A DNA stretch of 64,000 nt from Turneriella sp. (GTDB lineage: Bacteria; Spirochaetota; Leptospiria; Turneriellales; Turneriellaceae). The notes under the pieces were generated by a model. The model made no database searches. It was not told the origin of the DNA and saw only the letters and a list, made by a program, of their open reading frames with translations. The stretch lies in assembly GCA_965279515.1 (NCBI GenBank), contig CBDIID010000003.1:3488001-3552000 (forward strand). The letters are read 5' to 3'. The translations under genes and the position numbers were made by a program. Below are positions 1 to 64,000 of the stretch, one piece after another (position 1 is the stretch's first letter; the number at the start of each line of letters is the position of its first letter).

Positions 1-886
1 TAATTTTACCCAGTACACGCCCGGTATCACTCTCGCCCTTGACGGCATTTTCGAGACTCACCTTCAGCATCGCGGTGATCAGCGCCGAACCCGCGCCATG
101 GCCCGAAACATCCGCGACGAAAATACCCGCTTCACCCGAATCGAAGCGAAAGATTTCAAAATAATCGCCGCCCACAGCCACCATCGGTTTAACCCGGCCG
201 GCGATGGCGATACGGTCGTCGGCATACTCGTCGCGCGCGAGGATGGCTTTCTGTACTGTTGCGGCGATCGCCAGGTCGGACGACATTTCCTGGTTGCGTT
301 CAGCGAGTATGCGCCCCTGGTCAAAATAACTCGCCTCAGATTTCTGCAGGCGCAGAACGACAAAACCCAAAATGCCCACGATTGAAAACAGCGCCGTCGT
401 CACCACAACCATATGCAGAATTGCCATGATATTGTTATAGACCGGAATATTGAGTTCCGGTGGCAGCTTGCCCATGAGGTAGAGGACTCCTAATGCGCAA
501 AAGCCCACTGAAGAAAAGCCCGCCGTGAAAAAACCATAGCGCAGATCGGTGACGAGCACCGTGAAAGCCGCGACGACAATGAGCACCATGGTGAAGGGGC
601 TGGCAAAGAGGCCTGTGGCAGAGAGCGCGTAGAGCAGTACAAGGCTGTCGCTGGAGATCATGAAGTAGATCATGATCTTGTCGCCCTTTAGGTTCCAGAA
701 CGAAATAAGCGCCAGTGTATTCATGAACGCCAGCGCTCCGCCTGCTACCGTAATGTAGCGGGCGAAGGGTATATTGAACCAGTTGATCAGGACGGTCGAA
801 AGTGCGATCCAAAAATAGCGGGTATAGACGGCGGCGAGCAACTGCCGCCGGTAGCGCTGGGTCTTTTCGGTGTCGAGGTGGTTCAT
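1..886 (-). CDS. Membrane-anchored SpoIIE/PP2C-type Ser/Thr phosphatase (3'-truncated by window edge)
   Basis: Absent from the ORF track; translated by hand from ATG 886: MNHLDTEKTQRYRRQLL..., ~5 hydrophobic segments, then ...VGGDYFEIF...FVADVSGHGAGSALITAMLKVSL, open to base 1. Promoter-like TTGACC-N17-CACGAT at 924-896. Confidence 0.9.
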   Translation of the reverse strand, partial: MNHLDTEKTQRYRRQLLAAVYTRYFWIALSTVLINWFNIPFARYITVAGGALAFMNTLALISFWNLKGDKIMIYFMISSDSLVLLYALSATGLFASPFTMVLIVVAAFTVLVTDLRYGFFTAGFSSVGFCALGVLYLMGKLPPELNIPVYNNIMAILHMVVVTTALFSIVGILGFVVLRLQKSEASYFDQGRILAERNQEMSSDLAIAATVQKAILARDEYADDRIAIAGRVKPMVAVGGDYFEIFRFDSGEAGIFVADVSGHGAGSALITAMLKVSLENAVKGESDTGRVLGKI

Positions 887-937
887 GCGGGCGACATCGT
901 GGCGATGCGCGACGCGTCGGTCAAGGGATTTATGGGG

Positions 938-1411
938 TCAATAGCTGCCGACGTTCACAACCTTGGGCGCCCCGGATGCCGGTGCAATAATCGTGACGGG
1001 AGCGGGCATACCCTTTGCCGGATCATTTTTAGCAATCCAGACGGTGTAGCGCGCCCCGGCGATCTTTTTCGCACCATACCCTTCGCCGTTCGAAACGGTT
1101 TTGTTCACGCGTGTGATTTGTAATGGGTAGGCATAGTGTTTGAAATTATTGAAATCCTTCTTTAACCCAAATTGTTTTGTGTTGTTCGAGACCGAACCAT
1201 TGTCGTTGACCAGCGTGCCGCCGGCAATTTCGCCAAAGGCCGTTGCGGCGTCTTCGACAGATTTGCTGTCTTTGAGTATTTTTGCATAGGCCTCGACGAT
1301 TGTTTTGACTTCAGCAGGCAGATCTGCCGCCGGAATGTCATCCGCCTTGTTCCATGCATTCAGTGAAGTGAGGGCGCACAGGCATAAGCCGAGCATCAGT
1401 TTTTTCAGCAT
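938..1411 (-). CDS. Secreted hypothetical protein
   Basis: Signal peptide MLKKLMLGLCLCALTSLNA; TTGACC 33 nt upstream of ATG 1411. Confidence 0.75.
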   Translation of the reverse strand: MLKKLMLGLCLCALTSLNAWNKADDIPAADLPAEVKTIVEAYAKILKDSKSVEDAATAFGEIAGGTLVNDNGSVSNNTKQFGLKKDFNNFKHYAYPLQITRVNKTVSNGEGYGAKKIAGARYTVWIAKNDPAKGMPAPVTIIAPASGAPKVVNVGSY

Positions 1412-1460
1412 GATGCTTTTTAATGTTTGGCCGGTGGCGGTCAAGCGCATATCATGCAGC

Positions 1461-3485
1461 CTACTGGTTCAGGAAGATCAGCACGCGTTCGTGGGCGAAG
1501 TCGGCCACCAACAGTGCATTGGGTGTCATCAGAATCGAAGAAGGACTCTTGAACACACGGCCTGAGGCGGGATTCGAGCCGTTGTCATCCACATTGTCCT
1601 GATTGTCATCGTTTGCCGTGACATGCGTGAAATCATTTTGGCCGAGCACGACATTTGCGGGCTGGTTGTTCGCGGTGGGGAACGTATTCCAGATCAGCAC
1701 GCGGTTATTGCCCTTGTCGAGTACGGCGAGACGTATACCATCGCTCGAGACCGCAGCAGGCGCGCTGAGCGAGCTGGCAGACGGGCCGCCGTTGTTCACT
1801 GCACTGGTTGAAAAATTCGGCTGCCCGAGTACGATATCGGCGGCCTGGCCGTTGGTCGTGGGAAAATTATTCCAGATCAGCACACGATGGTAACCTGCAT
1901 CGGCGACCACGAGTTTCTGACCATTGGTCCAGGGTTTACCCGGTGTCATGAGCGTCGTTGGTCCTGCCCCCCCCGCTGTGCAAGAGGTAAAGTTTGTCTG
2001 TCCGAGGACCAGGTTGGGAAACTGCGTACCATTCATGGGCATGGGATTCCAAATCAAAAGCCTGTTGTTTGTCTTATCGGGCAGAATTAGCCTGCCCGCG
2101 GATGCTTCAAGCTGTTCGTTGGTATTGGCAAATTCGCTCTGCGTACAGGTGGCACCGGTGGATCCCTGACCGAATGATGGCGCCGGAAATGCACCCGCGC
2201 TCATCGGCGGTGGCGCAAAAAACGAAAGGTCTGCAGCTGCCGTGGTGTTATTGGTGCGGATCATCAGAGGTCCGTCAACAGCGACCGCGCCGTTAAAACC
2301 TGTCACAATGTACGAGGCCGGTGCATCGTTTACGTTTGGCATCAGATTAAAGACATGTAGTTTGCTGCCCGTCTTTTGGCTGAGATAGAGTGTACCCATC
2401 TGCGCATCCATGTCGACGATGTCGAAGGTACCGGTGGTTCCCTTCGTGGTGAAATTGGCTGAACCCAGAACGAAATTTGCAGCCTGAAAGGTCGTGAACG
2501 AGCCATTGCCGCTGCCAGGGTTAAACATCTGCTCCCCCGGTTTCGGGAAGGTCTGGTCCCAAAGCAGCGAGGGTGTAACTCCCTCAACAATGTACATTTC
2601 CTGTTTCGAACTGCCTTCGGGTACGGCCGATAACAGAACGAGTTCTCCGCCGCGATTCGCACTGTAGAGAACACTGAGGTTGCGTACTTGCACATGCGCA
2701 TTGGCCAGGGAAATGCCCAGTGCCGTAACCGGACCACCCATCGATTGGTAAGATGATGTTTGCACCTGATTTCCCTGGACCGTGAAAAAAGCATCCTGCC
2801 GCTGCACAAACTGGGGATTGATCTGTATCAGGCTATTGCTGCCCTGGCTGCTGTTCATCGCGTTCAGGGTTGCATCCGAAGAATCGGGGCTCATTAGATA
2901 GACCAGCCCTGTCGTCGTGTTGCGGGCGAAGAGGCTCGTGCCAGAAATAGCAATGCCGACGATCTTGAGGCTTGCCCACAAGGTATTGTTGATAGCTGTC
3001 AGCGCCGTGGTGTTTACCGACCCCGAGGTGACATCCGCATAAACGATATCACCTGAAGAATCGTTCACATAGATGCGCACACCCGACGAAGACTTTGTCA
3101 TGGCAAAGGAGATCGTACTATTCCAGGCTTGCTCGGCGGATGACACCGTCATCGGCTGGGGCGCATTGAAAAATGGCAGAACGCCGTCTTCGTTGTACGG
3201 TGTCAGGGATTTCGTGATAAATATGTGGTGCTTACCCGTCGTGCAGCTGCCGCAGGTGCGGTCAGAGCCGAATGCTGCGACCAGGTATCCGTCAGATAAC
3301 CTCACGAGGTAAGGATTGTAATCGTCATAGTCTGCAAGCGAGATGGCTGCACCGTCGGCGGTGCGTAAGGCAAACGCCGTACTGATCTTCGCATCGTCAG
3401 CCTGCTTTAATGCGCAACCGAAATAGAACAAAGCCGGCCACAAAAATAACAGCCGGATTTTTTTCCCTTTAAATACGCGCATCAC
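1461..3485 (-). CDS. NHL-repeat (beta-propeller) lipoprotein
   Basis: Lipobox-like YFGC; repeated 'D.gNnRvLIWn..P..ngq.a..VLGQ.nF' NHL-type repeats in the C-terminal half. Confidence 0.85.
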   Translation of the reverse strand: MMRVFKGKKIRLLFLWPALFYFGCALKQADDAKISTAFALRTADGAAISLADYDDYNPYLVRLSDGYLVAAFGSDRTCGSCTTGKHHIFITKSLTPYNEDGVLPFFNAPQPMTVSSAEQAWNSTISFAMTKSSSGVRIYVNDSSGDIVYADVTSGSVNTTALTAINNTLWASLKIVGIAISGTSLFARNTTTGLVYLMSPDSSDATLNAMNSSQGSNSLIQINPQFVQRQDAFFTVQGNQVQTSSYQSMGGPVTALGISLANAHVQVRNLSVLYSANRGGELVLLSAVPEGSSKQEMYIVEGVTPSLLWDQTFPKPGEQMFNPGSGNGSFTTFQAANFVLGSANFTTKGTTGTFDIVDMDAQMGTLYLSQKTGSKLHVFNLMPNVNDAPASYIVTGFNGAVAVDGPLMIRTNNTTAAADLSFFAPPPMSAGAFPAPSFGQGSTGATCTQSEFANTNEQLEASAGRLILPDKTNNRLLIWNPMPMNGTQFPNLVLGQTNFTSCTAGGAGPTTLMTPGKPWTNGQKLVVADAGYHRVLIWNNFPTTNGQAADIVLGQPNFSTSAVNNGGPSASSLSAPAAVSSDGIRLAVLDKGNNRVLIWNTFPTANNQPANVVLGQNDFTHVTANDDNQDNVDDNGSNPASGRVFKSPSSILMTPNALLVADFAHERVLIFLNQ

Positions 3486-3519
3486 ATCCCCCTGCCTTTT
3501 ACAACAAAATCATATATCA

Positions 3520-4908
3520 TCAAAATACCACCGTCAGACTCACCAGGTGCGCCATCCGCAAATCGGAGCCGCTGCTACCGTCTGAATTCGTACCCGGGTA
3601 AGCCGCGCCCGGTTTAAAAACACCAAAGCCATAGAAGAACTGGATATCGGTAAAAACACCGTACGTCAGCGCGACATCCAGCCCCTGGCCGACATCCGCA
3701 TTGTCTTCCGTTGCATAGGTATCAGAGATACCGCCCTTGGCTTTTGTTTTGCGGTAAAGCGAGTACTTAACCTGGGTGCCCAGATTGCGCAGCGCATGGA
3801 TAAATTTCAGTGGCCGCAGCTGAAAGCCGGCACGGTAGATTGTCATGTTGGTGAGCCGCGGCTTGAGCGCGAGCCCGGCTGAAAAGCTGCCATACGCCTG
3901 AAAGGCATTGTAGTTGCCGGAGTTATTGCTCTGCGACGGTGTGGAAACGCTGGTGCTGTCTTCATCGCCGCTGCCCATGGCAAAATCGGCAACGAATTGC
4001 GAGTCGATGCGCTTGAGTACAGGAAGGGTCCAGCTGAAATTGGCAATCACCGCATAGGCCTGTATTGCCGCCGCGGTCGAAACGCCGTTGCTCACGGCGT
4101 TGAAGGCATTACCGCCCTGGTAAATGGCATCGATGCGGTAACGGTAATTCGCATTGTAGATATATCCTAAAAGCCCGATGCCCGCATAATACGGATTATA
4201 TTCGTACCGCGTTGTATTCGACGAGGCTTCGCTGATCATATCTTTGGAAACCAGCGAGTACAAGGAAAGCTGGCCGCCCAAAAAAACCGGGGAGGTATAG
4301 TCGACAACACCAAACACCCGCTGGCCTGAGTTCTGCACTCCCGAATCGGCGCTCAATGTCGGTGTCGATACGAACGCATTGGTATCGCCTGCACAACCGG
4401 TCACATTCAGTGCGCAGTTTTTAGAGCCATAGTCGGCAGAATACAGCCCCATGCCGCGCAGCGTACCAAAAGAAAAGGTGCCCGTATATGCAGCGCCGTC
4501 GGCAAAGTTGGCAAACAATATGCCCTGCTCGGTCATGAAAAAATTTCTGCCGAAATTGAAGCGGTGGTTTCCGAAGGTGGCATCCACAGAGAAAATTTCC
4601 ATGGCTCCTGAAACGCTGGTCTGCTGTGTACCGTTGGTAGGCGCTTCGATGTAGCGTTTCACCGTCAGGTTTCCCCGCACGAGGGTTTCAAACCGGCGGT
4701 CGTAGGTATACTTGAGGTAAGGCCGGTAAAACCCCGAGAACAATCCCTTCGTAATCGTTTTATCCTGGTAAAAGGTATTGGTCGTGATTGCGCCCAACCG
4801 CACGTTGTGATTGCTGGTAATAGCTTCTTCTGCCGCTTCTGCGCGGAGCGCACCGGCCGAAGCAACAGCGAGGCACAAAGGCAAAACTTTGAAATATTTG
4901 AATCCCAT
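3520..4908 (-). CDS. Putative outer-membrane beta-barrel (alginate-export-like)
   Basis: Signal peptide, alternating aromatic/hydrophobic strands, C-terminal Phe (LVSLTVVF). Confidence 0.65.
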   Translation of the reverse strand: MGFKYFKVLPLCLAVASAGALRAEAAEEAITSNHNVRLGAITTNTFYQDKTITKGLFSGFYRPYLKYTYDRRFETLVRGNLTVKRYIEAPTNGTQQTSVSGAMEIFSVDATFGNHRFNFGRNFFMTEQGILFANFADGAAYTGTFSFGTLRGMGLYSADYGSKNCALNVTGCAGDTNAFVSTPTLSADSGVQNSGQRVFGVVDYTSPVFLGGQLSLYSLVSKDMISEASSNTTRYEYNPYYAGIGLLGYIYNANYRYRIDAIYQGGNAFNAVSNGVSTAAAIQAYAVIANFSWTLPVLKRIDSQFVADFAMGSGDEDSTSVSTPSQSNNSGNYNAFQAYGSFSAGLALKPRLTNMTIYRAGFQLRPLKFIHALRNLGTQVKYSLYRKTKAKGGISDTYATEDNADVGQGLDVALTYGVFTDIQFFYGFGVFKPGAAYPGTNSDGSSGSDLRMAHLVSLTVVF

Positions 4909-4915
4909 GTTCGCG

Positions 4916-6058
4916 TCAGAATTTACGCAGTACAGGCACGACTGCAGTGCCCTGCTGATTGAAGCGGTTTACGTTATTGAACAATCTCTGGAAATCATTG
5001 CCCATGCCGGCCTGGTTGTCGATATTGTTAAACATGAACATGCCTTCCTGGCGTGTTTGTCCCGGCATATTCGCCTGCTGGGGCCGCAGCTTTTGCATCT
5101 CGCTTTGCAAGGGATTCATTACCTTCATGCCCTGCGTCTGCGCGCCATTGCCTTCGGCGATTGTCAGCGAACGGTTCAGGCCTTCGAGTTTTGCCTGCTG
5201 CTGTTTTGCGCCCGCTTCGAGGCTTTTAATCTCTTCGCGGATCTCCTGGATGTTGCGTGGTTCATCGGAGTTTTTTTCACGCAGCTGGGCATTCTTTTCA
5301 GCGATCTTGTCTTTGGTCTCGCCGAGTGCCTGAGCGACATTTTGTCTCTCTGCGAATAATTTCAGAATTTGCACACGGTTGCCGATTTCCCGGGACCGGG
5401 CTTCGACATTTTGCAGCCGCGCACGCGCTGAATCAGCGAGCTGCGCATCTTGTTTCTGCAGGCAGGCCCTTGCTTCGCCCGCCTCGAGGGCGCTGCTTTC
5501 TTGCTGCGCGACGGCATTCAGCAGTGTCGCGCGGATCAGTTCTTTCTCTGAAGGCGCGGGTGCGGGTTCCAGGAAGGCCGGTGAGTGCAGGGCATTCACG
5601 GCGAAGTGCTGACCATGGCGGCGCGCACTGAGAAAAGAGCCGCGCACGCCCGCGACGGCGGTTGCGCTTCTGACTTTGAAGACATTCATTTTGCCTTCAT
5701 CGGCGCGCGGCACAAAGGAATTCACGCCGCCATTGGCTAGATGCACTTCGACATTGCTGCCATCGTTCGTGGCGGCGATCTGGTTGAAACTGATCGTGGT
5801 ATTGGGTTTCAGTGATAACTGGCTGCCAGTCCGTAACATGACGATGACGCGGCTGTTGTAGCCGGTCTGTATTGTAGAAGAGGGATAGACTAAGGTTCCC
5901 AGGCCGGCAGCGACCCAGCGGCCATTTTCAAAAATCTGGGCTTTACCTTGCAACCCTGAAATTTTGCCCGCGGGCTGTTCAGCGGCAGTTGCCGGTGAGA
6001 ACGGCGAAACAGCCATAAAGGCCAGGACTCCTGAAAATACCAAAATGTTTGCTCTCAT
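4916..6058 (-). CDS. Exported FecR-domain protein with coiled coil and Q/M/N-rich tail
   Basis: Signal peptide; FecR motifs IQTGYNSRV...FKVRSATAVAGVRGS. Confidence 0.75.
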   Translation of the reverse strand: MRANILVFSGVLAFMAVSPFSPATAAEQPAGKISGLQGKAQIFENGRWVAAGLGTLVYPSSTIQTGYNSRVIVMLRTGSQLSLKPNTTISFNQIAATNDGSNVEVHLANGGVNSFVPRADEGKMNVFKVRSATAVAGVRGSFLSARRHGQHFAVNALHSPAFLEPAPAPSEKELIRATLLNAVAQQESSALEAGEARACLQKQDAQLADSARARLQNVEARSREIGNRVQILKLFAERQNVAQALGETKDKIAEKNAQLREKNSDEPRNIQEIREEIKSLEAGAKQQQAKLEGLNRSLTIAEGNGAQTQGMKVMNPLQSEMQKLRPQQANMPGQTRQEGMFMFNNIDNQAGMGNDFQRLFNNVNRFNQQGTAVVPVLRKF

Positions 6059-6069
6059 AGATTCTCCGC

Positions 6070-6711
6070 TTATTTCCTGTTTATTTTTGCCGGGCCAACC
6101 GGGTTGTTATACATCTCTTCGTAGGTTTCGTAACCGAATTCCCGGTAGGGGTTTTCTTCTGAATTCCAGTTTTTGACTTCGTCGGCCTGGGCGAGCGCCT
6201 CATCCATGAGGCTCATCAGCTCGGCCCCGGTGATGCCATCGCTTGCCGAAAGTCCATCGGCAACGAGGCCGAGGCCTTCGGCATTTTGCAGGGCATACCA
6301 TGACCAGCCGGTTAACCGGAACATAAAACTTTTCTGTAAGCCATGCGCATTGATGGCGGCTTTCGCGGCTGCACCCAAGGTGAGATTTTCTGCATAGATG
6401 TCTTTGATGCCGGCGGTTTTCAGTATGCCCAATTCCGTGACCCGGGTGCAGCGGTCGGCATCGGTGGCATAACGGGCATATTCACCGCGTTGCAGAAGCA
6501 CGATGCGACAGGCATCGGCATACGTCGCGCGCGGTTTCACCTGCAGCGCACGTACGGCCGCCATTTCGGGATCATCGGTTCGCGTCGGGGCCTGCGGCTG
6601 CAGCTCGGTTTGTTCCGTTTTGAGCTTTTGAGGTTTTTTGGGGCGCCGTGTTCCCGGTCTCTGGGCGGCCAGCGCAAATGTTAAAAGGAGGAAAATCGCG
6701 ATTCTTAGCAT
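6070..6711 (-). CDS. Exported hypothetical protein, possible SLH-like helical repeats
   Basis: Signal peptide; three spaced motifs ATYADAC / LTLGAAA / ITGAELM resembling SLH 'TRAE' helices; first gene of the 6711-1461 operon. Confidence 0.6.
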   Translation of the reverse strand: MLRIAIFLLLTFALAAQRPGTRRPKKPQKLKTEQTELQPQAPTRTDDPEMAAVRALQVKPRATYADACRIVLLQRGEYARYATDADRCTRVTELGILKTAGIKDIYAENLTLGAAAKAAINAHGLQKSFMFRLTGWSWYALQNAEGLGLVADGLSASDGITGAELMSLMDEALAQADEVKNWNSEENPYREFGYETYEEMYNNPVGPAKINRK

Positions 6712-6863
6712 AGTTAGATACTCAGCCCTGACTTAGACGAGGAAAATTCCGGTTTTACCGGACAATTTTTTGATTTTTTTTATAAAAAGACGAAAATCGC
6801 GGATATTTTAACGCATGGCATGGGGATTTGAAATATACACCCCACGCGAGGCTTTCGTTCTGC

Positions 6864-7253
6864 ATGCGGACTGAACAAATGGATGAAGTTTATTGCGCGA
6901 CGTTTATCTTTAAGAAGGGCAATTTCGATGAGGAATTCCATCGTTTAGACAAACGCGTTGCTGATTTTGCGCGGGCTACGCAGGGATATCTCGGTGAAGA
7001 GAGTTATGAGAACGCAGAGAATGGCCAGATCATCAATCTGTATTACTGGAATGATCCGGAGGGATTAAGGGCTTTGATGCAAAACCATGACCATCGACAG
7101 GCAAAGCAGCAGCAGGAGAGGTGGTTGGACGGTTACCAGGTCATTGTGTCCAAGGTTTTGGCTGCGTACAATAATGGCAAGTTTGTACATCCCCTGCAGT
7201 CCGTGGGTTTGCGTTCAGCGATTCTGCCGAGAGCAGGCGGGGAATCCGACTAA
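6864..7253 (+). CDS. Antibiotic-biosynthesis-monooxygenase (ABM/DUF4188-like) family protein
   Basis: GYLGEES...YYW...L...H..AK....RW...Y pattern; start codon uncertain (6864 or 6879). Confidence 0.75.
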   Translation: MRTEQMDEVYCATFIFKKGNFDEEFHRLDKRVADFARATQGYLGEESYENAENGQIINLYYWNDPEGLRALMQNHDHRQAKQQQERWLDGYQVIVSKVLAAYNNGKFVHPLQSVGLRSAILPRAGGESD

Positions 7254-7307
7254 TTCCCTTAAGAGCAGTAAAAGTTGCATCACTGATGGTGTTCGAAATG
7301 ATGACCT

Positions 7308-7952
7308 ATGCTAAAATTAACACCATGGCTGTATTTTTTAATGGTGCTATTGTCCACAGCGTCCATTTCTTCAGCAGAGATAGCAAGTAGCAAGCCTTCT
7401 GAGATAAATTCCCCGAGTCGCAGTCTAAACCGATGGGGCGTTGGCGTCTCTGGAGGCGGTCCGGGGCTTCTCTATTCACTCAACGGCGATTACTACATCA
7501 CGCCGAATATCGATATTGAGCTTGGCGGCTCTTTTATACCTCTATATTCTTCCAGCGGATCTAATAATTGGAACTTTTTCGGCGCATACTTTGGAGCAAA
7601 GTACGCGTTCTTGGGGCATCAACCGGGCCAGCGCTGGAGTCCGTATTTAGGAGTGATGGCGACTGTTTGGATCTTGGGCGGAGACGTAGCATTCGCAACA
7701 GGAAATAGCATCTTCTCTTCCCAGGTTTCAACAGAAAAAGCCTACGCTCCGTTTTTTGGAGCTTATTTTCCGTTGGGCATTGAGTTGATCGCCTTCAATG
7801 GCTTCACATTTGCGTTCGAATTAGCGTATCTTTATATACCATCCAGCAGCGTCACCTTGAATTCAAAAACGGTACCTGGTGCAACTTCGACGATGAGTAT
7901 TTCAAATGTTTCGAGTCCTTACGCTGCTATCAGGTTTGGATTTCATTTTTGA
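7308..7952 (+). CDS. Small outer-membrane beta-barrel protein
   Basis: Signal peptide, amphipathic strands (SPYLG, FAFELAY), C-terminal FGFHF. Confidence 0.7.
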   Translation: MLKLTPWLYFLMVLLSTASISSAEIASSKPSEINSPSRSLNRWGVGVSGGGPGLLYSLNGDYYITPNIDIELGGSFIPLYSSSGSNNWNFFGAYFGAKYAFLGHQPGQRWSPYLGVMATVWILGGDVAFATGNSIFSSQVSTEKAYAPFFGAYFPLGIELIAFNGFTFAFELAYLYIPSSSVTLNSKTVPGATSTMSISNVSSPYAAIRFGFHF

Positions 7953-8151
7953 TTTTTTGGTCATGTATTTACTGATGACATGCCTGTTGGCGCTGGCTCT
8001 TCCCGAAGCCCGAGAGCGGCCGGGCTAAGAGCTGGCGGCGCTGAGGGATTTCTCGCTGCGAAGAGGTGATGCAGATCGGTTTGATTCTTTCGCCGGCCCC
8101 GGAGTTATCGCGTTAGAGGCACCGAATGGCCGTCTCATGCGTCTCTCAAGG

Positions 8152-8523
8152 TTATTTGGCTGAAAACTTTACTGCCGCCGAATCGCAGGTCCTATAATCC
8201 ATCGCCGCGCAGTACGAGTAGATAATCACGCTGTACTCCCTGTCGATCACCCGGCTAAATTTATGGCCAAAATCAGGAAAGTCCCGGTCGCTCAGTTTAT
8301 CAAAAGAAACGGTAGGTGCCTGAATTCGAATACAACTTACCCCGATTTCGCTGACGTATATGAGAATTCCGGTTTCCCTATCTAAAACGCGGGCGAATTT
8401 TTCAAAACCCTTCAGTTCATATTCTTTGCTGACCACAGGCGTTGTCACAGTTGTGGTTTTGCAACGGTTAAAAAACATGAAAAGGGCTGAAAGGAGAAAT
8501 AGTACCCGGGCGCTGTTGCTCAT
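8152..8523 (-). CDS. Hypothetical lipoprotein with an internal duplication
   Basis: Lipobox FNRC; duplicated KFARVLDRETGILIY / KFSRVIDREYSVIIY. Confidence 0.65.
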   Translation of the reverse strand: MSNSARVLFLLSALFMFFNRCKTTTVTTPVVSKEYELKGFEKFARVLDRETGILIYVSEIGVSCIRIQAPTVSFDKLSDRDFPDFGHKFSRVIDREYSVIIYSYCAAMDYRTCDSAAVKFSAK

Positions 8524-8582
8524 AGAATGCCCTCGATTTGGCTATGCCGGCTGCGGCGTCAATGCTTCTTCGGGGGACAGGC

Positions 8583-8645
8583 CGAGCACGCGAGGGCCCA
8601 CGGGGCCGCAGCGAGCGCAGCGGGTATTTCTTGTTGTGCGTAGTT
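8583..8645 (+). repeat. 3' half of an attC-like palindromic element
   Basis: CGAGCACG...GCGCAGCGGGTATTTCTTGTTGTGCGTAGTT; the end is the reverse complement of the motif at 9261-9287. Confidence 0.55.
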
Positions 8646-8683
8646 ACGGTAGACGGAATAAAAACTAATAGAAGTTTGTCGAT

Positions 8684-9262
8684 ATGCTCCGGTGGGTTAT
8701 TATTTTTTCTGTGGCAGGTGGCCTTTGCTGTCAGAGCCGGAGAATTCTAACTCATAAGGAAGGAGCGCTGGATTACCTTATTCAAGGTGAGTATTCAATT
8801 CATGAAATTAGGGAGGGTGGGGCTAGTGCCGTAGATGTCGTTGTGGTTGAAATAAAAGAGAATAATGGAATTTATTCCGGCATCATGGAGAGAAAAGTCA
8901 TTCACCTAATTAAACAAGGCAAGGTTATGGCTGAATTTCAAGCTAAGTTGTATGGGCCACGGCATTCCAAGAATGAGATAATCTTTCGGGATGAAATAAT
9001 ATTTTCTTGTGAGTCAAAACTGAGACCCGGAATAAAAAAAGCGCCCAAAGATCTGACGGAAGCCGATTTTGATCGCAAATGGTGCAGAGACAAATATCAA
9101 TTATCTGAGTATAACGATGCAGAAAAGTCAGAAGAGTTTGGCGCTGTTTATTTTACTGTTAAAAGTAATTCTGAAATCTGGTGGTATACAGGAGCGGGGC
9201 AGCCAATTAAACTATTTCGAAAAATGGTCATTCCGGAAGGTGCAAAAACGCCGAAACCGTAA
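8684..9262 (+). CDS. AT-rich hypothetical lipoprotein (cassette-like)
   Basis: 192-aa ORF, GGLCC lipobox-like, visibly AT-richer than its flanks. Confidence 0.65.
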   Translation: MLRWVIIFSVAGGLCCQSRRILTHKEGALDYLIQGEYSIHEIREGGASAVDVVVVEIKENNGIYSGIMERKVIHLIKQGKVMAEFQAKLYGPRHSKNEIIFRDEIIFSCESKLRPGIKKAPKDLTEADFDRKWCRDKYQLSEYNDAEKSEEFGAVYFTVKSNSEIWWYTGAGQPIKLFRKMVIPEGAKTPKP

Positions 9263-9412
9263 TTACGCACCACGTGGAAAATACCCGAATTGCGTTCTCG
9301 CGGGTGTAAAATGGTTTCATTCTCGGTTTTATGCGCCTATCGTGGGAGCGCATTTGCTCGGAGCGCCTCGCGAGCACGGCAAAACGCACCGCCCGGTGCG
9401 CCGGGCGCAGCG
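9261..9412 (+). repeat. Degenerate attC-like palindromic element
   Basis: AATTACGCACCAC..GAAAATACCCG overlaps the stop codon; ends in CGAGCACG...GCGCAGCG, as at 8583-8622. Confidence 0.55.
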
Positions 9413-9560
9413 ATCTTTGGATTGGGTGCCCTTATCGGCTTTTAGATGCATTGCGGGCGCCTGTAATGCTATCAAGGGTGCTGGCAGATTGTACAGAAAC
9501 CATGATCATATTCTTTTTCGACGGCTTGACGCACCGATTTCCTTTTATCGGAATGTCCGT

Positions 9561-10169
9561 GTGAGATATCAATTTCCAATTGGCATTACGGCACTGCTTG
9601 CTCTCGTAAACATCGTACCGCTTAGTGCTGCTAGTGACCCGATGACATTGATCACTGAAAAATCATGCAAGTGCATCGAAGCTCTCGATCATGCTCAATT
9701 CAAAACTCAGGAGCAGCGTAATATGCAGCTCGGACTTTGCGTAATCAAAAGCGCAAAGGGTTTCGAAAAATATCTCAAAATTGAAAAGAATATCGACATG
9801 GAGAAAATTGCCGAAGGTGATCATGGCACCAGGCTTGGTTACCTTTTCGCGTTGGAAGCTGCCAGCGTTTGTCCGAACACTTTTGCAAAAATCGCGAGTG
9901 AGGACGACGATAAGGTCACGAGAACGGTATCCGGAAAGATTACCGACATCAATTCCGGAGTCTATACAAAGATAACGCTAGAAGATGCGACCGGCAAGAT
10001 GAGCAGCCTATACTGGATTTTCAACTTCGATAATTCAAATATTTTGCTAAGTACGCAAAAGGACAAGAACGAGCGATTTGAGTTTAGTTATACAGAGAAA
10101 GAGATTTATTTCCATGCTCGGAAAGAATATCATAAAGTGAAAATTATTTCCGCGGTGAGAAAACTGTGA
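9561..10169 (+). CDS. Secreted hypothetical protein
   Basis: Probable GTG start at 9561 (MRYQFPIGITALLALVNIVPLSA signal); Cys pattern SCKC...GLC...VCP; the upstream 9069 extension is not protein-like. Confidence 0.7.
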   Translation: MRYQFPIGITALLALVNIVPLSAASDPMTLITEKSCKCIEALDHAQFKTQEQRNMQLGLCVIKSAKGFEKYLKIEKNIDMEKIAEGDHGTRLGYLFALEAASVCPNTFAKIASEDDDKVTRTVSGKITDINSGVYTKITLEDATGKMSSLYWIFNFDNSNILLSTQKDKNERFEFSYTEKEIYFHARKEYHKVKIISAVRKL

Positions 10170-10318
10170 GAGCTTTGCGAAAGTTGGTTTGTACACACCT
10201 TAAAGAGCAAGGTACCTGATCTAAGGCCTGAATTCTCACAACTAACCCTTGTGCTGCGATAGGTTTGTTACGCCGATACGAGGTCGGCGCATAACCAAGG
10301 CGCAATTAATACAGGCAA

Positions 10319-11026
10319 CTACCGTTTACGTGCAATTTGTAACAACATTGCATTCCACCCATGTGCTGACTCGCCTCTTGCTCCCAGCGTCGCCAACAGC
10401 TTTTTCCCTGTAACAACACTGTCCGCAATGTTGGTATGCACAAACATATGCTTTGACTTCAACAGTTCCGCCTGCGGATGGTTCGGGTCGTAGCCGCGCG
10501 GCACTTTTTTGGATTTGTCTTCATTGACCACTTCGGGAAAATTCTTACGGAAGGTTTTGTCGCCCAGTATTGCCACGATGCGGCTCTTCGGTGCGGCAAT
10601 GTCCTGTTTGAGGTTTTCGAGCACTGCTTTGTCGGGCATGTAATAACCCGCGCCGAAGATCGATTCGCCGCCGGGTTCGATGTGGATATAATAGCCCGGA
10701 ACTGTATCGCTCTTCTTGCCGCCGCTGCAGATGAAGGCCGCGAGGTGGGTTTTGTACGGCGACTTGTCTTTGCTGAAACGCACGTCGCGGTAAATACGGA
10801 ACAGGCAGCTTTTGGGGTCGATCGTCGTCAGCGCCTCGTCGTATTCGCTGAGTGCAAAGATCAGGCCCGAAACCAGTTCGAGAAAATTTTTCTGCGCAGT
10901 CTCTACATCCGCCTTGTGCTTTTGAAACCACTCACGGTTGTTATTCTTTTTCAAGGCCTTTAAAACCTTGAGGTCGTTTTCGGTCACAGCTTGGGATTTT
11001 TTTTTGTGCCGTACCTGCAACGACAA
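10319..11026 (-). CDS. DUF2461 (TIGR02453) family protein
   Basis: NNNREWF and FRIYRDVRFSKDKSPYK signature; start may be GTG 10987. Confidence 0.9.
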   Translation of the reverse strand: MSLQVRHKKKSQAVTENDLKVLKALKKNNNREWFQKHKADVETAQKNFLELVSGLIFALSEYDEALTTIDPKSCLFRIYRDVRFSKDKSPYKTHLAAFICSGGKKSDTVPGYYIHIEPGGESIFGAGYYMPDKAVLENLKQDIAAPKSRIVAILGDKTFRKNFPEVVNEDKSKKVPRGYDPNHPQAELLKSKHMFVHTNIADSVVTGKKLLATLGARGESAHGWNAMLLQIARKR

Positions 11027-11141
11027 TACGCATGGCTACTGAACAAGTGTTGACTATATAATTCGGCGACAAACTGCTTTTTTGGCGCTGCACGAAGCTG
11101 CGGGGGGATATAACAATCAACTAATCCCCACAGGAGCTTCT

Positions 11142-12005
11142 ATGAAAAAAAGTCTTTTTGCAGCTATCTTTTGTTTTGCAGCCACGGGGCTCTTCGCAGC
11201 ACCCACCACGATCTATGTTCACGGTTTTCATTTTTCTGTCGCGAAGACTGAAACGGCAAAAACCTGCCAGGGCAAGTCTACCTGCGAATCGTATTGGGGC
11301 GTTCAGGACAACTCGACTCCGGTTGTTCATACCGGCTATGACGGGCGTTATAATCCAACCGTGGCAGGCACAGAGCGCGGCTCAACGCGGCTGCTCGCCA
11401 ATCTCAACGCGTATTGCCGCCGTGACCGCGGCCAGTCCTGCCGCATCGTCAATCACTCGATGGGGGGATTAACCACCGGGTTCGTGTTGGCGAATTATAA
11501 CCGCAGCAATATTTATAACGTGCTCTATGTCACTTCACTGGTTTCGGCCGAAGGCGGTTCTGAGCTGGCTAACATCGGTTCGCCGGTTTTAACGACGCTC
11601 AATATCATCACACTCGGCCTTTCGAATTTTTTCCTGAATTTCCCTGACGCCGTTTCTGTTCTGAAAACGAGCGCGGCACGTGCCGCCTATGACCATAACC
11701 TGACGAATGGCACACCGTTTTACCATCTCGCGGGCAATACCTCTGAATGGTATATTGACTGGATTTTTCCCGGTAAACACGACACCGTACTTGCCATGCA
11801 TTCTACCTGCAGCTACCGCGACATCAAGTCGTTCACGCGCTGCGGCGGCGAGAGTGTTACTTCGGGTATCTGGCCTTTCAGAAGTACAAAATATTATACG
11901 ACGCATAGCGGCCACTACGTGCACCCGCGCTACAGCGCGGCGGGTGTCGGCATCAAACATCTCGACTTTCCGAACCGTAGCGACGTCGCAACGGCAGCGC
12001 CGTAA
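11142..12005 (+). CDS. Secreted alpha/beta hydrolase (lipase/esterase-like)
   Basis: AGGAG SD, signal peptide, YVHG oxyanion motif, NHSMGG nucleophile elbow, GGSELA, HDTVL. Confidence 0.8.
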   Translation: MKKSLFAAIFCFAATGLFAAPTTIYVHGFHFSVAKTETAKTCQGKSTCESYWGVQDNSTPVVHTGYDGRYNPTVAGTERGSTRLLANLNAYCRRDRGQSCRIVNHSMGGLTTGFVLANYNRSNIYNVLYVTSLVSAEGGSELANIGSPVLTTLNIITLGLSNFFLNFPDAVSVLKTSAARAAYDHNLTNGTPFYHLAGNTSEWYIDWIFPGKHDTVLAMHSTCSYRDIKSFTRCGGESVTSGIWPFRSTKYYTTHSGHYVHPRYSAAGVGIKHLDFPNRSDVATAAP

Positions 12006-12050
12006 CCGAAACGCGTCACCGGTGCGGTTATGCAGTGCCGGTGATTTAGT

Positions 12051-13226
12051 ATGAAACAGAAACGGTATTATTTTATCGCCGGCGCCGTAATTCTTCTCGG
12101 CCTCGGCTTAGTATTTTATTTCTATAAGGGACGCAGCGAGCGCCGCGGCAACGCCGTAAGCGACCACAAACGCCGCGTGCTCAGCGCCTTTGAAGATCCC
12201 ACCCGTGAGTTGCGCGAACTGGCGCTGAATGCGCAGGTGCCGTATGCAGATGTGCTGTCGGATTTCAAAATCTGGGCGCAGTATCCGCAGGATTCACGGC
12301 CGCTTTCCCGCGACGATGTCGACATTCTCAATTTTGGAAAAATCGAACTGCCGTACACGCCGATGCCGGTTATCGAAAACGGCAAGCCCAAAGAGCCCGT
12401 CTATTCCTGTGTGCTGCAGCCCAATGCGCACACAGCATACGAAAACGAAGACCTCGAGACCCACCTGCGTTGCCAGGAGATACAGAGCGGAAAATTTGTC
12501 ATGCCGGATGTCAGGGCGATGAAACTGACGCGCACTGCGGGAATCGGTATTTTCGATGTGCCACTACCCGATGTGCGGAAGAATGACCGCGCGCCTGTCT
12601 CCGTTGTTTTTGCCTACCGCGCGCGTCCCCAGGACTGGGGTGACATGGAGCTTGCGGTTGATTTTCTCATACCCGAAGAGAAGAGTTCGTTTATCCACCG
12701 GCTGAAGGTGCATTTTTTCTCCTCTCCCGAAGCGCCGGCAAAGTTTACGGGGAAATTTAACGAGCGTATCGATAACGGGTCTTTGATTCTTTCTGTCGAA
12801 GTCAATGTGCGCAAGCCAGGCCCCTACCGCATCGAAGGCAATCTCACGACCGACGACGGCCAACCGATCGCCCATGCCCGTGTCGACAGCCGTCTTGGCG
12901 GTGGCGCGCAGTGGGTGGATCTCCTCTTCTTCGGAAAAATTTTTCATGATAAGGGAATGCCGGGGCCGTATAAAGTCGCGGCGCTCTATGGCGCGCAGCA
13001 GAATCTGCCGATCAACCCCGATGCTTTGACCGGCCCCCCGGACCAGGTCGACAAAATGATCCAGATGACCGAGCAAACCGAACCGATCAAACGCGCGTTG
13101 TTGCCCTGGCAGGGTGATTACCACACTTCCGCATATCCCTTGAAGACCTTTTCTTTCGCCGAGTACGATTCCGAATTCAAGCGTGAAAGAATCGGCGAAC
13201 TCGAAAAACTCGCCGCCGGCAAATGA
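12051..13226 (+). CDS. N-terminally anchored protein with DUF4785-like Ig C-terminal domain
   Basis: TM anchor; FTG.F...DNGSL...V.V.KPGPY...NL...G.PIA....L.FFGK...GPY. Confidence 0.65.
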   Translation: MKQKRYYFIAGAVILLGLGLVFYFYKGRSERRGNAVSDHKRRVLSAFEDPTRELRELALNAQVPYADVLSDFKIWAQYPQDSRPLSRDDVDILNFGKIELPYTPMPVIENGKPKEPVYSCVLQPNAHTAYENEDLETHLRCQEIQSGKFVMPDVRAMKLTRTAGIGIFDVPLPDVRKNDRAPVSVVFAYRARPQDWGDMELAVDFLIPEEKSSFIHRLKVHFFSSPEAPAKFTGKFNERIDNGSLILSVEVNVRKPGPYRIEGNLTTDDGQPIAHARVDSRLGGGAQWVDLLFFGKIFHDKGMPGPYKVAALYGAQQNLPINPDALTGPPDQVDKMIQMTEQTEPIKRALLPWQGDYHTSAYPLKTFSFAEYDSEFKRERIGELEKLAAGK

Positions 13227-13861
13227 AGCCATGGCTGTGCGCGCTGCTGGCAAGCATGCCACTCCATAACGCGGTCTTCGCCCTGGTCGACGGTTCGAAC
13301 ACGGAAGTTCCGGCAGCGGTGCAGCTGAGGGATTACCTGATACACAGCAAATACCCGGAAGAGAACCGACTGCTCGGCGCAAACGATGAAGCTCTGGATC
13401 AAATTCCGCTAATTCCCGGAGACGCCTCGCCGAGTGCAGAGATTCTCGGCTTTTCGGACGACAGGCTTTCAAAAGGTTCGCTGCTGGTTTCGTTTTTGGT
13501 CAGCGTGCAGCAAGCCGGCACCTTCAGTTTTCGCACGTACCTCATGAGCGATACGGGTAAGCCCCTCGTACATACCATACTCACGCGTGAACTGAAGCCG
13601 GGAAAACATACGCTCACTTTTCTTTTTTACGGAAAAGCGGTGCGCGATGCCAGGCACTCGGGTCATTTTACTTTTTCGGGGCTGGTGGGTGAAAAGTTGC
13701 CCGATGCCACGGCCGGCTCCGGTCGGCTGAATTTTTTCCGGAAGCCCTACCGCACGAAGCAGTACCGCCATTCAGATTTCACTTCGCAGGATTGGGATTC
13801 GCCGCAAAAGCGCGCCCGCATCCGTGAACTACAGCAACAGATTAAGGCCGGGAAACCTTAA
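13223..13861 (+). CDS. Secreted paralog of the C-terminal domain of 12051-13226
   Basis: ATGA overlap; shares YP.e.R.L, GSL...V, LF.GK and F...d.DS..K..RI.EL motifs. Confidence 0.7.
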   Translation: MKPWLCALLASMPLHNAVFALVDGSNTEVPAAVQLRDYLIHSKYPEENRLLGANDEALDQIPLIPGDASPSAEILGFSDDRLSKGSLLVSFLVSVQQAGTFSFRTYLMSDTGKPLVHTILTRELKPGKHTLTFLFYGKAVRDARHSGHFTFSGLVGEKLPDATAGSGRLNFFRKPYRTKQYRHSDFTSQDWDSPQKRARIRELQQQIKAGKP

Positions 13862-14612
13862 CCACTGGCCGGTGTGCGGGTGGCAGCGCCGGCGTAGTGG
13901 CAGGCGCGTCGTCTGCCTCGCCCATCGCGGTTTCCGAGTCACCGTCGTCGAGTTCCCAACGCTCCGGGGTCAGGCGGTAATAACGGTAAGATGAAGTGTC
14001 TTCGGTGACGCGGCATTTGCCGTCGCGTTCGGTGTGCCGTTGGCGCAGCACGATCTTCTGTGCGTCATTGTTGTCGCGCGACCAGAGCGTCAGGTTGCCG
14101 ACCTTGCCACCGCAGCGTTTCTGCAAAGATTCTTCGAGAAAAATTTCCTGGCCGTGCTGGTCGCGGGCCGCTTCGACCTCGCCCGTCGCGGCAACGCGCA
14201 GCACCTGGTAGTCGGCATAACGTTCTTCGGCTTCGCGCGCCTCATGCCTGATGAAGACATAACTCGTATTGCCCGCTTCGAGAGTTTCGGTAATCTCACC
14301 CTCGGCCTGGTAGACGAATTCACAACTGGTTTTTCCGGCAAAGAACAGCGTCACCGGCTGCGCCGCGCCTTTCCCTTCATCTGGGTCGGGCAGCATCAGC
14401 TGCACCGCACCGACCTGCGTCTGCAGGCGCATGATTTTGTGTTCGATCGTAGGCGGCTTCTCATCGTCGGCCGAAAAATTTTCCGCAATATACTTTCGGG
14501 CTGCCTTGTCGAGGTCGGGGCAGCCGCCTACCTGTTGGGCCGACAGGCCTGGCAGGGCAAAGAGGGAGATCCCACTGAGGGTCAGAATACTGCTGATCGT
14601 GCGCATAGTCAT
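13842..14612 (-). CDS. Secreted hypothetical protein
   Basis: Signal peptide, 4 Cys, 256 aa. Confidence 0.65.
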   Translation of the reverse strand: MTMRTISSILTLSGISLFALPGLSAQQVGGCPDLDKAARKYIAENFSADDEKPPTIEHKIMRLQTQVGAVQLMLPDPDEGKGAAQPVTLFFAGKTSCEFVYQAEGEITETLEAGNTSYVFIRHEAREAEERYADYQVLRVAATGEVEAARDQHGQEIFLEESLQKRCGGKVGNLTLWSRDNNDAQKIVLRQRHTERDGKCRVTEDTSSYRYYRLTPERWELDDGDSETAMGEADDAPATTPALPPAHRPVVKVSRP

Positions 14613-14688
14613 TCGACGCTTTCATGCCACTTTGGTTCGCAAAACCTACTTTCCAGAGGCGCAGTGGGATTAACCCCGGTGCAGGCTT

Positions 14689-15393
14689 ATGCTCGAATGG
14701 TTATGGCACCTCAGTTTCGTTTCGGCCAGCGCCGTTTTTCTCGGCCTGAATGTGCTGATTTTTCTTGGCGCGCTGGCCGCGGGCTGGTTCATCGACAGAT
14801 ATCTCGCGCGGCGTAGCTTGCCCCGCGGACGCATCACGGCGACCGAACTTGTTTTAAGTCTTTGCACCGTCTGCATCAACAGTGCGATCACTTCGGCGGG
14901 TTGGCTGCTTTGGCAGCGGGGGGTAATCCAACTCAATGTTGCAGGCAATGCGTGGCAGATACTGCGCGATACGCTGGTGCTCGTCGTGGTCATGGATCTC
15001 GCATTATACGTTCTGCACCGCATCGCGCACATACCGTTGTTCTATAAAATTGCGCACTACAAACACCATGAGTATAAAGAGGTGCGGGTTCTGACGCTTT
15101 TTGTCATGAGCCCGCTCGAGGCTTTGGGTTTCGGTACGCTCTGGGTTTTTACGCTGTGCTTTTTTCCGTTCACGATTGAGGCAATCGCGGTTTTTCTCAA
15201 TCTGAATCTTTATTTCGGTGTCACGGCGCATGCGGGCGTGGCGCTTTACCCCGCGGGGTTGCGGCGTGCCTGCGCCGCGATTGGTTTGACCTACCCGGAG
15301 TTTCATGGGGCGCACCATGAAAATGAAGCCGTCAATATGGGGTTTTATACACGTATCTGGGATGTTTTATTCCATACCGAAGGCCGGAAATGA
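14689..15393 (+). CDS. Sterol desaturase / fatty acid hydroxylase family protein
   Basis: His boxes HRIAH, HYKHH, AH, HGAHH; N.GFY..IWD.LF.T. Confidence 0.9.
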   Translation: MLEWLWHLSFVSASAVFLGLNVLIFLGALAAGWFIDRYLARRSLPRGRITATELVLSLCTVCINSAITSAGWLLWQRGVIQLNVAGNAWQILRDTLVLVVVMDLALYVLHRIAHIPLFYKIAHYKHHEYKEVRVLTLFVMSPLEALGFGTLWVFTLCFFPFTIEAIAVFLNLNLYFGVTAHAGVALYPAGLRRACAAIGLTYPEFHGAHHENEAVNMGFYTRIWDVLFHTEGRK

Positions 15394-15458
15394 TGTATTT
15401 GTAGAGCTATTTATCCTTTTTTACTTGACTGGCCGCCATCGGATAAAAATCCCCTCGC

Positions 15459-16580
15459 ATGACGTCGCTAAAAATTGAAACCGAGAACCTCAATATCACG
15501 ATCGACAACGACACGCTGGTAAAATTCCGCAAGTTCTGGCGCGAGAATGATTTCACGCTCGGCATAGAGCTTCTCGATGCGCAGCACATGTGGCTCATCG
15601 CGCTGATTTTCCATCTCGATACACTACTGTCGCAAAAAGGCGAAAAAGACCTGAAGCAGATCGATGCAGTTTTTAGCGAAGCGCTGCGTTATGCGGATAC
15701 ACACTTCCAGGCCGAAGAGCTGGCGCTGGCCGAGTACCGTTTTCCTGAAGAGACCGACCATGCGGCGCGCCACCATGCGTTTAAGGATAGCATCAAAAAT
15801 ATCCTGAGCTCCCCCGAAAAAGGCGATGCCGACCGTGCGGGGCAGTTGAGTAAATTCCTGCAGAACTGGCTGGTGCAACACATCAAAAAAGAAGACTTTG
15901 CCTACCGCGATTTTTTCCGCACCGAAGGCATCGACGCCAATGCCTACTTTCAGCGCCTGATCGCCGGCGGTTCAGAGTTTGCACTGACCGAGAATCAGCT
16001 GAATCTCTATGCCGAGATCATCCAGAACAATGAGATCATTCCCGGAATCTCGAATGAAGTTTTGAGCGAGGTGCGCCGCATGTGGAAAAGTTTTTCCATC
16101 CGCCTCTATGTGCCGCTCATTGATATGCAGCATCTCTGGCTCATCAAGATGATAGTGGAGCTCGAAGTCGCGCTGAAAGAAAATTACGATAAGAGGCTCA
16201 ACCTGCTGAGCGATCTTCTGCCCGATGTGAAAAGGTATGTCGAAGAGCATTTTTCCGCCGAAGAGGCGATGATGGATGCCTTGGGGTATCCCGCGGCGGC
16301 GGGGCATAAGAAACTGCATGAACTTTTTAACCGAACGATTTCTGCTCACGACGCCGAATATGCGACGCGCACAAGACAGGGCGCTTCGGTGCTGGTGCAT
16401 GACCTCAAGGACTGGCTGCTGACACACATCGTGATCGAAGACGCCAAATTTGCGAAACTCTGCCGCGAAAAACATACCGAAGCTATAGCCGTATCGAAAC
16501 ATATGATTGGCGAAAAAAAAGCGCAGTTCCGCAAGGCGCAGATTTTACTCTACCAGTATATTGTCGGACAGGGCAAATAA
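15459..16580 (+). CDS. Tandem two-domain bacteriohemerythrin
   Basis: Two sets of D.QH, HF..EE, H...H and WL..HI..ED ligand motifs. Confidence 0.9.
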   Translation: MTSLKIETENLNITIDNDTLVKFRKFWRENDFTLGIELLDAQHMWLIALIFHLDTLLSQKGEKDLKQIDAVFSEALRYADTHFQAEELALAEYRFPEETDHAARHHAFKDSIKNILSSPEKGDADRAGQLSKFLQNWLVQHIKKEDFAYRDFFRTEGIDANAYFQRLIAGGSEFALTENQLNLYAEIIQNNEIIPGISNEVLSEVRRMWKSFSIRLYVPLIDMQHLWLIKMIVELEVALKENYDKRLNLLSDLLPDVKRYVEEHFSAEEAMMDALGYPAAAGHKKLHELFNRTISAHDAEYATRTRQGASVLVHDLKDWLLTHIVIEDAKFAKLCREKHTEAIAVSKHMIGEKKAQFRKAQILLYQYIVGQGK

Positions 16581-16598
16581 CTTCCCGGGCCTTAGGAC

Positions 16599-16626
16599 TT
16601 GACAATCGGACCGACCGGAATAGCGT
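16599..16626 (+). promoter_or_regulatory. Sigma70-type promoter, probably leaderless
   Basis: TTGACA-N16-TAGCGT, then 6 nt to ATG 16633; no SD. Confidence 0.6.
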
Positions 16627-16632
16627 CACCCG

Positions 16633-18567
16633 ATGCTGCCGGTACTCTTATTGGTCAGTCTTGCCGGCTTTTCGGGCGAAATCCCGATTGGTAAAACGAC
16701 CGGGTATCTCAAAAGCGACGGGCCCGTCGAAGCGATGGCCGCGGCACCGGGTTGGCAGCCTCTCGGCAAAGACCATGCCGGGCTGGGATTTCATAAAGAC
16801 CCGGTTTGGCTGCGCTTCAGCCTGGTAAATCCCGAAGCCACGGCAAAAAATCTTGTCCTCGATCTGGGTTATCCCCTGCACGACCATGTCGAGTTCTATT
16901 TCCGAAGTGCAAATGCCTGGGCTAAGAAAATTTCCGGCGACATGCATCCCTATGGCACTCGGGAAATTGATTCGGCAAATATCGCGTTTTTACTGAACGC
17001 GCCGCCGGGCGAGAATACCTATTATCTCAGAATCCATTCGCAGAGCTCGCTTGTATTACCGCTGCGTATTCTCAGCGAACAAAAATTTTATAACGAAAAA
17101 TTCCAGGAATATATCGTCCTGTTTCTCTATTTCGGCGTGCTGATCGTCATGGCGCTCTATAACCTGTTCCTGTACTTCTCTATCCGCGATCGCACCTATC
17201 TTTATTATACACTCTTCACCGCTGTGCTGCTGGTAAATACCGCCAACCTGAACGGTATGAGTTTCCAGTTTCTCTGGCCGGATTCACCGCGTTGGGGCAA
17301 TATTGCCGTGATGCTGGGCGTTTTTCTCGTGCACGCCCTGGGCATCCAGTTTAGCCGCAGTTATCTGCGTACCGACAAACTGACGCCGCGCCTCGATATC
17401 TTGCTCAAGATTTTTACCGGCATCTGTTATGCCGGGTGCATTGCGGCATTTTTCGTTCCGTACTGGGCGCTCATGAAATCGGTGCTGTTTTTGGTGCTGG
17501 GCGCGACGATTCTGCTGATGGGTGTTGGTGGTTATGGCGTCGTGAGGAAATACCGTCCGGCGTATTTTTATCTCAGCGCATGGCTGTTGCTGCTGACGGC
17601 AAATATTCTCGCAATTCTTAAGAATGCCGGTGTGCTACCGAGCTGGACAATTCTGTCATACAGTATCCAGATCGGTTCGGCCATCGAAGTGGTGTTACTT
17701 TCGTTGGGCCTTGCCGACCGCATCAATGTACTCAACAATAGTCTGGAAGAGGCGAACCGTACGCTCGAGGCGAAGGTGCGCGACCGCACCGAAGAGCTGG
17801 CAAAGATCAACTGGGATCTCGCGCAGAAAAATGAGATCATGGAGATCGAACTGGTCATTGCCTCCGAGATACAGAAGAGTATTTTCCCGAACCTGGCATG
17901 GCGTAAGAACGGCCTGGCTCTCGCAGGCCATTACCGGCCGCTGCAGAAGGTCGGTGGCGACTATTACGACATCTTCCACTACGACGGCTGGACGGGTATT
18001 GTGCTCGCCGACGCCGAGGGGCACGGTGTGCCGGCGGCGTTACTCACGGCTATGGCGAAGATCAGCTTTTCTGAGGCTGTCGCAAAGACCAAGTCGCCGG
18101 GTGAGATTCTGAAGTATGTCAATGACTCGATGCATAAGCTCGTGCTCAGCCAGGGGCATCTGACAGCAGTCTTCGCGGCGATCTCACCCGACCGGGAACT
18201 CACCTATGCCAATGCGGCGCATCCGCCGGCGTATTTGCTGCGCAAATCGCTGGTGAATATATTGCCGCTTGCGGCCAGCGGCTATTTGCTCGGCGTCACC
18301 AATCAGCAGAAAATTTTTGAAACCAAGAAAGAATCGCTGCTCTCCGGCGACCGGTTATTCTTGTTTTCCGACGGCCTCTACGACCACCATAAGATGGAAA
18401 AGAGTGTGATCGATGAAATCTGGATGCAAAACGTTTTGCGCCGCAGCCTCGATATGCCACTGAGCGATGCCTCCTCATTTATTCTCCACGAATGGGAAAC
18501 CACGATGCATGGCGCGCCGATCCAGGATGACATGAGTTTTCTCATGGTCGAAGTCGAACCGACCTGA
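16633..18567 (+). CDS. 7TM-DISM receptor fused to SpoIIE/PP2C phosphatase
   Basis: 7TMR-DISMED2 ectodomain (VWLRF, YYLRI.S), 7 TM (MALYNLFLYFS), GGDYYD, DAEGHGVPAALL, SDG, DDMS. Confidence 0.92.
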   Translation: MLPVLLLVSLAGFSGEIPIGKTTGYLKSDGPVEAMAAAPGWQPLGKDHAGLGFHKDPVWLRFSLVNPEATAKNLVLDLGYPLHDHVEFYFRSANAWAKKISGDMHPYGTREIDSANIAFLLNAPPGENTYYLRIHSQSSLVLPLRILSEQKFYNEKFQEYIVLFLYFGVLIVMALYNLFLYFSIRDRTYLYYTLFTAVLLVNTANLNGMSFQFLWPDSPRWGNIAVMLGVFLVHALGIQFSRSYLRTDKLTPRLDILLKIFTGICYAGCIAAFFVPYWALMKSVLFLVLGATILLMGVGGYGVVRKYRPAYFYLSAWLLLLTANILAILKNAGVLPSWTILSYSIQIGSAIEVVLLSLGLADRINVLNNSLEEANRTLEAKVRDRTEELAKINWDLAQKNEIMEIELVIASEIQKSIFPNLAWRKNGLALAGHYRPLQKVGGDYYDIFHYDGWTGIVLADAEGHGVPAALLTAMAKISFSEAVAKTKSPGEILKYVNDSMHKLVLSQGHLTAVFAAISPDRELTYANAAHPPAYLLRKSLVNILPLAASGYLLGVTNQQKIFETKKESLLSGDRLFLFSDGLYDHHKMEKSVIDEIWMQNVLRRSLDMPLSDASSFILHEWETTMHGAPIQDDMSFLMVEVEPT

Positions 18568-18571
18568 TCCT

Positions 18572-19282
18572 ATGGACAAACGTTTCGAACAATGGTCGCC
18601 CGTGCATATCCTTATCGTCGCATTGACGGTCGTTGTAGCCGCTCTTTTGATATTTCTGGGCCGCAGGTATCAGGGTAAGTCTTTTACTTTCGTCATTGGA
18701 AATGCCATCGCCGCGATTCTGCTGCTGAATTATTTCGTCTATGTCGGTTACCGTATCCACGCCGGGCTGTGGATGATCCGTTATGACCTGCCGATGGAGC
18801 TCTGCAACTGGGCGGCGCTGGCGACGATGTTTGCGTTTTTTACCCGGAACCGAACGCTCGCAGAAGTGGTCTACTTCTGGGTGATGGCGGGGTCAGTCAA
18901 CGGTGTAATCTCTCCCGACCTGCCGTTTTCATTTCCGCATATCTATTTCTTTATATTCCACATCGCGCATTCGGGCCTCGTGATCGGTAGCTTATACCTG
19001 GTTTTTGGACTGAAGTTTTATCCCCGCCCGGGGGCCATCCGCCGGGTTTTCATTATCTCGCAGGTTTATCTTGCCACGGCCTTTGTCATTAACTATGCGC
19101 TGGGTGGAAACTACGGTTATACCATGGCGAAGCCCTCTTCGGCTTCGGTGTTTGATTATCTGGGGCCATGGCCGTATTATTTACTGAGTCTTGAAGGCCT
19201 GGCGCTTGTCCTTTACGGGATTCTTTATCTGCCCTTTTTCCTTCTGCGACGCTTTCAAAGTTCTGTGCACGATCGGGCATGA
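18572..19282 (+). CDS. YwaF/TIGR02206 family integral membrane protein
   Basis: LPMELC, HSG, NY.Y...P..S..D.LGPWP.Y. Confidence 0.85.
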   Translation: MDKRFEQWSPVHILIVALTVVVAALLIFLGRRYQGKSFTFVIGNAIAAILLLNYFVYVGYRIHAGLWMIRYDLPMELCNWAALATMFAFFTRNRTLAEVVYFWVMAGSVNGVISPDLPFSFPHIYFFIFHIAHSGLVIGSLYLVFGLKFYPRPGAIRRVFIISQVYLATAFVINYALGGNYGYTMAKPSSASVFDYLGPWPYYLLSLEGLALVLYGILYLPFFLLRRFQSSVHDRA

Positions 19283-20058
19283 CGAAACCGCGGGCACGCA
19301 GACAACGGCCCGCGCTGCTCTTTCTTGCGGTTTCTTTATCCCTGCACACCGGTGTCCTGGTCGTTCTGATTTGCATGCCGCGGTTAGAGGTTCAAAAGGC
19401 AGCTATCATCCATCCGGTGGTGATTGAGAATAGTGCCGCCCGAACCCGGGGAAAGCGCAGCCAAGAAGGGGGCGCCGCTCCGCGTACCGATTTAACTCCC
19501 TTATTGTCTCCTCAAGGGAGGATATTCGATCCGACGGGTATTTTTTCTCTTCCAGAGTCTTATTTGTCCAATCCTGCGCTGAATCTGAATCTCGGGAAGC
19601 CGCGGGCTTCAGGGCAGCGCGGCCGGGAAATTGAACCCGGCAGATTCGATACGGGGTGGGGCAGTAAAAGGTTTACCACAATCGAATTCCATATGCTTAA
19701 GGTGGCCCAGATTCTTCATTTCAGGGAGATCCACTGGTTAGATGACGAAATCAAGTGCCGTATCGCCGAAGGGCAAATTCTCGATTTCTTCAACGATAAG
19801 GTGCTGATTAGAACCTGGTATACGTTGGGTATGGGGTCGCGGTTACCCGATGCCAGGGACAAGCAGGAACTCGTCTATTACCTGCGTCGCCTCGAGCGCA
19901 GAATCCTGGAAGAAGGGATTTACGAACAGGCGGCAAATCTGGCTGTCATCTACCGCACCGTCTATGGCAGGCTCAAACCCGATCTGAGAGAGTATTGGGA
20001 TAGCCTGACCGGGAACTACCGGCTACTCAACGACCCTGAGCGTAGCCCGGAATTTTAA
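19279..20058 (+). CDS. Single-pass membrane hypothetical protein
   Basis: N-terminal TM with S-x3-H (SLSLH), as in TonB/TolA anchors; ATGA overlap. Confidence 0.55.
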   Translation: MTKPRARRQRPALLFLAVSLSLHTGVLVVLICMPRLEVQKAAIIHPVVIENSAARTRGKRSQEGGAAPRTDLTPLLSPQGRIFDPTGIFSLPESYLSNPALNLNLGKPRASGQRGREIEPGRFDTGWGSKRFTTIEFHMLKVAQILHFREIHWLDDEIKCRIAEGQILDFFNDKVLIRTWYTLGMGSRLPDARDKQELVYYLRRLERRILEEGIYEQAANLAVIYRTVYGRLKPDLREYWDSLTGNYRLLNDPERSPEF

Positions 20059-20107
20059 TCCACAAGCCGGATTTTTCAGCAAAAAAAGCGATTTTCGTTT
20101 TTTTCGC

Positions 20108-20134
20108 TCAAAGTATTTTTTATTTTCCCGACAT
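20108..20134 (+). promoter_or_regulatory. Putative sigma28 (FliA) promoter of flaB
   Basis: TCAA-N15-CCCGACAT versus consensus TAAA-N15-GCCGATAA. Confidence 0.55.
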
Positions 20135-20287
20135 TACCATTAGGGGAGAAAAGGCGCATTTTTTGTTAAATGGGATTAAACAAGGCCTAAAATGACTGTT
20201 TTTATGCATTAGTCTCTGCCAGGTTGCTCTAGCTTCATCTGACTGGGCTCCATTTGACTAAGCCCGCCATCCGTACCTATACCATAA

Positions 20288-20328
20288 ACCCGCCAAGGAA
20301 GGTGGGTAGTGATTTAGGACAACGGAGG
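20288..20328 (+). promoter_or_regulatory. CsrA-binding hairpin plus ACGGAGG SD in the first flaB leader
   Basis: ACCCGCC-AAGGAA-GGTGGGT stem-loop. Confidence 0.65.
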
Positions 20329-20335
20329 GTTACAG

Positions 20336-21181
20336 ATGATTATTAACCATAACATGAGCGCGATCAATTCGCATCGCGTACTCAAGTTCCAGAACGATGA
20401 ACTGTCGAAGAACATGGAAAAGCTTTCGAGCGGCATGCGGATCAACCGCGGCGGCGACGATGCTTCCGGTCTCGCAGTCTCGGAAAAGATGCGTACACAG
20501 GTGGCGGGTCTTCGCCAGGCTGAGCGCAACACCGAAGACGGCATGAGCATGATTCAGACAACCGAAGGTTACCTGAACGAGCTCTCTGAACTACTGCAGC
20601 GCGTACGCGTGTTGGGCGTTCAGTCTTCCAACGGTATCTATACCGCAGAAGACCGTCAGATGATGCAGGTGGAGGTCTCTCAGTTAATCGATGAGGTCGA
20701 CCGTATTGCATCTCAGGCCGAGTTCAACACGATGAAACTGTTGCAAGGTGATTTTGCGCGTTCATCGTCGACTGCTTCGATGTGGTTCCACATGGGTGCG
20801 AACATGCACCAGCGCGAGCGTGTGTTCATCGCTACGATGACTGCACAGGCGCTGAACCTGCGTTCACAGGCTGGCGGCATTGAGTCAATCTCAACCGCTT
20901 CCAAGGCGAACAACATCATCGGTCTGATGGACGATGCGCTGCAACAGGTGAGCCGCCAACGGGCAAACCTGGGTGCATACTTCAATCGTCTCGAGCATGC
21001 GGCGAAAGGCCTCATGAACGCATACGAGAACATCCAGGCATCTGAAAGCCGCATCCGCGATACGGATATGGCAGAAGAGATGACGAAGTTCACGAAGAAC
21101 CAGGTGCTGATCCAGAGCGGTACGGCGATGTTGGCTCAGGCAAACCAGAAACCACAATCGGTGTTGCACCTGCTGAGATAG
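20336..21181 (+). CDS. flaB: Periplasmic flagellar filament core protein FlaB
   Basis: [14 protein letters not shown]...[36 protein letters not shown]; spirochete SMWFHMGAN motif. Confidence 0.98.
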
Positions 21182-21190
21182 TAGGGTATG

Positions 21191-21234
21191 GGTCGGGACG
21201 CGCTTTGGTGCGTCCCGACTTGATTTCCATTTTT
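21191..21234 (+). terminator. Terminator-like hairpin after first flaB
   Basis: GGTCGGGACGCGC-TTTG-GTGCGTCCCGACT with an interrupted T tract. Confidence 0.65.
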
Positions 21235-21276
21235 AACGCAGGGGCAGCATAGGCTGCCTTTTCGTGTTTGCCACAG

Positions 21277-21707
21277 GGAATGCCTAAAAAGGTAAAAAAG
21301 ATAGTCGCAATCGTTATTGCGAAAACCAAAAGCAGCGAAGCGCTTTAGCAGCCGTTTCCTCTTGGAAACGGCGCGACCCTTCGGGTCTCCGCTTCGGAGG
21401 CTTTTGGTTTTCGAAACCTTTTTGGGCATTCCAATGTCATGGTTTTCTCCTTCTCAGAGACCAGGATTACCCGCGGGGTGATCTTGTTTGGTCATCCCGC
21501 GAACTTTCCGGGTGTCTGATTGGGAGAGACCTGTCCTGCGAAGCCGCGCCCGTCCATCCGTGGACTAGCGCGGCCCTTAGCCATCCGTGGCTAGGGGGAT
21601 AGAGACCGCTCAGCAAGGATGCTGCGCGGCCGATGTCTCGAACACAGACACTTTAGTCTGAGGCAAACCTGGGGGTTTGTCCAGATAATAAAGACAAAGG
21701 AGTGTCT
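21277..21707 (+). ncRNA. Candidate long structured RNA / leader of second flaB
   Basis: Nested long stems with G-U pairs on the + strand and GGA-loop hairpins; see findings. Confidence 0.55.
21543..21596 (-). repeat. Double-hairpin ANGGA element (intergenic copy)
   Basis: Minus strand: CCCTAGCC-ACGGAT-GGCTAAGG then GCCGCGC-TA-GTCC-ACGGAT-GGAC-GG-GCGCGGC. Confidence 0.7.
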
Positions 21708-22556
21708 ATGATCATTCGCAACAACCTGAGCGCAATCAATGCGCACCGGGTTCTCAAGTTCAACGAATGGAACCAGGACAAGACCATCGCCAAATTGGCT
21801 TCCGGTGAGAGAATCACCAAGTCATCCGACGATGCGTCTGGTCTTGCGGTTTCAGAGAAAATGAGAACGCAGGTGCAGGGATTACGCCAGGCAGAAAGAA
21901 ATACCGAAGACGGTATGAGCTTCGTGCAGACGGCCGACGGTTATTTAAACCAGTTGGGCGATCTGCTGCAGCGCGTACGCGTTTTGGCCATTCAGTCGGC
22001 CAACGGTATCTACACGGCAGAAGACCGGCAATTGATGCAGGTTGAAATTTCGCAGCTCGTCGACGAGGTAGACCGCGTCGCGTCGCAGGCGGAGTTCAAT
22101 CGCTTCAAGGTGCTGTTAGGCGACTATGCGAGAACCTCGAAGACCGCTTCGATGTGGTTCCACATGGGTGCCAACATGCACCAGCGGGAACGCGTCTTCG
22201 TCGGCACGATGACGGCATCGGCTCTTAAATTAAAAGAGAACGGTGCTGTCGAATCGCTGTCGACGGCGTCACAGGCCAATGACCTCATTGGCGTGGTAGA
22301 CGAGGCTTTAGGCAAATTGCTGAAGCAGCGTGCCGATCTGGGGAGCTATTCCAATAGGCTGGAAATGTCCGCGAAGGGCTTGATGAGCGCTTATGAAAAC
22401 ATACAGGCGTCAGAGAGCCGCATTCGTGATGCGGACATGGCAGAAGAGATGGTCCATTTCACAACGGGCCAGATCTTACAGCAGAGTGGTACGGCGATGC
22501 TCGCCCAGGCAAATCAGCGCGCAACAAGCGTGATGCGTCTTCTGGGACGTGATTAA
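21708..22556 (+). CDS. flaB: Second FlaB flagellin paralog
   Basis: [14 protein letters not shown]...[18 protein letters not shown] 21708 follows AAGGAG SD. Confidence 0.98.
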
Positions 22557-22566
22557 GTGAATGCCT

Positions 22567-22602
22567 GCCCAGCCTTTCCCTTCGGGAAGGCTGGGCTTTT
22601 TT
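22567..22602 (+). terminator. Rho-independent terminator
   Basis: GCCCAGCCTT(T)CCC-TTC-GGGAAGGCTGGGC followed by TTTTTT. Confidence 0.85.
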
Positions 22603-22603
22603 G

Positions 22604-25066
22604 TTATTTAGTTTCAATGGAGGTCATAATGCCGTGCGGGGTGAATTCGAAATTCAGTCTGAATTCTTCCGTTGCGAAGAAGTCGGCAAAGAGTTCTTCT
22701 ACAATCTTCATGTCGGCATGGCTAAGCGCGCGTGTGCCAAAGATGCTGTGAGTGGGATTTCCCTTCTTTATGGAATAATTTCCCCCTGCTGGGCAAACGA
22801 GTTTAAAACCGTATCTTTTCGAAATCGCTTCGGCCGCGTCTTCGCCTGGGAATACCAGCGCTGCGAGCTTGATGGTGCCGAGGTGGGCGAGGCAGCCCTT
22901 TTGTATAACTTCGGCATTGCTCTGCACGATGGCCGGCTTCTCGTTTTTGATCTGCGCCGGGCGGTAGAGCGCGACGAGATTACCTTTTTGTGCCTGCGTT
23001 TCTTTTTTAGCGTCGATGAATTTTTCTGCGTATTCGCGCGTCGACGTCACCTGAATCGTTTTGCCGTCGACCCATGCGTGGAAGCGGAAGGTCAGCGTGC
23101 GAAAAAAATCCAAAACAAACACGGTGATTTTTTTGCCGTTGTGCGTGTAGTCGTAGGTGTCATAGGTTCGCCTGCGTGATTCATAATGGCTCATGCCGCT
23201 CAACACAGTAATCAGGTTTTCGGCCGCCGTCGCATCTTTCATCTCGAGTGAGACGCGTAGCGGGTGAAAGAGCGACCAGGCGAGCACACCGATCATCGCG
23301 TCGGCGCGCATCCGTCCGCGCGTCAGTTCACGGAATAAAATATTCGGTTCGAAGTCGATGGTGGGGTAGTTGTCGAGACCATGGATCTGCACATTGCCGG
23401 TTAAACCCTCTAAAAACTGGGCATCGTCGCGCGCGACGCGCAGGGCTTTCATGGGCTCGAGATTTATTTTGGCCGCGAGCGACAATGTCTCACCTGGCAT
23501 CGAGGTGATCGTGTGTGTCGGCGGTGTACCGCCCATGAACTGTGTGATCTGGTTGTAGATCGAGTTTTCGATCAGTGGCAGAATCGCGATTTCCATCTTG
23601 ATGCCGTTTGGTTTCTTTTTGAAGCGGATGCCGATCGGGTCAAAGTATTCGCGCCAGAAGTTGGAATAATTTTCGACGAAGCGCGTATATCCCTCCGCTT
23701 CGGCCTGCGTCACCTTTCTGAGCGGCATCTCGAGATTGGGCTTCAAAAACCCCAGCGTGCCGAGCTCTGCATGTTCAGCCCTGAAGCCGCTGATACGGAT
23801 ATTTGCAAAATTTTCGCGAAGTTTCTTTAGCATCGCCTCATCCACAGCGGTATTTTGCAATAATTCATCCAGATTGGCCGCGGTTTTACCATACACATGC
23901 TGGTGCAGCAGGATCAACTTCTCAGCCCGGGCAAGTTTGAACGCCACTTCCATGCGCCGCGCCTCGGCAATACGTACGTGCGGCGAAACCAGCCGGCGGA
24001 TGAACGCGTCGGAAAAATAGATAAAACCGTCTTCAGTCTCGCGGCTGGCGGTGTAGACGCTGCGCATGTATTTGAATTCGTCGAGCGCGGCGAGCGCAGC
24101 TTCCTTTTTCTGCGCGACACGAATCAGGCGGGCGAGCGCTACCGGAGAATTCGATATGATGGCGATATCGCCTTCCATATAAAGAAGCGATCGCAATCTG
24201 TTGTCGGGTGACGCGATGAAATGAACTGTGGCATTCTCAATTTTAAGACTTTCTTCTCTCGCTCCGGAAACTTCTTTGAGATATTTACTGCGGTACATTT
24301 TGATGGTTGTTTCAAACAGCATCTTCTGTTTCAGTTTGAAAATCAGTGAAACATCGGTGCCCATACCGAAAAAGAAATCGGAAGAAACCATCGCCATCTC
24401 GTCGATAACCGAATCGTAGAAAATCCGCGCTTCTTTGTTTTCAACGATAGCCAGCTGAGCCATGATGCGTTTTTTCAGGGCGCTGTCGACGGGTGCATCG
24501 CTGAAGCGGTTATAGAAGGCGCCGCCGGTCTGGTTCAGGTAGTCGCCGAAATCGAGCGCGCGCGTCAGCGATGAGAAATGCGCATAGAACCAATCGGGCG
24601 GCACACTCGCCGCAAGCTCGGAACAAGGATGTTCGAGGCTCGCCGTGCGCATGGAGGCGCATCTTTCGGCGAGCGGGAATGCTTCGGATTTTCTGCCCTT
24701 CAGCATCTGTGCAAAAGGATGCGATTGCACCTGTGGACCCTTGAGCGTGGCGACATCCACCGTGGCCTTGTCGCCCGCCGATGCGCGAATCGTATCGACT
24801 TGCAGCGATTCGCGTATGGCGAGGGCGCCGGAGAAGAGATCGAAGGGACTTACCTGTGGCCTCGACCGCCATGCTGATTCTTCACGGCTTTTACCGCGCT
24901 CCAGGTATTCAAGCATAGCCTCGGCATAACCGAGCCGGTCGCCGCCGGCATTTTCGATCATTCCGAGTTCGGTTTTGATTTTTGCAACTTTCGCCGGATC
25001 GAGGAGCGCATGGACTTTCGAAAGGGAAAGCAAAAGTAATACGGATACAGAGAATATTTTCGGCAT
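22604..25066 (-). CDS. Large secreted hypothetical protein (820 aa)
   Basis: Signal peptide; C-terminal C...CPAGGNY; no family recognised. Confidence 0.85.
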   Translation of the reverse strand: MPKIFSVSVLLLLSLSKVHALLDPAKVAKIKTELGMIENAGGDRLGYAEAMLEYLERGKSREESAWRSRPQVSPFDLFSGALAIRESLQVDTIRASAGDKATVDVATLKGPQVQSHPFAQMLKGRKSEAFPLAERCASMRTASLEHPCSELAASVPPDWFYAHFSSLTRALDFGDYLNQTGGAFYNRFSDAPVDSALKKRIMAQLAIVENKEARIFYDSVIDEMAMVSSDFFFGMGTDVSLIFKLKQKMLFETTIKMYRSKYLKEVSGAREESLKIENATVHFIASPDNRLRSLLYMEGDIAIISNSPVALARLIRVAQKKEAALAALDEFKYMRSVYTASRETEDGFIYFSDAFIRRLVSPHVRIAEARRMEVAFKLARAEKLILLHQHVYGKTAANLDELLQNTAVDEAMLKKLRENFANIRISGFRAEHAELGTLGFLKPNLEMPLRKVTQAEAEGYTRFVENYSNFWREYFDPIGIRFKKKPNGIKMEIAILPLIENSIYNQITQFMGGTPPTHTITSMPGETLSLAAKINLEPMKALRVARDDAQFLEGLTGNVQIHGLDNYPTIDFEPNILFRELTRGRMRADAMIGVLAWSLFHPLRVSLEMKDATAAENLITVLSGMSHYESRRRTYDTYDYTHNGKKITVFVLDFFRTLTFRFHAWVDGKTIQVTSTREYAEKFIDAKKETQAQKGNLVALYRPAQIKNEKPAIVQSNAEVIQKGCLAHLGTIKLAALVFPGEDAAEAISKRYGFKLVCPAGGNYSIKKGNPTHSIFGTRALSHADMKIVEELFADFFATEEFRLNFEFTPHGIMTSIETK
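24617..24674 (+). repeat. Double-hairpin ANGGA element within CDS (antisense)
   Basis: CTC(G)GAAC-AAGGAT-GTTCGAG then GCTCGCCG-TGCGC-ATGGAG-GCGCA-TCTTT-CGGCGAGC. Confidence 0.8.
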
Positions 25067-25145
25067 TCGTCAGTCTGACGAGGCAGCGACGGTCTGCAAA
25101 CGTATTTCATTTGCCATGTTATCTCAGAATATCTATGTTATTACT

Positions 25146-25552
25146 GACAGGAGCAACCGCGCTGCTTTCAGCAATGAAAGTGTGAGGAAAGTCCGGACAC
25201 CACGGGACACGGGGCCAGAGCGATCTGGGCGTTTGGTTTCGGCCAGGCGACGAAAAGTGCCACAGAAAATATACTGCCGGCGTCGTTTCTCGCGAAACGA
25301 CTTCGGTAAGGGTGAAATGGTGGGGTAAGAGCCCACCGCGCGGCTGAGAGGTTTGCGGCAGGGTAAACTCCCCCGGGTGCAATTTCAAGATTTCGGCCTT
25401 CTCTTTAGAGGGTAACCTTGGCGTGTTCCCGCCGGGAAGGTCGATTGGTAGAAAGCGAAGGGCTGAGGGGTATAACCCTCAGACAAGAGAAATGGTTGCA
25501 ATGGGCGATTCGGCGACGAATCGCCTTTACAGAATCCGGCTTATGATTGTCA
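25146..25552 (+). ncRNA. rnpB: RNase P RNA (type A)
   Basis: GAGGAAAGTCCGGACAC, AAAGTGCCACAGAAA, GGGTGAAATGGTGGGGTAAGAGCCCACCG, GGTAAACTCCCCCGGGTGCAA, ACAGAATCCGGCTTAT; ends approximate. Confidence 0.97.
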
Positions 25553-25560
25553 TGAGGTTT

Positions 25561-25582
25561 AAGGGGGCCAAATGGCCCCCTT
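25561..25582 (+). terminator. Hairpin downstream of rnpB
   Basis: AAGGGGGCCA-AA-TGGCCCCCTT. Confidence 0.55.
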
Positions 25583-25595
25583 AACAACCCCGTTT

Positions 25596-26576
25596 ATGAG
25601 ATATACAGCAATCTGGTTTCTAATGGGGCTATCTCAAATCGCCGCCGCCGATCTTAAGAGCGATGTCGTTATTATACAGGCATCCGCAAAAAAGTTGATC
25701 TTTCTCGATTTTTACAATGAGACCAATGACCAGAACCTGCAGTTTCTTTCGAACTCCTTTGGCGACGGTGCCCATGCCGCGATTGAAGGCAAGTACCGTT
25801 ACACACGAATTCCATCCGAAACATGGAAAAAATATGCGGCGGATAAAAAGTGGCAGAATTCAGACTTCTTCGATATTAGAAAAATCCGCGAAATGGGCCG
25901 CGATCTCGGCGCTGACGGCGTCATCTTCGGCAAGTTTGTTGCGGGCAAAGATAATCTCGAAATGCACGGTAAGATTTTTTCGGTGATCGACGGCGAGATC
26001 ATCGGCGAAGAGCGCGGCAATGCCAAACTCGATTCGACGATGTTTGAAACCGTGGGCAAGGTTTCGGCGAATCTCGCAGTTAAGATCAAAGACCTCTTCG
26101 TGCCGTCAGACCGCGGCGCACTGTGGCGTTCGGCGCTACTGCCGGGCTGGGGACATTTTTATAAAGAACGCCGGCAGTGGGGCTACTTCTGGTCGATCGC
26201 CGCCGGCGCGGCGTTCGCCTACACGCTCACGGCGACCACGGTCTTCCTTGTGTACCAGAACCAGTACAAGAGTGCATCCCCCGAAGCGTACCGCAATGCG
26301 TTCGGGCATGTCGGTCTCTACGACGAGGCTTCGGCGCAGGCCGAGTTCGACCGCCTCGAAAACACGACGAACCAATGGGGCACCATGGCGCTGGCGGGCC
26401 TCATCACAACGACGGTCATTTATTCGGCGAGTTTGTTGCATGCGTGGCTCATCAGGGCCGACCTCGGCAATATCACGCCGGGCGCAGCGACGGCGTTCAA
26501 AATGCATTTTAATGTTGAAAGCGCATATGCGGGCGGTATCTCGGCCCGGTTGGGTTATGAGTACCGGTGGGATTAA
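25596..26576 (+). CDS. TolB-N/CsgG-like domain + DUF5683-like membrane protein
   Basis: Signal peptide; G..LGAD.VIFG.F; ALWRSALLPGWGHFY; two TM segments. Confidence 0.7.
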   Translation: MRYTAIWFLMGLSQIAAADLKSDVVIIQASAKKLIFLDFYNETNDQNLQFLSNSFGDGAHAAIEGKYRYTRIPSETWKKYAADKKWQNSDFFDIRKIREMGRDLGADGVIFGKFVAGKDNLEMHGKIFSVIDGEIIGEERGNAKLDSTMFETVGKVSANLAVKIKDLFVPSDRGALWRSALLPGWGHFYKERRQWGYFWSIAAGAAFAYTLTATTVFLVYQNQYKSASPEAYRNAFGHVGLYDEASAQAEFDRLENTTNQWGTMALAGLITTTVIYSASLLHAWLIRADLGNITPGAATAFKMHFNVESAYAGGISARLGYEYRWD

Positions 26577-27699
26577 CCGCATTTTTGGAGCCGGCGTTTT
26601 CGCGCTGCCGCTCGTTTTCTTTTTGCCGGCCTGCAAACTGAACAAAGACATCAATTGTCTCAACCCGAAGTCAGGTTGTTTTGAGCGCGATAAAGAGCTG
26701 CCTGCGATTGTTTTGACAACGCCGCAGTCGCAACCCTCGACGGCAGCACCGGCGGCGGTCGCCACGCTCAACACGCTCGTGCTGAATTTTTCCGAACCGA
26801 TGAAAAACGCGGACGATCTTTCAAACTACCCGAACCCGACAGTGTCGGGCGGCAGTCTTTCGATCACTTCCGTGACCAAGATCAACAGCCAGACCTACCA
26901 GCTCAACCTCACCGGCGCAGTGGGTACCGGCACCGTCGTGTTCGATCTCAGCCGCCTCAAAGATCTCGCGGGCAATACACTTTCGCCGGCAAACCACACC
27001 GTTCTGACCAGCTCGATCGCCGCGGTGCCCGATGCCGTGACTTCCAGCGGCGGCTATGCTGAAACCAACATCACATGGACGAACACAACACCGTATGCGA
27101 TGACGTATACCGTGAAAAAGAACGGCGCGGATTGCACTTCCGCAACGGCGGTTAACGGCAGCAATAAGTCGGGCACTGTGATGTCAAATGGGCAGGTTGT
27201 CACAAATCTGGCGTTTGGAGAGTTCACCGCAGGTTCGACGGATACCATCCGCGTTTGCCTGACACCCGTGTCTACAGGTAGCGCCACAGCGTTAACCGTC
27301 AGCGTCGCGCGCGACGACTCACCACCCACGCTGAGCACACTGTCGCTCACGCGCTGTCAGTTGCCTTACCAAATTACGGTCACCTGCACCGACAATGCCG
27401 ACCGCATTATCTACACGATCGACGGTACTCTGCCCTCGTTTAACGTGACACCCACAGGCTCTGCAGTCGGCGCCACAGCGAGCGCAAATTCACTGGCCTA
27501 TTCGCTTACCGGTGGCTATTCGCTCACCACGCATGGCCTTGTAACATTCCGCTATCTCTGCATCGACAAGGCCGGGCATCTGAACACAGGTAACGTACAG
27601 GCGGCGACCTGTCAGTCGAAAGGGGTGTGGGGGTCTCATGCAGCCGGCACGCCGTGGTATGCACCGAGCCCCACGCAGCCGTTTGATGTGTGGGACTGA
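26557..27699 (+). CDS. Ig-like-domain surface lipoprotein with Trp-rich C-terminus
   Basis: Start MSTGGINR (26557); lipobox LPAC; L.FSEP (Big_5-like); IIYTIDGTLP (Fn3-associated); Thr/Ser-rich; ends GVWG...PWY...FDVWD. Confidence 0.8.
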   Translation: MSTGGINRIFGAGVFALPLVFFLPACKLNKDINCLNPKSGCFERDKELPAIVLTTPQSQPSTAAPAAVATLNTLVLNFSEPMKNADDLSNYPNPTVSGGSLSITSVTKINSQTYQLNLTGAVGTGTVVFDLSRLKDLAGNTLSPANHTVLTSSIAAVPDAVTSSGGYAETNITWTNTTPYAMTYTVKKNGADCTSATAVNGSNKSGTVMSNGQVVTNLAFGEFTAGSTDTIRVCLTPVSTGSATALTVSVARDDSPPTLSTLSLTRCQLPYQITVTCTDNADRIIYTIDGTLPSFNVTPTGSAVGATASANSLAYSLTGGYSLTTHGLVTFRYLCIDKAGHLNTGNVQAATCQSKGVWGSHAAGTPWYAPSPTQPFDVWD

Positions 27700-27751
27700 A
27701 GTTTTGGGTTGACATGCCGTCATTACAGGTTTCGGTTCGCGCTGGTTTTCA

Positions 27752-28498
27752 ATGAGTTCCGAAATGGACAGGGTTAGTCGTGCGGAGTTTGAAGCCTTAA
27801 AGGCGGAACTCGCGGCACTCAAACTTTCGCGCCTGCAAAAGACTTTCCGCGCAGCGCAAAGAAATAAGCGTACAATACTTGCCGGAGTAATCATGGGGCT
27901 TGTTATTCCAATGACAATTTCTGCGCTCAGTATCACGAAGACTCATACTTTCACCGCAGGGAATCCGACTGTAGCTTCCGAAATTAATACAAACTTTGAT
28001 CAACTTTTTACCAAGGTAAATGATTTAGCGGCATATCATCCGCCTGTCGGCTCAATAATCGCCTGGCATAAGGATATGTTGGGGCCCACGCCGGGTTTGC
28101 CGTTGAGTGGTGAATGGGTCGAATGCAATGGCCAAATGCTAAACGATACCGGTTCGCCCTATCACACTCGTGTGATACCCAATCTAAATGGTTATGGCGG
28201 TGGGGCCGATTCTCCTGACATGGGGGCAAAAGTTCGTATGTTTCTACGGGGCAATACGATCTCAGGTGCCGGAGAGCTGGATTCATTTCAGGGACATTAT
28301 CATAACCGTTTGACGAATAACGTTACTGGCATCAATGGGTCTGGTCCATGGACCTTTACTTCAGGGTCTTCTGCGGGTACCGTTGTTGATGTTACGGTAA
28401 CAGAACCTACTAACGATGGAAGCCATGGCACACCCCGCACCGCCAACGAAACCCGTCCCGTCAACATGTCTGTCGTCTGGATCATGAAGGTGAAATAA
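27752..28498 (+). CDS. Tail-collar/short-tail-fibre-like exported protein, copy 1
   Basis: PPVGSIIAW, WVECNGQ, IPNL, FLRG, D.FQGHYH, ETRPVNMSVVWIMKVK; N-terminal coiled coil + TM. Confidence 0.85.
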   Translation: MSSEMDRVSRAEFEALKAELAALKLSRLQKTFRAAQRNKRTILAGVIMGLVIPMTISALSITKTHTFTAGNPTVASEINTNFDQLFTKVNDLAAYHPPVGSIIAWHKDMLGPTPGLPLSGEWVECNGQMLNDTGSPYHTRVIPNLNGYGGGADSPDMGAKVRMFLRGNTISGAGELDSFQGHYHNRLTNNVTGINGSGPWTFTSGSSAGTVVDVTVTEPTNDGSHGTPRTANETRPVNMSVVWIMKVK

Positions 28499-28582
28499 GC
28501 CAAAAATTTGCCGACCACTGGTGTATCTGCATGTCGAAGTTTTGATTGACGCTATAGTTGCCCGAGCTTCAGGCACGGCGCT

Positions 28583-29320
28583 ATGGATCAAGAAACCCGG
28601 GCAGAGTTCGATGCGCTTAAGGCTGCACACGCACAGATGGTTGCGGAGCTGTCCGAGCTGAAATTGACTCGCCTACAGAAGAGTGTGCGCGCCTTCAAAA
28701 GAAATAAGCGGCTCGTGGTGGGATTTATCGGTGTAATGATACTTATTCCGTTATCGCTCTATGCGCTGAGCATCACGAAGTCTTTTACTTTTACGGCAGG
28801 AAATCCCACTGTGGCTTCGGAGGTGAATGCAAATTTCGACCAGCTTTTCACGAAGGTGAACGACTTAGCGTTCTATCACCCGCCGATTGGTTCAATTATC
28901 GGCTGGCATAAAAGCGAAGGCAGTACGCCTGGCTTACCTGCGAGTGGAGAGTGGGTTGAGTGCAATGGTCAAACGCTGAACGATAACAACTCTCCCTATC
29001 ACACTCACGTGATCCCTAACCTAAACGGGGCAGCCAGTGGCGCGGATTCACCGGGGCTTACGGCAAAAGCACGCATGTTTTTGCGCGGTGATACGACATC
29101 GGGTACGGGGCAGCTGGACGCTTTTCAAGGGCATTGGCATTATCTATTTATGCAGATTAACACCGGTACAGCAGGATCAAGCCCAGGTGGCACAACATTT
29201 TCGCCAACTGGAGATCACACATCAGAAGCAATTACAGACGGAAGTAACGGCACCCCCCGCACCGCCAGTGAAACCCGGCCCGTGAATATGTCTGTCGTGT
29301 GGATCATGAAGGTAAAGTAA
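28583..29320 (+). CDS. Tail-collar/short-tail-fibre-like exported protein, copy 2
   Basis: Same motifs as copy 1 (GHWH). Confidence 0.85.
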   Translation: MDQETRAEFDALKAAHAQMVAELSELKLTRLQKSVRAFKRNKRLVVGFIGVMILIPLSLYALSITKSFTFTAGNPTVASEVNANFDQLFTKVNDLAFYHPPIGSIIGWHKSEGSTPGLPASGEWVECNGQTLNDNNSPYHTHVIPNLNGAASGADSPGLTAKARMFLRGDTTSGTGQLDAFQGHWHYLFMQINTGTAGSSPGGTTFSPTGDHTSEAITDGSNGTPRTASETRPVNMSVVWIMKVK

Positions 29321-29325
29321 GACAT

Positions 29326-30069
29326 ATGCATGAATTAGACAGCGAAGCCAGATTTCAAAAGCTCGAGAGTGAACTGGCTATTCAAGCGCGACAAATAGCT
29401 GAACTCAGCCTTTCCCGCAGGCAAAGAACATTGCATGTAATGCGCCGAAATAAACGTGCGATATTCGGCGGCGTAATCATAGGACTTATCATTCCGGTAG
29501 CTATTTCTTCGCTGAGTATTACCAAGTCTCATACTTTCTCGGCAGGAAATCCGACTGTGGCCTCGGAAGTAAATGCAAATTTCGATCAACTTTTTGTCAA
29601 AGTAAATGATCTCGCGGCATTTCATCCGCCGATTGGTACAATTCTGGCCTGGCATAAATCTCTTGGCGGTGTAACGCCTGCATTACCAGCGAGTGGGGAA
29701 TGGGTCGAATGCAATGGCCAGATCCTCAGTGACCCGCAATCTCCTTACAATACTCATGCCATACCTAATCTGAATAATCCGCCGGCCAACCCCGCTGGTG
29801 GTAATTATCCGGGTGGATATTTTTTGCGCGGTGCCTTAACGAGTGGAACGATTCAAGATGATAGATTCCAGGGACATTGGCATGCGATAAATCGCCTCTC
29901 TGGTTATACGGTAGGAACTCAGTTTTTTGCGGCCGATGGTCCCGCGAACGGATCAGTCTTGGGGGAAGCTCATGAAGCGGTATCCGACGGCACCAATGGC
30001 ACACCGCGCATCGCTGCCGAAACCCGGCCCGTGAATATGTCAGTCGTGTGGATCATGAAGGTAAAGTAG
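29326..30069 (+). CDS. Tail-collar/short-tail-fibre-like exported protein, copy 3
   Basis: Same motifs; ATG 29326 lies just after the copy 2 stop. Confidence 0.85.
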   Translation: MHELDSEARFQKLESELAIQARQIAELSLSRRQRTLHVMRRNKRAIFGGVIIGLIIPVAISSLSITKSHTFSAGNPTVASEVNANFDQLFVKVNDLAAFHPPIGTILAWHKSLGGVTPALPASGEWVECNGQILSDPQSPYNTHAIPNLNNPPANPAGGNYPGGYFLRGALTSGTIQDDRFQGHWHAINRLSGYTVGTQFFAADGPANGSVLGEAHEAVSDGTNGTPRIAAETRPVNMSVVWIMKVK

Positions 30070-30074
30070 CTAAA

Positions 30075-30782
30075 ATGGAAAATTTGGAATTCGAAAAAAG
30101 GCTTCAAAGACTTGAGGCGGAGCTAGTTGAATTAAAACTTTCGCGCGCGAAAAAGGCACTCCACGCGGTGCGCAGAAATCGACGCACGGTACTTGCCGGA
30201 GGCATCATGGGCCTGATCATTCCGGTTGCGATTTCAGCCTTGAGCATCACGAAGACTCATACCTTTACCGCCGGTAATCCAACGGTTGCCTCTGAAATAA
30301 ATACAAATTTCGACCAGCTCTTTACCAAAGTAAATGATCTGGCCGCATACCATCCGCCGATAGGCACGATTTTAGCATGGCACAAATCCTTGAGTGGTGT
30401 GCCAGGTCTCCCCGGCACTGGTGAATGGGTGGAATGTAGCGGGCAAACACTCGTAGATTCTAATTCGCCGCTTAACGGGCGAACTATACCAAATTTGAAT
30501 GGTGCGGCCAGCACGGGTCATTTCTTACGCGGTAGTGATGCCAGCGGCGTCTTTCAGCAGGATACGTTTCAGGGACATTGGCATGTTACGGGAGCTGGGG
30601 GGGTTCCATTTCCACAGAGTACAAATGGTACCCTGATTGAATCCGGCGATACTTGGATTCAGTCTCCCAGCAATGCAACAGTTCGCTCACCTATTAGTGA
30701 TAATATTAATGGCACACCGCGTACCGCTGGCGAAACCCGGCCCGTCAACATGTCGGTCGTCTGGATCATGAAGGTAAAATAG
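30075..30782 (+). CDS. Tail-collar/short-tail-fibre-like exported protein, copy 4
   Basis: Same motifs; ATG 30075. Confidence 0.85.
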   Translation: MENLEFEKRLQRLEAELVELKLSRAKKALHAVRRNRRTVLAGGIMGLIIPVAISALSITKTHTFTAGNPTVASEINTNFDQLFTKVNDLAAYHPPIGTILAWHKSLSGVPGLPGTGEWVECSGQTLVDSNSPLNGRTIPNLNGAASTGHFLRGSDASGVFQQDTFQGHWHVTGAGGVPFPQSTNGTLIESGDTWIQSPSNATVRSPISDNINGTPRTAGETRPVNMSVVWIMKVK

Positions 30783-30844
30783 CCCCACTTTCTACTTTAC
30801 ACCCTTTCGCGCCCTGATTTAGCCACTGCGGACCCCGGCCAATC

Positions 30845-31435
30845 ATGGAATTCCTACCCTTTCTCAAAGGCCTTCGCAATCTCGACGCTGCCACCCTCGC
30901 GCGGTTTATGGAGAAGTATTCTCCCCTCGTTATGGCCTTTATCCGCAAGCGGGTGAATGCCAACGACGTCGAAGATGCCACGCAGGAGTTTTTTTATCAT
31001 ATATTGAAGGTGAACCTGTTCGCCAAGTTTGGCGGCGAGACCGAAGAGGCGTTTAAGGCATACCTCGTCAAAAGCGCGTTGAACTTCTCTTACGACTGGC
31101 GCATGAAGGAATACAAGCTGAACCAGCCGCTGCAGGTTTTTGACGGCGAAAACCCGCTGCACTGGCGTGTGCTCGGCGGCGGCGATTCGGTGCATGAAGA
31201 GTTTGTGAAGAAAGAAACGAGTGAGCGCCTCAATACCGCCATACAGCAACTCGATGCGCAGTACCGGCGCGTGATTGAGCTGAAGCTGCTCGACTATTCG
31301 AATGCCGATGTCGCCGAAATTCTGAAGGAGCCGTTGGGTTCGGTGAATACCTGGTATACGCGGGGAATCCGCGTGCTGGCTGACAGCCTGAAAGATTTGA
31401 ATATGGCCGGCGTAAAAAACGGTGTATTAACATGA
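30845..31435 (+). CDS. ECF sigma-70 factor
   Basis: DVEDATQEFF region 2; L...YRRVIEL......ADVAEIL..P.GSV region 4.2. Confidence 0.9.
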   Translation: MEFLPFLKGLRNLDAATLARFMEKYSPLVMAFIRKRVNANDVEDATQEFFYHILKVNLFAKFGGETEEAFKAYLVKSALNFSYDWRMKEYKLNQPLQVFDGENPLHWRVLGGGDSVHEEFVKKETSERLNTAIQQLDAQYRRVIELKLLDYSNADVAEILKEPLGSVNTWYTRGIRVLADSLKDLNMAGVKNGVLT

Positions 31436-32595
31436 GTGAGCCGCAGAACCACAATGAGGATGCCATGCTGCTTCGGCTGATTGAGCACGAAGAGGTGAAG
31501 CTGCGCACTAGTGGTGCAGCGCCTCTCACCGCGGAAAAAATCACTGCGGTGACTAAACGCCTCATCGCCGAGAAAGACACAATTCTAGCTGACTTCGACC
31601 GCCAGCCGGCCTTAACGATCAGAAAAAAATCGAATGCCGGCAAAATCTGGGGTACGATCGGTGTTGCCGCCATGCTCGTCTTAGGTGTTGGCATTACCTA
31701 TTTGCTGAGAAGCGGTGGCGCCGTGGAAGGGCGTGTGGTTATGGCGAAGGGCGCGCTGAAGAAAAATAACCAGACACTGCAGCCGGGTGCAACGATCGTT
31801 AAGGGCGAGACCATTACAACGGAGGCCAAGGCACTGGCCGTGATGACCTGGGGTGAAGACGCGACAACGCTGCTCAGCCAAAACACGCGCATGAGTGTGG
31901 TGAAGCTCGAAAAGCAGCGTCGACCGCTGATTGAAATTGAGAATACGAATGGTTTGACCTTTACCTCGGTGGAAAAAGGCCGCGTCGATTTTATTGTACG
32001 CACGCCGACGGCTGTCTGCGGCGTCCGGGGCACGAGTTTTAATGTCAATGTGACCTCAGACGGCACGGTGGTGACGGTGCTCGACGGCGTCGTTGAAACC
32101 CGCCTCAATGAGAAATTTCTCGAAACGATACCCGACGCCGCGCAGAGGGCAAAGCTGGCGCAGCCGATTCTGGTAAATCCGAAGCAGAAGATTCTGATCT
32201 CGCGCGCGAACCATTCCGCCGTGGTCTCGGCGCTGAGTGAAGCCGAAGTGCGCTATCTCACGAAGCTCGAAAAGATCGCCGCGCTCGGCCGTGAAAAAAA
32301 CAGCGGCAATGATGCGCAGCGCGTCGCCGCCATCGACAAAGAAGCCGAGGCCCTGACGGCAGAAGTTTTTGCCGCCGAGGTAAATCCTGCTGCGGGTGCC
32401 GACGGTAAACCGCCGGCCATGACGCTCGCGGATATCCGTAAAAAGTATGGCAAGGTTTCGCGCGTGAACCTGAAAACCGGCGCTTCGTATACCGGCTTCT
32501 TTGTACTGAAAGGCGCGCAGATGGAAATCATCACACCGCGCGGCGTCGTGCGGGTGCCGACAACGCAGCTCAAAGACGTGCAGGATCTGAACTAA
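31432..32595 (+). CDS. FecR-family anti-sigma factor
   Basis: ATGA overlap with the sigma gene; cytoplasmic N-terminus, TM, FIVRTPTAVCGVRGT. Confidence 0.88.
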   Translation: MSEPQNHNEDAMLLRLIEHEEVKLRTSGAAPLTAEKITAVTKRLIAEKDTILADFDRQPALTIRKKSNAGKIWGTIGVAAMLVLGVGITYLLRSGGAVEGRVVMAKGALKKNNQTLQPGATIVKGETITTEAKALAVMTWGEDATTLLSQNTRMSVVKLEKQRRPLIEIENTNGLTFTSVEKGRVDFIVRTPTAVCGVRGTSFNVNVTSDGTVVTVLDGVVETRLNEKFLETIPDAAQRAKLAQPILVNPKQKILISRANHSAVVSALSEAEVRYLTKLEKIAALGREKNSGNDAQRVAAIDKEAEALTAEVFAAEVNPAAGADGKPPAMTLADIRKKYGKVSRVNLKTGASYTGFFVLKGAQMEIITPRGVVRVPTTQLKDVQDLN

Positions 32596-32639
32596 CGGAT
32601 TTTTGATTTACAAGAAGAAGTTTCTGATCTGAATCGTTC

Positions 32640-32720
32640 ATGACTTCTTCACTTATCTGGGTGCTGATTGGCGTCTATGTCGGCTTTTTCATTTTTCTGC
32701 AAAAGGTGATGAAGGACTAA
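32640..32720 (+). CDS. 26-aa single-TM small protein
   Basis: MTSSLIWVLIGVYVGFFIFLQKVMKD*; TAATG overlap with the next gene; TTTACA 33 nt upstream. Confidence 0.6.
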   Translation: MTSSLIWVLIGVYVGFFIFLQKVMKD

Positions 32721-33307
32721 TGGTACTCGGACACTACGCCTCTGCGTTTCTGGTGCGCCCGCATGTGCCGACGGCACCGTTCTGGCTGCTTTTGCTCACG
32801 TCGAATTTCTCCGAATTTCTCTGGTTGGTACTGGCGCTTGTGGGCGTCGAGCCGACGAAGCCCGATTCGATTCTCGACGCGACTTTCAACAACCTCGATG
32901 TACACATGACATACAGCCACAACGTGGTGCCGAACCTGATTCTGGGTATTGTCGTTTTTATTCTCGTGCAACTCATCTGGCGCAACACGAAGTTCGCGCT
33001 CGCCGCTGCCTTTCTCACCTGCCTGCATGTCTGGTCAGATTTCATCGTGGGATTTCAACACGAGCTCATGGGGCCCACGTCGATGAAGGTAGGGCTCAAC
33101 TCATACGGCAGATTTGCCTACGTGGCGATTTTGATCGAATGGGCGTTTGCGCTCCTTTGCCTGACCTACTTCATGCTTGCCGAAAAGGCGCGCGGCCGCG
33201 CGGTGCCGAAGAAACGTTTGGTGCTGCTCTATGCCTCTTTCACGATTGGCATTCTGGCCTGGTTACCGAACGCCTACACGCCGATGCGGAAATTACTCGG
33301 CCTGTAA
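32720..33307 (+). CDS. Integral membrane protein (metal-dependent hydrolase-like)
   Basis: GHY N-terminus, YSH, HVWSD motifs, ~5 TM. Confidence 0.7.
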   Translation: MVLGHYASAFLVRPHVPTAPFWLLLLTSNFSEFLWLVLALVGVEPTKPDSILDATFNNLDVHMTYSHNVVPNLILGIVVFILVQLIWRNTKFALAAAFLTCLHVWSDFIVGFQHELMGPTSMKVGLNSYGRFAYVAILIEWAFALLCLTYFMLAEKARGRAVPKKRLVLLYASFTIGILAWLPNAYTPMRKLLGL

Positions 33308-33381
33308 CTAATCTGGGATAGCTAAGCAATATTTCCCGTTTCACTGGGAGACAAGGGTGTGATGTGCCCCAGCTAATAGTA

Positions 33382-33397
33382 TAGGTAAACATACCTA
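33382..33397. promoter_or_regulatory. Inverted-repeat operator candidate
   Basis: TAGGTA-AACA-TACCTA about 90 nt upstream of the response regulator. Confidence 0.4.
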
Positions 33398-33487
33398 CTA
33401 ATAGTCGTAAATCTCCCGCCGAATTCCGTCCAACACTTTAGAAACGTTCCCAACGGAAACGTAGATTTTTTTAAAGGGGAGTACGAG

Positions 33488-33844
33488 ATGAGCAAGATAT
33501 TAACAGTAGATGATTCAGAACCGATGCGGAAGCTGATGCGGTTTGTGCTGGGGGCTGCGGGGCATCACGTTACCACTGCTAGCAATGGCGCAGAAGCGCT
33601 GTCATACATACAGACAAATTCTTTTGATCTGGTTGTGACCGATATCAATATGCCGATAATGGATGGCGCACAATTAATATCTCAGATACGTCAAAATAAT
33701 CCGCACCTGCCAATTTTGGTTTTGACTACCGAACGCGAGCAGCAGCTGCATAAAGAAGGTAAGGCGATAGGCGCCAGCGGTTGGGTGCAGAAGCCATTTC
33801 AACCGCAACAATTCAATGATATGGTGTGCCGCTTACTGAATTGA
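33488..33844 (+). CDS. Single-domain CheY-like response regulator
   Basis: ILTVDDS, TDINMP.MDG, LTT, KPF. Confidence 0.93.
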   Translation: MSKILTVDDSEPMRKLMRFVLGAAGHHVTTASNGAEALSYIQTNSFDLVVTDINMPIMDGAQLISQIRQNNPHLPILVLTTEREQQLHKEGKAIGASGWVQKPFQPQQFNDMVCRLLN

Positions 33845-34060
33845 GTCAATGAAAAGTAGTACCTGCGGCAGCGCGCACGGATAATCCCTGGGGCTCTGCC
33901 CGGTGAAGTAGGGTCCGCAAAACCAATGGTCTGGAAAGCTGAATTGTAATGGCCAGTACCGATCTTAAATCTCAGGGTTGGTTTTGGGTGCATCGGCGGT
34001 AAAAGTCTAACGTAATCGTATGCGAACTGGACGGCCTGTGGCTACGTTTCCCTATTGACT

Positions 34061-35005
34061 ATGAAGCGCAAATCCCAAACCACCGAAGTCAGCATCAGCA
34101 CCGTTTCCATCCCCACCCGCGACGGTTATAATCTTTCCGTGAAAACCTTCGGCGCGCGCCCAGACGCCATCCGTGGCGGCGAGAGCCAGGACACATCCTA
34201 TGTCGCTCGCCCCCGCGAAGGCCGTGCCATCATCTTCCTCCATGGCTTTCCCGAGTTCTGGTATGGCTGGCGGAAGCAGATTCCCTTTTTCGAGGAGCAG
34301 GGTTACTTCGTCGTCGTGCCCGACCAGCGCGGTTATAACGACAGTGACAAGCCCGAGAAGGTGTCGGCATATGCCTTGCCGCAGCTTGCTGCTGATGTCG
34401 CATCGATCATAGAAACGCTGAAGCTCGAAAAACCCGTGCTTGTCGGCCACGACTGGGGCGCCGCGGCCGCGTGGCAGACTGCGATTGAGTATCCACATTT
34501 GTTGTCGAAGCTGGTTATCCTCAATGTGCCGCACATGCGCGTCTTTATGAAGAATGTTTTCACGAACCCGCTGCAATTTTTTAAGAGCTGGTATATGTAT
34601 TTTTTTCAGCTGCCGTTTTTACCTGAAAATCTCATGGCCTGGGTCGGCTTTGACAAGATTGCCCAGGGCCTGCAAAAGACTTCGCGCCCCGGCACGTTTT
34701 CTGATGAGGAACTGACAAAGTATGCCGAGGCCTGGTCAAAGCCCGGCGCGATGCGTTCGATGATTCACTGGTACCGCGCGGCGTTTCGCCATCCCGATCT
34801 GCGCGGCGATACGCGTGTGCATGTGCCGACGCTGATTCTTTGGGGTGAGAAGGATGCCTTTCTGGAGGCGCGCATGGCCGAGCAGAGCAAAGAGTATTGT
34901 GACAGCGCTGTGGTGCAGTATTTTCCCGAGGCAACGCACTGGCTGCAGCATGAAGAGGCAGACGCCGTGAACGGGGCTATCTTAAAGTTTATTGCCGGGG
35001 ATTAA
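34061..35005 (+). CDS. Epoxide hydrolase-like alpha/beta hydrolase
   Basis: FLHGFPEFW, DQRGYN.S, GHDWG, ATHWLQ. Confidence 0.92.
   Translation: MKRKSQTTEVSISTVSIPTRDGYNLSVKTFGARPDAIRGGESQDTSYVARPREGRAIIFLHGFPEFWYGWRKQIPFFEEQGYFVVVPDQRGYNDSDKPEKVSAYALPQLAADVASIIETLKLEKPVLVGHDWGAAAAWQTAIEYPHLLSKLVILNVPHMRVFMKNVFTNPLQFFKSWYMYFFQLPFLPENLMAWVGFDKIAQGLQKTSRPGTFSDEELTKYAEAWSKPGAMRSMIHWYRAAFRHPDLRGDTRVHVPTLILWGEKDAFLEARMAEQSKEYCDSAVVQYFPEATHWLQHEEADAVNGAILKFIAGD
34146..34221 (-). repeat. Double-hairpin ANGGA element within CDS (antisense)
   Basis: Minus strand: GAGC-GACA-TAGGATG-TGTC-CTG-GCTC and CGCC-ACGGAT-GGCG, closed by CCTTCG/CGAAGG. Confidence 0.7.
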
Positions 35006-35022
35006 CCCGGCATAAACATCGG

Positions 35023-35253
35023 TTATTTACTGAGTGCTGTCTTGCAGTCGGGGCTCAGCTTTGCGCTATGCTCGCGAAGACAGGTGACAATGCGGCCTTC
35101 GCCCGCTTTGACCTTGCGGCAAAGTTTCTTATAGTCGGCCTTACAGGCCTTTTTAACTTCTTTGCTTTTTTCAAGGGTTGCGGGGTCAGTTGCCGCGCCG
35201 AGACTGGCGCTCATGACGAGTGCTATCCCCAGGACTAAAAATGTGTTTTTCAT
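35023..35253 (-). CDS. Small secreted cysteine-rich-repeat protein
   Basis: Signal; AC..D..KLC......GRI..CL......LS..C. Confidence 0.8.
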   Translation of the reverse strand: MKNTFLVLGIALVMSASLGAATDPATLEKSKEVKKACKADYKKLCRKVKAGEGRIVTCLREHSAKLSPDCKTALSK

Positions 35254-35377
35254 AGTTACCTCTTTAAAACGTGATCATGGCAACATGCCCGCTCATGAGA
35301 CGGGGCAAAGCGGCATTTAGGACCTTTTGTTTTTTTATTTCCACCGCGTTCCACGAAAATAACGTACTTTGTACGCC

Positions 35378-36532
35378 ATGCATAAATTCGTCGATGAAGT
35401 TTTACTCCGCATTCAGGCCGGTAAGGGCGGGGCCGGCGAGATCGCATTTCTAAGCGAAAAATTCGTCGAATACGGTGGCCCCGACGGTGGTAATGGCGGC
35501 GACGGCGGCAACGTCATCTTCACTACCGCAGAACAGTTGCTCGCACTTTCGCATATTCGCCCCGAACAGGTTTACCGCGCCAAGAATGGTTTTCCAGGCC
35601 AGGGCTCGAACTGCGATGGCAAAAAAGGCGCCGACCTTATCATTCGTGTGCCCTTCGGCACGCAGATCATCGACCCTGTCTCCGGTGCGCTGATACACGA
35701 TTTCACTGAAGCCGGCAGTTTTGTCGCTGCTCAGGGTGGGCGCGGCGGCAAGGGAAATGCTTTTTTTAAGACTTCTAAACGCCAGGCGCCGCGTTTTGCA
35801 CAGCCGGGTGAAGAAACCGAAGAGAAAGAGTTTTTGCTGGCGCTGAAAATGATCGCCGACGTGGGGTTAGTGGGGTTTCCCAATGCGGGAAAATCGACGT
35901 TGCTGAAGGCGCTCACGAAAGCGAATCCGAAAATTGCCAATTATCCGTTCACAACTCTTTCACCCAACATCGGTGTGATCGAAGATCTGCTGTCGCGGCC
36001 GCTGATTGTCGCCGATATTCCCGGCATTCTCGAAGGCGCCTCGAAGGGTTATGGGTTGGGATTATCTTTTTTGAAACACATTGAGCGCGTGCGGCTGATT
36101 GTGTTCGTGATCGACCTCGAAAACGCCTATGTCGAAGATGAACTGAAAATTCTCAAAACAGAGATCGAATCGTACAGCCCTGAACTGCTGAAGAAACCGT
36201 CGCTCCTGGTTCTGAACAAGATCGACCGCTTCGACGATAAGAAATTTCTCAAGGAATTTATCCAGTCGTTTAAGAAGCAGAAGCTCGACCCGATTCCTTT
36301 ATCCGCGAAAAGCGGTGAGGGAATGCAAAAGTTGCGCAGCGAGCTGGCGCGCCTGCTCAAAGCGGAGATGAAAAAAACTCCGGAAAAGAAATTGTTGCTG
36401 GTTTCAAAAAGAAAAATTCCGGCAAAACCCAAAAAGAAACCGGCGGTAAAAGCTAAGGCCGCTAAGAAGACGGCAAAAAAGGCGACGGTTAAGAAGAAAT
36501 CCGCGAAAAAGAAAGTCGCGAAGAAAAAGTAA
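35378..36532 (+). CDS. obgE: GTPase ObgE/CgtA with Lys/Ala-rich tail
   Basis: FVDE, GGPDGGNGGDGG, ADVGLVGFPNAGKST, YPFTTL.P, DIPG, NKID. Confidence 0.97.
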   Translation: MHKFVDEVLLRIQAGKGGAGEIAFLSEKFVEYGGPDGGNGGDGGNVIFTTAEQLLALSHIRPEQVYRAKNGFPGQGSNCDGKKGADLIIRVPFGTQIIDPVSGALIHDFTEAGSFVAAQGGRGGKGNAFFKTSKRQAPRFAQPGEETEEKEFLLALKMIADVGLVGFPNAGKSTLLKALTKANPKIANYPFTTLSPNIGVIEDLLSRPLIVADIPGILEGASKGYGLGLSFLKHIERVRLIVFVIDLENAYVEDELKILKTEIESYSPELLKKPSLLVLNKIDRFDDKKFLKEFIQSFKKQKLDPIPLSAKSGEGMQKLRSELARLLKAEMKKTPEKKLLLVSKRKIPAKPKKKPAVKAKAAKKTAKKATVKKKSAKKKVAKKK

Positions 36533-36538
36533 AACTAC

Positions 36539-36994
36539 CTATTCGGCAGGCAGCTGCCAGGCATAGCCGGCGCTGATCTTTTTGAAATTGGCCTCAAAGG
36601 TATCGCGCGTCACCTCGGTCTTGCCCGACTGTGCCCGTACGAAATTAAAGATGCGTCCGTTGATAAAATTCTGTTTGCTGCTTTCGAATTTATTGTTATT
36701 GAGATGGCCAATCTCGAGGGCCATGTGGCCCGGTATCGTGACCTCGTGAATTTCACCGGTGTTCTGCGCCGAATAGCTGCGTCGTCCCTCGGGGTTGATT
36801 TCAGTGCCTGTAACCGGGAAAAGATAGAGGTTAAAAGGCGAAAATATCATGATGCCGGATTTTTCTTTTTTCATCTCGATTTTCACCGCCCGCGCGGCAT
36901 CACTATTGTTGATAATGTAAAACCGAACAGTAAAAGAACAACCCTGCAGCCAAAGAAAGACAGGGAATAAAAGACTGCCCCGGATCAATTTCAC
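36539..36994 (-). CDS. Hypothetical lipoprotein
   Basis: Lipobox LQGC. Confidence 0.65.
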   Translation of the reverse strand: MKLIRGSLLFPVFLWLQGCSFTVRFYIINNSDAARAVKIEMKKEKSGIMIFSPFNLYLFPVTGTEINPEGRRSYSAQNTGEIHEVTIPGHMALEIGHLNNNKFESSKQNFINGRIFNFVRAQSGKTEVTRDTFEANFKKISAGYAWQLPAE

Positions 36995-37015
36995 GGGGCA
37001 GTTTATAATCTGCGT

Positions 37016-39349
37016 CTACAATGTCAGCAGATACTCGACCAGAGCATCCATGTCGCCGGCATTCTGTGCGCACCAGGGGTGGGGCGCTGCCGGCATGCCA
37101 ATCGGCGCTGACGTGCCGAGTTCGCCCGGGCCGTACTCGCGGCGCATCTTCTGGTAATCCCAATAATACCAGTTGTTATCGCCCGGCAAGGTCACGAAGT
37201 ACTTATGCCTTTCGGTGAAGCGGTTGCGTTTAGCGCCATCGTCGTTCGATGAAGTTGAGGCAAACTTTTGTACCCGGAATACATCCCCCTTACGGTTATG
37301 CGGTGGGTAAGGCTGCGGGTGGTCGGGCCCGCCCAACGCCGGTACCGTCGCCGCATGCAGCGTGTAGTACTGGTTGTAGAGCGGCGAACCTTCGCTGCAA
37401 CGCTGCGGGTTCACAAGGTCTTCGATGTTGCGCACGTGACCGTCGCTTAAGAGGCCGCGGTGCTGCACCCAGTAAAGATCGCGCAAAAATGTCGCGCGGA
37501 TAGACTGTTGCTGCTTGTGGTAGATCGTCGGTGCGAAGAAACGACCGACTTCATTGATCTTGAACATCTTCTCATTGGTGTTCGAACCCAGGTTGTCGCG
37601 GTGGCATGAGGCGCAGTCGCGATCAAATATGGCCTTACCTTGCTCCACATTCGAACGCACGCCGCTCCAGGCATTCCAGCCCGCCTGCACAAACTCACCT
37701 TCGCTCACATCCGTACGGCCGGTCTGTCCGTTGAGTTTGCCGTAATATTTGAGCCAGCGATACATGCCCGCATTTCTCAGATCATTGTCGTTTGAGTCAA
37801 GCGTCGTCATGTACGCGGTGAGAGCCTTGAGTTGTGCGGAGCGCATTGCCCCGGTTGCACCATCCGGCTCTTCAGAGTGTATGTACGACCCTTCAAAGCC
37901 GACATAACTTTCGGTGTGCGAGAGCGAACGCCGTACCGTCATGTAGTTCGTGACGTTGGGTATGGCGATCGGCGAGAACTGGTAGTCGTTCGCGGTCTCA
38001 GAGCCGTCGGCGAAAACACGGATGAGCGCATGCTCACCGGCACCGCCTGGCATCGAATAGATGAGACCTGTCTTATCGACATCGGCTGAACCGGGTGACC
38101 AGCTGGGGCCGTTCTCTGCGGTCTTCACGCCTTCAAAATTACCCAGCACCGCCCAGCGCATCGACCACTTGGGGTTGGGCAGACCAGGGATAACCTTCGT
38201 CACAGAAACTCCCGGACGATTTTCATAGCTGATCTTATAGCCGTGGCACGAGGCGCAGTTAAAACCGATCCATTCACCGTCGCCGGTGTAGGGGTGGCTT
38301 GCCTGTGCATAACGGTAACCGACCCAACCGGTGTCGCGCGTGTTACCTTTGGTTTTCTGATCGCCGCCCAATAAACCCGGAATCGGCGTTACCTGCGGAT
38401 ACGGATCGAAGAAGACATTCTGCGTCGCTTCGAGCGGCATCTCTGTCGTATTCGTGCGCAGCGCGCCAAACAGCACTGCGGGATCTGCAATACCACCCAC
38501 AACCGGGTCGGTCGTCTGGTAATTCAGAATTTTGGCCCAGTCAAGGCCGCGTATCGTGTGCGCGACGCCGATGTTGTAGTCGTAAGACCAGAAAATCTGG
38601 CGTCCCAATGTCACCATGCTGGCAAAGTTGGGATTGCTCACGTTGACAGCGATGGGCGCGGTCGCCTTGGTATCGCTGAGTGTCGAGACGACATCGCACT
38701 TATGCGTGAAACTCGTATCCGTGATGCGGCGGGTGATCGCGTCGATGGCGAGGTGAGCCGTCGTCGGGTGCAGCAACGATTTTTGATAACCGGTGCGCTT
38801 CTGTACCTGTAACATCAGGGGGCCTGTCGAAACATGGCCGGGGACTTTGAATTTGATCGTGGTATCATTCCACGAAACAATGTCCTTGTTCCATGAATCG
38901 AAGACAGTTTTCGTTTCGAAGTTGATCTCTTTGCCCTGGTCAAGTTTTTGTTCATACATCTTGAGATCGCTTTCGAGCACGCGGGTATTGCCGATCATGA
39001 TCTTCGTGTAGTCGATGTCGGGGCCGGCACCAAAACCCGTGCCTTTCAGCGTGATCGTCTGGTTGGGTTTGAAGAGCGGCAAATTGGTACCGCCACTTGT
39101 CCAGACCTGCACGCCGTCGATATCGATCGCCGTAATCTGCGGTTCGGGGAAGACGGCTGCCGAGGCGGCCCTCTGCGCTTCGCGGGCCGAGTCGAACGTA
39201 CAGAGCGTTTCCTGCTCAGGCCACGCCGTGAACGTGCCGAGCGTACAGCCCGCCACTAATGCCGCGAGCACGACGGCGTAATTTCTCTTTTGCTCCACAG
39301 TCAGTCGGGAAATTGCCGATCGGACCGCGCTTAGTTTATTGTTCCACAT
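37016..39349 (-). CDS. Large exported di-heme c-type cytochrome with N-terminal IPT/TIG-like domain
   Basis: Two CASCH motifs; ITLKGTGFG...IVSWNDTTIKFKVP; GGAGG SD before ATG 39349. Confidence 0.8.
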   Translation of the reverse strand: MWNNKLSAVRSAISRLTVEQKRNYAVVLAALVAGCTLGTFTAWPEQETLCTFDSAREAQRAASAAVFPEPQITAIDIDGVQVWTSGGTNLPLFKPNQTITLKGTGFGAGPDIDYTKIMIGNTRVLESDLKMYEQKLDQGKEINFETKTVFDSWNKDIVSWNDTTIKFKVPGHVSTGPLMLQVQKRTGYQKSLLHPTTAHLAIDAITRRITDTSFTHKCDVVSTLSDTKATAPIAVNVSNPNFASMVTLGRQIFWSYDYNIGVAHTIRGLDWAKILNYQTTDPVVGGIADPAVLFGALRTNTTEMPLEATQNVFFDPYPQVTPIPGLLGGDQKTKGNTRDTGWVGYRYAQASHPYTGDGEWIGFNCASCHGYKISYENRPGVSVTKVIPGLPNPKWSMRWAVLGNFEGVKTAENGPSWSPGSADVDKTGLIYSMPGGAGEHALIRVFADGSETANDYQFSPIAIPNVTNYMTVRRSLSHTESYVGFEGSYIHSEEPDGATGAMRSAQLKALTAYMTTLDSNDNDLRNAGMYRWLKYYGKLNGQTGRTDVSEGEFVQAGWNAWSGVRSNVEQGKAIFDRDCASCHRDNLGSNTNEKMFKINEVGRFFAPTIYHKQQQSIRATFLRDLYWVQHRGLLSDGHVRNIEDLVNPQRCSEGSPLYNQYYTLHAATVPALGGPDHPQPYPPHNRKGDVFRVQKFASTSSNDDGAKRNRFTERHKYFVTLPGDNNWYYWDYQKMRREYGPGELGTSAPIGMPAAPHPWCAQNAGDMDALVEYLLTL

Positions 39350-39396
39350 ATTCACCCTCCGTTTCAGGATAGCGGAATTAAACATATTCCAAAACA

Positions 39397-39431
39397 AAAA
39401 TCGACCGGCCGGGAAAATCCAGACGTCCGGA
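39397..39431. promoter_or_regulatory. Putative AraC operator A
   Basis: AAAATCGACCGG-CCG-GGAAAATCCAGACGTCCGGA; near-copy at 42973. Confidence 0.6.
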
Positions 39432-39573
39432 TTTCCACGCGGACCTGTTTTTGCGTATTTCCTAAGGAAAAATGGCCTCGATGCCCGAAAAAAAGCAATA
39501 AAGAGGCGCAGGGGAAACCATGCAATTTATGAAACTGCGTAGAATGGACGGGGTTAATCCTTTATAAGCAGCT

Positions 39574-40668
39574 ATGCAAGTCTGGGGACGCGATATTATT
39601 TCAACGTTCATCTACTTCACCGCAGGGCTGTCGTTTCTCATGGCGATCCAGAAACTCGTGCCCACGAAAAGACGGATGGAAAACTACCTGATTTTTATTT
39701 TATATGTCTCCTTAGCCTTTATCCTGTTTTCGCTGGCGAATGTTTTAACCGACCGGGAGCGCGAATTGCCCGTGTGTATTTTTCTGCTTTTGACCTCGTT
39801 TTCGCTGATTGGGCCTTTAACGGTGCTCTATACACATGCGCTGATCTATCCCGAGACGCCGAAAGATAAATACCTGAAATACCATTTTATTCTGCCGCTC
39901 GTGATCTTTGGCGGTGAGTTTATCTTCTTTTTTACGCAGAACCTCAAAACACAGCAGGAAGCCATCGCAACTTTTCTGGCCAATCGCCTGGGGCATCCGT
40001 TTGCGATCCCCATCATACTGACAACGGTGTCATCGACTGTGTATTTTTTCTTCCGTTACCGCGTGCTCTTCCAGGTCTTCGAGGTGCGTGACATCCGCAA
40101 GCAGATCATCTTCATTCTCGTGCTGGCCTCGACCTCGGCGATTGCGCTTTATTCCGTTGTGTTCGGTTTTTTATTCACCGTCGATTTGATTTTTGCTGTG
40201 GGCGCGGTGCTGATCGGCGGCGTCATCATCACGTTATTTTTTGCCGCGGCGCGTTATCCCGATTTTTTCGGCCCGTTGTCGCGCGAGGTGCTGAAGCGCA
40301 AGTATGAAAAATCGCTCCTCAATGGCCTCGACCTCGAGCTGTTGCAAAATCGCCTGACAGAGTTCATGCGCGTTAAAAAGCTCTACCACAACCCGGTGTT
40401 AGGGCTGAAAACTTTGGCAAAAGAACTGGGCATCCATCCCAATCAGCTTTCGGAATTTTTGTCGCAGAAGCTACGGACCAATTTTGCGGGGTATGTGAAC
40501 CAGTTTCGTATTGAAGAAGTCTGCCAGTTGCTAAAAGAAAATCCCGATCAGGATATCCTCACGACGTGTTTTTTTGTCGGTTTCAATTCGAAGTCAACGT
40601 TCAATGATTTGTTTAAGAAGCTGGTGGGATTAACCCCGAGTGAGTATCGGGATTCTTTAAAGAAGTAA
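39574..40668 (+). CDS. Membrane-embedded AraC-family regulator
   Basis: ~7 TM then LAKELG, YVNQFRIE, VGFNSKSTFN..FKK..G.TP.EY. Confidence 0.92.
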   Translation: MQVWGRDIISTFIYFTAGLSFLMAIQKLVPTKRRMENYLIFILYVSLAFILFSLANVLTDRERELPVCIFLLLTSFSLIGPLTVLYTHALIYPETPKDKYLKYHFILPLVIFGGEFIFFFTQNLKTQQEAIATFLANRLGHPFAIPIILTTVSSTVYFFFRYRVLFQVFEVRDIRKQIIFILVLASTSAIALYSVVFGFLFTVDLIFAVGAVLIGGVIITLFFAAARYPDFFGPLSREVLKRKYEKSLLNGLDLELLQNRLTEFMRVKKLYHNPVLGLKTLAKELGIHPNQLSEFLSQKLRTNFAGYVNQFRIEEVCQLLKENPDQDILTTCFFVGFNSKSTFNDLFKKLVGLTPSEYRDSLKK

Positions 40669-40678
40669 CGGCGCGCCT

Positions 40679-40762
40679 AACCCTCACCCCCGGCCCCTCT
40701 CCCTTATAGGGAGAGGGGAGACTAAGACAATCCCCCCTATAAGGGGGGAGCCGGAGGGGGTT
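40679..40762. repeat. REP-like composite palindrome between convergent genes
   Basis: CCCCTCTCCCT-TAT-AGGGAGAGGGG and TCCCCCCT-ATA-AGGGGGGA within outer arms. Confidence 0.7.
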
Positions 40763-42878
40763 ATTCCAAACTAAACACGTTCGACACGCCCTCATAGGCG
40801 CTGATGGCTCCCGTCCAGCCTGACTTCCAGTTACCTTTGTGGCGGATACGGTAGATGCCCGGCTCAGCACCCGTCGTGTCCCACGTGATGGTAATCTTCG
40901 AGTTCGCGACACCGTCGCGCGCCCAGGCGTAGGTGGTTTCCGGATCCCAGTCGCGGGCGACGGGCACAAAAGCGCCACCCGACCATTTTTCCACAACGAG
41001 AAAGGTGTCTTGCGTGCGGTAGTTGTTGTTCGGGTGCGCTCCCCAGAACTGGACCTGAATCAGGTCGCCTTTCGCGTAGAGTGTTTTGGGCTGGGCGATG
41101 ACATCCCCGAATTTTTTAAACCAAGGCACATCGTCGAAGGCGACCTTCGCCGTGAAGTCGACAGTCTGCGCCGTGACATCGCTGGGGCGCGGGCCGGGTG
41201 CGATATCTGTTCCCTGCACAATGGCGCGGCTGAGTTTTACAAACTCTTGCTGGTACGCTGCCTGCTGGTTGGGGCCGAACTGTGTCGATGCACCTTCATA
41301 CCATTGTTTCGCATATTCTTCACGCGTCGCGAGGTAGGATGCGTAAGAGTTAGCAAGGCCGGCGATAATGCCATAGCGTACGCCGGTAGAGGCCAGCTCA
41401 TTCACCACCGCTTTGCGGAAACGGCGGCCCGCCATGGTCGTGGTTTCACCGGGCACCGCGATCAGGGCAACGTTGCCGATTTTGATGATCTGCAGCGGCA
41501 TGATCTGCGGCGTCATCAGTGGTCCGTTGATATTGAGGTGGGCCTTGCCGGTTGGAATCAGAATCGGTTTTTCCGCATGGCAGGCCTTGTATGCCGCGTC
41601 CTGCGTCGCCGGCCAGGCAAAAGCAAAAACGCCGCCGAGCAGCGTAGAAAGCGCTGCCTGACCCGCATTGTCGCTCCAGCTTAAGCTGTCGACGGTCACA
41701 CCGTTCGGGAAGAGCGGCGACGGGCTCGGGTTGTCGAGCGGGCTGCCGGCGGAAAACGATGCGCCCATCGCCGCAGCGCAGGTTGTCTTGCCCGCGGATT
41801 CGACATTCAGCGTACGCATATCGACCCATTCATGGCGGAAGTCGATCGAACCCGTCACGGTCTCAGAGGCCGCATTGTAGAGTTCTTTCGCCTTGTTGTA
41901 TTGTTTGAGAGCCGCATTTTCGAGACTCTTGTTCTTCGCGAGCGTGAGATCAGCCGGCGCGAGGCCAAAACCGATGTTCGGCGTGACATCCCCCTCGTTC
42001 GCCTGCGCGAAGGCGGCGACGAAAGTTCTGTCGGCGAGGTAGTCGGTGCCCTTATCTTTTTCGAAGAGCCATGCTGCCCAGCCCTTGTTGTCGGCTGTAA
42101 TGAGGTGGTTCTGCGGCCCGATGCTGTCGGGGTGTACGGCAAACCAGCTGAATGCGCCGATCTCTTCGCCGGCATCGGTGACAAATTTTAAGAGTGTAAA
42201 AGTTTTGTCCGTGTTGCCGTCGTACTGTGCGCGCTCTGCTGCCGGGTTGTTGTCATAGGCTTCGGTAGCGCGGTTGCCGCCGACACCCGACAGTGTGCCC
42301 TCGTTGACGAGAATCTTGCCAGGCCTCAGGTTGCGGTGTGCGCGGCGGATGGATTCCACGATGCCATTCACGATCACCGTATGGTGCTCTTTGATGAAGC
42401 CGTTGACGGTCGCATCATAGAGAAAATAGCCGGAATACCCTCCGGGGCCGCCGTGGGTATGCGTCGCCGACAACAGGATGTTTCTTTCATTGTAAAAGTC
42501 TTTTAGCTCGGCGTCGGCCGCAATCTTGTCTGAAACCTTGAGCTTCACGCTCTGGAATAACATGCCGAGGTCATTGCTGACGAAGACGACTCTCTTATTG
42601 CCATCGCCGGCGATGAAGGAACGCGCTCTCAGGCGCGTATGGATACCGCTCGTCTTCTGCGAACCTTCGGCATAACCCATCATGACGATTTCAGCGGCGG
42701 GGCCGGTGATGTCGTAGATGCCTGTACCGACGAGGTAACTGCCGGTCGCGGCAGAAAGTTGGCCCGAAACGGCAAATTTCTCCCCGAATGTACCGGGTAG
42801 GTTTTCATTCCCCGCCGAATGGCCGCAGGATAGTAGGGCAAAAGCAGCGCCCAGTAAGATAAGTTTTCTCGCGTTCAT
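40761..42878 (-). CDS. Neutral/alkaline ceramidase (lipoprotein)
   Basis: Start MNARKL (42878), LLSC lipobox; DITGP, MMGY, SATHTHGGP, FAVH, GDVTPN, PGE.TTMAGRR, QWYEGAST. Confidence 0.93.
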   Translation of the reverse strand: MNARKLILLGAAFALLSCGHSAGNENLPGTFGEKFAVSGQLSAATGSYLVGTGIYDITGPAAEIVMMGYAEGSQKTSGIHTRLRARSFIAGDGNKRVVFVSNDLGMLFQSVKLKVSDKIAADAELKDFYNERNILLSATHTHGGPGGYSGYFLYDATVNGFIKEHHTVIVNGIVESIRRAHRNLRPGKILVNEGTLSGVGGNRATEAYDNNPAAERAQYDGNTDKTFTLLKFVTDAGEEIGAFSWFAVHPDSIGPQNHLITADNKGWAAWLFEKDKGTDYLADRTFVAAFAQANEGDVTPNIGFGLAPADLTLAKNKSLENAALKQYNKAKELYNAASETVTGSIDFRHEWVDMRTLNVESAGKTTCAAAMGASFSAGSPLDNPSPSPLFPNGVTVDSLSWSDNAGQAALSTLLGGVFAFAWPATQDAAYKACHAEKPILIPTGKAHLNINGPLMTPQIMPLQIIKIGNVALIAVPGETTTMAGRRFRKAVVNELASTGVRYGIIAGLANSYASYLATREEYAKQWYEGASTQFGPNQQAAYQQEFVKLSRAIVQGTDIAPGPRPSDVTAQTVDFTAKVAFDDVPWFKKFGDVIAQPKTLYAKGDLIQVQFWGAHPNNNYRTQDTFLVVEKWSGGAFVPVARDWDPETTYAWARDGVANSKITITWDTTGAEPGIYRIRHKGNWKSGWTGAISAYEGVSNVFSLE

Positions 42879-42972
42879 AAATCCCCCTGTTATGAGACAA
42901 CCACGGCGCCTATGGTTGGTGCGGCGCCGCAGGGTTGGCTCAATTTCAGGGAAACTAGCACATTTCAAAATG

Positions 42973-43006
42973 AAAATCGACCGGGGTGGAATTCCGGGCG
43001 TCCGGA
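42973..43006. promoter_or_regulatory. Putative AraC operator B
   Basis: AAAATCGACCGG-GGT-GGAATTCCGGGCGTCCGGA. Confidence 0.6.
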
Positions 43007-43050
43007 GAAACACACCATTGTGCAGTTTCATAAACTGCATAGTTAATGGA

Positions 43051-43515
43051 TTATTTTTTTATGTTTTTTTCGTATGTCTCAATCCATCTTTTGACCGAAA
43101 TCTTTTTCACCAGCGCACCGATCAGTTTGAATGGAATATCTTCCGGTTTTTTGAAGCGGATACAGCTCTTGCCCATGTCTGGCTTTGCCTTCGTATGTTT
43201 AGGCCATTCACCCTTGAACCATTGCAGTACATCGGGCATCGCGTAGACACCCATGTGATAGAAGGCGATAAAATTTTTCTGCGAGGCAAGGTTCATGAAT
43301 GGCAAGGGCAGTTCAGGATTGCAGTGATAGCCATCCGGATAGATTTTCAGCGGTACGACATAACCAATCATGCCGTAAGACATCGTCTCTTGGAAACCTT
43401 TCGGCAAATTCTTCAGAATCGTCTCGCGCAGCTTCTTCACCGCGTCGCGGCGGTCGGCTGGTAATTCCTTGATATAAGCTTCGGGCGAAGTGGCTTTCGA
43501 TGTCATATTCTTCAA
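43051..43515 (-). CDS. DUF1801 (YdhG-like) protein
   Basis: YGMIGYVVP...YP.GYHC.P..PLPF..LASQKN; MGKSCIRFK. Confidence 0.88.
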   Translation of the reverse strand: MKNMTSKATSPEAYIKELPADRRDAVKKLRETILKNLPKGFQETMSYGMIGYVVPLKIYPDGYHCNPELPLPFMNLASQKNFIAFYHMGVYAMPDVLQWFKGEWPKHTKAKPDMGKSCIRFKKPEDIPFKLIGALVKKISVKRWIETYEKNIKK

Positions 43516-44654
43516 TACGCCACGGCAAAAAAACGTGGGCCGATACCGCCTGAAATGGAACCAGTGCGGGTGAGCGTGCCAACTGAGTTACTGTAAATGC
43601 CGATCTCGTCGTTGGCGCTTGCCCCGTTCACGCCGTCGAGTTCCGCTGCATAAAGGCAGTCCTGACCGCGCGAAAGCGCGATGCCATAGGGATTTGCGCG
43701 CACGGTGCTGACAAAGCCGTTTGCCGTGAGCGCTCCGGTTGAGGTGTTTACGCTAAACTGATAAATTCGCCCGCTGCCGGTTGCGCTCGCAAAGACATGA
43801 TTGGTCCCGACGGCGAGGCCGATGGTGTTATTACCGGCATTATGCGGACCTCCCGCGATGACCGTGAGCTGTCCGGTGCCGGTATCGCGCGAATATTGCG
43901 ATACGCTGCCGCCGCCCGCGGCCGAATTCGTAGTATAGAGAAAATTTCCCGATGGATGCAGAAACATCGACCAAGGTTGTGTGCCGGTGGCGGCCGGCGT
44001 ACCGAATGGGGTGAGAACGCCTGTTCCCGTGTTGACGCTGAACTGGCGGATGACATTGTTTGAATAGTCATTTGCGTAGACATGGTTACCTGTGAGCGCG
44101 ATGAACCAGAGCCTTCCGGCCGAGGTGATATATTCATTCGGATTTGCGAGTTGGGTGAGTACCCCTGTTGAGGTATTCTGGCTGAATTGTCCAATCGAGC
44201 TGTTTGTTGCGTTGCCGTCGACGGAATACAAAAAGCCGTTTGCGTGTACTGCCATCATAAAGGGTAACGTCGCTACTTGGCCAATCTGAGTGACGGTTCC
44301 CGCGCTGGTCAGTGCTTTGGAGCTGGTATTAAATTTAAAGGTGCTGATGGTCGCGTTGCCGCTGTTGGCGACATAAAGAGTGCTTGTGCCGGTGTGGTAA
44401 ACGAGATCGTATGGGTCGGGGCCGACCGTATAGGTGTTGACCAGGGTTAGCGAGCATGATGAAATATTTTTTTCAAAGAGTAGCAAGTTCTCATTCGCGC
44501 CGGCGCTTTCAAAGAGACTCGTGACAAAAACAAATTCAGGCGCCGGACCATCGTAAGGGGGGATTACTTTGTCTGTATTGCGACTGCTCCCTGAACAAAA
44601 CAGAAAAGCCGGAAGAAAACACAGAAACAATAGACCGCGCACAGATGCTCCCAA
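43512..44654 (-). CDS. Lactonase-family 7-bladed beta-propeller lipoprotein
   Basis: FLFC lipobox; repeated LY..N...I.QFS.NT.TG.LT blades. Confidence 0.85.
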   Translation of the reverse strand: MGASVRGLLFLCFLPAFLFCSGSSRNTDKVIPPYDGPAPEFVFVTSLFESAGANENLLLFEKNISSCSLTLVNTYTVGPDPYDLVYHTGTSTLYVANSGNATISTFKFNTSSKALTSAGTVTQIGQVATLPFMMAVHANGFLYSVDGNATNSSIGQFSQNTSTGVLTQLANPNEYITSAGRLWFIALTGNHVYANDYSNNVIRQFSVNTGTGVLTPFGTPAATGTQPWSMFLHPSGNFLYTTNSAAGGGSVSQYSRDTGTGQLTVIAGGPHNAGNNTIGLAVGTNHVFASATGSGRIYQFSVNTSTGALTANGFVSTVRANPYGIALSRGQDCLYAAELDGVNGASANDEIGIYSNSVGTLTRTGSISGGIGPRFFAVAY

Positions 44655-44687
44655 AGAGAGCTTCTCTGAACCCTGTTGAGTGTCCAG

Positions 44688-46361
44688 TTATTTTCGTAAT
44701 TTTACAGGTGCGCGCTTCGGTTTGCCTGTGTTCACCGTTTTCGCCTTGCGCGGTATGTGCGACATCGCACGTTCCGTCAGTGCCATAATGGTCAGCGAAG
44801 GGTTTACTCCGATATTCGCCGAAATCATCGAGCCGTCGCAGACATACATATTGTCATAACCAAAGAGGCGGTTCTTACTGTCGATGACGCCCGTCGCGGC
44901 CGAGTCGCCCATGCAGACACCACCCAGAATGTGCGCGGTACTCGCAAGGCCCGTCAGTGCCTCGCTGGCCAATGCATGCACCGCACCTTTTGTTTTATCC
45001 GCGAATTTGTGTGCCAGCTCATGCGCCATGGGGATGTCAGACGTCGGCGCCGGGCCATTATCGAGCGCCGTCTTCATGCGCACCCAGCCGCGCTTGAGGC
45101 GCATCGTCGAATCAAGGCTTTGCATGAAGAGCATGATCTGCGTGTATTTTGCCCAGTCGGGCACCACGAATGCCTTCATGTATTTCAGGGGGCTCGTGAG
45201 ATACTGCCAGATGACCCGGCCCAGGCGTACGAAAATATTCGAACCCATGACCGCGGGGACCATGGCTGTTCTGAAAAAACCCGCACCTTCGGGGTAGCGT
45301 ACGACTTCGAGGTGGGTGTGATCATCGACGTGCAGGATAGAGCCGATCGCGACGCCTTTCGCGAAATTGAGATCGCGGCGTTCGGTGGTTACGCCAAGTA
45401 AACTCTCCGAATTGGTGCGGATGCCGTAACCGAGACGGTCAGAGATTTGCGGCAGGGATTTCTTTTCTTTCAGTTTTAATAGAAGCTGAACAGTACCCAA
45501 AACACCTCCGGCAAAAATCACTCCGCCTGCGCGCACCTTTTCTTCGCGGCTGAAATATTTTGTCGAATTGCGAAAGGTGACTTCGTAAGGGTGTGCGGTC
45601 CCGCTCGCATTGATGCCATCCGTGGCAGCTCGCGGCCTAACGCCTCCTGCGCCTGGATCCATGCGGCGCACGTCGATGACTTCGCGTTCTGCGAGAATTT
45701 CGGCTCCTTCACCCTGGGCCAGGTAAAGATAATTCTTATCGAGTGTGTTCTTCGCGTTATGCCGGCAGCCAAGCATACAGGCGCCGCAATAAATACAGCC
45801 AGTACGTGTGGGGCCTTTGCCTTTAAAAAAGGGATCTTTCACAGTTACGCCCGGTTTACCGAAATAGACGCTGACACGCGTGCGGTCATAGTCCTTTTCA
45901 CGGCCCATATCTTTTGCTATCGATTCGAGCACATGGTCGCCGTCGAAGACCTGCGCGGTTTCGGCAGCGCCGATCATGCGCAGCGCGGTCGAATAGTGCG
46001 GCTTCAGTTCTTTCTCCCAGTCGGCGAGGTGTGCCCAGCTGGGCGATTTGAAGAACGGCCGCTTCGGTACGGGAAGAGTGTTGGCATAGACCAGCGATCC
46101 GCCGCCCACGCCGACGCCTGAAAAGATCGTGACGTGCCGGAAGATCGTCATCTTAAAGAGGCCAAACATTTTCAGAGACGGTAGCCACAGCCACTTACGA
46201 AGGCTCCAGTTTGTCTTGGGGAAGTCTGAGGGTTTAAACCATTTCCCTTTTTCGATGACGAGCACCTTGTAGCCTTTTTCGCTGAGACGCAGCGCTGATA
46301 CCGAGCCGCCGAATCCGGAGCCGATGATGACATAGTCATATTGATTTTGCAGATCAGCCAT
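44688..46361 (-). CDS. GMC oxidoreductase, cholesterol oxidase-like
   Basis: IIGSGFGGSV, GVGGGSLVYAN, CIYCGACMLGC, AKNTLDKNYL, TAHILGG, GVNPSLTI; TACGCT 6 nt before ATG 46361. Confidence 0.92.
   Translation of the reverse strand: MADLQNQYDYVIIGSGFGGSVSALRLSEKGYKVLVIEKGKWFKPSDFPKTNWSLRKWLWLPSLKMFGLFKMTIFRHVTIFSGVGVGGGSLVYANTLPVPKRPFFKSPSWAHLADWEKELKPHYSTALRMIGAAETAQVFDGDHVLESIAKDMGREKDYDRTRVSVYFGKPGVTVKDPFFKGKGPTRTGCIYCGACMLGCRHNAKNTLDKNYLYLAQGEGAEILAEREVIDVRRMDPGAGGVRPRAATDGINASGTAHPYEVTFRNSTKYFSREEKVRAGGVIFAGGVLGTVQLLLKLKEKKSLPQISDRLGYGIRTNSESLLGVTTERRDLNFAKGVAIGSILHVDDHTHLEVVRYPEGAGFFRTAMVPAVMGSNIFVRLGRVIWQYLTSPLKYMKAFVVPDWAKYTQIMLFMQSLDSTMRLKRGWVRMKTALDNGPAPTSDIPMAHELAHKFADKTKGAVHALASEALTGLASTAHILGGVCMGDSAATGVIDSKNRLFGYDNMYVCDGSMISANIGVNPSLTIMALTERAMSHIPRKAKTVNTGKPKRAPVKLRK
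45601..45655 (-). repeat. Double-hairpin ANGGA element within CDS (sense), degenerate
   Basis: Minus strand: CGC-AGGAG-GCG then CCGC..TGCC-ACGGAT-GGCA..GCGG. Confidence 0.6.
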
Positions 46362-46481
46362 GCGCCAAGCGTATGAGCAGAGGTGCGGCAGCGACTGAAA
46401 TTTGAAAACCGCCATAGCAGGTTTTTACAAAGCTTTACGGATTCCAGTTGACCGCGAGCGCGAAGATTTTCCGTTACTGCC

Positions 46482-47159
46482 GTGAAACCCGCCAGCTGCC
46501 TTGCGACGCATTGTTTTTGCGAGGGGCCTTATACAGGTGCCTTGGTGCTGCAGCCCATGAATACCTATTCGGCGTTCAGCATGCTATTGGTGGCCGTCAT
46601 TTTCTGGCAACGCGCGCGGCGGGCAAACTGGCCGGCTTTCTTTAATAGCCTCTATTTCGCTGCGCTTGTTGTGCTGTGGTTCGGAACGGTACTTCTCCAT
46701 GCGACGCTGACCGAAGTGGGACAATGGACCGATGGCCTCGGCCTTTACGCGGTAATCCTATTTGTGCTGATCTATTTTATTGCGTTACGTTTGCGCTGGC
46801 AGAGATCCCGCTTCGCGGTGATTTACCTGGCTACGCTCGGCGCCTGCGCGGCTTTCGCCTGGAGCTTCATGCAATTCAGGGTGCTGCTCTTCGGCCTACT
46901 CGTAACCTTGACTTTTCTGACGCTTCTTTGCATGCGCAGGTTGATCGCGTTTCGGACCAGCGATCTGTTATTTGCTGGCGGTTTTTTTCTTGTGGGTCTG
47001 GTCTTCCAGGTTCTCGATCGTAAACTTTTGCTCTGTTCGCGTTTCTCAATCTGGCAAGGACATGCCCTGTGGCATATTCTCTCTGCCGTGGCGACATACT
47101 TTCTGGGAACGCTGATGTTGAATGCCAGGTATGCGGCACTGCCGCAAAAAAAATCGTAA
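46482..47159 (+). CDS. CREST-superfamily alkaline-ceramidase-like membrane protein
   Basis: FCE, QP.NT.S, GT.LLHATL, QW.D, HALWH. Confidence 0.8.
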   Translation: MKPASCLATHCFCEGPYTGALVLQPMNTYSAFSMLLVAVIFWQRARRANWPAFFNSLYFAALVVLWFGTVLLHATLTEVGQWTDGLGLYAVILFVLIYFIALRLRWQRSRFAVIYLATLGACAAFAWSFMQFRVLLFGLLVTLTFLTLLCMRRLIAFRTSDLLFAGGFFLVGLVFQVLDRKLLLCSRFSIWQGHALWHILSAVATYFLGTLMLNARYAALPQKKS

Positions 47160-47338
47160 TCTTTCTGAAGAATAATATTGCCGGAAAGTTTTCTTACCGC
47201 TTTTTTGCACGGGAATAACCATGTGTAACAAACGTTTATGAAACTGTTTTTCAAAAAAAGTTTTTTGGCGTGTTGAGTGAACTATAGTGCATTAAGTAGC
47301 GTTCCCGAACTGAATCATTTAAAAATGAGGAGCTGCTA

Positions 47339-48868
47339 ATGAATGCACTGATCAAAGCTTATCCTATCGTTTTTGTTCTCGGCATGTTTTTTGCCGCCAG
47401 TCATCTCTCTGCCGAAGTCTGCACTGTACGTCTCGGCGAAGACGGCGGCACACGCACCTTCACCTACGACCTTACAGGCAGTGCCGGCCAGTATGTCTAC
47501 TGGACCAACCAACCGGGGCAGAGTTTCATCCGCAGCACTTCGGGGCCATGCAACTTTTTTATCTACAATGGCTCGAACCTTGACGGCAAGTGGGTGGCGA
47601 TTGGTACAGATCTCGGCGAACGCATTCGCCCCGGTCTCGATGGCATCGAGAATAAGTCGAATGGCGGCGGCGATACCTGGAAGGCGCGCTCGGTGCTGAT
47701 TCAAAAAGCCGATACCACCTGCCGCCTGCGCATCGGCGGTAACGGTGTGCGCATGACATATTATCCTTCGAGCGATCTCGAATTTGTTCCGCGTTCAAAC
47801 CGCGTCGAGTCCCTGATGGTCGACGGTACCACCGAATGTGAGGCCCGCGTGCACAATTCTGTGCAGTTCGGCATCGACGACTATGACAACCGTTATAAGA
47901 CCATGCAGGCCGCGAATGGGATTACCCGCAATTACGATCCCGGTTTTTTTGTGCGGTCGGTCTCTCTCTTCCGTAAGTATAGCAGCGGCTGCGCCGAGCG
48001 CGATTCTTATTCGAACCGCTGCGTACCGCAGACGACTACATTCCAGAGTCTCTATACCAATAATGCGAATCTCGATAAGGATGGTGATGGCTTGCATGAC
48101 TTTTACGAGAATGTGATCGCGCAGACGTTCAGGCCGGTATACAACAATCACTCGACCGAAGATTCCAGCATCGGCACTCTTTATTACGAAGCCGGCACCG
48201 GCGCCGCGGTTTCTGAACCCGCGACGATTTTCCAGGTGAGGCCTTCGGGCACAGCGAATGAGATCGCGGTGCAGTACAATTCGCTCTGGTACAATGACTC
48301 TGGTTGTGCTCTCGGCGGCGCGCACCAGGGCGATTTCGGTATGAATACAATCTTCCTGCGCACCAGCGACGGCGGCCGCCACTGGTACGCCGTGCGTACG
48401 TCGATGCACGACGATGAGAGCGCATGGACCAAGGACGCGGGTCAGTTGCGCGCCACGACGTTTGCCTATTGGGGCGAGGGGACATCCAACCACGCAACGT
48501 TCTTCTTTATGAAAGGCAAACACCACAACTACTCAGACACCGGCTGGTCGGGCCAGCAAGATATCAAGACATCGGGCCTGGGGCTAGGCTGCACCTGTTA
48601 TAATAACGGGCGGGGTTACCTGGTGGGATTACCCACGCGCGCGGCATCGCTTTACCTTCCGGCGGCGGGTGGCCTGCTTGTGCCGGTGGCCCCCAACCCC
48701 GGTGCGGGAGTAACCCCGATCGACGGCAAACCGATGTCGAATGCCGGTTCTGTGGGTGTCTGGTTTTTTAATGATCTTTCGATTTTCACTGGAACCTATG
48801 CCGGGCAGCGAATTTACGACGATCCGAATTTTTTCTCCTCCGATTCTGCAGGCCGTGGTTTTCAGTAG
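47339..48868 (+). CDS. Secreted protein: crystallin-like N-terminal modules, Ca-binding loop, putative catalytic C-terminal domain
   Basis: GAGGAG SD; signal; duplicated C.vRlG.dG.R.T modules; DKDGDGLHD; AHQGD. Confidence 0.75.
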   Translation: MNALIKAYPIVFVLGMFFAASHLSAEVCTVRLGEDGGTRTFTYDLTGSAGQYVYWTNQPGQSFIRSTSGPCNFFIYNGSNLDGKWVAIGTDLGERIRPGLDGIENKSNGGGDTWKARSVLIQKADTTCRLRIGGNGVRMTYYPSSDLEFVPRSNRVESLMVDGTTECEARVHNSVQFGIDDYDNRYKTMQAANGITRNYDPGFFVRSVSLFRKYSSGCAERDSYSNRCVPQTTTFQSLYTNNANLDKDGDGLHDFYENVIAQTFRPVYNNHSTEDSSIGTLYYEAGTGAAVSEPATIFQVRPSGTANEIAVQYNSLWYNDSGCALGGAHQGDFGMNTIFLRTSDGGRHWYAVRTSMHDDESAWTKDAGQLRATTFAYWGEGTSNHATFFFMKGKHHNYSDTGWSGQQDIKTSGLGLGCTCYNNGRGYLVGLPTRAASLYLPAAGGLLVPVAPNPGAGVTPIDGKPMSNAGSVGVWFFNDLSIFTGTYAGQRIYDDPNFFSSDSAGRGFQ

Positions 48869-49448
48869 ACTTAGTAAATTCCTTGTGGGCGGCGGCATTG
48901 CTGCCGCCCTGTTTTTAATTCTCGCACTGATTCCCGCACCCGAAAACGTTAAAAAAAACCCAGGTGCCGGTAAACAACCAGGCTCACTTCTCGATAGCCT
49001 GGTGGGTTCTGTCGGCGAACGTTTTAGCGGCGAAACGGCCATCGAGAAACTGCCGGGTTTCGAAAAAGAGCGTTATGCCGCACTGCCCGAAAAAGAAAAG
49101 GCAGCTTACCATAATTACCTGCTAAAGCTCGACGACGACATACGCTTCCTGAAAAATGAACTTAGAAGTGAAAAGCCGCAGATGGAAAACCTGCTGCAGC
49201 GTTATTTTCCCGAACAGATGAAGGCACTCGTGTCGCGCGACCCAGCCATCGATCCCGGCGCATCCAATTCTCCCGAAGCTCAGGCATTTCTGGAGCGGCA
49301 GGGTTCAGAACGTGCACAGGGTGGGGCGGCGATGAAGATAGATCTCATACAGGAAATGCTGATTCGTTATGGTCCGCGTTTGACGCGCGATGAAAAGGGA
49401 AAACTGGAAGCAGAAATCCAGTCGATGGCGAAATCGTTAGGTCATTAA
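48855..49448 (+). CDS. N-terminally anchored helical hypothetical protein
   Basis: Probable GTG start at 48855 overlapping the upstream gene end; TM then charged helices. Confidence 0.65.
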   Translation: MVFSRLSKFLVGGGIAAALFLILALIPAPENVKKNPGAGKQPGSLLDSLVGSVGERFSGETAIEKLPGFEKERYAALPEKEKAAYHNYLLKLDDDIRFLKNELRSEKPQMENLLQRYFPEQMKALVSRDPAIDPGASNSPEAQAFLERQGSERAQGGAAMKIDLIQEMLIRYGPRLTRDEKGKLEAEIQSMAKSLGH

Positions 49449-49528
49449 TTTTTTTGAAAAATAAAAAGCCACCTGGGTGGCTGAGCTGGCTCCGCGGCGC
49501 AAGCCGCGAAGCATACTAAGTCGTCGCT

Positions 49529-50434
49529 TTATTTTATTTCCATGATCCGGTTCACGTTTGCAACCGGAAGACTCACCTGGCCGTCTACGGTCTGGATTGT
49601 CATGGTATTGCCGGCCTGGTTGAAGTAGCCGGTATATGTCTTACCGTTTTTCGTTTCGATTTTCGCGATACGGCCGTATTTGGCTTTAATATCGTTCAAA
49701 GTCAGCTTCCTGTTTTGCGGCGTGGCGACTTCTGTCGCTGCAGCAGATGTCGAAACACCCGTTGCATATTTTTCGACCGATTCAGCGATGATAGCTTTAC
49801 CACCCGCAGGGGCGATTTCAACCGTATTCATTGCTTTGAGGCTGGTCTTCTCTGTCTCGGTAATTTCTACAGGCTGGGTGACGCCGCGGCGAGTTGCTTC
49901 GATCTTCTGGCCCGCTTCTACGACGGTGGCGTTTGCCAGTTCTTCGCGGGTCGCTTCAGGCTTTGCTACCTGGACTTTGCCTTCTAAAAGTCTGATCTGG
50001 GTCGCTTTGGTTTTATCGACCGTAAGTTCAAACGAGGTACCGCGCACACCCGCGACGGCGGTTGGCGTTTTGATGGAATATTCGGAGCGCCCTTTGGCGA
50101 TTTTGCTGAAAGATGTGCCCGAAGACTGTGACAGTTCGATCACCGGTTTGCCGTTTTCGCCTTTGGCGAGGTTGGCAATGGATAACTGAGAGTTTGCCTT
50201 CAGTGTGATGGTTGCAGCGTTGGCGAACTGGAGGACCGCCATTGAGTTAGCTTTGACCTCGATGACCGCGTCTTTGGCCACGGTATTGCCGAGAGCTGCA
50301 GGTGCGCCCCCTACCGATACGTCGCCTTTGACATAGGTAAATTTTGCCGAATCAAGACTTGGTTGTCCTTTGTTTTCACCGCAGTTGACTGCCACAAAGG
50401 CGATTGCTGCTGCTGAAAGAATGAGTTTGTGCAT
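49529..50434 (-). CDS. LipL45-like FecR-domain lipoprotein
   Basis: AGGAGG SD; AVNC lipobox; IKTPTAVAGVRGT; C-terminal LTL.DI..KYG..G.TYTG.F shared with 31432-32595. Confidence 0.85.
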   Translation of the reverse strand: MHKLILSAAAIAFVAVNCGENKGQPSLDSAKFTYVKGDVSVGGAPAALGNTVAKDAVIEVKANSMAVLQFANAATITLKANSQLSIANLAKGENGKPVIELSQSSGTSFSKIAKGRSEYSIKTPTAVAGVRGTSFELTVDKTKATQIRLLEGKVQVAKPEATREELANATVVEAGQKIEATRRGVTQPVEITETEKTSLKAMNTVEIAPAGGKAIIAESVEKYATGVSTSAAATEVATPQNRKLTLNDIKAKYGRIAKIETKNGKTYTGYFNQAGNTMTIQTVDGQVSLPVANVNRIMEIK

Positions 50435-50562
50435 TAAAATCCTCCTGAAGATTTGATGTCTTAACCTATCTTACGGCTACGGGCCAAACCGTCCGGAAAA
50501 ATATCGACCATGGAATTTCGGTATACAGACAGGGCCTCGCCGTTTGAAACGGGCGTTCACCG

Positions 50563-51339
50563 ATGCCGCCGCGCGACAAACTCTATCTCTGGGAAAGAAA
50601 GGCGCTGTTTCTCTCGGAAGAGATGGATGTCGGTTTTCATGCACACCACGGTACATCGGTTGCCATTTCAACCGGTGAGGATTTTAAGATCGCAACGGAA
50701 GATGAGGAGCATGACCTGAACGCGGTGATCGTCGGCCCCAGCGTCAGCCACCGTACGCTATCCAAAACACGGCTCGCGACCTTGATGATCGATCCCGACC
50801 CTGCGGGGCTGGGGCAGATCCGTTCGCTGCTCGGGGCGAAAGGGTTGATGCGGATTTCCCCTGATAAGGTTGCCGGCTTTCGTGCGGAGATCATTGCCCT
50901 CTTTGACGATGACCGTAATCTCAGCCGTATGACCCGCTTTACCGACGATATCTATGCCACGGTATTCGGTACCGCCGCTGCGCCGAAGCCGATGGACGCA
51001 CGCATTGCAGTGCTGGTTGCCGATCTTAAAAATAATCTGCCGAAAAGAATCGAGATCAAAGCCCTGGCGCAAAAAGCGCGGCTTTCCGCCGACAGGTTAA
51101 TCCGCCTGTTTAAAGAAGAAATGGGTCTGCCGCTCAGGCGCTATCTCTTATGGCTCAAAATTCTCGAAGCCGTGAAACGCCTCGAGACGCTGGGGCAACT
51201 CACCGACTCGGCGTATGCAGGTGGGTTTTCCGATTCGGCGCATCTCTCGCGGATATTTAAAGAGAATATCGGTTTTCCGCCGTCGTACTTTTTCGGTGAA
51301 AACCGCAAGGTCGACCTCTATTACTGCGAAAAGTGGTAA
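50563..51339 (+). CDS. AraC-family transcriptional regulator
   Basis: HAHH cupin; LS..RL..LFK.E.G.P.RRY.LW; GFSDSAHLSR. Confidence 0.92.
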   Translation: MPPRDKLYLWERKALFLSEEMDVGFHAHHGTSVAISTGEDFKIATEDEEHDLNAVIVGPSVSHRTLSKTRLATLMIDPDPAGLGQIRSLLGAKGLMRISPDKVAGFRAEIIALFDDDRNLSRMTRFTDDIYATVFGTAAAPKPMDARIAVLVADLKNNLPKRIEIKALAQKARLSADRLIRLFKEEMGLPLRRYLLWLKILEAVKRLETLGQLTDSAYAGGFSDSAHLSRIFKENIGFPPSYFFGENRKVDLYYCEKW

Positions 51340-51392
51340 TGCCATAATCGTTCAAGCCGGAAATCCCCCTTTACTATAAATTACCCGAGACT

Positions 51393-52256
51393 ATGTTCGC
51401 AACAATTTCAGCCAAACTTTCTAAAATCTCATCTTCCAGTGTTCGCATCGTAAGCGAAGAAGACAAAGCCGGATTTCGTGCGTCGCAGAGGCTGGCTTAT
51501 GATACGGTTTTGGCGGTCGAAAAACAGCTTCGGCCCGGCATCACTGAAAAGGCGGCGGCAAAATTACTCGCAGATTATCTCGCCGACCGCGGCGTTAAAA
51601 CCTACCTGCACCGGCCGTTTGCCTGGTTTGGCGAGCATTCTAAATTCAAAGGCTATAACTTCTATACCGATTTCAGGCCCTCTAACCGTACGCTGAAAGA
51701 AGACGATGTCTATATTCTCGACGTCTCGCCGATTCTGAACGGCTATATCGGCGACATCGGTTATACCGGTTCGCTTGCGCCCAATGCGGAACTCGATGCC
51801 ATGAAAGCATACCTGCTCGAAATCCGCAGGCGCCTGCCGGCAGAGTTTGCATCGGATAAACCCGCGTCGCAGATCTGGAGCGAGCTCGACGCCGACATCA
51901 AAGCCCGCGGTTTTGAAAATGCGCACAGCAAATATCCGTTCGCGGTTTTGGGGCACAGGGTCTACAAAGTGCCACTGCCGAAAATGTGGTCGCCGCTGAT
52001 TCCCATCAGTTTTCTTAGTTGGTTCAGTTTTCAGGCGCAGTTTTCTTTTCTCGCGCATGGTATTCTGCCCGAGCTTCTGACGCCGCATCACCAGGGCAAA
52101 AAGATCGGCGCCTGGGCTATTGAGCCGCACCTGGGAGCGAAAGGGAATTTCGGCGCGAAGTTCGAAGAGATACTCATCGTCGAAGAAGACCGCGCCTACT
52201 GGCTCGACGATGATGTGCCGCATATGACGCAGGGTATCGACAGGAGCTCCACATGA
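51393..52256 (+). CDS. M24-family (pita-bread) metallopeptidase-like protein
   Basis: LDV.P...GY.GD, LGH, IEPH, KFEE. Confidence 0.8.
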   Translation: MFATISAKLSKISSSSVRIVSEEDKAGFRASQRLAYDTVLAVEKQLRPGITEKAAAKLLADYLADRGVKTYLHRPFAWFGEHSKFKGYNFYTDFRPSNRTLKEDDVYILDVSPILNGYIGDIGYTGSLAPNAELDAMKAYLLEIRRRLPAEFASDKPASQIWSELDADIKARGFENAHSKYPFAVLGHRVYKVPLPKMWSPLIPISFLSWFSFQAQFSFLAHGILPELLTPHHQGKKIGAWAIEPHLGAKGNFGAKFEEILIVEEDRAYWLDDDVPHMTQGIDRSST

Positions 52257-53518
52257 AAAAAATATTCTTAGCGATTTTCGTCGTTTTTGCGGGTTGGCTG
52301 GCATTCCTGCTTCTGTATAAAAATCCAAAAAACGCACACCTGGTGATTGCAGGTAAGTATGTCATGCAAGATGTGCCCGCCGCGATGAAGGCAGTCGATA
52401 AAAGGAACGCCCCCTTTCTCGACATTGACGCCGTGGCGGAAAATATTCCGGGGCAGGACGACGTTGTGTTTTTTCCCGAACAGGAAAAAGCATTCGTCAC
52501 CGCGATGGACGGTTATTTCTGGAAATTGGATTTAAAGACGAAACAAGCGGAACGTTTCGTCAAGACACCACTGATTCCACCCGGCGCGCGGCGCAACCCG
52601 GTGCTCAGGAATAAAATTCTATTCTGCGCCTCGCGCCTCCATGGCCGCACGTTTCCCGATTCGGAAAAAGTCGGCGTCTATGAACTCGACACCGATACGA
52701 AGGCGATTCAACCTGTGCTACAACGGGTTTTCACACCTCAGCCCGCTGCACTGAAAAATGAAAACCCTGGCATCGTCTATGGGCCGGGCAAAGGTCCTGA
52801 ACTTCAGCTTGCGGCAATGAACGCGGGGAACTCGATCGATATGCCGTTCTGCAACGATCTCGACGTCAGCGCCGACGGCGAACGCATCTATTTTACAGCG
52901 CCGTATTCGTATGCCGGCGCTTCGATGGCGGGTGGCACATTCGGCGAGGCGATCACGCTCGCCCGTAACGGTTATCTCTGGATGTTTGACCGCAGGCGCC
53001 AGGTGCTCAGCCTTGTGGCGCGCGACTTCAACTTCATCGACGGCATTCTCGTCGAAGGCCGCGCGGGGCAACGCGAAGAATCTGTCCTGATTACAGAAAC
53101 GACGAAGTTCAAAATCGACCGTCTTTATGTTTCGGGTCCGAAGGCCGGCACGCATGAAATACTCTGGGAGAATTTGCCCGGCATGCCCGACGGTATGGAC
53201 CGCGACAGCGAAGGGCGGATCTGGGTAGGGCTCATCAAAAAACGCAGCGGACTTATTTCGTGGGCGCACCGCAATCCCTGGATCAAGAATCTTTTCCTCA
53301 ACCTGCCGCGCTGGCTTTTGCCGGTGCCGAAGCAGACGGGCATTCTGTGCCTGAGCGCCGATGGTGCGCGGCCGCTCTATTACGCGATGCACGAGGGTAA
53401 GGTCATTCAGGATATTTCTGTTGCTGTGCCATACAGAGACAGGTTATACTTGCCTAACTTCTCGGAACATACCCACGGCCTTTTTTCACTGCCATTCCCA
53501 AAGGATTTGGGTAAATAA
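52253..53518 (+). CDS. Strictosidine synthase/SMP-30 beta-propeller protein
   Basis: FCNDLDV, IYFT, DGI, LPGMPDG. Confidence 0.85.
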   Translation: MKKIFLAIFVVFAGWLAFLLLYKNPKNAHLVIAGKYVMQDVPAAMKAVDKRNAPFLDIDAVAENIPGQDDVVFFPEQEKAFVTAMDGYFWKLDLKTKQAERFVKTPLIPPGARRNPVLRNKILFCASRLHGRTFPDSEKVGVYELDTDTKAIQPVLQRVFTPQPAALKNENPGIVYGPGKGPELQLAAMNAGNSIDMPFCNDLDVSADGERIYFTAPYSYAGASMAGGTFGEAITLARNGYLWMFDRRRQVLSLVARDFNFIDGILVEGRAGQREESVLITETTKFKIDRLYVSGPKAGTHEILWENLPGMPDGMDRDSEGRIWVGLIKKRSGLISWAHRNPWIKNLFLNLPRWLLPVPKQTGILCLSADGARPLYYAMHEGKVIQDISVAVPYRDRLYLPNFSEHTHGLFSLPFPKDLGK

Positions 53519-54793
53519 ATGAGCCGGCGTAAGATTATTGTGTTTTCGATTACAGCCGTCGCCGCGATGGCGATCGGCAGCTGCCTCGAATACCCCGAGG
53601 CATATTTTAAACAGCAGATCCAGGGTAGCGAGCAGTTCACCTACAACGACGCGATCCTAAAGATCAAAGATAAACGCGACCTGAAAGAGCACGGTCTAAA
53701 AACGTTGGTTGCGAATGTGCCCGCGCAGGATGAGATATTGCTGCAGGAAGATTTGGGGCGCGCCTTCGTTGCGGCGATGGACGGCTATATCTGGATCGTC
53801 GACCTGAAACTCAATAAGGCGGAACCGTTCGTCAAGGCACCGCTGCTGGCTGGTGGAATGGTTGCGCATCCGAAAAACACAGATTTGATTTATTTCTGTG
53901 TGGCGCGTGCCACGAAAGATGATGTCGTCGCCGAAAACGGCCCTGGCATCTATGAATTGAAGATTTCGGAGAAAACAATACGCAAGATCACGACCCGTGT
54001 GCCGAAAATTCCCGCGGAAAGCCGGCAAACAATGCAAAGTTCGATTGGCTATTTTTATCCCGCCGGCGCGCAACCCACATTGCATTTTTCAGAAATGACG
54101 GATGGGAACAGCCGACGCGTCGAAAAGGCTGACGATCTGGCGATCAGTGCCGACGGGCAGAGAATCTATTTTACAGAACCGTACGACCACGCCGGTGCTA
54201 TTCTGGGGGTCAGCGTTCAGTCGCGCAATGAAGCCCTGACGCTGGGGAAAAACGGGAATCTCTGGAAAATAGATCTCAAAGAAAACAGTGCGAGTCTTGT
54301 GGCGCATGGTTATGCGTATCTGGATGGCATCCTGCTCGAATACCCTGCGGGCAGCACGAAAGAAACTTCGATACTCGTGAACGAACTTTCGAAATGCCGG
54401 TTGGTGCGTCTGCACCTCAGCGGCGAAAAATCAGGCAAAGATGAGGTCGTCATCGACGGCTTACCGGGTTTTCCCGACGGCATGGACCGGGATGCTCAGG
54501 GCCGCATCTGGATTGCGCTGGTGCTCGAACGATCAAAGCTCATCACCTGGCTGCACAGCCATCCGTTCTGGAAGCGTTTGGCTCTGTATATTCCGCCCTG
54601 GTTGCAACCGGTTTCGAGAAAAACGGGCTTGCTCGTGCTTTCTGCGGATGGCAAGACGCCGCTGCACTATAGCATGCACGACGGCTCGGTTTTTTCCAAC
54701 CTGATTGTGGTGGTTCCGGGCAGGGAACGTATTTACCTCGCCGTATACGAAAAAGGTTATAGGGGGCTGAATACCATCACTTATCCGTTTTAG
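53519..54793 (+). CDS. Strictosidine synthase/SMP-30 beta-propeller paralog
   Basis: ADDLAIS, IYFT, LPGFPDG; colinear with the upstream paralog. Confidence 0.85.
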   Translation: MSRRKIIVFSITAVAAMAIGSCLEYPEAYFKQQIQGSEQFTYNDAILKIKDKRDLKEHGLKTLVANVPAQDEILLQEDLGRAFVAAMDGYIWIVDLKLNKAEPFVKAPLLAGGMVAHPKNTDLIYFCVARATKDDVVAENGPGIYELKISEKTIRKITTRVPKIPAESRQTMQSSIGYFYPAGAQPTLHFSEMTDGNSRRVEKADDLAISADGQRIYFTEPYDHAGAILGVSVQSRNEALTLGKNGNLWKIDLKENSASLVAHGYAYLDGILLEYPAGSTKETSILVNELSKCRLVRLHLSGEKSGKDEVVIDGLPGFPDGMDRDAQGRIWIALVLERSKLITWLHSHPFWKRLALYIPPWLQPVSRKTGLLVLSADGKTPLHYSMHDGSVFSNLIVVVPGRERIYLAVYEKGYRGLNTITYPF

Positions 54794-54833
54794 TTGCGTT
54801 TGACGCCTTGTCCATAACGCCCGCCCCGGAGGT

Positions 54834-55760
54834 ATGGCAAGCGCAGCGATCACTCTGCGCGGTACATATACCGCGCTCCTGACGCCCTTTACCGCCGACG
54901 GTGAAAGGGTCGATTGGGCTGCGTTGAAACAGCTCGTCGAGCGCCAGATCGAAGCTGGCGTCGAAGGCCTCGTGCCCTGCGGTACGACCGGCGAGTCGCC
55001 GACACTCTCGCATGCCGAGCACACCGAAGTCATCGTCAAAGTCATTGAATGGGCAAAGGCGAAAAATTCCAAAACGGTTGTTATTGCGGGTACGGGTTCG
55101 AACTCCACCGCTGAGGCAATTTCATTAACTAAAGAAGCCGCCGCGGCCGGTGCAGATGCTGTGCTCTCCGTAAACCCTTACTATAACAAACCCGTACAAG
55201 CCGGGCTGACACAACACTTTCAGAAAATCGCCGATGCCTCCAAGGTTCCCGTCGTGCTCTACAATATTCCCGGGCGTTCGGCGGTCGGCATGACTGTCGA
55301 CACGATCGCTACACTTTCCAAGCACGGCAATATCACCGCTATTAAAGAAGCAACAGGCGATCTGGGATTTATGGCGCAGGTGATTCAGGCAACCGAAGGC
55401 AGGATGGCCCTGTTGTCGGGTGACGACAATCTGATCGTGCCGGTACTTTCGATCGGTGGCGTGGGCGTCATCAGCGTAATTTCCAATGTCTACCCGAAAG
55501 AAACCGGTGACATCACACGCGATTATTTCGCCGGGAAGCCCGCCGACGCGCAGAAAAAATTTATGAAATTGTTACCGCTCTGCAAGGCGATGTTCGTGGA
55601 GACGAACCCGATTCCGGTAAAATTCGCCGCGGCGAAAAAAGGCATCTGCGAAAATTCGCTCCGCCTGCCCATGACCCCGCTTGGTGCTGCATTTGAAAGC
55701 ACGGTTTTAGACGCCATGCGCAAGTTCGAAGCACCTGTAGTGAGCGCAGCCGGATCATGA
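54834..55760 (+). CDS. dapA: 4-hydroxy-tetrahydrodipicolinate synthase
   Basis: GTTGESPTL, GTGSN, PYYNKP, LYNIPGR, IKEA, SGDD, TNPIPVK. Confidence 0.97.
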   Translation: MASAAITLRGTYTALLTPFTADGERVDWAALKQLVERQIEAGVEGLVPCGTTGESPTLSHAEHTEVIVKVIEWAKAKNSKTVVIAGTGSNSTAEAISLTKEAAAAGADAVLSVNPYYNKPVQAGLTQHFQKIADASKVPVVLYNIPGRSAVGMTVDTIATLSKHGNITAIKEATGDLGFMAQVIQATEGRMALLSGDDNLIVPVLSIGGVGVISVISNVYPKETGDITRDYFAGKPADAQKKFMKLLPLCKAMFVETNPIPVKFAAAKKGICENSLRLPMTPLGAAFESTVLDAMRKFEAPVVSAAGS

Positions 55761-56551
55761 TTGAATTCGGTATTGTAGGCTCTTTAGGGCGTATGGGCCG
55801 CGCGATCTCGGGTCGTGCATCATTCAGTGACCTGAAACTGGTCTCGCCCGTCGAACACGCGCAGCACAAAGATCTCGGCAAAAAATATTCCGATATTACG
55901 GGCATCCCTTTTGATGCGACAGTCGACACTCTCGCAAAGATCCATCCGCCAGCGGGGGGATGGATCGATTTTTCGCATGCGACAACCGTTATCAATACTT
56001 TACAGAAAGCGGCGGAGACAGGTGCCCCCGTTGTTGTCGGTACCACCGGGTTTACCCCGGAGCAGCGCGCCGAGCTTGAGGCGATGGCCGCGAAGGTTCC
56101 GCTCATCATTGCTTCGAATATGGCTGTCGGTGTGAACGTATTTTTCTCTCTTGTTGAGAGCGCGGCGCGTGCGCTGGCCGGTCACGGTTTTGATCCCGAG
56201 GTGCTCGAGATCCATCATAATCTGAAAAAGGATTCTCCCTCAGGGACGGCCGTGACCATCAAGGAGATTCTGCGCAAAGCCTACGATGTTCAGGAAGATG
56301 CCGTACTCTATGGCCGCGAAGGCATGATTGGCGAGCGCAAGAAAAAGGAAATCGGGGTGATGACGCTGCGCGGTGGCGACGTTGTCGGCGATCATACTGC
56401 CTATTTTCTCGGCATGGGCGAGCGCGTCGAGATCAAGCACCAGGCCGTATCGCGCGAAACCTTCGCCACAGGCGCGCTGGCGGCACTCAGGTTTCTACAG
56501 GGCAAAAAACCAGGACTCTATTCGATGAAAGATGTCCTGGGCTTGCAGTAA
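55757..56551 (+). CDS. dapB: 4-hydroxy-tetrahydrodipicolinate reductase
   Basis: G..GRMG, IDFS, GTTG, E.HH..K.D.PSGTA, RGGDVVGDH. Confidence 0.97.
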   Translation: MIEFGIVGSLGRMGRAISGRASFSDLKLVSPVEHAQHKDLGKKYSDITGIPFDATVDTLAKIHPPAGGWIDFSHATTVINTLQKAAETGAPVVVGTTGFTPEQRAELEAMAAKVPLIIASNMAVGVNVFFSLVESAARALAGHGFDPEVLEIHHNLKKDSPSGTAVTIKEILRKAYDVQEDAVLYGREGMIGERKKKEIGVMTLRGGDVVGDHTAYFLGMGERVEIKHQAVSRETFATGALAALRFLQGKKPGLYSMKDVLGLQ

Positions 56552-56570
56552 GACAGCCCATGTTACGAAG

Positions 56571-57155
56571 TTAGTGACAGTCGAACGGTGAGCCGTAATA
56601 ATCCACCTGGACGGCCATGCCCTTCTTCTTGTCAAAATAGACATCGAAATCTTCGGTAACCTTTTTCAGCGCTTCTTTGAGTTTTGCGGGACCCTGACCA
56701 TTGATGGTGACTTCTTTTACGATGCTCCCGCGTTTATTTCCGCAAACCGCCTTGTCGACATAGACTTGAATCTTTGCATCGATCGTGAAAGTTTGCGCAT
56801 TACACTTCAGTGTGTTCTTTTCAATTTGGCACGAAGCGGTCAACTGGTCGTAATCGTCCGTCACCGGGGTCATAAACCCGGAAAATACATAACTATCTGA
56901 CCCTAAGCCGCCGACGGCGACCCATTTCGCTGTCTTGCCTTGTATTTTTTCCTCAGAGCCGACATAAACCCCCTGTATTAAGGCACCCTTGGGGAGAGTC
57001 CGCTCTTTTGAGCCTTTAACACTCGGCTCAGAACGAACGATCATGGTCGATTGAGTTTTGAAGATCTCTTTTTTCCCTTCCGCCATGATACCTTCGCTGC
57101 GTTTAGCCAGGACAGCAATCGTGCATAGGGAGAAAATTACCAGTTTGCGAATCAT
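56571..57155 (-). CDS. Exported protein with bacterial SH3-like domain
   Basis: Signal; IVRSEPS...LPKG...W..V......YVFSGF. Confidence 0.65.
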   Translation of the reverse strand: MIRKLVIFSLCTIAVLAKRSEGIMAEGKKEIFKTQSTMIVRSEPSVKGSKERTLPKGALIQGVYVGSEEKIQGKTAKWVAVGGLGSDSYVFSGFMTPVTDDYDQLTASCQIEKNTLKCNAQTFTIDAKIQVYVDKAVCGNKRGSIVKEVTINGQGPAKLKEALKKVTEDFDVYFDKKKGMAVQVDYYGSPFDCH

Positions 57156-57252
57156 GCTTCCAAATATTGTGCACAAACCGTGTTGGCAAGCCGGAACCCA
57201 ATTCGAATATCTGATTTACAGCGCCTCGTGCAGAAACTGTTGAGCACGCTCC

Positions 57253-58608
57253 ATGTCTGAATTTCACATCGAAGGCGGCCACAAGATCGGCGGTACAATT
57301 ACCGCGCAGGGCAATAAAAATGAGGCTTTGCCTGTGCTCTGTGCCGCGCTCATGAACCCGCAGGGTGTAACGATACGCAATGTGCCGCAGATCGAAGACA
57401 TCAAGAACCTGCTTAAGATTATCGAAGCCGTGGGCGCGCAAATCACGCTGCTTGAAGACGGGCATTCGTATAAAATCACGACGCCGGAGATAAAACTCAA
57501 TGAACTTCCCCCTGAGCTTGCCGCGGGCCTGCGCGGCTCGGTAACACTGCTGGGGCCCTTGCTTGCCCGTGCGAAGAAGGTTTTTCTCCCCCGCCCCGGT
57601 GGCGACAAGATCGGCCGCCGCCGCGTCGATACACACCTGCTCGCGCTCTCGGCGCTCGGCGCCAAGGTTGAAGTTTTTAACGACGGCTATATGCTCGAAG
57701 CCGAAAAACTGACCGGCACAGCAATACTACTCGACGAAGCTTCGGTGACGGGCACCGAAAACGCCGTCATGGCCGCGGCCTGCGCGCATGGCGTGACACT
57801 GATTGAAAACGCGGCCTCAGAGCCGCATGTGCAAGGGCTTTGTCGTTTTCTCGAAAAGCAGGGCGTGAAGATCGAAGGCATCGGCAGCAACATGCTGCGC
57901 ATCCATGGTGTGGGTGGTTATGAAAATCTTAAGGCGGCCGATCACACGATCGGCGCCGATTATCTCGAGATCGGTTCTTTTATCGCCATGTCGGCAATGA
58001 CCGGCGGCGACCTGGTCATCCAGGATGTGAATCCGATCGATCTGCGGATGATCAAGTTTGTTTTCGAGCGCGTCGGCATCCAGTGGCGTTATCATGAACG
58101 TGCCCGGGTGCATGGAGGCACCGGGGGCGGCGCAGGCACGGATGCCGATGCGCCGCCGCAAGTTGATCTTGTGATGAAGTCCCCGTACAATCTGGAGATT
58201 CAAACGGATGCGCACGGTGAGATTCCGAAGATCGACGATGCGCCGTGGCCGATGTTTCCTGCCGACCTCATTTCGATTATTCTGACCGTCGCCACGCAAG
58301 CGGCGGGTACGGTACTTATACACGAGAAACTTTTTGAAAGCCGCCTCTATTTTACAGATAAACTCATGGGTATGGGCGCAAAGATTGTGCTCTGCGACCC
58401 GCATCGTGCGGTCATCATCGGACCATCCAAGCTCTACGGTAGCAGAATGACCTCCCCGGATATCCGCGCCGGTATGGCGCTCGTCATCGCCGCGCTCGCC
58501 GCGGAAGGCAAGTCGGTGATTCAGAACATTCTGCAGGTCGACCGCGGTTATGAAAATATTGATGCGCGCCTGAGAACTCTCGGTGCGCAGATTACGCGGG
58601 TTGCCTGA
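57253..58608 (+). CDS. murA: UDP-N-acetylglucosamine 1-carboxyvinyltransferase
   Basis: [44 protein letters not shown]. Confidence 0.97.
58103..58157 (+). repeat. Double-hairpin ANGGA element within murA (sense)
   Basis: CCC(G)GGTGC-ATGGAG-GCACCGGG then GGCGGCGCA-GGC-ACGGAT-GCC-GA-TGCGCCGCC. Confidence 0.8.
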
Positions 58609-59954
58609 TGCAATTATTTGACGAAGAGGCAGAACAAGTCGTACTGGGGTCAATCCTGCAGTCGCCGTCGCTCTTCGAAGAAGTGGCGCAGGTTTTAAAG
58701 CCTGAGGATTTCTACTATGAAGGTCACCGGCTTATTTACGAAGCCATCTCTTCCGAAATCGATCGCGGCGAGCAGCCGAATGCCATTCTCATCATCAACA
58801 CGCTGAAAAATTTAAACCAGCTCGAGCGCGCCGGCAACCGTGCCGGCATTATGAACATTGCCTCGCTCGGCGTACTCGTCGGCGTTGCTTCGTTCACTGA
58901 AAAAATCCGCGATTATTCGCTGCGCCGCCGCCTGATCATCAATTTCCGCGAGCTTGAAAAGAAGGCGGGCGACACCGGTTTCAAACTCGATTCCGTTTTA
59001 ACGGATACCGAAGGTGCGCTCACTCACTTGGCCGATCGTTATTCGAGCTATAACATCCGCCATATTAAGGACACCAATAAGGAATTCCTCGAATTCTTAA
59101 AGCATGTGCGTGAATCGCACGATGGTATCACCGGCACCGCTTCGGGTTTCAAAAAACTCGATGAGATGACCGGCGGTTTTAAACCCGGACAGATGATCGT
59201 CATCGCCGCGCGCCCCGGTATGGGCAAGACGACGTTTGCGCTCAACATGGCGCTCAATGTCTGCATGGACAAAACGCGCCCCAAGGCCGTGGCGTTTTTC
59301 TCTCTTGAGATGACACGTCTTGAGCTCTTGCTGCGCCTCTTGTGCTCGCGCGCTTTTCTCGATTCGCAGAAGGTGCAGAAGGGCCGCATCAATGAAAAAG
59401 AAATGGCCCGCCTTGCGCACACGGCAAAAGAAATCTACGAATCTGAATTCTATATCGACGATAGCGCCGATCTCACGACGTGGGAGTTCAAGCAGCGTGC
59501 CCGACGACTCGGCCGCACCATCAAACAGCAGGGCAAAGATCTGGGCCTCATCGTCGTCGACTACCTGCAGCTCATGACCGACCGCGACCGCGCAGGCGAC
59601 GGGCGCCAGAACGAGGTCGCAGCGATCTCGCGCGCAATCAAACTCATCGCCAAAGATTTAGGCTGCCCGATTCTTGCGCTCTCACAGATGAACCGCTCGA
59701 TCGAGCAGCGCGGCAAAGACCCGCGTCCGCAGCTCTCTGACCTGCGCGAATCGGGTGCGATCGAACAGGACGCCGACATGGTTATCTTTATCCACCGCGA
59801 GTTCCAGGGCAAGGATGCGCCCGAAGATAAAAAAAATCTCGCGGAGATTATCATCGGCAAGAACCGCGGTGGTCCGCGCGACAGTTTTGAACTCGCATTC
59901 CTCTCAGACAAGAGCCTCTTCACCGACTACGAACCGGCGCCGCAACAGGGCTAA
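58608..59954 (+). CDS. dnaB: Replicative DNA helicase
   Basis: AEQ.VLG, AARPGMGKT, FSLEM, DYLQL, SDLRESGAIEQDAD, KNRGGP; TGATG overlap with murA. Confidence 0.98.
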   Translation: MQLFDEEAEQVVLGSILQSPSLFEEVAQVLKPEDFYYEGHRLIYEAISSEIDRGEQPNAILIINTLKNLNQLERAGNRAGIMNIASLGVLVGVASFTEKIRDYSLRRRLIINFRELEKKAGDTGFKLDSVLTDTEGALTHLADRYSSYNIRHIKDTNKEFLEFLKHVRESHDGITGTASGFKKLDEMTGGFKPGQMIVIAARPGMGKTTFALNMALNVCMDKTRPKAVAFFSLEMTRLELLLRLLCSRAFLDSQKVQKGRINEKEMARLAHTAKEIYESEFYIDDSADLTTWEFKQRARRLGRTIKQQGKDLGLIVVDYLQLMTDRDRAGDGRQNEVAAISRAIKLIAKDLGCPILALSQMNRSIEQRGKDPRPQLSDLRESGAIEQDADMVIFIHREFQGKDAPEDKKNLAEIIIGKNRGGPRDSFELAFLSDKSLFTDYEPAPQQG

Positions 59955-60047
59955 ATGCTCTCCATATCTCTACACGTCCCGTAACGGGCTGCGCGAACCG
60001 GTTCTAAAATATATATCCGCAATATTGGGAAACCCCGATTTGCCGCG

Positions 60048-61679
60048 ATGTCGTCGCTCCAACCCATTGAAAAAATTGCCGCATCGATTGGCATTCCTAT
60101 CGATCAGCTCAGCCTCTATGGCCGCCACAAGGCAAAGGTACCCTATACACTCTATGATGCCGGGCGCGCGAAAAAGAGCAATCTCATTCTCGTGACTTCG
60201 ACGACGCCCAACAAAGCGGGCGTCGGCAAAACAACGACATCAGTGGCACTCGGGCAGGGGCTAAAAAAAATCGGCAAGAATGGCGTGATTGCATTGCGCG
60301 AGCCGTCGCTGGGCCCCGTCTTTGGTATGAAGGGTGGAGCGACGGGCGGCGGAAAATCGTCGATCCATCCCTCTTCGGATATCAATTTGCATTTTAATGG
60401 TGACTTCCATGCGATCACGAGCGCGAACAATCTCATCGCCGCACTCGCCGATAATTTCCGCTACCACGACAAATCAGGCGACGGCCTGAAATCGATTCAA
60501 TGGAAACGCGCGCTCGACATGAACGACCGCGGCCTGCGTGCGGTGATTACCGGCCTTAATGGCAATGGCGGTGCGGCCGAAACGGGTTTTGATATCACCG
60601 CTGCATCGGAGATTATGGCGATTCTCTGTCTCGCGGCCGACGAGGCTGATCTCATGCGGCGCATTAACCAGATACTCATCGGTTACCGGCAGTCGAAAAA
60701 ACCATTCTATTTTTCGGAACTCGAGTCGACCGGCGCCGTCATGGCACTGCTTGCCGACGCGATGCATCCCAACCTCGTTCAAAGCGACGAAGGTGTGGCG
60801 GCCTTTGTGCACGGCGGGCCGTTTGCCAACATCGCGCACGGCTGCAATTCCCTCGCTGCGACGCGTTTGGCGATGACCTATGGTGACTATGCGATCACCG
60901 AAGCGGGTTTTGGCGCCGATCTCGGTGCTGAAAAATTTCTCAACATCAAGTGTCGTTTAGGCGGATTTCAACCGGCGGTGACAGTCATTGCCACCACTTC
61001 TATTTCGCTGAAGCTGCACGGCGGCTCGCCCGAATCTGAAATTAAAAAACCCAATGCCGATACGCTCAGGGTTGGCCTCAGGAACCTCGAACGCCACATC
61101 GAGAACCTCAAGGAATTCGGGCAGCAGGTGATTGTCGGTTATAACCGTTACGCTTTCGACGTACCGGCCGAGGTGAATTATGTGCGCGACTGGTGCGCGG
61201 AACGTGGTACACGTTTTGCCCTTAACGACGGTTATGCGTTGGGCGGTGAAGGCGCAGTGGCACTTGCCGAAGAAGTTATCGAGGCGATTGAGAAGAAAGA
61301 GTCGTCGCCGCTGAATTTTACCTACCAGCTGACGGATAAGCCCGAAGAAAAATTGCATAAGATTGTGACCGACATCTACCGCGGCGAATCCATTTCTTTT
61401 AGCCCGAGGGCAAAGGCAGTGCTGAAACGCCTTGAGGGTACGCCTGAAGCGGGGTATCCGGTCTGTATTGCGAAAACGCAGTATTCGTTTTCACAGAACG
61501 CGGCAGAGACCGGCGTCGCGGAAAATTTTAATATCCATTTTGAAGACCTGATTGTGAACCGCGGCGCGGAATTTCTTGTCGCAGTTGCAGGCGATATGCT
61601 GCGCATGCCGGGGCTGCCGAAAGAACCGCAGGCGAGAAAGATCGGTTTCAAAAACGGCGAGATTACAGGATTACTGTAA
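60048..61679 (+). CDS. fhs: Formate--tetrahydrofolate ligase
   Basis: G.GKTT, REPSLGP.FG.KGGA.GGG, HGGPFANIAHGCNS, TEAGFGADLGAEKF, AKTQYS, MPGLP. Confidence 0.97.
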   Translation: MSSLQPIEKIAASIGIPIDQLSLYGRHKAKVPYTLYDAGRAKKSNLILVTSTTPNKAGVGKTTTSVALGQGLKKIGKNGVIALREPSLGPVFGMKGGATGGGKSSIHPSSDINLHFNGDFHAITSANNLIAALADNFRYHDKSGDGLKSIQWKRALDMNDRGLRAVITGLNGNGGAAETGFDITAASEIMAILCLAADEADLMRRINQILIGYRQSKKPFYFSELESTGAVMALLADAMHPNLVQSDEGVAAFVHGGPFANIAHGCNSLAATRLAMTYGDYAITEAGFGADLGAEKFLNIKCRLGGFQPAVTVIATTSISLKLHGGSPESEIKKPNADTLRVGLRNLERHIENLKEFGQQVIVGYNRYAFDVPAEVNYVRDWCAERGTRFALNDGYALGGEGAVALAEEVIEAIEKKESSPLNFTYQLTDKPEEKLHKIVTDIYRGESISFSPRAKAVLKRLEGTPEAGYPVCIAKTQYSFSQNAAETGVAENFNIHFEDLIVNRGAEFLVAVAGDMLRMPGLPKEPQARKIGFKNGEITGLL

Positions 61680-61697
61680 CGCGCCGCTTTTTAGAGC

Positions 61698-61958
61698 TTA
61701 GTTACCGGTGCAGCGGCCCTGGCCTGTCGCGCTTTTCTCGCACTTGCCCGAACCGATGCAATCTGCGTCGATATTGCATTTTTTGCCGGTTTTACCCGAA
61801 CCGCCAAAATCAAATTCTTTCTTTTTGACGCAGACGCCGCCTGAGCATTCGAGGCCAAACGAACATTCGATATCCATGTTGCACTGCTCGCCCTTTTCTT
61901 TGTTGCCGGCGAAGAGGCCTGATGCTGCGATTAATGTGATCAGTATTATTTTTCTCAT
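61698..61958 (-). CDS. Small secreted 8-Cys two-repeat protein
   Basis: Signal; G..C..D..C.....C...G.C twice. Confidence 0.75.
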   Translation of the reverse strand: MRKIILITLIAASGLFAGNKEKGEQCNMDIECSFGLECSGGVCVKKKEFDFGGSGKTGKKCNIDADCIGSGKCEKSATGQGRCTGN

Positions 61959-62016
61959 GCGCTGCTGAACGCCGGCTGGAGCAGGGTGTCAAGCTCTCTG
62001 AGGGTGGTTGTCGCGC

Positions 62017-62229
62017 CTAACGGGGAAATATCTCTGCTTCCATCGACTCTGCTTCCAGGGTTTCGGTAAGCGGCCTGTCTGCCCCCCTGACGTTGTGGTC
62101 TGTCATGCGCGCCACATCGAAGGGGTGCACCTTGTCTTCATCCATCAGCATAGGGCGATTCCAGGCATTGCGCCACGCATGGCTGTGGTTGCCGGTAAGC
62201 TCTTCGGTTAAGGTATTCGTTACTTTCAT
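62017..62229 (-). CDS. Hypothetical protein
   Basis: GGAGG SD, ATG, upstream TATACT; 70 aa. Confidence 0.55.
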   Translation of the reverse strand: MKVTNTLTEELTGNHSHAWRNAWNRPMLMDEDKVHPFDVARMTDHNVRGADRPLTETLEAESMEAEIFPR

Positions 62230-62297
62230 GAACCCTCCCTGTCACGGACGCCTTTAGTATACTCAATGTAGCGTAAGAGGCGATTTTTTTGACGGAT

Positions 62298-62516
62298 TTA
62301 TTTTTGGGCAATGAGGTATTCGACGCCGGCCTTCACTTCAGATACTATCCGTCCCTTGCCGATCTGGAATTCAATCATCTTCTCGACCGCCGCCGTCGTC
62401 GCGTCGCGGTTCGCCACACCTTCCCGCGCAACGATAACTTCGATCAGTTTCGCTTTTGCCATACGGCGGTCGCGCGCCTGTTTTAGGGTGAGAAGGACGT
62501 CAGTGGCGGCGGGCAT
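62298..62516 (-). CDS. Hypothetical protein (possible winged helix)
   Basis: 72-aa helical ORF with beta-hairpin-like C-terminus. Confidence 0.55.
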   Translation of the reverse strand: MPAATDVLLTLKQARDRRMAKAKLIEVIVAREGVANRDATTAAVEKMIEFQIGKGRIVSEVKAGVEYLIAQK

Positions 62517-62571
62517 GCTGATACGATTGCTTCGTTAAATTGCGCGTCGAGCGAAATGGCAGTACAGAGTT

Positions 62572-63384
62572 TCAGGTCTCGTGGTATTCGAGGGGGTGCC
62601 GGTCTTGCGCGATTGTAATATGCAGCACCGGGGCTTCGAGTGGCGGGTGATGGCGCAGTTGCGGAAGGTAGAGCTGGTAGGCAGGCAGAAATTTTTCAAT
62701 ATAGGAGCGGATTTCCCCGTCAGACATTCCCGTCTTTCCCTGTGCACGCATATTTTTTTCGGCTTCGATGCGCCAGTCGACCGTGTATTTTATTTCCGCA
62801 GCTTCGATCATCACGAATGCATCGAGAAAAGTATACCAGCTTTGGTATGCCTTCAGAAATTCGTTTGGCTCGTGTAAAAAACGATCCCGCATTTCTGTGT
62901 CTGCAACGCCCGTGAAACCCAGCATCCAGCCTTCAAGCAATACCAGGTCGAGGGGCGGCGCAACCTCAGGCCATGTCTCTTCCGGTGCCCGATCGCCTTG
63001 GCCGCCGCAGAGCGATTTATCGTAACGTGGTATGTGGACTGCGGATTTGCCATCGTTGATGATATGCAGTGCTTGCAGAATTTTATTGCCCAGTGTGATA
63101 TCATGCGTGCCGGGATAGCCCCGTTGCTGCAGGTATGGGTTCTCCGGGTATCTCTGCGCCAGGGCGATCTGTTCTGTCCGCCTCAGGTAAAAATCATCGA
63201 TGGAGAGCGCGATTCCGCGTTTGCCTTCTGTTTCCAGTCTTGCCATCAGCTCGCGCGCGAGCGTTGTTTTTCCGCAGCCCTGAGGTCCGTTGAGGCCAAC
63301 GATGAGCGGCGGTGATCCGGGGGGGCTGCCGCGCAACAGGCGCAGGCTGAAGCCGGTCAGTAAATCCGCGCTGTTTTTATTCAT
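62572..63384 (-). CDS. GLYK-type D-glycerate 3-kinase-like P-loop kinase
   Basis: GPQGCGKTT, SIDDFYL, RG.PGTHD, PRYDKS...G.GDR, EGWMLGF, WR.EAE. Confidence 0.88.
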   Translation of the reverse strand: MNKNSADLLTGFSLRLLRGSPPGSPPLIVGLNGPQGCGKTTLARELMARLETEGKRGIALSIDDFYLRRTEQIALAQRYPENPYLQQRGYPGTHDITLGNKILQALHIINDGKSAVHIPRYDKSLCGGQGDRAPEETWPEVAPPLDLVLLEGWMLGFTGVADTEMRDRFLHEPNEFLKAYQSWYTFLDAFVMIEAAEIKYTVDWRIEAEKNMRAQGKTGMSDGEIRSYIEKFLPAYQLYLPQLRHHPPLEAPVLHITIAQDRHPLEYHET

Positions 63385-63419
63385 CGTTTACCCGATGACG
63401 TGAGCTGCTGATCTGATTT

Positions 63420-64000
63420 ATGTGCGATACATTTGTGGCGACGCCAAAATTTACCAAAACCGGGAATATAATCTTCGGTAAGAATTCCGACCGTGAGCCC
63501 AATGAAGCACAGGCGCTTATCCGCATTCCCGAACGTCGGCCCAAGGAACGCATGCTGCGTACAACCTATATCGAAATTCCCCAGGTCAAACACACGTACG
63601 AGGTTATGCTCTCGAAACCGTTTCAGATGTGGGGGGCCGAGATGGGGGCCAACGCGCATGGTCTTGTCATCGGCAATGAGGCGGTGTTCACCAAAATCAA
63701 GATACCGAATGAAAATACCGGGCTTACGGGCATGGACATGCTGCGCCTCGCGCTCGAGCGCTGCAAGACCGCCGGCGACGCCTTACGTCTCATCACGGAA
63801 TTGCTCGAACAATACGGCCAAAATGCCTGCGGCGGTTATGAGAATCGCAAGTTCTTTTATCACAACAGTTTTATTATCGCCGATAAAGACGACGCCTGGG
63901 TGCTGGAAACTGCGGGCAAACACTGGGCGGCGGTGAAAGCCGAAGGTTTCCGCTCGATCTCCAATGGCCTGACGATTGAGGGTGATTTCGATCTCAAAAG
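63420..64000 (+). CDS. Peptidase C69 / secernin family (truncated by window edge)
   Basis: Manual translation: MCDTFVATPK...FGKNSDREPNEAQ...WGAEMGAN..G.VIGNEAVFT...GMD.LRLALER. Confidence 0.92.
   Translation, partial: MCDTFVATPKFTKTGNIIFGKNSDREPNEAQALIRIPERRPKERMLRTTYIEIPQVKHTYEVMLSKPFQMWGAEMGANAHGLVIGNEAVFTKIKIPNENTGLTGMDMLRLALERCKTAGDALRLITELLEQYGQNACGGYENRKFFYHNSFIIADKDDAWVLETAGKHWAAVKAEGFRSISNGLTIEGDFDLK

Follow-up and report, generated by a model that had tools for sequence, protein, structure and literature searches.

Bacteria carry phage tail-collar genes outside prophages, often in tandem, as the stand-alone genes named 'microcystin-dependent protein' (MdpB/COG4675). Exported phage-like fibres with variable tips have already been established for Bdellovibrio bacteriovorus, where the MAT fibres are exported and join a constant base to phage-like or lectin tips; a signal peptide, a beta-rich base of ~130 aa, a homotrimeric state, surface display and binding of foreign glycans are the traits given by Caulton et al. 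2024 (PMC10769870), without an established surface anchor. In T4 gp12 two histidines per chain (His445/His447) hold Zn on the threefold axis (PMC3004832). Leaderless mini-fibres of 150-160 aa, made of a base helix, a collar and a short tip, are encoded in viruses as well (L119, L120, L124 and L139; IMG/VR), sometimes in tandem (L139, L124). Our literature searches found no paper on an exported form of such mini-fibres.

The locus described here may be one. Within a stretch of 64,000 nucleotides from a Turneriella sp. genome (the window, below), four intact paralogous ORFs of 235-248 aa, 57-65% identical to gene 1, occupy positions 27752-30782 on the same (+) strand. They are likely to carry an export leader, which their viral relatives lack, and their predicted binding tips are unrelated to one another; we therefore read them as a likely set of surface adhesins borrowed from phages, that is, exported, cleaved and predicted trimeric proteins with exchangeable tips, each likely having its own target, and give this reading a probability of roughly 0.58. 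The genes and their neighbors are as follows.

25572..26576, + strand: exported CsgG/LpoB-like plus DUF5683 protein, 334 aa (DUF5683 E 2e-5; Atlas clusters CsgG/LpoB/DUF5683 0.96-0.97)
26557..27699, + strand: predicted lipoprotein with Ig-like/CHB_HEX_C-like domains (lipobox LPA-C, Cys at 26632; weak CHB_HEX_C_1 match, E 0.008)
27752..28498, + strand: mini-fibre gene 1 (P0001, 248 aa; intact ORF, alignment, gp12 match, monomer model); leader 27752-27925, base motif 27926-28030, collar to His-x-His 28040-28303, tip 28304-28426, C-terminal strand 28427-28498
28583..29320, + strand: mini-fibre gene 2 (P0002, 245 aa; ORF, alignment, PHROG); leader 28583-28765, base motif 28766-28870, collar 28880-29140, tip 29141-29248
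29326..30069, + strand: mini-fibre gene 3 (P0003, 247 aa; ORF, alignment, PHROG); leader 29326-29511, base motif 29512-29616, collar 29626-29883, tip 29884-29997
30075..30782, + strand: mini-fibre gene 4 (P0004, 235 aa; ORF, alignment, PHROG); leader 30075-30239, base motif 30240-30344, collar 30354-30584, tip 30585-30710
30845..31435, + strand: ECF sigma factor, directly 3' of the array (Pfam), conserved in the relatives G002, G006 and G008 where the locus is orthologous
31432..32595, + strand: FecR-type anti-sigma factor (5 FecR-like ORFs were found genome-wide, this one included)

Each gene encodes a leader of 55-62 aa, a base motif of 35 aa, a collar, FQGH-x-H, a tip of 36-42 aa and a C-terminal segment of 23 aa; the initial annotation had proposed four paralogs of one layout, and every motif it listed is present in their alignment. 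The base motif (mean pairwise identity 0.90) and the C-terminal strand (0.88) are the best conserved of these parts, followed by the collar (0.69), while the tip is down to 0.15. A second variable loop, absent from the initial annotation, lies at aa 148-162 of gene 1 (identity 0.36 among the four). The most likely starts of genes 3 and 4 are ATG 29326 and ATG 30075, each having AAGGT just 5' of it, within the end of the preceding gene; GTGs farther upstream are disfavored against them. The named close homologs of the four proteins are from Turneriella or Leptospiraceae.

Like the MAT fibres (PMC10769870), the array combines a conserved base with variable phage- or lectin-like C-terminal tips, has several paralogs per genome, belongs to a wider family with S74-ended members, and has a base motif whose family ends in domains that overlap the MAT tip types. 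A constant base with variable C-terminal domains is found both within this genome and across the family. The array differs from the MAT fibres in its base, where a phage-type motif of ~30 aa replaces the 130-aa beta-rich domain, only ~35 residues separating leader from collar; in its mature length (~190 aa against ~1,000 aa); in its gp12-type collar and His-x-His tip, which is outside the six MAT tips described; and in a variation that consists of an internal insert between conserved flanks, in proteins with a long coiled-coil leader. Bdello_MAT_N matched none of the four proteins at E 0.01; it does match P0116, where the same collar tip sits on a weak MAT-type base (E 1e-6, below the cut-off). 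The host, unlike Bdellovibrio, is a spirochaete not known as a predator. Since the four have no defining MAT base, they would be MAT-like in working and not MAT members, and the best reading of the array is one of MAT-like surface mini-adhesins without the MAT base domain.

The collar is homologous to the gp12-type tail collar. A profile of the family (82 homologs) matches T4 gp12 (1PDI/1OCY) at E 3-4e-6, in an alignment that takes in collar, His-x-His and last strand; the His-x-His, which reads HYH or HWH in 4/4 proteins and is present in 70/82 homologs, falls in register with the YHKH of gp12 (His445/His447). In the monomer model of gene 1 (pLDDT 76, pTM 0.51; helices 2-37, 39-59 and 75-94) the tip falls below 50 and is not resolved, and a Foldseek search with it puts gp12 chains in the first three places (E 2.7e-4 to 1.3e-3), at TM-scores of only 0.20-0.23, as low as we would expect of a single chain of an intertwined trimer. 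Among the best matches to viral models, those that carry a name are tail/collar fibres; the name 'microcystin-dependent protein' also occurs among the structure-search rows. A T4 gp12-like collar and tip, as first proposed, is borne out. Besides the gp12 match, the collar assignment draws on PHROG tail/collar-fibre families, which all four match (best E per protein 4e-9 to 3e-6), and on weak Pfam Collar matches in 42/82 homologs (E up to 0.1, best 5e-5); Collar PF07484 itself matched none of the four. The MdpB/COG4675 proteins reach the Pfam Collar cut-off, unlike the four, and are not known to have a signal peptide or the array's base motif. Shared with the C-terminal domain of gp12 (1OCY, 1PDI) are the collar signature, the His-x-His and the ETRP strand at the C-terminus; the array proteins differ in having an export leader and a shorter head insert, no triple beta-helix shaft and no adjoining baseplate genes. 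By analogy with gp12, the four proteins would be trimers holding an axial metal.

The tips, of 41, 36, 38 and 42 aa in genes 1-4, are a different matter. No pair (0/6) aligns better than shuffles do (p 0.18-0.95), in keeping with the earlier description of an essentially unalignable stretch, and none of the four has a significant match among 128 distinct homologs (best 0.35). In that set, 63 of the 95 homolog pairs whose backbones are at least 90% identical have tips less than 30% identical, against a mean of 18% and a 99.9th percentile of 36% in shuffles, the pairs not being independent and many coming from metagenome assemblies; 21/95 keep tips at least 50% identical, and a small number of tips are shared between different backbones. 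The 46 close homologs fall into 34 tip clusters. A tip that is erased while its flanks stay 95% intact can hardly have changed by point mutation alone, and exchange of whole cassettes is therefore likely: tips are probably swapped by recombination between the FQGHxH and GTPR flanks. A second DNA copy of any tip was found nowhere in the genome (best E 0.025). Nothing points to targeting by a diversity-generating retroelement: no template repeat of the tips was found, and the sole reverse transcriptase of the genome lies at C3:1.30 Mb.

The leader is what sets the cellular proteins apart from those of viruses. A stretch of hydropathy at least 1.7 is found in 0/60 viral collar ORFs (51 distinct, from 51 viral loci; maximum 1.53) and in 37/37 cellular collar ORFs having the base motif (minimum 1.73), a cut-off that was picked after the values were known, between groups that nonetheless do not overlap; it is also found in 18/42 other cellular collar ORFs. 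This agrees with the initial statement that phage fibres have no Sec signal. From base motif to C-terminal strand, the mature part of the array proteins runs collinear with a viral mini-fibre that is complete but leaderless, and it shares homology with the C-terminal part of gp12. This mini-fibre, L119, is a 159-aa viral protein of a tail module which starts with the array's base motif at residue 1, goes on with the collar and differs from the array in having neither leader nor His-x-His, the viral mini-fibres being encoded amid tail genes; in the alignment with gene 1 (39% over 120 aa), its Met falls on the residue predicted to begin the mature protein. This suggests that the leader is an element added during the transition from virus to host, gained at the viral start site.

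Whether such a leader is cut off bears on where the proteins would work. All four leaders have a basic patch, a hydrophobic helix and an x-x-A/S site, the hydrophobic 19-mer being compatible with an anchor too. A hydrophobic stretch stands immediately 5' of the base motif in 136/147 top representatives, many of these stretches being classical signal peptides of 20-27 aa; [LIVA][YHFSLW]A precedes the motif in 74/86 homologs, and the S74 fibres of the genus share the LHA-A site. We consider cleavage quite probable. An uncleaved leader would instead leave trimers anchored in the inner membrane, their coiled coil in the cytoplasm and their collar and tip in the periplasm, where they would serve as binders or sensors and perhaps feed the adjacent FecR/ECF pair. 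This reading, rather unlikely but the strongest of the alternatives, draws on the conserved coiled-coil-like extension of the leader, which within the genome is found only on the 5 base-motif proteins having such a leader, and on the best leader 19-mers, which on a biological hydrophobicity scale score -0.6 to 1.4 against 0.5 for the FecR anchor next door, and so are membrane-compatible enough for an uncleaved anchor to be possible; ECF and FecR genes, moreover, lie downstream at the three orthologous loci and near fibres at 4/24 loci of other taxa. Against it, many homologs place this motif after a short classical signal peptide, the S74 fibres share the LHA-A site, the start codon of L119 coincides with the predicted cut, and quick replacement of tips better suits a target outside the cell.

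The same turnover could be the mark of an arms race, as could the low GC3 of the array genes (0.44-0.54, against 0.61-0.68 in six neighbors). Exported anti-phage decoys, binding the cell's own LPS or surface receptors and masking them from phages with related tips, would fit both, as well as the homology of the tips to phage receptor-binding heads and the presence of a resident prophage with a related C-terminus. The initial annotation had left an adhesin or lectin repertoire and decoys side by side; the repertoire stands as the best reading, with a published precedent in the Bdellovibrio MAT fibres (PMC10769870) that the annotation had not named, and decoys are less likely, improbable even next to uncleaved leaders. 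Four unrelated tips in one genome, and differing tips on near-identical backbones, are hard to fit to a single self receptor; ends of the kinds that adhesins typically have (C1q, TNF, chitin-binding, lectin) sit on the same base; and the 459-aa fibre of the prophage is merely 30-34% identical to the four, over its last 85-91 residues only.

That prophage, Mu-like and with a baseplate J, lies at C3 ~482-518 kb, at least 1.8 Mb from the array, so that the original remark of no prophage nearby is true of the window, where 0/52 other large ORFs match virion PHROG families, but not of the whole genome. It could in principle use the array as spare fibres, as could a tailocin or eCIS, either in trans or as donors for recombination. 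Tandem leaderless mini-fibres do exist in viruses (L139, L124), and in another Leptospiraceae assembly the tip of a leader-bearing mini-fibre is 50-61% identical to collar modules found in giant fibres, probably of eCIS type. We nevertheless think this improbable, and somewhat more so than decoys: an export leader, here in 4/4 genes that lie outside any tail/baseplate module, would part the fibres from cytoplasmic assembly, the tips have no DNA copy elsewhere in the genome, and leader and base are under purifying selection. The genome search for tailocin or eCIS loci that had been proposed at the outset turned up the baseplate J prophage, but no match to two DUF6519-like proteins by tblastn; DUF6519 and Pvc16 had no match in the genome either, in searches whose controls likewise gave no signal. 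A decaying prophage relic without present function, for which one could cite the low GC3 and the fact that G002, G006 and G008 have just one copy at the orthologous locus, is largely refuted and very improbable, in line with the initial view, by four intact frames, by synonymous sites near saturation together with low pN/pS along the alignment (base motif 0.09, collar 0.27, C-terminus 0.14), which therefore point to old, maintained genes, by motif genes in 10/14 genomes of the genus, and by a window empty of virion genes. The array itself may have arisen by old duplication or by accretion.

To return to exported surface adhesins, the way they might work can be sketched as follows. The long leader would act as a Sec signal, cut after ISA, LYA, ISS and ISA in the respective genes; by the example of gp12, three chains would zip together through the ~20-residue helix and the collar, six histidines would hold one axial metal, and the insert of 36-42 aa would form the binding head. 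The N-terminal base motif may then dock the trimer on an outer-membrane platform, the weakest step of all, for which the co-inherited CsgG/LpoB-like protein and lipoprotein are the candidates. Replacement of tip cassettes between FQGHxH and GTPR, a pattern seen directly but with a putative cause, would keep changing a repertoire for attachment to surfaces, microbes or hosts. It counts against the surface reading that no outer-membrane route is evident in the fibre itself.

The candidate role of the CsgG/LpoB-like protein as outer-membrane anchor or export partner comes from its recurring neighborhood. A CsgG/FlgO-like gene is found within 5 kb at 11/19 motif loci of the genus, where chance would give ~6% per locus by our estimate (26 such ORFs in 4.9 Mb), the loci being kin and not independent; of the other 8, two have a CsgG-like gene farther off, at ~10 kb, with RHS-like genes inserted in between, another two have none nearby, and four end at contig edges. 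When the CsgG-like gene was looked for first, it proved to be flanked by three motif fibres in G003, whilst the same check in G009 ran into a contig edge. Another spirochaete has an independent four-gene array 3' of FecR and CsgG genes (L172). In other taxa, however, a CsgG Pfam neighbor was found at 1/24 loci scanned (the scan covered 55 of the 97 flanking ORFs listed and one further ORF). The steadier pairing is that of the CsgG-like gene with the predicted lipoprotein gene (26557..27699) that travels with it: all 5 DUF5683-type genes of the genome are followed by a probable lipoprotein gene, and only 2 of them adjoin fibres. Taken together, these make the anchor role just a lead.

The base motif itself is phage-derived and defines a very large family. 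A 35-position profile of it (FxxG..A..N.NF) retrieves 7,492 protein clusters at 50% identity; in the best 148 new clusters of these, 147 of which were scored for leader and Pfam, most representatives have no Pfam match and the remainder end in Collar, C1q, TNF, CTHRC1, LamG, FGE-sulfatase-like, Lcl_C, CBM14, ApeC, beta-helix, RCC1 or S74 domains. Neither the four proteins nor ten representatives examined fall under any NCBIfam model. Elsewhere in the genome the motif also begins an S74-type fibre and a protein whose C-terminal domain is of another kind, and 27 matches at 19 loci place it in 10/14 genomes of the genus. Arrays occur in other taxa too, of four genes (L172 and L098) and of three (L168). 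The phage origin and size of this family, and its recurrence with CsgG/LpoB-like and lipoprotein genes, had been missed by the initial annotation. It is tempting to go further, tentatively and with the odds against us, and to suppose that this phage-derived motif of ~30 residues, outside Pfam and NCBIfam, marks a second class of exported trimeric mini-adhesins, very large at 7,492 clusters, which would have arisen when a signal peptide was joined to a whole viral mini-fibre and which in spirochaetes might dock on a CsgG/LpoB-like outer-membrane socket, trade tips with phage and eCIS fibres and relay binding to FecR/ECF, as a swappable surface-contact system.

Next to the Bdellovibrio fibres, the locus would be a minimal version (~190 aa) with a named candidate anchor. 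Viral and cellular forms differ cleanly, and the comparison shows how a host protein may arise from a virion fibre, by gain of a leader at the viral start site. All the proteins are small enough for expression, structure solution and deletion. A Turneriella-like spirochaete has been reported in association with Hydra (PMC7081986); if they are indeed on the surface, the four proteins would be candidate attachment factors of Turneriella-like spirochaetes, and a natural library of small binding heads.

The stretch bounded by the two flagellin genes, ydjM and obg (20336-36532 in the window; loci L026, L029 and L030 elsewhere in the genus) carries fibre cassettes that differ from species to species, and is a stable site whose content changes between species of the genus. 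At the orthologous locus in G002, G008 and G006 (L021, L023 and L024), where there is a single fibre gene, a large gene, which we take from its sequence to be RHS-like, lies directly upstream of it.

Besides the cassette of the window, the same genome (G000) carries a second one, L037, whose S74 fibre has the base motif in common with the four mini-fibres, as well as a solitary motif protein, relatives of which are found within the fibre cassettes of G003, G007 and G009. These and one further feature of contig C3 are:

640295-647009: cassette L037, with a CsgG-like gene, a lipoprotein, the S74 fibre, a CsgG-like/DUF5683 paralog and an Ig-like lipoprotein
822776-823555, minus strand: solitary protein with a long leader and base motif as in the mini-fibres, and an unrelated C-terminal domain
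1300241-1301776, minus strand: lone reverse transcriptase of 511 aa, which may serve in defence, with an AAA/OLD-like gene beside it

The same contig holds an apparently intact Mu-like prophage (482123-518000), with what we take, mostly from their sequences, to be genes for baseplate J, a tape measure, a transposase-like protein, a DNA adenine methylase and a tail fibre of its own. Both small contigs of this genome, C1 and C2, consist of concatenated repeats (units of ~23.5 kb and ~6.6 kb) and probably represent circular replicons that were each read several times over. On C1 there are ParA/ParB-like genes together with housekeeping genes, as in a piece of a second chromosome.

Some motif proteins (P0181, P0183, P0214 and P0240; loci L075 and L092) have an extra element preceding the leader: either a second membrane segment that looks like an IPTL-CTERM sorting signal or what is presumably a domain of the HTH kind. 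Among class-level relatives, the collar matches of genus g19 (L033, L034 and L036) are fibres without a leader that are encoded within the baseplate modules of prophages, L033 and L034 having them as tandem pairs, and that begin with a base-motif-like sequence of the W..TP..G..I..E type.

In one uncultured Leptospiraceae assembly, the tip of a mini-fibre with a leader (L067, 2220-2867) is 50-61% identical to collar modules at three other loci (L064, L069 and L077), the 99.9th percentile of shuffled comparisons being 36%, and these modules sit within fibres, 2,900 aa long, that probably belong to the eCIS type. The shared tip suggests that exported mini-fibres and injection-system fibres exchange tips.
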